Shown here: positions 1 through 64,000 of the stretch, in pieces
How the letters are laid out: each line of letters starts with the position of its first letter
Position numbering within the stretch: position 1 is the first letter of the stretch
NCBI RefSeq assembly: GCF_030684315.1
Contig: NC_081363.1
Span: forward strand, 62,438,312-62,502,311
Reading direction: 5' to 3'
From: Stegostoma tigrinum
Taxonomy: Eukaryota
Length of the DNA stretch: 64,000 nt
Position numbers and translations under genes: made by a program
The notes under the pieces: generated by a model
Database searches by the model: none
What the model saw: the letters and a program-made list of their open reading frames with translations, nothing else
Told to the model about the DNA's origin: nothing

Positions 1-25430: not shown

Positions 25431-25770
25431 AACATAGAAGATAGGAGCAGGAGGAGGCCATTCAGCCCTTCGAGCCTGCCCCGCCATTCTTCACGATCAT
25501 GGCTGATGTTCCAACTGAACAGCCTAATCCTGCTTTCCTCCCATAACTTTTGATCCCATTCATCCCAATTGCTATATTTAGCCACCTCTTAAATATATTC
25601 ATTGTTTTGACAACAATTACTTTCTGTGTAAAGGAATTCCACAGGCTCACGACACTTCAGGTGAAGAAATGTCCTCCCATCTCCATCCTTAATGGCCTAC
25701 CCCACATCCGCAGACTAGTTCTGGACACATCCATTATCAGGAACATTCTCCATGCATCTACACTATCTAG
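25431..25770 (-). mobile_element. CR1 3' end
   Basis: CATAGAAGATAGGAGCAGGAGGAGGCCATTCAGCCC tail; minus-strand SLWNSFTQKVIVVKTMNIFKRWL. Confidence 0.85.
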
Positions 25771-26009
25771 CCCTGGCCTCACACCAGTCATGTCTGGACT
25801 CCTGTCTCCTGCACGCACTAGCACCACCAACAAAGGTTCTTCCTTGGGTTTTGTTTTACTCTGGGAAGATGCTACAGTGTCGTACGCTGGATGTAGAGGA
25901 TCCAAGTGGCTTTGTACTGCATGAGAAATTTGTTGTTATTTTTCGGAAGAAACAACATCTTCAACATCCTAAAGTGCAGAAGTGTCCACCAAAGCAACCT
26001 GAGGAGGAT

Positions 26010-26186
26010 AAAAACTGAAAGAACTACAGATGCTGCAAATCAGGAATAAAAACAAAGTTGCTGGAGAAGCTCAGCAGGTGAGAAAACAGAGTTCTGAGGA
26101 AGGGCCACCAGGCCCAAAATGTTAATTGTTTTTTCCTTCACAGATGCTGCCAGAGCTGCTGAGCATCTCCAGCAACTTTGTTTTTG
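26010..26186. mobile_element. Palindromic Penelope-derived element (second subfamily)
   Basis: Arms AAAACAAAGTTGCTGGAGAAGCTCAGCAG / CTGCTGAGCATCTCCAGCAACTTTGTTTT; TSD-like AAC(C/A)TGAG(G/A)AGGAT at 25996-26009 and 26187-26200. Confidence 0.8.
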
Positions 26187-27197
26187 AACATGAGAAGGAT
26201 TTCTTTGTGAACCCTATTCAATGGGACTGTGTTACGTGAAGTCATCTTTCACTGACTGTCAATATTTCAGTGTTGCTGAAGCCAGCATCCGTATGGAATC
26301 CCAATTTCAAATGCAGTTTACCAGCATGATCTTTTATGCTTTTCCTAACATTTAATAAAATTTAAGGCTACAAACTGACAGAAGTGTTGATTTTATGTGA
26401 TGTACCCTTGTTCAATTATGCAAATATTTGTGCTATGGAAAGAATAGCTATTGCTTAGACAGAGTAGTAACATCTCATGGCACTAAGCATGCCTATCCTC
26501 TCTACCTTAATTTTTGTAATGACAGATGTAACGACAGTCACTCACAGGCCTAATGAAGAAAAGTTAGCCTATATTTAAAAACATGACAATGCATTCACAA
26601 TGGCATTGTACCCATACCAACCATGTGCCCTTAGAGGATTTTAATCTTCCAGTCTGTCCGACTACATGCAGGTGCATTCCCTGAAGCTAGGGTGGAGGAG
26701 CCTGCCCTTTGGTGGGTCCTTGTTGTGCTTTAGGTTTTCGATGGGTTATCTTGGGGCATTTGTAGCTAGAGGGCCAGACATGCTGCAAGTGTCATGGTTA
26801 TGTACAGGTTCACCTTCCTTGATTTGAACTTCCACAGGTTGGGGATTGCAGGCAGGTTCTGGGCAAATCTGGAGTGCCCTGTGAGTTGACTTTTTGGGGG
26901 ACTGTGCAGGTTTCCTCCTCTGACTGGGTGCCTACTGGTACCAGTCTGCCTCCTTGTGCAACTGAAGTGAAGTCAAGGTCCCTTATCCCACTGTTGCTTT
27001 CCTGTCACTGGTGTGAGGGGCTGGTATCTTCAAGGAAGAACCTTTGTTGGTGGTGCTAGTGCCTGCAGGAGACAGGAGTGAGAATGAGTTGCCAGATAAG
27101 TGTATAATTTTAAGCAAGTTAAGAATACATTTACATTGATGGTAACATGAGAGCAGTGTAGCACTTGACATGAATCTCACTTGCTTGCTGAGAAATG

Positions 27198-27496
27198 GAG
27201 GGAAGCTGTTGACGTAATGAAATTGCTACTCGGCCAGTAATCCAGAGACTCAGGTGATATTCTGTGTGAATCCCACCATGGCAGTTAGTGGAAACTGAAC
27301 TGAATCAAATCTGCATTTAGAAGTCTAATGATCACTGTGAAACCAGTGTTGATTGTTGCAAAAGCCCAAATGGTTAACTAATGTTATTTTGGAAGGAAAT
27401 CTCCTCACCTGGTTAGGCTTACATGCGAATTCAGATCCACAGCTGTGTGATTGATTCTTAATTATGTGACAACAATATCCCATGATTTAAAAAAAA
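27198..27496 (+). mobile_element. Decayed tRNA-derived SINE
   Basis: AGTAATCCAGAGAC..GAATCCCACCATGGCAG head, GGAAGGAAATCT..CCTGG core, A-rich tail. Confidence 0.6.
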
Positions 27497-27614
27497 CATG
27501 TGACCATGGATCTTTCCCATTAAGAATAGAATCCACTCCTCCTAGGGAAAATAGAGATTGATGTTGGGTATCTCAACACCTAAGCTGGCTCTTTTTGCCG
27601 ATCATGCAGAATTT

Positions 27615-27830
27615 TCTTGAAAGGCTCAGCAGGCCTGGCAGCATCTGTGAAGAAAAAATAATCAGAGTTAATGTTTCTGATCCGGCAACCCTTCCTTCTG
27701 GGGAAGGGTTAGTAGACCCAAAACGTTAACTCTGACTTTTTTCTTCACAGATGCTGCCAGGCCTGCTGACCTTTCTCAGCAACGTGTGTTTGTTCCTGAT
27801 TTATAGCATCCGCAGTTCTTTCGGTTTTTA
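27615..27830. mobile_element. Palindromic Penelope-derived element (second subfamily)
   Basis: CAGCAGGCCTGGCAGCATCTGTGAAGAAAAAA / TTTTTTCTTCACAGATGCTGCCAGGCCTGCTG. Confidence 0.8.
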
Positions 27831-30744
27831 TGTGTTTTCTCCTGGAATGAGAGAAATGGAGCAATTGAGTGAGATAACAATGGCTGGCCAAGTTGTTTAT
27901 GCTTTTGCAGGTGGGGAAGTGCCTAGTGAGTGAGTAGGAAGTGCAAGTTATGTAGTCTGGGGTCTTGAGGTGGATGTGATTAATTAAGAGAATTAATAGT
28001 GTGAGTCATTGACCATGAGTCTTGATGAGAGCTGGGTGCAATGGCAGAGTTGAATGAGAGTGAGGTAGCAGAGAGAAGATGTGGTATTTGCATTGACAGA
28101 GTGCAAAGTAATTTCTTCTTGCAGTAGTGGGCGGCCTTCAGATCACTGACACCACACAGACCCGGGCAGCAACTGCAGATCAGCAATGGCAGTTCCTAAT
28201 ATGTCTGGCAGGATCTGATGACATGATCTCCTCTGCTGATCTCTCTCTGCTGAACAAGAACTGTTCTCTACCCTTCCACCTTCCCATTCCCTCCACTGCT
28301 GTGCTGACCAGGACCTCTGGGTCCATACATGTAATTCTGGGTGCCAAGATGTTTCTGTTGGTCATCTTCAAGGTAATTCTTCCCATAGTGTAACTGTGAA
28401 TGTCAGTTTGTGGCCTACATCAATTGATCTGATGTAAAGATGGGATTTAGATATGGCACTATCAGAAATCTCAAAAGATCCTGGTAAAGGCAAATGTTCC
28501 CGTTGCTGGTGAGTAGCACGAGAGAGGGGCTGGAGTGTGGTGCATATATAATGAGGTGAGCAGCAGAATTTTCTGTTTGATATCACAATAGAGCTCACAG
28601 AGAGAATCACTCTGTGAAACTCCCAACAATTGACAGCCAATGTTTTGGTAAAATGTAGGCCTTGATCTACTTGTCCCAATTTCTTCCCAAGAAACAGGCC
28701 AGCAATTCTTCCTTTCTCATTGTACTGCTAACACACTACTGTAGAAAACTCTTCTGTACACAATGCAGGGACTCTTGTTTTTCTCTGTCACTTACACTAC
28801 TACTTTTTGGTCTATATATCATTAAAGTTTCCATTATAACTACTTCCTAATTTTTTGCACATCCTCTCTAGTTTCCTCGCATTGTTCCCACTTACTGGTG
28901 ATTGATAGATTACACCGAGCAATGAATTTTCAACTTTTTCTGGTCCTCAGCTGAAGTGAAACCGATCATTTCTTTCACGCCTCCAGAATATTCTCTTTCT
29001 CCACTGCTCTCGTTAATCACTACCACCCCCTCTTCCTCTCTTTTCCCTTTCCTATCTTTCCGAAATAACATCTTACTCAAAAAATATCTATCACCCATTA
29101 ACAGCCATGGTTATAGCCACAGTCTTGTTGAAATGGTCATGAGAAAAGCATTGCAATAATATAAGAAAGTGATGCTCAAATAACCTAAATCTACAACCCT
29201 CTTGTATGTCAGTTAGATGCTGATTCATAAAATAGATTCAGGTAAAACATGCCGTCATTATGGTGCATTGTTACAGCCTACGGAGCAAAATGCATTAGGC
29301 AAAAGCAAATAGCACTATATTTACACACTTAGCAAGTACGGGTAGGACTCACTTAACTTAACAGCAGGTTGTAAGGTCCATAAAAATCTAGGCCTGCAAA
29401 CTTGTTCAATCTCAAGAGGTTGTCTCTACTGTATGTGAGAGAGCTATTAATATTGAGAAGAATGGTGCAGCCCCTCAAGATAAAGAGATTTGACATGCTT
29501 CTTAGGGACTCTACATCAGCAGCCTAAGACTTGAACTGCTTTTTGAATTATTGGAGACTTCTCCTTTGATCTTGTCTGAAATCTTTCCAAAAATTCACAT
29601 GACACGAAATTGCGAAGTAATGGTCTGACAGAAAACCTTGGAGACCATGGTCATTATGGCTGTTATACCCACAGGCACAAGAGAACTATGGCACCATCAG
29701 ATTTTTTCAATCAGCAGCAGGGGAAATGCTGCCAATGCTGTTGATACAAGGAAAAAAAAATGAGCTGACAATGAGTGGGAAAAGGAAATCATTTGATGCA
29801 TTTGGATGAAACAGTGAGGCAAAGATTACACTGCAGGTTAAAAAACACAAATCACGTTGATATGTCAATGAAGTTTGATAATTTCACATAAAAGTTTCAA
29901 AGGATAATAACAATTTCCAATCATAGAACTAACATTGTATACAATACAAAAACAAAACTTGACAAATTAGACTCCCAAGTTATGAATGTGCTAATTTTAG
30001 TTTGTTCATTTGCCACAAATATCACATGTAGATATTGAAATGAAGATCCGCATTGTTAAAAAAAGTTGACAACTATTAAATATCCAGTTTATTTTAATAT
30101 TACAGTATTAATAGTGGAATAGTTTAGTATAATTTATTTATCAAAATTATTTTTTGATATTTTACAAAGCGCCGTCAAGAGTCTACATTCTGTCCTTAAA
30201 GGCAATGTGCTCAGAGCACAAACATGTCCAAAATGTGGAGTAATGTTTGTTATTGACTCAGCTTTTCCATTGCTAATTATTGGCACGTCACGTTCAATAT
30301 GTTGGCCGGCAATGAATTGACAACAAATTTTTGTTTGAATTTTATTTATCAAAGCAACAAGACAAAGCCTTTAATTTCATGCGTGCAACGATATTTTCTC
30401 TAGCTACCTTCCCAAATGTATACTTTGGATATGTTTGAGGATATTTATGAGGGAAAGGCTTTGTGAAGTTATGGCAAATGCAGTTATATTCTCAGCCGTG
30501 CAGTGACTTGACACCAAAAAGAAGCACAGCCTTTTCCTTCCTGACAAGTTCATACAAAATGGTTTGGTGTCATCGTCAATAAAGAACTTTCACATTATTT
30601 CGGTTGATAGATGGCCATCTTTGCAAAACAGTGAATCACTTCATAAATATGAGACGTTATGAAAGTGAGCACTGTAATTACTAATTATTGTGTATGTTTT
30701 GTTTAAGGCTCTATCTAGTTTCTTAAATAAGTCTTTTCCAATTA

Positions 30745-31030
30745 TTTCACAGAATGTGGGTGTCTTTGGCTGATCCAGCATTTATCTTGCAGCACAAATT
30801 GTGCTTGAGAAAGTGGTGGTGTGCTGCTGCCTTATTGAGTTGCCGCAGTTTCTGTGATATAGGTACACCCACAGTGCTGCGAGAGAGGGTGTTCCAGGAT
30901 TTTTGCTCAGCAACAGTGAAATGACTGTGGTATAGTTCCAAGTCAGGATGTTGCGCGGTTTGGAGAAGACTTAACAGGTGGCAATGTTTCATGTGCCTGC
31001 TGTCCTTGTTCTTTTAGATGGTAGAGGATC
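30745..31030 (-). mobile_element. LINE (CR1/L2 group) 3' end
   Basis: ATGTGGGTGTC..CCAGCATTTAT..TTGAGAAAGTGGTGG; related copies at ~42680-42845 (-) and ~49190-49410 (+). Confidence 0.6.
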
Positions 31031-31974
31031 TGCAGAGGTAAGAAAAGTGAAGTGGCATGCTCCACAAAAAGCAGATTTTCAGATGATTATGAGATTATAT
31101 ACAAAATAATGGAAGTGGATTTTCTTTGAAAAATAGTATGAAAGAAATGCAATTGGTTAAGTAATATGACCATTGCCTAACAGGTCCAAAATGTAATTGT
31201 TGGATAACTTATGTAATACAACGTAGTTAGTTGAGCAATTTAAAATAACAACATGAGCATCAGAGTAAGTGAAAACTGCATGTGAAGTCTGCATAATTTT
31301 CTAACCATCATTTAATTCTTAGGAAACCACATGCAACACACACTAAGGTATCCAATCCAAACTACCTGCAGGCAAGACACTCACTGGATGTGCAAAATCA
31401 GAAAACCACATTGTGATGTCTAAATTACAAACAACCAGTTAAAAAAAACATAAAGTAGCCACTAGATGAAAGATAAAAGGTTACTGGTGGTTTGGCCAAA
31501 AATTTGGCCAAAAACATTTTTAAAAGCTTTCAGTGGTGGAGATGTGGATGGTTTTGGGGAAAGAAATCTGCAGCATGGATTTAGATGGCTAAGAGCATGG
31601 TTACCAAAGAGTACATGACTGTTTTCTTTTGTTTGATTTCATATAAAGGATATACTGAAACCAACCAATTTTCTTAGAGCTATTTTCCTTCAAATGCTGC
31701 AACTGTATTGGATGTGTGGTGAAAATCCCATTTACCAGAGAGCTGGATTTCTGTTGTACTTCCAGGAAGTTATGATAGCAATGCAGAATCAGTTCTAGGG
31801 AAATTTCCAAGTTGAACTATTGATGAAATCGGAGAAAAAAACAGAAAATGCTGGAAAAATTCAGCAGGCCTGACAACATTTGTGGAGAGATGAAATTAAC
31901 ATTTTTGGTCAACAACTTTTCATCAGAAATGTTTTATCATTCTTTCCATTGCTTTATATGGCTGGAGAAAGAGA

Positions 31975-32390
31975 GAATGAACTTGTATTCATACGCTGCC
32001 TTATGCAATCTCAAAGTGTTTCAAGGTTTGCAAAAATGGAGGGAAATGTGGCAGATAAATTGAGCATAACAAGCTCCCATAAAGACCAAAGTGATAATGA
32101 TAATTTAATTCTATATGTACATTGCTGAGCGATAAATATTTCTCAAGTTACAAGGAGAACACAATTGCTCATCTTTCAATAATAGCAAGAGATATTTTGC
32201 ATGTCACGAGAGCACACAGACCCTCAGTATAATGTCCTAGCTGAAAGACAGCACCTCTTCTAATAGTTCAGCTCACCCTCAGTAATGCATTCAAAGTATT
32301 AGTTTAGATTTTTGTGCTCAAGTCCTGAAGGGAGACTTGAAACCATAACTTTCTGATTCAGGAGCAAGAATGTTACCAATTAAGCTTACC
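31975..32390 (-). mobile_element. Deu-domain SINE (SacSINE1-like), near full length, decayed
   Basis: GAAAGACAGCACCTC..CCCTCAGTAATGCA..TAGATTTTTGTGCTCAAGTC core; B-box-like GGTTTCAAGTC on the minus strand. Confidence 0.7.
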
Positions 32391-34639
32391 AGGCACTAAA
32401 GTAGAATAAAAATAACATAAAAATAAAATATTCAACTCAACACCCAACTAATCCAAACACATTCTGACATAAAACATCAACATCAAACTATAAGCACACA
32501 TTTCCACTTGCCACATTGGCTCACCTTTCTACCATCATATAGTCATATAGTTGCTCTTCCTTTCCTCAGACTTTCCAGTTCCTAAGCTCTTCTTCCTCGT
32601 TTAGGTGACACATTGTAATTTTGTTTTCCACATTTCTCCACTAACTCATGCAGAGAAACTCTCCTTCCACCAGCAGTTTCTGATGCTCATCTCCTTATTC
32701 ATCCAGGTGCTGGTTCTAACTTCTCACAATCCTCCTACCTGCTGAAGCTGCTGTCCAGAGGGATTGAACACTATGTTATAATTGTAAGCAGATATTCCTG
32801 AGCGTGTGACAATTCCCACCCACAGCATGCAACAACACAGAACTCCCTGGAAAAACATCAGGGGATAGGAGCCCAGGGTGCCACTGAATTGTGGAGACTG
32901 AAACATTAGTAGTTTTGTAGACAAATGGAAAATGCTTGAAAATTCTGACCACACAAAACATAAACACCCTCTCTAATACATCATGGACGTGGTGTTTAGT
33001 GCAATTTCATTGTTGCCAAGTTTCTAAAAAGTAGCTAAGTTTCCAGGAAGTGTGTTTCATGGATTTCTTAGCTTGTTAAAATTAGTTCTTATATTCCTGT
33101 AAAATTAGCCAGAGAGTCCATTTGTGTTCTCACTTACTTCCAAATAGATCCTTCACTTGATCTAGGACATTTTCAGATTGGTCCTATTGTTCAATCAAAT
33201 TTTTAGTTTTCAATGCATGGATGATTCATTTAAGTGTACAACAACTTTATTTCTTTTCCTCTGGATGAGTAAGTGTAGCAACTTAAAGAGGTCGTCTTGT
33301 TTTCTACTGTTCGGGTGATGGAAGAAGTTTGAGGCTTGTATGCAACCTCCCAACTTACAGGGAATAGCGAATGATACCTACAATATTCTGACATAGTGGG
33401 CTACATTGTGAACTGCAAGTAGATTGACAATGTATAATGAACTGTGTCGCAGTCCGCACTGCAATTCAAAAATGGCAAGTTGATGATGGAAGCAAATTGC
33501 ACATTGTTTAGTTCAGTATATTTACATTCCTCCTTCCCTATTTTTCAAGCAGTTAAGTATCAATTTCCCTTTGTAGACTATTAAAGCCTTACAAGTGGAA
33601 GGTTTTTCACTTGCTCTCTAAGATTGTCCATGATACTTCCAAAGGTCAGTTACTGCTTTTGGCGAAAGCACCAGCACCTAATCCATTAAGAGCCATTCAC
33701 AGCAAAATAAACAAACATAGCTTTAACCACTCTAGTGACAACAGAGCAGAACAAACAAGCAACCTTCATAGAAAATCCCATCAATTTCAGGATCAATAGT
33801 CCTCAAGACAAGTCTTTCAAGTGATGAAAGCTACAAAATCTCTGTTGTGGGAGCTTTATCACTTCTATTTACAATAAGGATTCTGGCTTACATCATAAAC
33901 TGAGTTCGTAAGACTTACTTCATGTGGAAACACAAGAAAGTTAACTAAACACAAGCTACTTAACCTTAACACTCCCCATTCTGTTTTTTATTGTTTCATA
34001 CGTCTAATCAGTGAATACTGCAGCAATAAACAATTGCAAAGCTTAATATAATAAATTGGCAGAGATTATACCATTTTTACTCTTCATTATTATTGTAGCA
34101 TTTTACCACAGGAATAAAATAATTAAGTTCCCAACAAAGAAACACCAGTTTCTAAGTCTCCAGACTTCTACAGGAACAGAAGTAGAAAGAATATTATTGT
34201 TCATAAACATTACAAATTTATTTTCCCAGCTGGAAAATAGGATTTTAAAAGGGGATTTCCATTGAAGGGGTGCAGCTGCAATAGTTTTACCATTGCAAGT
34301 CCCTTTACAAAAATCCTGAGGCTGGATTGGTTCAATTAATTTTTTACATGCCTGTGTTGCTGCCTTTTTGTTCTGAATCTAACAAAGTAATGGAAGTATT
34401 CCAGAGGAAATGAACTGTAATTCCAATAAATTGAAAGGTCTTGAGACTAGCAGGAATGAGCTAACAGTCCATAGTAAATGCTCTAAGCATTTTCTACCCT
34501 CTCACATGATAACTCAAAATTACTATGCCGACCAAACAGAACTGAATAAAGTGACAGCCATAGGTGTACATAATTTCCAGTTGTGGATGATTGCAGTGTC
34601 ATTGCACATTCTGAAGTAGCTTTGCAAGCCACTCTTGAT

Positions 34640-35610
34640 CTCTTCATTTCTGCATACATGAAACTCAGCCTATTTGTGAATGTTAAAAAAAACCTCATGC
34701 ATCAAGTGACACCAGGCCAGCCAAATATTTCACTCCATGTATGTATATATTGACCACTTCCCACATATTTGCAGTCACCTTTCTCAAACGGCTACAATTA
34801 ACAAAGAGATTCAACGCCAGTTCAACAATGCCAGCTCAGCCTTACACAGACTATGGCAGTGAGTGTTTGACAACAAAGAGATCCAAAAGTCCTTGTATAT
34901 AGAGCTGTTGTTGCCACCACACTCCTGTACTGCACTGAGACCTGGACTGTGTGTAGGCAACACATAATAGCATGAGTCAGCTTCCATCAACATACCGCCA
35001 CCTTTTGTACTTAATGGGAGGGTTGTTGAACAATGCTATAGTCCTCCCTTAGTGAATCCCCAGAAGATTTCCAGAAGATGGCAAAGCCACTGTAAAATCA
35101 ATTATGATGGACTGGGTGCCATGTTCAGGTGGCCAAAATGCATCTCCTCCCCGAAACATCAGCTTTCCTGCTCCTCTGATGCTGCTTGGCCTGCTGTGTT
35201 CATCCAGCTCTACACCTTGTTATCTCCTCCACTAGGCCCTGTTTTCTAAATTCTCAACTAGCCAGTGTTCCGGTGGAGTATAAAGAAAATACGACAAAGA
35301 TGCAATGAAAATCTCCCTGAGTGCAGCAGCATTCATATTAAAGCTACAAGACACTTGCTTCCAAATGTTCAGAATGGTGACACCTTGACCTCCAGGCTGC
35401 ATTATACTTTGCATCAAAACACCTTATCAATGAGGCAGTGTGGCAGCAGAAAAGGGTGCAAATCCTGCCTTCCACGTCTCACTAATTCATGGGATATCCA
35501 TGCGCGCAAAGGTCCGCAGTTTGGCAACCTGCCTGTTCATCTCATGAAGACCAATGGTAGAAATTCATGACCATGTGAAGACATTATCCTCAAATTGAAG
35601 GACAGTTGAT
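34640..35610 (+). mobile_element. RTE-clade LINE 3' remnant, interrupted by a Penelope arm (~35150-35227)
   Basis: DHFPHICSHLSQTATINKEIQRQFNNASSALHRLWQ*VFDNKEI and YRAVVATTLLYCTETWT match RTE C-terminal motifs. Confidence 0.8.
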
Positions 35611-38600
35611 AACAATACCTCTCACATGCTAACTCAAAATTAGTCTTTCCATGCTGATTCTGAGTGATTATGAGTGTTTCATTTAGCAATCATTTTAAGC
35701 GGGTCATTGGGATGAATGCAGCAATCATACCATATGATGAAATCACCAAATGCATTTCTCCAGGTAATTAGCTGTGGTATCTTGTCTTAAATGGGTGAGC
35801 CCTCATTGCTTATCTTGTTGCATTCAATAATGAGCATACTGTACACAGGGTTCTTTAAAGTTCTGGAACTCGAAGAAGAAGATTTATTAAGTAAGATGTT
35901 ACTGAGAGAATTAGTAAAGCTTGCAATGTAATCACACAGAACATGCATATCTTAACAACAACACACATGATACAAGCACGTGTGGAGCCAAAATAAACTT
36001 TCCTTGGTGACATCTTGATGATCAATGCTATTATTTACCACATTGTTGAAATCAAACTCACTGGCAGATGTTTTTCCATTTGAATGCAGATTATGTAGGT
36101 GGTTGTTCTTTCATTGAAGAAACATGTGAAATGGATTTTGGTGGTATGGAAATGCTTAAAACAGTGATGTTCATAATGGGCTGATTTTAGACAATAAACA
36201 AGAAGCAGAAGGGAGAGAGAGGAAGACCACTGGGGTGAACAGACCCTACAGAAACTTTAATATTCCTATTACATTAACTAAAATGGAATTTAGAAAAATT
36301 TGACGTGTTCTGTGACTGACTCTCTTTTTCTTGCAGTGCACTGAAGGTATGTTTATAGTGTACAGAAAGACAAATATCCATCTTACTTCTGGGATCACAT
36401 TTGACTCATTCAAAATTAATGAGATGAAAAGTTTATTTTTCTCCTGGATAAAGTTACATGGTTTGGAGCTGAAATAAACTCAAAAGCAATTCCAAATGGG
36501 CACAGATTCATGTCATAATCATCCCTAACTGGCATCACCAGACTCATAATTAACAACATTGCCAATGCAGCTGTAAGAACTGTTTTCAAGCTGGACACAT
36601 ATTTGACAGAATAGCGACAATGCAGTGTGCATTCTGTCCATACTGTACTTCAAAACAAAGCAATGCAATCTCAAATCAAGGATCTTATTTGGAAGATATT
36701 GAGATTGTAGTTTCTGCCCACAGCTGAATATTATTACAAACAACTTTAATGCAGTTTCAATATTATTAGAATTGCAAATTCAGTATTTCTTTTATAAATA
36801 TTGGAATTGAATTTACTTTGTCAATCTGGTGAAATTCAAATAGGAATCCAGCAGTGCTTCCAAGAAATCAGATGGTACCCTGATAAACCTGATCACAGCC
36901 TAGTCTGAGAATTCCTAGTTAGCTTTGTAAATGGCCAAGCCTCCAACCTCCATATTGCAAGGCAAGTTACGGCAAGCAGAGTAGCTGCTCGTGCAACCAG
37001 GAGCAGAAGCTGCTTTAACTAGAGGCTCTTGCTTTTCTGACTGCATTGGACCTGGTATAAGTCTATAAAGTGGCTAACTCAGTGAGATATGAGGGCACAA
37101 ATAATTCCGATCAAGAGCAGGAGGCCTCAGAAAAGGAAGCAGCAGAAAATCTGGTATTCCTGTACTCTCAGGTCCCAATACGTGTGGTTCCCAAAGTATA
37201 TGGTGTGATTCCTAGCTGAAGAATTTTCAGGGGCCCTAACTATTTCCCAAATCATCATTTATTCCTTTCAGTGTCTCATCATTTGCATTTTTTTTGCTTG
37301 TTTTTAATTGACAATCTGCCATAATGTGTCTCTTGATGCTTTATCAGAACTCCACTTGCAATTCAGATTTATATATTTCAACTGTTTTTATAGGTATTAA
37401 AGGAATTGACTTTTTACAGTATTGAGCCCAAGCAAAACATCTAAACAGTGAGATTAGCACTTAATGATTTTAGTAGCGTGAGGAGCAGTAGCAAGATGTT
37501 GGGGTTTGTCTGCACTTGTTTAATAATCTCATTAAATCTCCTTCCTGGAATCTGTTAGCTCTGTGTGTTCCTGGCGGTATCTTCCTGTCCTTAACCTTCT
37601 GAAGTTGCAACATTGCCAACAGTTTATTCTCAAAAGGATGATTCAGATAGAAGCCTGCTGGGGTTCAATCCTTACAATAGTTTCTTGGCACTATATTCAC
37701 ACACCATTGTGAAATAATTGTGCTGTTGGCCAAATTCTTCCCCTCCCCTTCAACAAACAGAACATAGCTTTTTGAAACAAATCTTTGCCCTTCTACACTA
37801 ATCGCTCAAAATTATAAGTTATCTACATATGTATATGTACAAAATAGGTCTTACTTGAGAAATATTTATTCATAACTTCAGTGCTGATGTTACTTAACAA
37901 AAAGTGAAAATTTATTAGCTTAGGGTTGGGGCATACAATTTTCCTGTGACAGTACATTTTGTGCTCAGGACTAAATAGTTTGACTGAGATCTGTGACAGT
38001 CAGTGGTTGGTAGGTTTGAAAATCAACTGCTGTTGAAACTGAGGCTATCCTCTCGGTCATAGAAGTGATTCACATTGAACAAATATATTTTGTGTTGAAC
38101 ACGGATTTCTAATTGTTGAATTTTAGTTTACACCTTTTAGTTATAGAATGGAAAGCTTAATATTTCGTAAAGAGTAAGTTGAATGTGATACATATGGATG
38201 GTGATAGTTTTTGAAGTAGTGCAAGGTACAAATTATAGACAAGAAATGTCAGATGCATTTCACTATGTCAATTTGTCATGTTTTTTGGGACTTAAAGCAT
38301 TTCTTCACTGCTTATTGATATTAGCCTTTATATAATAATGATTGTGGAAATTATTAGTAGAGACGATTATTCAAACAAAACATTGCGTTGTTAAACATTG
38401 ATAAAGGTCACACTTCAAGCAAAAATATGCAAACATGAAACAGTCATAGAAGCTGCATCTCTAAAAGTCATGTGTAATAATACCCCTACTGCAGATTATC
38501 ACAAGCATAAAGACATATGGAAACAAACTGGAATAGACAGCTGGTCTGCCATATTTCTAACATTCTGAGTTCTCCAATTTGTACATCCTGAATATAAAAG

Positions 38601-39756
38601 ATGTTGAAAGATTGCAGTAAACAAATTCCATTTGCATTGCAATTAACACAAATCTCCCTGCATTTTTTTAACCACGTAATCAATCTACAGATTATCCCAA
38701 AAGAAAGGATTCAATACCTGAACAAAACAATTCTCAGTATCCATGTTTTCAGAGAGCTCATGAAAGTGAGCTAAATTACCAGAATTTTTAACAAAGTAGT
38801 TTAACTTATGAGCTTTTCCAGACACTTGCCATTATGGCTTAACCAGCTCATATTATATATTTACTGGAGTTGATTGGAATCTGGTATTTTGCCAGAATTA
38901 TGAGATGTCAACCGGAGTCTAGAACAGATTTGAGAAATAAAACAAGAAAATTAAAATCATCAAGGCGCAGTTTTCATAATGCAAAAGAGGAAAATTTGCA
39001 AAGAACTAGTACAGAAAGAATTTACAACATTTCTATCACTACATAAGAAAGAATATACTACAAATTGTCAGGTTAGTGCTTGTAATGTACAACAATTACA
39101 TGTCAGTACGTATGAATTTGGTTTCCATAGCTCCACTGAAAGTCTACCTACCTCTCACTGGGGGGTCACCATGTGTTGCCAACTTCTTCCAGTGCGACAA
39201 ACCTTCTTGAGAAGGTCTTACAGGTGGATTTTCTCTATGTGCACTGGAAGCAACTAATTCAGTGTTATCTAGATACTACACAACCCCAATGGCTCACAGA
39301 TGCTGGATTTCCTAACTTTGACAACTTGGGTTCATTGAATGATTCAGTACTATGAAACAAGTACTGAACTGCAAGGAGGACCAGAGTTATTTAAAAAGCC
39401 TGGCATCTGACTTACATTTTCAATTGATTTTGAAAAAAAAACCTTGCTCTTATAAAGTTTCTCCGAGTACTCGGAATGCATTTGTAATTTGGTGCTGAAT
39501 TACTGGATTTGAGTGTTGCTGTATTCTCACACGGATGGTAGAGGAGAAGGTGACCTGTAAACACAGAAACTGCGTTAGTCATGGGGCAGGAATAGTGCCT
39601 CAGGCTCTGCAGAGTGATATGAACATAACAGAGGCTTTAGGCAGCGCAAGCTGTTTGATGTCCTCCGCCAACTTAACAGTGACAGAACTCAGTCTGGGGT
39701 CAGACAATATTCAGTGCGTACATTTATCAGAGCTCTCTTGTGTACTGATCCATTGA

Positions 39757-53317: not shown

Positions 53318-53341
53318 GCGGGAGTAACTATGACTCTCTTA
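53318..53341 (+). other. 24-nt 28S rRNA fragment (R2 target upstream sequence, -27 to -4)
   Basis: GCGGGAGTAACTATGACTCTCTTA matches the known R2 target GGCGGGAGTAACTATGACTCTCTTAAGG^TAGCCAAA. Confidence 0.95.
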
Positions 53342-53461
53342 TGAGGTCGCATATGCCCACTATGACGTTTTGACGTATTTTTGGCGCATAGTGTGTGTCG
53401 TGCCTCCCCGTTGGCCCCGCCGGTAAGCCCAGTAGTCCTGGCTGCTGGGTGACCAAACGAC
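53318..53461 (+). ncRNA. HDV-like self-cleaving ribozyme of the R2 5' UTR
   Basis: P1 (G)GCGGG/CCCGCC 53416-21; P2 GTCGT 53397-401/ACGAC 53457-61; P3 GCC/GGC with L3 TCCCCGTT; P1.1 GG 53422-23; P4 GCCCAGTAG/CTGCTGGGT; J4/2 GACCAA. Confidence 0.85.
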
Positions 53462-53688
53462 CAGAAAAAGCATGTGACGGCCGTGGTCTATACAGACCAA
53501 TCCTCAAAAAACCAGTATGGTTTTTCCAGTTTCACTGGAGCAGTCTGGCTGGGGAGCATCCCAGATAAACAACCCCCCCCCGCCCCCCCACAGCCTCGTC
53601 CACAACCGCGGGCTGTGATAAGTCATTAGGTTGTACATGTTTAAAACCCGCAACAAGGTCCATCTCGGTCCAGGCCGAGACAGCGACC

Positions 53689-56600
53689 TTGAGACGTTAC
53701 CTCCTACCTTACATGGAGCTGAGACCGGTCACCCCTCCCAGGGGGCCGGCTCAACCTGTAACGGATGCCATAGATAACGTTGCAGAAGGCACCATAAGGG
53801 CAGCCCACCCTACGGTTGAGACAAGCATAACCACCCAAACCTTCTACAACCAAGGTTATCGAGACATGAAGCAGGGCACAGACGAAAAAACGGTAAATGA
53901 GACTGGCGATGAAACAGCTGATGCAACTGTCTTCATGGAAGGAGTTGTTATCGAGCCAGTGTGTGACAGAACATCCGTCTCGGAGGTAATCATCCACTAT
54001 CCCGTCGATGGGCTATTCTGTAAGGACTGTGACACCCTCTTACCCACGGTGAGCCTGTTCAAGATCCATATGACTAAAGTGCACGGAATAAAGAACATCC
54101 GAACAAAATGTTCATGCTGCGATAAGGCAGGAGAATACCATTCAATAGCCTGCCATTATCCCAAATGCAAAGGAACGAAACAACCCCCAACCGGGGACTT
54201 TGCATGCAGCGCGTGTGATCAACGGTTTTCAACACAATCAGGCCTTGGTCAACACGAGAGGCACAGGCAACCGGTTCTACGGAATGAGAAATGCCTCAAA
54301 CCAGCACCCAAAGTCAAGGGCGAACCTGGGAGAAGCGACCGCGTATGGTCACAGTAGGAGGTGGCACTCCTGAGGGAATTGGAGGCGAGATTTGCAGGAT
54401 GCAAATTTATAAACAAATCCATCGCAAGCATCCTTAAAACCAAAACACCAAAGCAAATCTCAAACAAGCGCAGACTCCTGGCAAACACCCCGACAGAGGT
54501 CCAGACCATCTGCGAGCCAACGATAGACTTGCACAATTCTGAGGCAGAGAGTGACCAGGAGAATTCTGATGATCAAGCCCAACGCCAAAGAGCCAGCCGA
54601 AAAACACTGGCTTCGACCTCTAAACATCGGGACGTAGATAACCAACTTACACAAGCTGAGGAGCTCTTGAGCGCAAGGAAGGACCCGGACACGCTTGCCC
54701 TCGGAATCAGACTAGTGGAAAGTATTACCGACCTACTAATCAATAGTAGGAAAAGACAGGACAAAAACAAGAGGCCTCAAAAAGATTGGGCCAAGAAGGA
54801 CAAAAAGCCCGGTAGCAATACCGGAGCCAAAAAACGGTGAGCAGCACGTAAAGCGCTGTTTAGAGCAACACTACGGCTTTACAAAACCAACCAGCGTCAA
54901 CTAGCTCGCGAGATCATGGGGGCGCCGACCACATCCGCTTATCCTCTCTCAAAAGAGGAATTGGAGACATGTTTCCATGAGAAACTGTCTGCACCAAACA
55001 AGAAATCGAACATAAATAAGTATGCCCCATACACTGGCAAAGTCGATGACGGGTCCTTGATGAAACCCATACAGGTAGAGGAGGTTGAAGCGGCCAGCAA
55101 GGGAATAGATGAGAACAGTGCCGCGGGACCAGACGGCCTGAAACTGCAGGACATAAGAACACTCCATGAGCAGGAGGAAACTCGTCTACCCCGCCTCTTC
55201 TCCTTGTGGCTAAAGTCAAGCACGATCCCCGATTCACTAAAAAAGAGTCGAACGGTCCTGATTCCTAAGTGTGAGGATAAGGAATGCTTGAAAAGCATTG
55301 ATAACTGGCGACCAATAGCCATCGGTCCAATGCTGCTCCAGCTGTTCACGAAAATAATGGCAAAATGCCTGAGTGAAACAGTCGAAATAAACCCCTGGCA
55401 AAAACAGTTTCTAGCAGCCACTCCCAGATGCAATGAAAACATTGTTATCCTCGAAAATATCATCAAGGGAGCAAAGCACAATCGTAAGGACCTCGCAGTT
55501 GTCTTTGTCGATCTAGCAAAAGTGTTCGACTCGGTTGGGCACAAACTATTGATCAAATCTCTGCAAAGGATGAAACTACCCAAAGCCTTTGTAAGTCTCA
55601 TTGAAGACCTATACACTGGCAACACAACAGTGGTGGAAGGGAACGGGAACATAACCATCCCAATAACCATTGAGAGGGGTGTAAAGCAGGGCGACCCACT
55701 CTCACCAATACTATTTAACATTGCTTTGGATCCGTTGGTGTGGTCTTTGGAGAGGGCCAACTCAGGGGTCTCCATGCCCCTGGGCGGCAGAAGAGTCAAC
55801 TGCTCGACTTTGGCCTTCGCGGATGACATCGCCCTTCTAAGCGACTCACATACTGGTATGGCTGGGAACCTGAAGCTACTCCAGGCATACTGTGACCATA
55901 CGGGCCTCAGTATAAACACAGCGAAGACGAAGGGATTCCACTTCACTTTTAAAAGGAAAACCTTCTTGTACAATCACTTCGCAAACTGGAAGCTGAGGGA
56001 CGAATCCATAGCCTACACACCCCCAGGTGACACCGAGAAATACCTGGGTGCCCGCATCGATCCATGGGCAGGTGTGGCAGAAGGGGAGTGGGAGGAGAAG
56101 CTTAAGTCCTGGGTTAAGGGAATACAGGCAGCACCTCTGCGACCACAACAATGGCTGGAAATCCTAAAAGTACATGTCATCTCCCAATTGTACTTCCATC
56201 TGATCCTGACAGAAGCATCACAGGCTACTCTCATAAAGCTGGACCAAATAATCTGCAATGCCACCAAAGAATTCCTACACCTACCACCTCATATCGCAGA
56301 TGGAATGCTATATGCTAGCAACAAGAACGGCGGTCTAGGCGTCCCAAAACTGGAAGTGCAAATCCCATCCACGATTGTTCGCAAACGCGAGGCACTAAAC
56401 ATGTCCAGTGATGTGGTCATTTGGGCCTCCTTTCAATATAAAGGAGAGAGCAACACAGAGACCGTTGCGGGACTGCGTGAGCTCAAGGTCCTCAAGGAAA
56501 TTGAAAATTTCCAACCTAGTAGCCGCAGCAGCAGCGAGGGGAAAATCAACCAGATGACCACCATCCAAGACATGATGCCGGCACTCCAGAAGGCAAATGC

Positions 56601-57357
56601 GGGATGACCAAAATCACCCATTAGGTATTCAGGCTGGAGGGAGTGGGAATTCAAAAAATGGCAAAAGCTGGAATGTCAAGGGGCAGGCATCCAATACTTT
56701 AGGGACGACAAGATCTCTAATTCTTGGACGAAGGCCGGAGTACAGCAAAAATCCTCTAGATTTATTAACAGCGTGCTCTTGTGGTGTAATCTATACCCGA
56801 CAAGAACCACATTATCTAGAGGTAGGCCTAACCGAAACAAATTATGCCGAAGGTGTGAGATGGCAAACGAAACCATATCACACATCTCAGGATGCTGCCC
56901 ATTCGTAAAAAATGCTCGGATAAAACGCCATAACAAGATCGCTGACCAGTTGCAGAAACATGTCAATAAGCACGGCTGGACATCGTATGTGGAGCCCAGA
57001 CTGTTTGACAAAAATGGCTCCCTACGGAAACCTGATCTCATATTTAGAAAAGACCAGAAGATCGAGGTTGTAGATGTCACAGTGCAGTACGAGAATGACA
57101 GTAAAGCACTGGAAACAGCATGGCGAGAGAAACAGGAAAAGTATAAACACCTGAATGCCGAGGTCACGGAATTGACGGGAGGTGTGGTGCCCAGATACTT
57201 TGGCTTCGTGATGGGCGCACGAGGCAAGTGGCTAGATATGAATAACCGCCTCATGAAATTCCTCGGCATCGAGAGATACGATACATTCACCCAAAAGACA
57301 TCAAGGCTCACTCTGTCACTGATGCTCGAACTCTTACAACTCTTCAGTGACAAGTGA
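53689..57357 (+). pseudogene. R2 protein (ZF-ZF-ZF-Myb-RT-RLE), single frame with three premature stops
   Basis: ORFs 53689, 54361, 54916 and 56773 share one frame; stops at 54355, 54838 and 56605. Motifs CKDC..H..H, CSCC..H..C, CSAC..HERH, RVWSQ*EV..KTPKQISNKR, SAAGPDG, WRPI, GVKQGDPLSP, LAFADD, KYLG, CRRC..HISGCC, RHN, RKPDLIF..VDV..KQEKY. True start uncertain. Confidence 0.95.
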
Positions 57358-59580
57358 GCAAAAACCGCAAACGGTGAGGTAAGATCCTCCACCGAGACAG
57401 AAGCAGGCCCACATAAGCCTTACAAAGCCAGTAACATCAGTAGGGCCCCGCTGATAATGACATAACAACCAGCCTCATATAACACCAGTATCACCTGGTC
57501 CTTGGTCTGTGGTGATGCTAAAGAGTACACAAACATCGACGAGCGATGTAAAGACTCGGAAAAGGCACTTCCTGGAGTGTTCCAAAATAGCCAATATTAC
57601 TCTTAACTGACCACTAGCGTATGCCACATCGAATCAGGTAAGCTTGCAATTTCAGTGAAGCGAAGACTGAAAATAAAACCCAGTTTCCCGCAACCAGCTC
57701 CATCGGTGTTTAAATTTACGGTACCGTACTGCCTTAACTGACCCCAAAAGTGTTAATCCACCTCTGGACATCAACCATACATTTACCTGTCATCTGATCA
57801 GGTAGAGAATCTCTGTGCTTATATTTGAATAAATTTTGGTTTGCTAATAGACTCACTACATAATACCAGTGTTGTAATCAACAAATATGTAAATCCTAGA
57901 TACAGGTTCTATTTAAATGTCACCAACGAATACTGCAAAAAAGACCCAAATGTTCAAAATCTGGTTCCTGTGGTAGTGCTATTGGTTTCTCTTGCAAGAA
58001 TAACCCATTTAACACCATCTATACCCTCTACTGTCCTGTTAATTTCTTATCTAATTAGAAACTTTTCCACGTAAACCGACAATTCATTACCTTTCCTTCA
58101 TTCTCTATTGAGGCACCTTGTCAAATGCTGTGCTTAATTGCGTCATGACGTACTGTAACTAGCACAGCAAGACATATTGAGACACTCACCGCAACCAGAA
58201 TATGAGGATGGGAGTTCCCGGCACGTCAGCTTTTCTCAATGATGGCTTGCTAATAATTTGTTATTCTTGCAAAAAAAAACTTTCGCTCTCAATGTGTGTA
58301 AAATGAAGCTTGGAAACGTGAAAAAGAAGTGTTTAGGAAATTAACTACTGCTTGCATTTGGGATGAAATTACGCAATGATATGGTTTGCTCATTGAAAAT
58401 CAACCAAATATTGCATATGTCTCTGCACCTTTGCCTTGGAAATTATAAAGAACTTTCAATTACGTGAAGAGCGCTGTCTTGTACTATTTTACCCTGCTCA
58501 CCCATGGTTGCCTTTTCTTCATTGCATCAATATGATCAGTGAAGGCAGGGTACTTGCCCATCTGTTCGTCGCAATGCAAGAACAAAACCATCTGCTCCGC
58601 ATCGCATGCCAAGTAAATAGCAATTGCCATTGTATGCTGTACAACATTATATCTGTAAGGGCTCTGACTTGTAAATTTGGAAGTTTTTTTTCATTAAATC
58701 CACTTTTTTGATATTATGGAATCTTTTGTCAGAAATGAGAAAGCCACTATAATTAATTGGGCTCAGTGTTTCCTCCTTGGTGCAATGACATTGACAGAGT
58801 TTTCGCCACAGTACTGATGCAATTAGAAAATTCTTGCATCCGAAGATTTCACCCAGTCACCCTTTCTCCACTGCTGGGGATGTATTATGGTTTGGTGGAG
58901 CATGTTAGGTTTGTAGGGGTGAAGTGGGACTGACATTTGTTCCCAATTGCATGAGCTGTCTAGACACTAGATTACAGTTTTGTCCTATCTCCCACCTTCC
59001 ATAAATAAAAGAGTATTTCTTGCTGAGCTGCTGTTACTAGAAGTATTAACATAAGTTCAGTAAAATCAGGCCTTGTAAACACAGCATAGTGAACTACAGT
59101 TATATTAAACTATTGGGCTGAGATTGATGGATACAGAGCTGCAAAACCCAACTGACACGAATGGAGTGATTGTGGTTGCAATATAAGCTTTAAGCATTTT
59201 CATATACAGAGCTCCACTGTCCTGGTGGCTATATATTTTTTTTCAAATACTAACTGTACAGCGTAGAGTGTTCATTCACTTGAAACAATAAATAAAAAGT
59301 TCTGCTAAGATTATAAAATGCTCAAGCAAAACACTAGGGACTTCTTGAAACTCTGAAAATTTTGCTTCATACTAGAGTAAAGTTACACTACTCTTGGGGA
59401 CAAACTAAAGAGTTTCGGAAATGGCCAATCAACTAAATACAGCCAATCCATAATGTTTTCTTTAAATTCCTTAATCGGAATAAATGATATCACATTTTAA
59501 AGGCCACTTAGCACCTCTGGCAGAATGAACATTTCTGGTCTAGTGACCCTTCTTCAGAACACAGGTCTTTGGACCAGAAA

Positions 59581-59903
59581 TCATCAAATCTCTACGGGGT
59601 AGAAACAGGGCATTCAGCCTAACACCGCCCCTCTGAAGAGCATCTCATGCCCTTAACCCTGCATTTCCCCATGCCTACCCCACCTAATCCAAACATCTCT
59701 GGACACTACAGGCAATTTAGCATGGCCAATCCACCTATCCTGCACATCTTTGGACTGTGGGAGGAAACCAGAGCACCCAGAGGCAACCCATGCAAAAACA
59801 GGGAGAATATACAAGCTCCACACATTCACCCGAGGGCGAAATTGAACCTGAGTGCCTGGCACTTTGAGGCAGCAGTGCTAACCACTGAGCCACTGTGCCT
59901 ACC
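59581..59903 (-). mobile_element. HE1/V-SINE-like SINE nested in a Penelope-derived palindrome (~59520-59975)
   Basis: GGCAATTTAGCATGGCCAATCCACC core, GCAGTGCTAACCACTGAGCCAC head; flanks GGACCAGAAA and AAAGTTAACTC are Penelope arm sequence. Confidence 0.85.
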
Positions 59904-60179
59904 TTAAAGTTAACTCAGTTTTCTCTCCACAGACACCGCCAGTCCTGCTGAGTTGTTTTCCAGCAATTTATGTTATGTTGCTATGCAAGCAGATAAACGT
60001 CACTCCACTTGTGATTCAGACATCTCTTCTACTAACTTTCATTACTCAGCTCCTGCTTGGAGGTCGAAAAAGGTGATAGGACAGAAAACGAGAATGTAAG
60101 AAAGAGCATGCATCTCTGGGGATGGTGGCAATATCAATGGGCTAGTAATGCAGAACACCAGGCTAGTATTATTGATATA

Positions 60180-61050
60180 ACTAGTAAGAGTTGATCAGGG
60201 AGAGCCAGTGGATGTGCATGGACTTTTCAGTGGCTTTCAGTAAAAGATTAGCATGTGAAATGAAAGAACATGCGATTGGATGTAGTGTACTGCCATAAAT
60301 TCAGAACTCATTGGCAGGTAGAAAACCAAGTTAGGAATGAATGGACCTTTTCCTGAGTGGTTTGCAGTGAATAGTGGAGTACTGCAGGGATCAATACATG
60401 AAGCCCAGCTATTCACACTTTATATTAATGATTTAGTTGAGGGAACTAAAAGTAATATCATCAAATTGTAGATGACACAAAGCTGAATGGGAGGGTGAGC
60501 TGTCAGGAGGATGCAGAGATGCTTTAGTATGATTTAGAAAAGTTGAGTGAGTGGGCATAGTTGATGAAATATAATGTGAATAAATGTGAGGTTACACACT
60601 TTGTTAGCAAAGTCAAGAACACGATTAATCGAATGGTGATTGATTGGCAAAGGAGGGGGTGAAATGAAACCTGGATATCCTCGTGCACCAGTTGCTGAAA
60701 ATAAACAAGTAGGTTCAGCAGGTGGTTAAGAAGGCATCGTATGCTACCCTTTGTAGAGAGGATTCAAGTACAGGAGCTGGATATCTTGCTGCAATTGTAC
60801 AAGGCCTTAGTGAGACCACACTTGGAGTACTGTGTGATGTTTTGGTCTCCTTATCTAAGTAAGGTTTTTTTTATGAAGAGAGTAAAACAGAAAATTACCA
60901 TATTGATTCATGAGATAGTAGGACTGATATATATATACATATATAGAGAGGGATAGGATCTTAGGTCTATATTTACTGCTGTTTATAAGAATGAAGGGTA
61001 ATCTCATAGAAACCTCTAAAATTTGAACAGGAGTAAACAGAATCAACAAA
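60180..61050 (+). mobile_element. Older, decayed CR1 RT/C-terminal fragment
   Basis: GGAGTACTGCAGGGATCA; [23 protein letters not shown]. Confidence 0.85.
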
Positions 61051-61051
61051 G

Positions 61052-64000
61052 TGATGTCTCTGATCAGGTTTTTGGGATCCTGAAGGGGGAGAGGGAGCAG
61101 CCCCAAGTCGTGGTCCACATTGGCACTAATGACATAGGTAGGAAGAGAGATGGGGATTTAAGGCAGAAATTCAGGGAGCTAGGATGGAAGCTGAGAGCTA
61201 GGATGAACAGAGTTGTTGTCTCTGGTTTGTTGCCTGTGCCACGTGCTAGTGAGGCGAGGAATAGGGAGAGAGGAGTTGAACACGTGAACACGAGAGGAGT
61301 TGAACACAGGGATGGTGTAGGAGGGAGGGTTTTGGATTCTTGGATAATTGCGGCTCTTTCTGGGGCAGGTGGGACCTCTACAAGCAGGATGGTCTTCACC
61401 TGAACCAGAGGGGTACCAATATACTGGGGGAGAAATTTGCTAAGGCTATTAGGGTGGGTTTAAACTAATTCAGCAGGGGGATGGGAACCAAAATTGTTGT
61501 TCGACTATAGAAAAGGTTGAGAGTAGGGTGGTCCGAAATAAATTTTCGGGGACGCAAGATGGCACCGGCAAGCAAGAAGTTGGTTTGCAGTGTGTCTACT
61601 TCAATGCCAGGAGCGTCCGGAATAAGGTGAGTGAACTTGCAGCATGGTTTAGTACCTGGGACTTCGATGTTGTGGCCATTTTGGAGACATGGATAGAGCA
61701 GGGACAGAAATGGTTGTTGCAGGTTCCGGGATTCAGATGTTTCAGTAAGAACAGAGAAGATGGTAAAAGAGGGGGATGTGTGGCATTGTTGGTCAAGGAT
61801 AGTATTACAGTTGCAGAAAGGATATTGGGGACTCGTCAACTGAGGTAGTATGGGCTGAGGTTAGAAACAGGAAAGGAGAGGTCACCCTGTTGGGAGTTTT
61901 CTATAGGCCTCCGAATAGTTCCAGAGATGTAGAGGAAAGGATAGCAAAGATGATTCTCAATAGGAGTGAGAGAGACAGGGTAGTTGTCACGGGGGACTTC
62001 AACTTTCCAAATATTGACTGGGAACACTATAGTTCAAGTACTATAGATGGGTCAGTTTTTGTCCAATGTGTGCAGGAGGGCTTCCTGACACAGTATGTAG
62101 ATAGGTCAACAAGGGGTGAAGCCACATTAGATTTGGTACTGGGTAATGAGCCTGGCCAGGTGTTAGATTTGGAAGTAGGTGAGCATTTGGTGATAGCGAT
62201 CACAATGCTGTTATGTTTACTTTCGTGATGGAAAGGGATAGGTGTATAACACTAGGCAAGAGTTATAGCTGGGGGAAAGGCAATTATGATGAGATTAGAC
62301 AAGATTTAGGGAGCATAGAATGGGGAAGGAAACTGCAGGGGATGGGCACATTAGAAATGTGGAGCCTATTCAAGGAAAAGCTCCTGTGTGTCCTAGATAA
62401 GTATGTACCTGTCAGGCAGGGAGCGAGCTGTAGAGTGCAGGAACCGTGGTTTACGAAGGAGGTGGAATCTCTGGTCAAGAGGAAGAAGAAGGCTTATGTT
62501 AGGATGAGATGTGAAGGCTCAGTTAGGGCACTTGAGGCTACGAGGTAGCCAGGAAAGACCTAAAGAGAGAGCTCAGAAGAGCCAGGAGGAGACATGAGAA
62601 GTTGTTGGCAGATAGGATCAGGGAAAACCCTAAGGCTTTCTATACGTATTGAACGAATAAAAGAATGACGAAAGTAAGATTAGGCCCAATCAAGGATAGT
62701 AGTGGTAAGTTGTGTGTGGAGTCAGAGGAGATAGGGGAAGCGCTAAATGAATATTTTTCAACAATATTCACTCTAGAAAATGACAATGTTGTCGAGGAGA
62801 ATACTGAGATATAGGCTACTAGACTAGGTGGGATTGAGGTTCACAAGGAAGAGGTATTAGAAATCCTTCAGAAGGTGAAGATAGATAAGTCCCCTGGGTC
62901 AGATGGGATTTAGCCTAGGATCCTCTGGAAAGCCAGGGAGGAGATTGCCGAGCCTTTGGCATTGATCTTTAACTCGTCATTGTCTACAGGAATAGTGCCA
63001 GATGACTGGAGGATAGCAAATGTGGTTCCCCTGTTCAAGAAGGGGAGTAGAGACAACCCTGGTAATTATAGACCAGTGAGCCTTACCTCAGTTGTTGGTA
63101 AAGTGTTAGAAAAGGTTATAAGGGATTGGATTTATAATCATCTAGAAAAGAATAAATTGATTAGGGATAGTCAACATGGTTTTGTGAAGGGAAGACCGTG
63201 CCTCACAAGCCTTATTGAGTTCTTTGAGATGGTGACTAAGCAGGTGGATGAGAGTAAACCGGTTGATGTGGTGTATATGGATTTCAGCAAGGTGTTCGAT
63301 AAGGTTCCCCACAATAGGCTATTGTGCAAAATGCGGAGGAATGGAATTGTGGGAGATATAGCAGTTTGGATCGGTAATTGGCTTGCTGAGAGAAGACAGA
63401 GGGTGGTAGTTGATGGGAAATGTTCATCCTGGAGACCAGTTACTAGTGGTGTACTGCAAGGGTCGGTGTTGGGTCCACTGCTGTTTGTCATTTTTATAAA
63501 TGACCTCGATGAGGGTGTAGAAGGATGGGTTAGTAAATTTGCAGACGACACTAAGGTTGGTGGAGTTGTGGATAGTGACAAAGGATGCTGTAGGTTGCAG
63601 AGAGACATAGATAAGCTGCAGAGCTGGGCTGAGAGGTGGCAAATGGAGTTTAATGCAGACAAGTGTGAGGTGATGCACTTTGGTAGGAGTAACCGGAAGG
63701 CAAAGTACTGGGCTAATGGTAAGATTCTTAATAGTGTAGATGAGCAGAGAGATCTCAGTGTCCATGTACACAGATCCTTGAAAGTTGCCACCCAGGTTGA
63801 CAGGGCTGTTAAGAAGGCATACAGTGTTTTAGCTTTTATTAGTAGAGGGATTGAGTTCTGGAACTAAGAGGTTATGGTGAAGCTGTACAAAACTCTGGTG
63901 CGGCCGCACTTGGAGTATTGTGTACAGTTCTGGTCACCGCATTATAAGAAGGATGTGGAAGCTTTGGAAAGGGTGCAGAGCACATTTACTAGGATGTTGC
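61052..64000 (+). mobile_element. Young CR1 LINE: ORF1 esterase C-terminal part plus ORF2 APE-RT, with frameshifts and stops; continues past the window
   Basis: ORF1 VVVHIGTNDIG and DGLHLNQRG (SGNH-type); APE YFNARS, AILETW, GDFNFP, TLDLVL; RT PGNYRPVSL, YMDFSKVFDKV, GVLQGSVLGP, FADD. Confidence 0.96.

Follow-up and report, generated by a model that had tools for sequence, protein, structure and literature searches.

Introduction

The R2 elements with a self-cleaving RNA at their 5′ end are among the closest described systems to the locus considered here. It has been reported by Eickbush, Burke and Eickbush (2013, PMC3774820) that the 28S rRNA supplies the 5′ strand of helix P1 in these ribozymes, that cuts were assayed with −28 as the most frequent site, and that tandem 28S duplications are explained by end-joining without annealing. 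That is to say, a chimeric P1 with a cut at −28 is already published, and the ribozyme itself is ordinary. Inside rDNA the 28-base leader is invisible, so that the position of the cut has been deduced for the most part from in vitro assays and from duplications, which are rare. Moreover, the non-rDNA copies of R1 and R2 in Drosophila are not the source of the rDNA elements, and off-site R1 copies of the melanogaster type are preceded by an upstream 28S stretch of 7–28 bases, to which downstream 28S is sometimes added (Stage and Eickbush 2009, PMC2718515). A non-28S insertion is recorded for B. mori (PMC10499050), and the flatworm R2-lineage elements R2NS-1_SMed and R2NS-1_CSi have lost their specificity and lie at non-28S sites (Kojima et al. 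2016, PMC5035012). For the R2Tg element, the off-targets match 4–5 downstream bases and 28S −25 to −19 (Edmonds et al. 2025, PMC12222951).

The window (that is, the whole 64-kb stretch of shark DNA analysed, from a host genome of 3.2 Gb) carries an HDV-like ribozyme motif whose P1 is completed by 28S sequence. With high probability this feature forms the 5′ end of an R2 copy that is dead and lies outside rDNA, most likely copied from an rRNA–R2 co-transcript that was cut at 28S −28 by the predicted HDV-like ribozyme. The novelty lies in the family of dispersed copies, which varies a system already known, whereas the ribozyme belongs to established knowledge.

Predicted Ribozyme Head of the Window Copy

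All the HDV helices that the first-pass annotation had drawn are in place, each at its proposed position (Table 1), and so is the J1/2 hairpin. The order of the elements, P1, P2, P3, P1.1 and P4, is that of the nested double pseudoknot of HDV-like ribozymes, and C53453, together with A53456, occupies the position of the catalytic residue in J4/2, four bases ahead of the P2 3′ strand. A descriptor search had been proposed as a check; with a custom-written HDV descriptor, the sole match on both strands of the window was 53318–53461, and 40 sequences of 64 kb resampled with a dinucleotide Markov model gave 0 matches. Plain folding, beyond whose reach the pseudoknots lie, gives a 5-bp P1 and P4 with z = −3.3 (0/200 shuffles). 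Rfam, which holds no matching ribozyme model, returned no gathering-level match in the window and just a weak LSU fragment at the locus.

The 28S origin of the P1 5′ strand was likewise borne out. The tag corresponds to 28S −27 to −4 of the same genome (reference L063) at 24/24 bases, starting at −27 as had been noted, and no other exact match of at least 12 bases to that 28S region occurs anywhere in the window. CCCGCC pairs in the proposed register with 28S GGCGGG (−28 to −23), which predicts a cut at −28. In the window copy P1 has five pairs rather than six, with T53317 standing for G(−28); the paired G at the cut site is found in 14 siblings and in the rDNA copies. Impaired cleavage of the window copy, with U53317 opposite C53421, is plausible from this pairing model, although it would hardly matter because the copy is dead, with three in-frame stops. 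Self-cleavage of the window ribozyme and its mechanism are predicted from sequence and by analogy with tested relatives.

Table 1. Features of the window copy and its junctions (positions in the window).
Feature	Position	Strand	Remark
GGAGTA in host flank	53293–53298	+	25 bases ahead of junction; resembles 28S −24 to −19
Host T in place of 28S G(−28)	53317	+	terminal P1 pair absent from window copy
28S-derived tag	53318–53341	+	gives P1 5′ strand (53318–53322) and 5′ strand of second chimeric helix (53324–53332)
P1 5′ strand GCGGG	53318–53322	+	28S-derived (−27 to −23)
Second chimeric helix, 3′ strand, damaged	53350–53356	+	siblings CATAGTTGC; two bases lost
J1/2 hairpin	53358–53393	+	CACTATG (53358) / CATAGTG (53387); plain folding
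Segment P2 5′, P3 5′, L3, P3 3′, P1 3′, P1.1 GG	53397–53423	+	register over 91 copies; descriptor
P2 GTCGT / ACGAC	53397–53401 / 53457–53461	+	
P3 GCC / GGC	53402–53404 / 53413–53415	+	
L3 TCCCCGTT	53405–53412	+	C53406–C53407 pair with GG 53422–53423 = P1.1
P1 3′ strand CCCGCC	53416–53421	+	
P4 stem-loop	53428–53435 / 53442–53449	+	folding; G-C to A-U change in younger subfamily
J4/2 and P2 3′ strand	53450–53461	+	predicted catalytic C53453, A53456; P2 3′ = 53457–53461
Decayed single R2 ORF	53569–57357	+	three zinc fingers, Myb, RT, CCHC, restriction-like endonuclease
R2 3′ UTR	57358–57587	+	ends ...TTCCAAAA; end common to the copies
TAGCCAA = 28S +1 to +7	57588–57594	+	target likeness, copied rRNA tail, or both

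Element Body and Flanks of the Window Copy

The ribozyme heads a decayed full-length R2 copy with three zinc fingers, 4,270 bases long (53318–57587) and located outside rDNA. In-frame stops fall at 54355, 54838 and 56605 of its ORF, in which Pfam matches to RT and C2H2 mark the reverse transcriptase and the zinc fingers. The copy does not occupy the conserved 28S site: its flanks are non-rDNA, and the DNA downstream of TAGCCAA is single-copy. No empty site was found for the insertion, whose downstream flank is unique in the genome and lacks coverage in the runs of two other organisms, and the copy has no target-site duplication. The 28S stretch that the upstream GGAGTA resembles (−24 to −19) is likely a contact site of the R2 protein. 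Contigs of run X1, which may be the same sample, cross both junctions with 0 differences and at single-copy depth. Elsewhere in the window, a separate RT open frame occupies 62914–63867 (Pfam RVT_1, E 4e-32).

R2 Elements in the rDNA Arrays

A search for interrupted 28S targets gave 40 sites, of which the small rDNA contigs hold 25 and the chromosomes 15. The array units divide into four full-length three-finger R2 copies, ten 5′-truncated ones, one tiny remnant, six non-coding derivatives and a second R2, present in four copies; since 15 of these 25 interrupted units hold autonomous-type insertions, the family is resident at the 28S site. In the four full-length rDNA copies the frame stays open for 1297–1317 codons; they are 87% identical to the window copy, and the array copies compared are 99–100% alike. 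The best PDB matches of the L141 protein are the vertebrate R2 entries 9nl2, 9dou and 9nl3 (E 1e-220 to 1e-217), and its alignment to 9nl2 starts at the first zinc finger. R2 lineage A is characterized by three N-terminal zinc fingers, CCHH, CCHC and CCHH, and the three fingers read from the translations fit this pattern. In one array copy (L144), an internal duplicate starts at −28.

No rDNA copy of the older subfamily to which the window copy belongs was seen, the four core matches on small rDNA contigs being the younger variant; it is the tree (see below) that suggests an rDNA location for the master of the older subfamily. In addition, the six non-coding derivatives in the arrays (L148, L149, L156, L160, L179 and L180) are about 800 bases long and consist of the ribozyme and the 3′ end, and 18 short derivatives with a 3′ end lie outside rDNA (e.g., L181, L184, L187 and L190). 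The non-coding derivatives as a group measure about 800–900 bases and form several subfamilies with different J1/2 loops.

28S Tags of the Dispersed Copies

Candidates were obtained with a 5′ query (116, of which 40 were scored), a 3′ query (194, of which 40 were scored) and a core-only pattern (76, of which 4 were on rDNA contigs). Tags were compared in 81 non-array copies: the window copy, L164, 39 other scored 5′ matches and a further 40 matches to the core. Left out were the 5′-truncated L120 and four core matches, of which contig C56 holds three and C55 one.

Among the 81 copies, the tag starts at −28 in 14, at −27 in 8, at −26 in 7, at −25 in 5, at −24 in 6, between −23 and −14 in 29, and at −29 or −30 in 2. 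The tag runs far upstream in three copies (132, 357 and 468 bases), five copies are tagless, and two start calls are spurious. Tags that reach −28 end there in 14/19 cases, compared with a stop rate of 3–30% at each position from −14 to −27, and in copies with an intact 3′ end (n = 61) 13/17 stop at −28. Short overruns of 1–2 bases number two among 16, which fits chance (p = 0.39 against 25%). The first set of dispersed loci was chosen by a query that contained the tag; in the 40 loci that the core-only pattern added to it, the mode is −27 (6) versus −28 (2), and −27 is also the start of each of the four near-full tags in the younger subfamily. The −28 edge is softer than a wall. A single junction at −27 proves little by itself, and it is the family, with starts piled at −28 and almost none past it, that supports the earlier proposal that the window junction is the 5′ end of a self-cleaved RNA.

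It could be argued that the edge at −28 is a reverse-transcription or nuclease stop at the foot of a stable P1 instead of a product of self-cleavage, since genomic ends alone would look alike after a cut and after a stop, and three copies do extend far upstream. This is very improbable. A reverse transcriptase arriving from the 3′ side would be expected to pause on entering the helices, not past the last one; the catalytic C is conserved between subfamilies 13% apart; and the cut of relatives at −28 was assayed (PMC3774820).

At the scored junctions no target-site duplication of at least 4 bases was found, the exception, seen by eye, being a 13-base duplication at L212. Tandem duplications of the tag, in two or three copies, are seen at off-target junctions in L096 (contig C20), L089, L087 and L107, and L096 has 357 bases of upstream 28S and a non-28S 3′ flank. 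Contig C56 (L045–L049, L052 and L193) holds a group of rearranged copies, at least six and nearly identical to one another, whose R2 3′ UTR is joined back to the 5′ coding region, and these were probably amplified as DNA. Contigs from the runs of two other organisms show the same R2 family 3′ end, followed by non-28S sequence.

Conservation of the Ribozyme and a Second Chimeric Helix

The register of the ribozyme is kept in the 84 parsed copies of the 91 examined (7/91 unparsed), with P3 GCC/GGC in 78 and P1.1′ GG in 77; the predicted catalytic position is C in 82 of the 84 parsed copies. In the younger subfamily one P1 pair has become G-U and one P4 pair has gone from G-C to A-U. Of the changes in the helices, the one in P4 is two-sided and the G-U changes in P1 and in the J1/2 helix are one-sided, and few independent lineages are represented.

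Besides P1, there is a second 28S/element helix, missed by the first-pass annotation, in which 28S −21 to −13 pairs with CATAGTTGC. The element strand reads CATAGTTGC in 44/91 copies, CTTAGTTGC in 17/91 and CGTAGTTGC in 9/91. This helix is kept across subfamilies, although the loop that it closes is wholly different between them. A 2-base deletion near 53353 breaks the helix in the window copy; siblings have it.

Choice of Target Sites

Among 62 copies with a 3′ end, 20 lie at one position in the reverse-transcriptase gene of a LINE, which we take to be CR1-type (a label for the translated flank). There are 4,333 exact empty copies of this site in the genome, and the tag joins there at the nick of the known empty site. 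When the CR1-type site is counted once, the first five positions of 41 independent 3′ flanks have the bases T, A, G, C and C in 40, 35, 27, 18 and 17 cases, respectively. GGAGT occurs within 30 bases upstream at 16/52 independent sites, compared with 12/676 background windows; it is absent from 36/52 sites, and some of the matches could be leftovers of duplicated tags. The distance from the start of GGAGT to the nick is 25 bases at the LINE site and in the window, which exceeds that in 28S by one base. Targets are chosen loosely rather than at random: the pattern is observed, and the R2 protein would be the agent behind it. With array copies and a target motif, the family falls outside the non-specific R2NS class.

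The flanks of the copies are unrelated, and therefore retrotransposition rather than DNA duplication is indicated, as had been argued from the window junction. A piece of rDNA moved or duplicated as DNA might account for the 28S bases on both sides of the window copy (24 and 7), yet this route is effectively refuted by the recurrence of the same RNA-defined ends amid dozens of unrelated flanks and by the joining of the tag at the nick of the CR1-type empty site.

Age, Tree and Selection

A tree built from 46 near-full-length copies places the older ones in a near-star, whose internal branches are tiny, and has a ladder of younger dispersed copies leading to the array elements. The distance to the older-copy majority is 3.7% for the window copy and 2–5% for most of the roughly 36 copies. 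Private coding changes in 36 older dispersed copies are distributed as 410, 347 and 375 over the three codon positions, with pN/pS of 0.83 and 40 stops; that is, the dispersed copies decay near-neutrally. On the backbone (older-copy majority versus L141), the corresponding numbers are 64, 40 and 215, a ratio of about 0.11, which is rough. Since the private changes are near-neutral and the backbone is constrained, selection acted on a master lineage, and the dispersed copies are its fossils.

An escape of the older subfamily from rDNA has to be weighed here, in which the 28S tag would have become fixed in the element and dispersed copies would have given rise to new ones by way of read-through transcripts of the host, cut again by the ribozyme. 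The absence of the older subfamily from the arrays as seen, the burst formed by about 36 full-length copies of similar age, and the complete ribozyme that a copy retaining G(−28) would hold (the dispersed copy L003 folds with z = −4.5) all lend themselves to such an escape. It is nonetheless improbable: the older near-star attaches to the lineage leading to the rDNA copies, the terminal changes are near-neutral, and the tags vary at the 28S/element join, with tandem duplications of 28S and upstream 28S stretches of up to 357 bases among them, which is what would be expected of rDNA junctions.

A Second R2 Lineage and Probably Captured Fragments

The second R2 has two zinc fingers, and its protein is closer to entry 8gh6, presumably the silkmoth R2 protein. 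Its array copies, among them L150, L153 and L154, have open frames of 1152–1177 codons and their own HDV-like head. Of the 33 matches to this lineage, 29 lie elsewhere than on the small rDNA contigs. Among 20 dispersed copies compared (L221–L240), 18 have a 3′ end, which TAGC follows in 17. The tags of its full-length dispersed copies start at −28, −25, −24 or −21; the cut site is ambiguous, with tags starting at −28 or −25. As an rDNA-confined control the second R2 was rejected. It is dispersed too, and therefore leakiness is not particular to the three-finger protein.

Eleven chromosomal pieces carry 24–758 bases of downstream 28S, ten of them without upstream 28S, which points to co-transcripts as templates. 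The reading of these 28S-tailed pieces as R2 read-through insertions was weakened, as 4/10 and L164 touch hammerhead-bearing repeat arms. A small repeat that has a hammerhead-like core flanks, as inverted arms, 7/20 copies without an R2 3′ end, together with L164 and L166; 59/61 of the 3′-intact copies have no such flank, and the window copy is not among the flanked pieces. The sandwiched R2 or R2-28S fragments (L093, L188, L191, L192, L198, L205, L217, L164 and L166) were probably captured by another reverse transcriptase, possibly from rRNA co-transcripts. Because some pieces lie between hammerhead-repeat arms, long 28S-flanked pieces are no proof of R2-driven insertion.

Proposed Route to the Window Copy

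The preferred reading, a copy made from a self-cleaved co-transcript, can be laid out in steps. Intact R2 stands at the canonical 28S site in the arrays and is presumably co-read with rRNA. The ribozyme P1, whose register requires 28S −28 to −23, would then cleave as in the tested relatives, and the cut RNA would keep 28 rRNA bases. The R2 protein may at times nick a loosely matching chromosomal site; the pattern observed at such nicks is T at +1, usually TAG, and often GGAGT some 25 bases upstream. At an off-target site, the leader from 28S would have no annealing partner, and it would be end-joined and left as a visible tag, probably trimmed by 0–14 bases (here by 1). The new copy would lack the rDNA promoter and enter the near-neutral decay observed.

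Comparison with Known Systems

The shark copies resemble the R2 ribozymes of Eickbush et al. (2013, PMC3774820) in the 28S P1 strand, the predicted cut at −28 and the tandem 28S duplications at some junctions. The junctions described there lie within rDNA, where the leader anneals and is hidden, whereas dozens of shark copies outside rDNA display the end of the RNA. The second helix (28S −21 to −13) is not described in the passages cited from that paper, figures aside. In the passages cited from PMC2718515, off-locus R2 of Drosophila is seldom found and often incomplete; about 43 near-full-length dispersed copies were recovered from the shark. The R2NS elements (PMC5035012) are like the shark copies in lying at non-28S sites, and unlike them in that the shark family is still 28S-resident with a loose motif. 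Short derivatives made of the ribozyme and the 3′ end are known as the R2 SIDEs of Drosophila (PMC3414825), and six comparable ones lie in the shark arrays; the 18 short shark copies with a 3′ end outside rDNA set the shark apart from the SIDEs described in that source.

Judged by eye, the family has been listed before. Hassan et al. (2026, PMC13188248) include in their Table S2 an element, R2-1_STig, that agrees with L141 at the start of its ORF (1317 characters) and at the start of its 5′ DNA, with a few differences; it is given there as a 28S-embedded element and is not among the proteins assayed. The term 'off-target' occurs 0 times in the main text of that paper, and the passages cited here make no mention of dispersed shark copies. 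In the same table, the catshark R2 row shows a short 28S stretch after apparent non-rDNA, and the upstream-28S cell of the white shark is empty; these rows may be dispersed copies in other sharks. A literature search with limited coverage of subscription papers gave no account of genome-wide dispersal of a vertebrate R2 that is still rDNA-resident.

It is somewhat probable, in our judgement, that shark R2 is a naturally leaky site-specific element, in which both lineages and their non-coding passengers are rDNA-resident, full-length copies have been shed chromosome-wide throughout its history, and one CR1-type LINE site serves as a second target; its copies would then be the first genome-scale in vivo footprint of where an R2 ribozyme cuts and of the off-target code that a vertebrate R2 protein follows, neither of them described in the literature searched. 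The dispersed starts are likely a natural record of the RNA cut and of R2 straying.

Close relatives of this protein, the R2 of birds and turtles, are in development for gene insertion, for which the shark offers a natural off-target set. The off-targets of engineered R2Tg (PMC12222951) have the same downstream and upstream features as the shark sites, that is, the shark set agrees with the cell-culture logo, with the difference that the shark motif lies one base further from the nick in the window and at the CR1-type site. R2Tg off-targets make up <1% of reads in cultured human cells, whereas the shark copies are a natural germ-line record, which shows that a LINE present in many copies is able to serve as a decoy. 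According to a 2026 review (PMC13580325, in the passage cited), a binary division of elements into site-specific and non-specific ones is probably too simple, and the shark genome is a countable intermediate case between the two.
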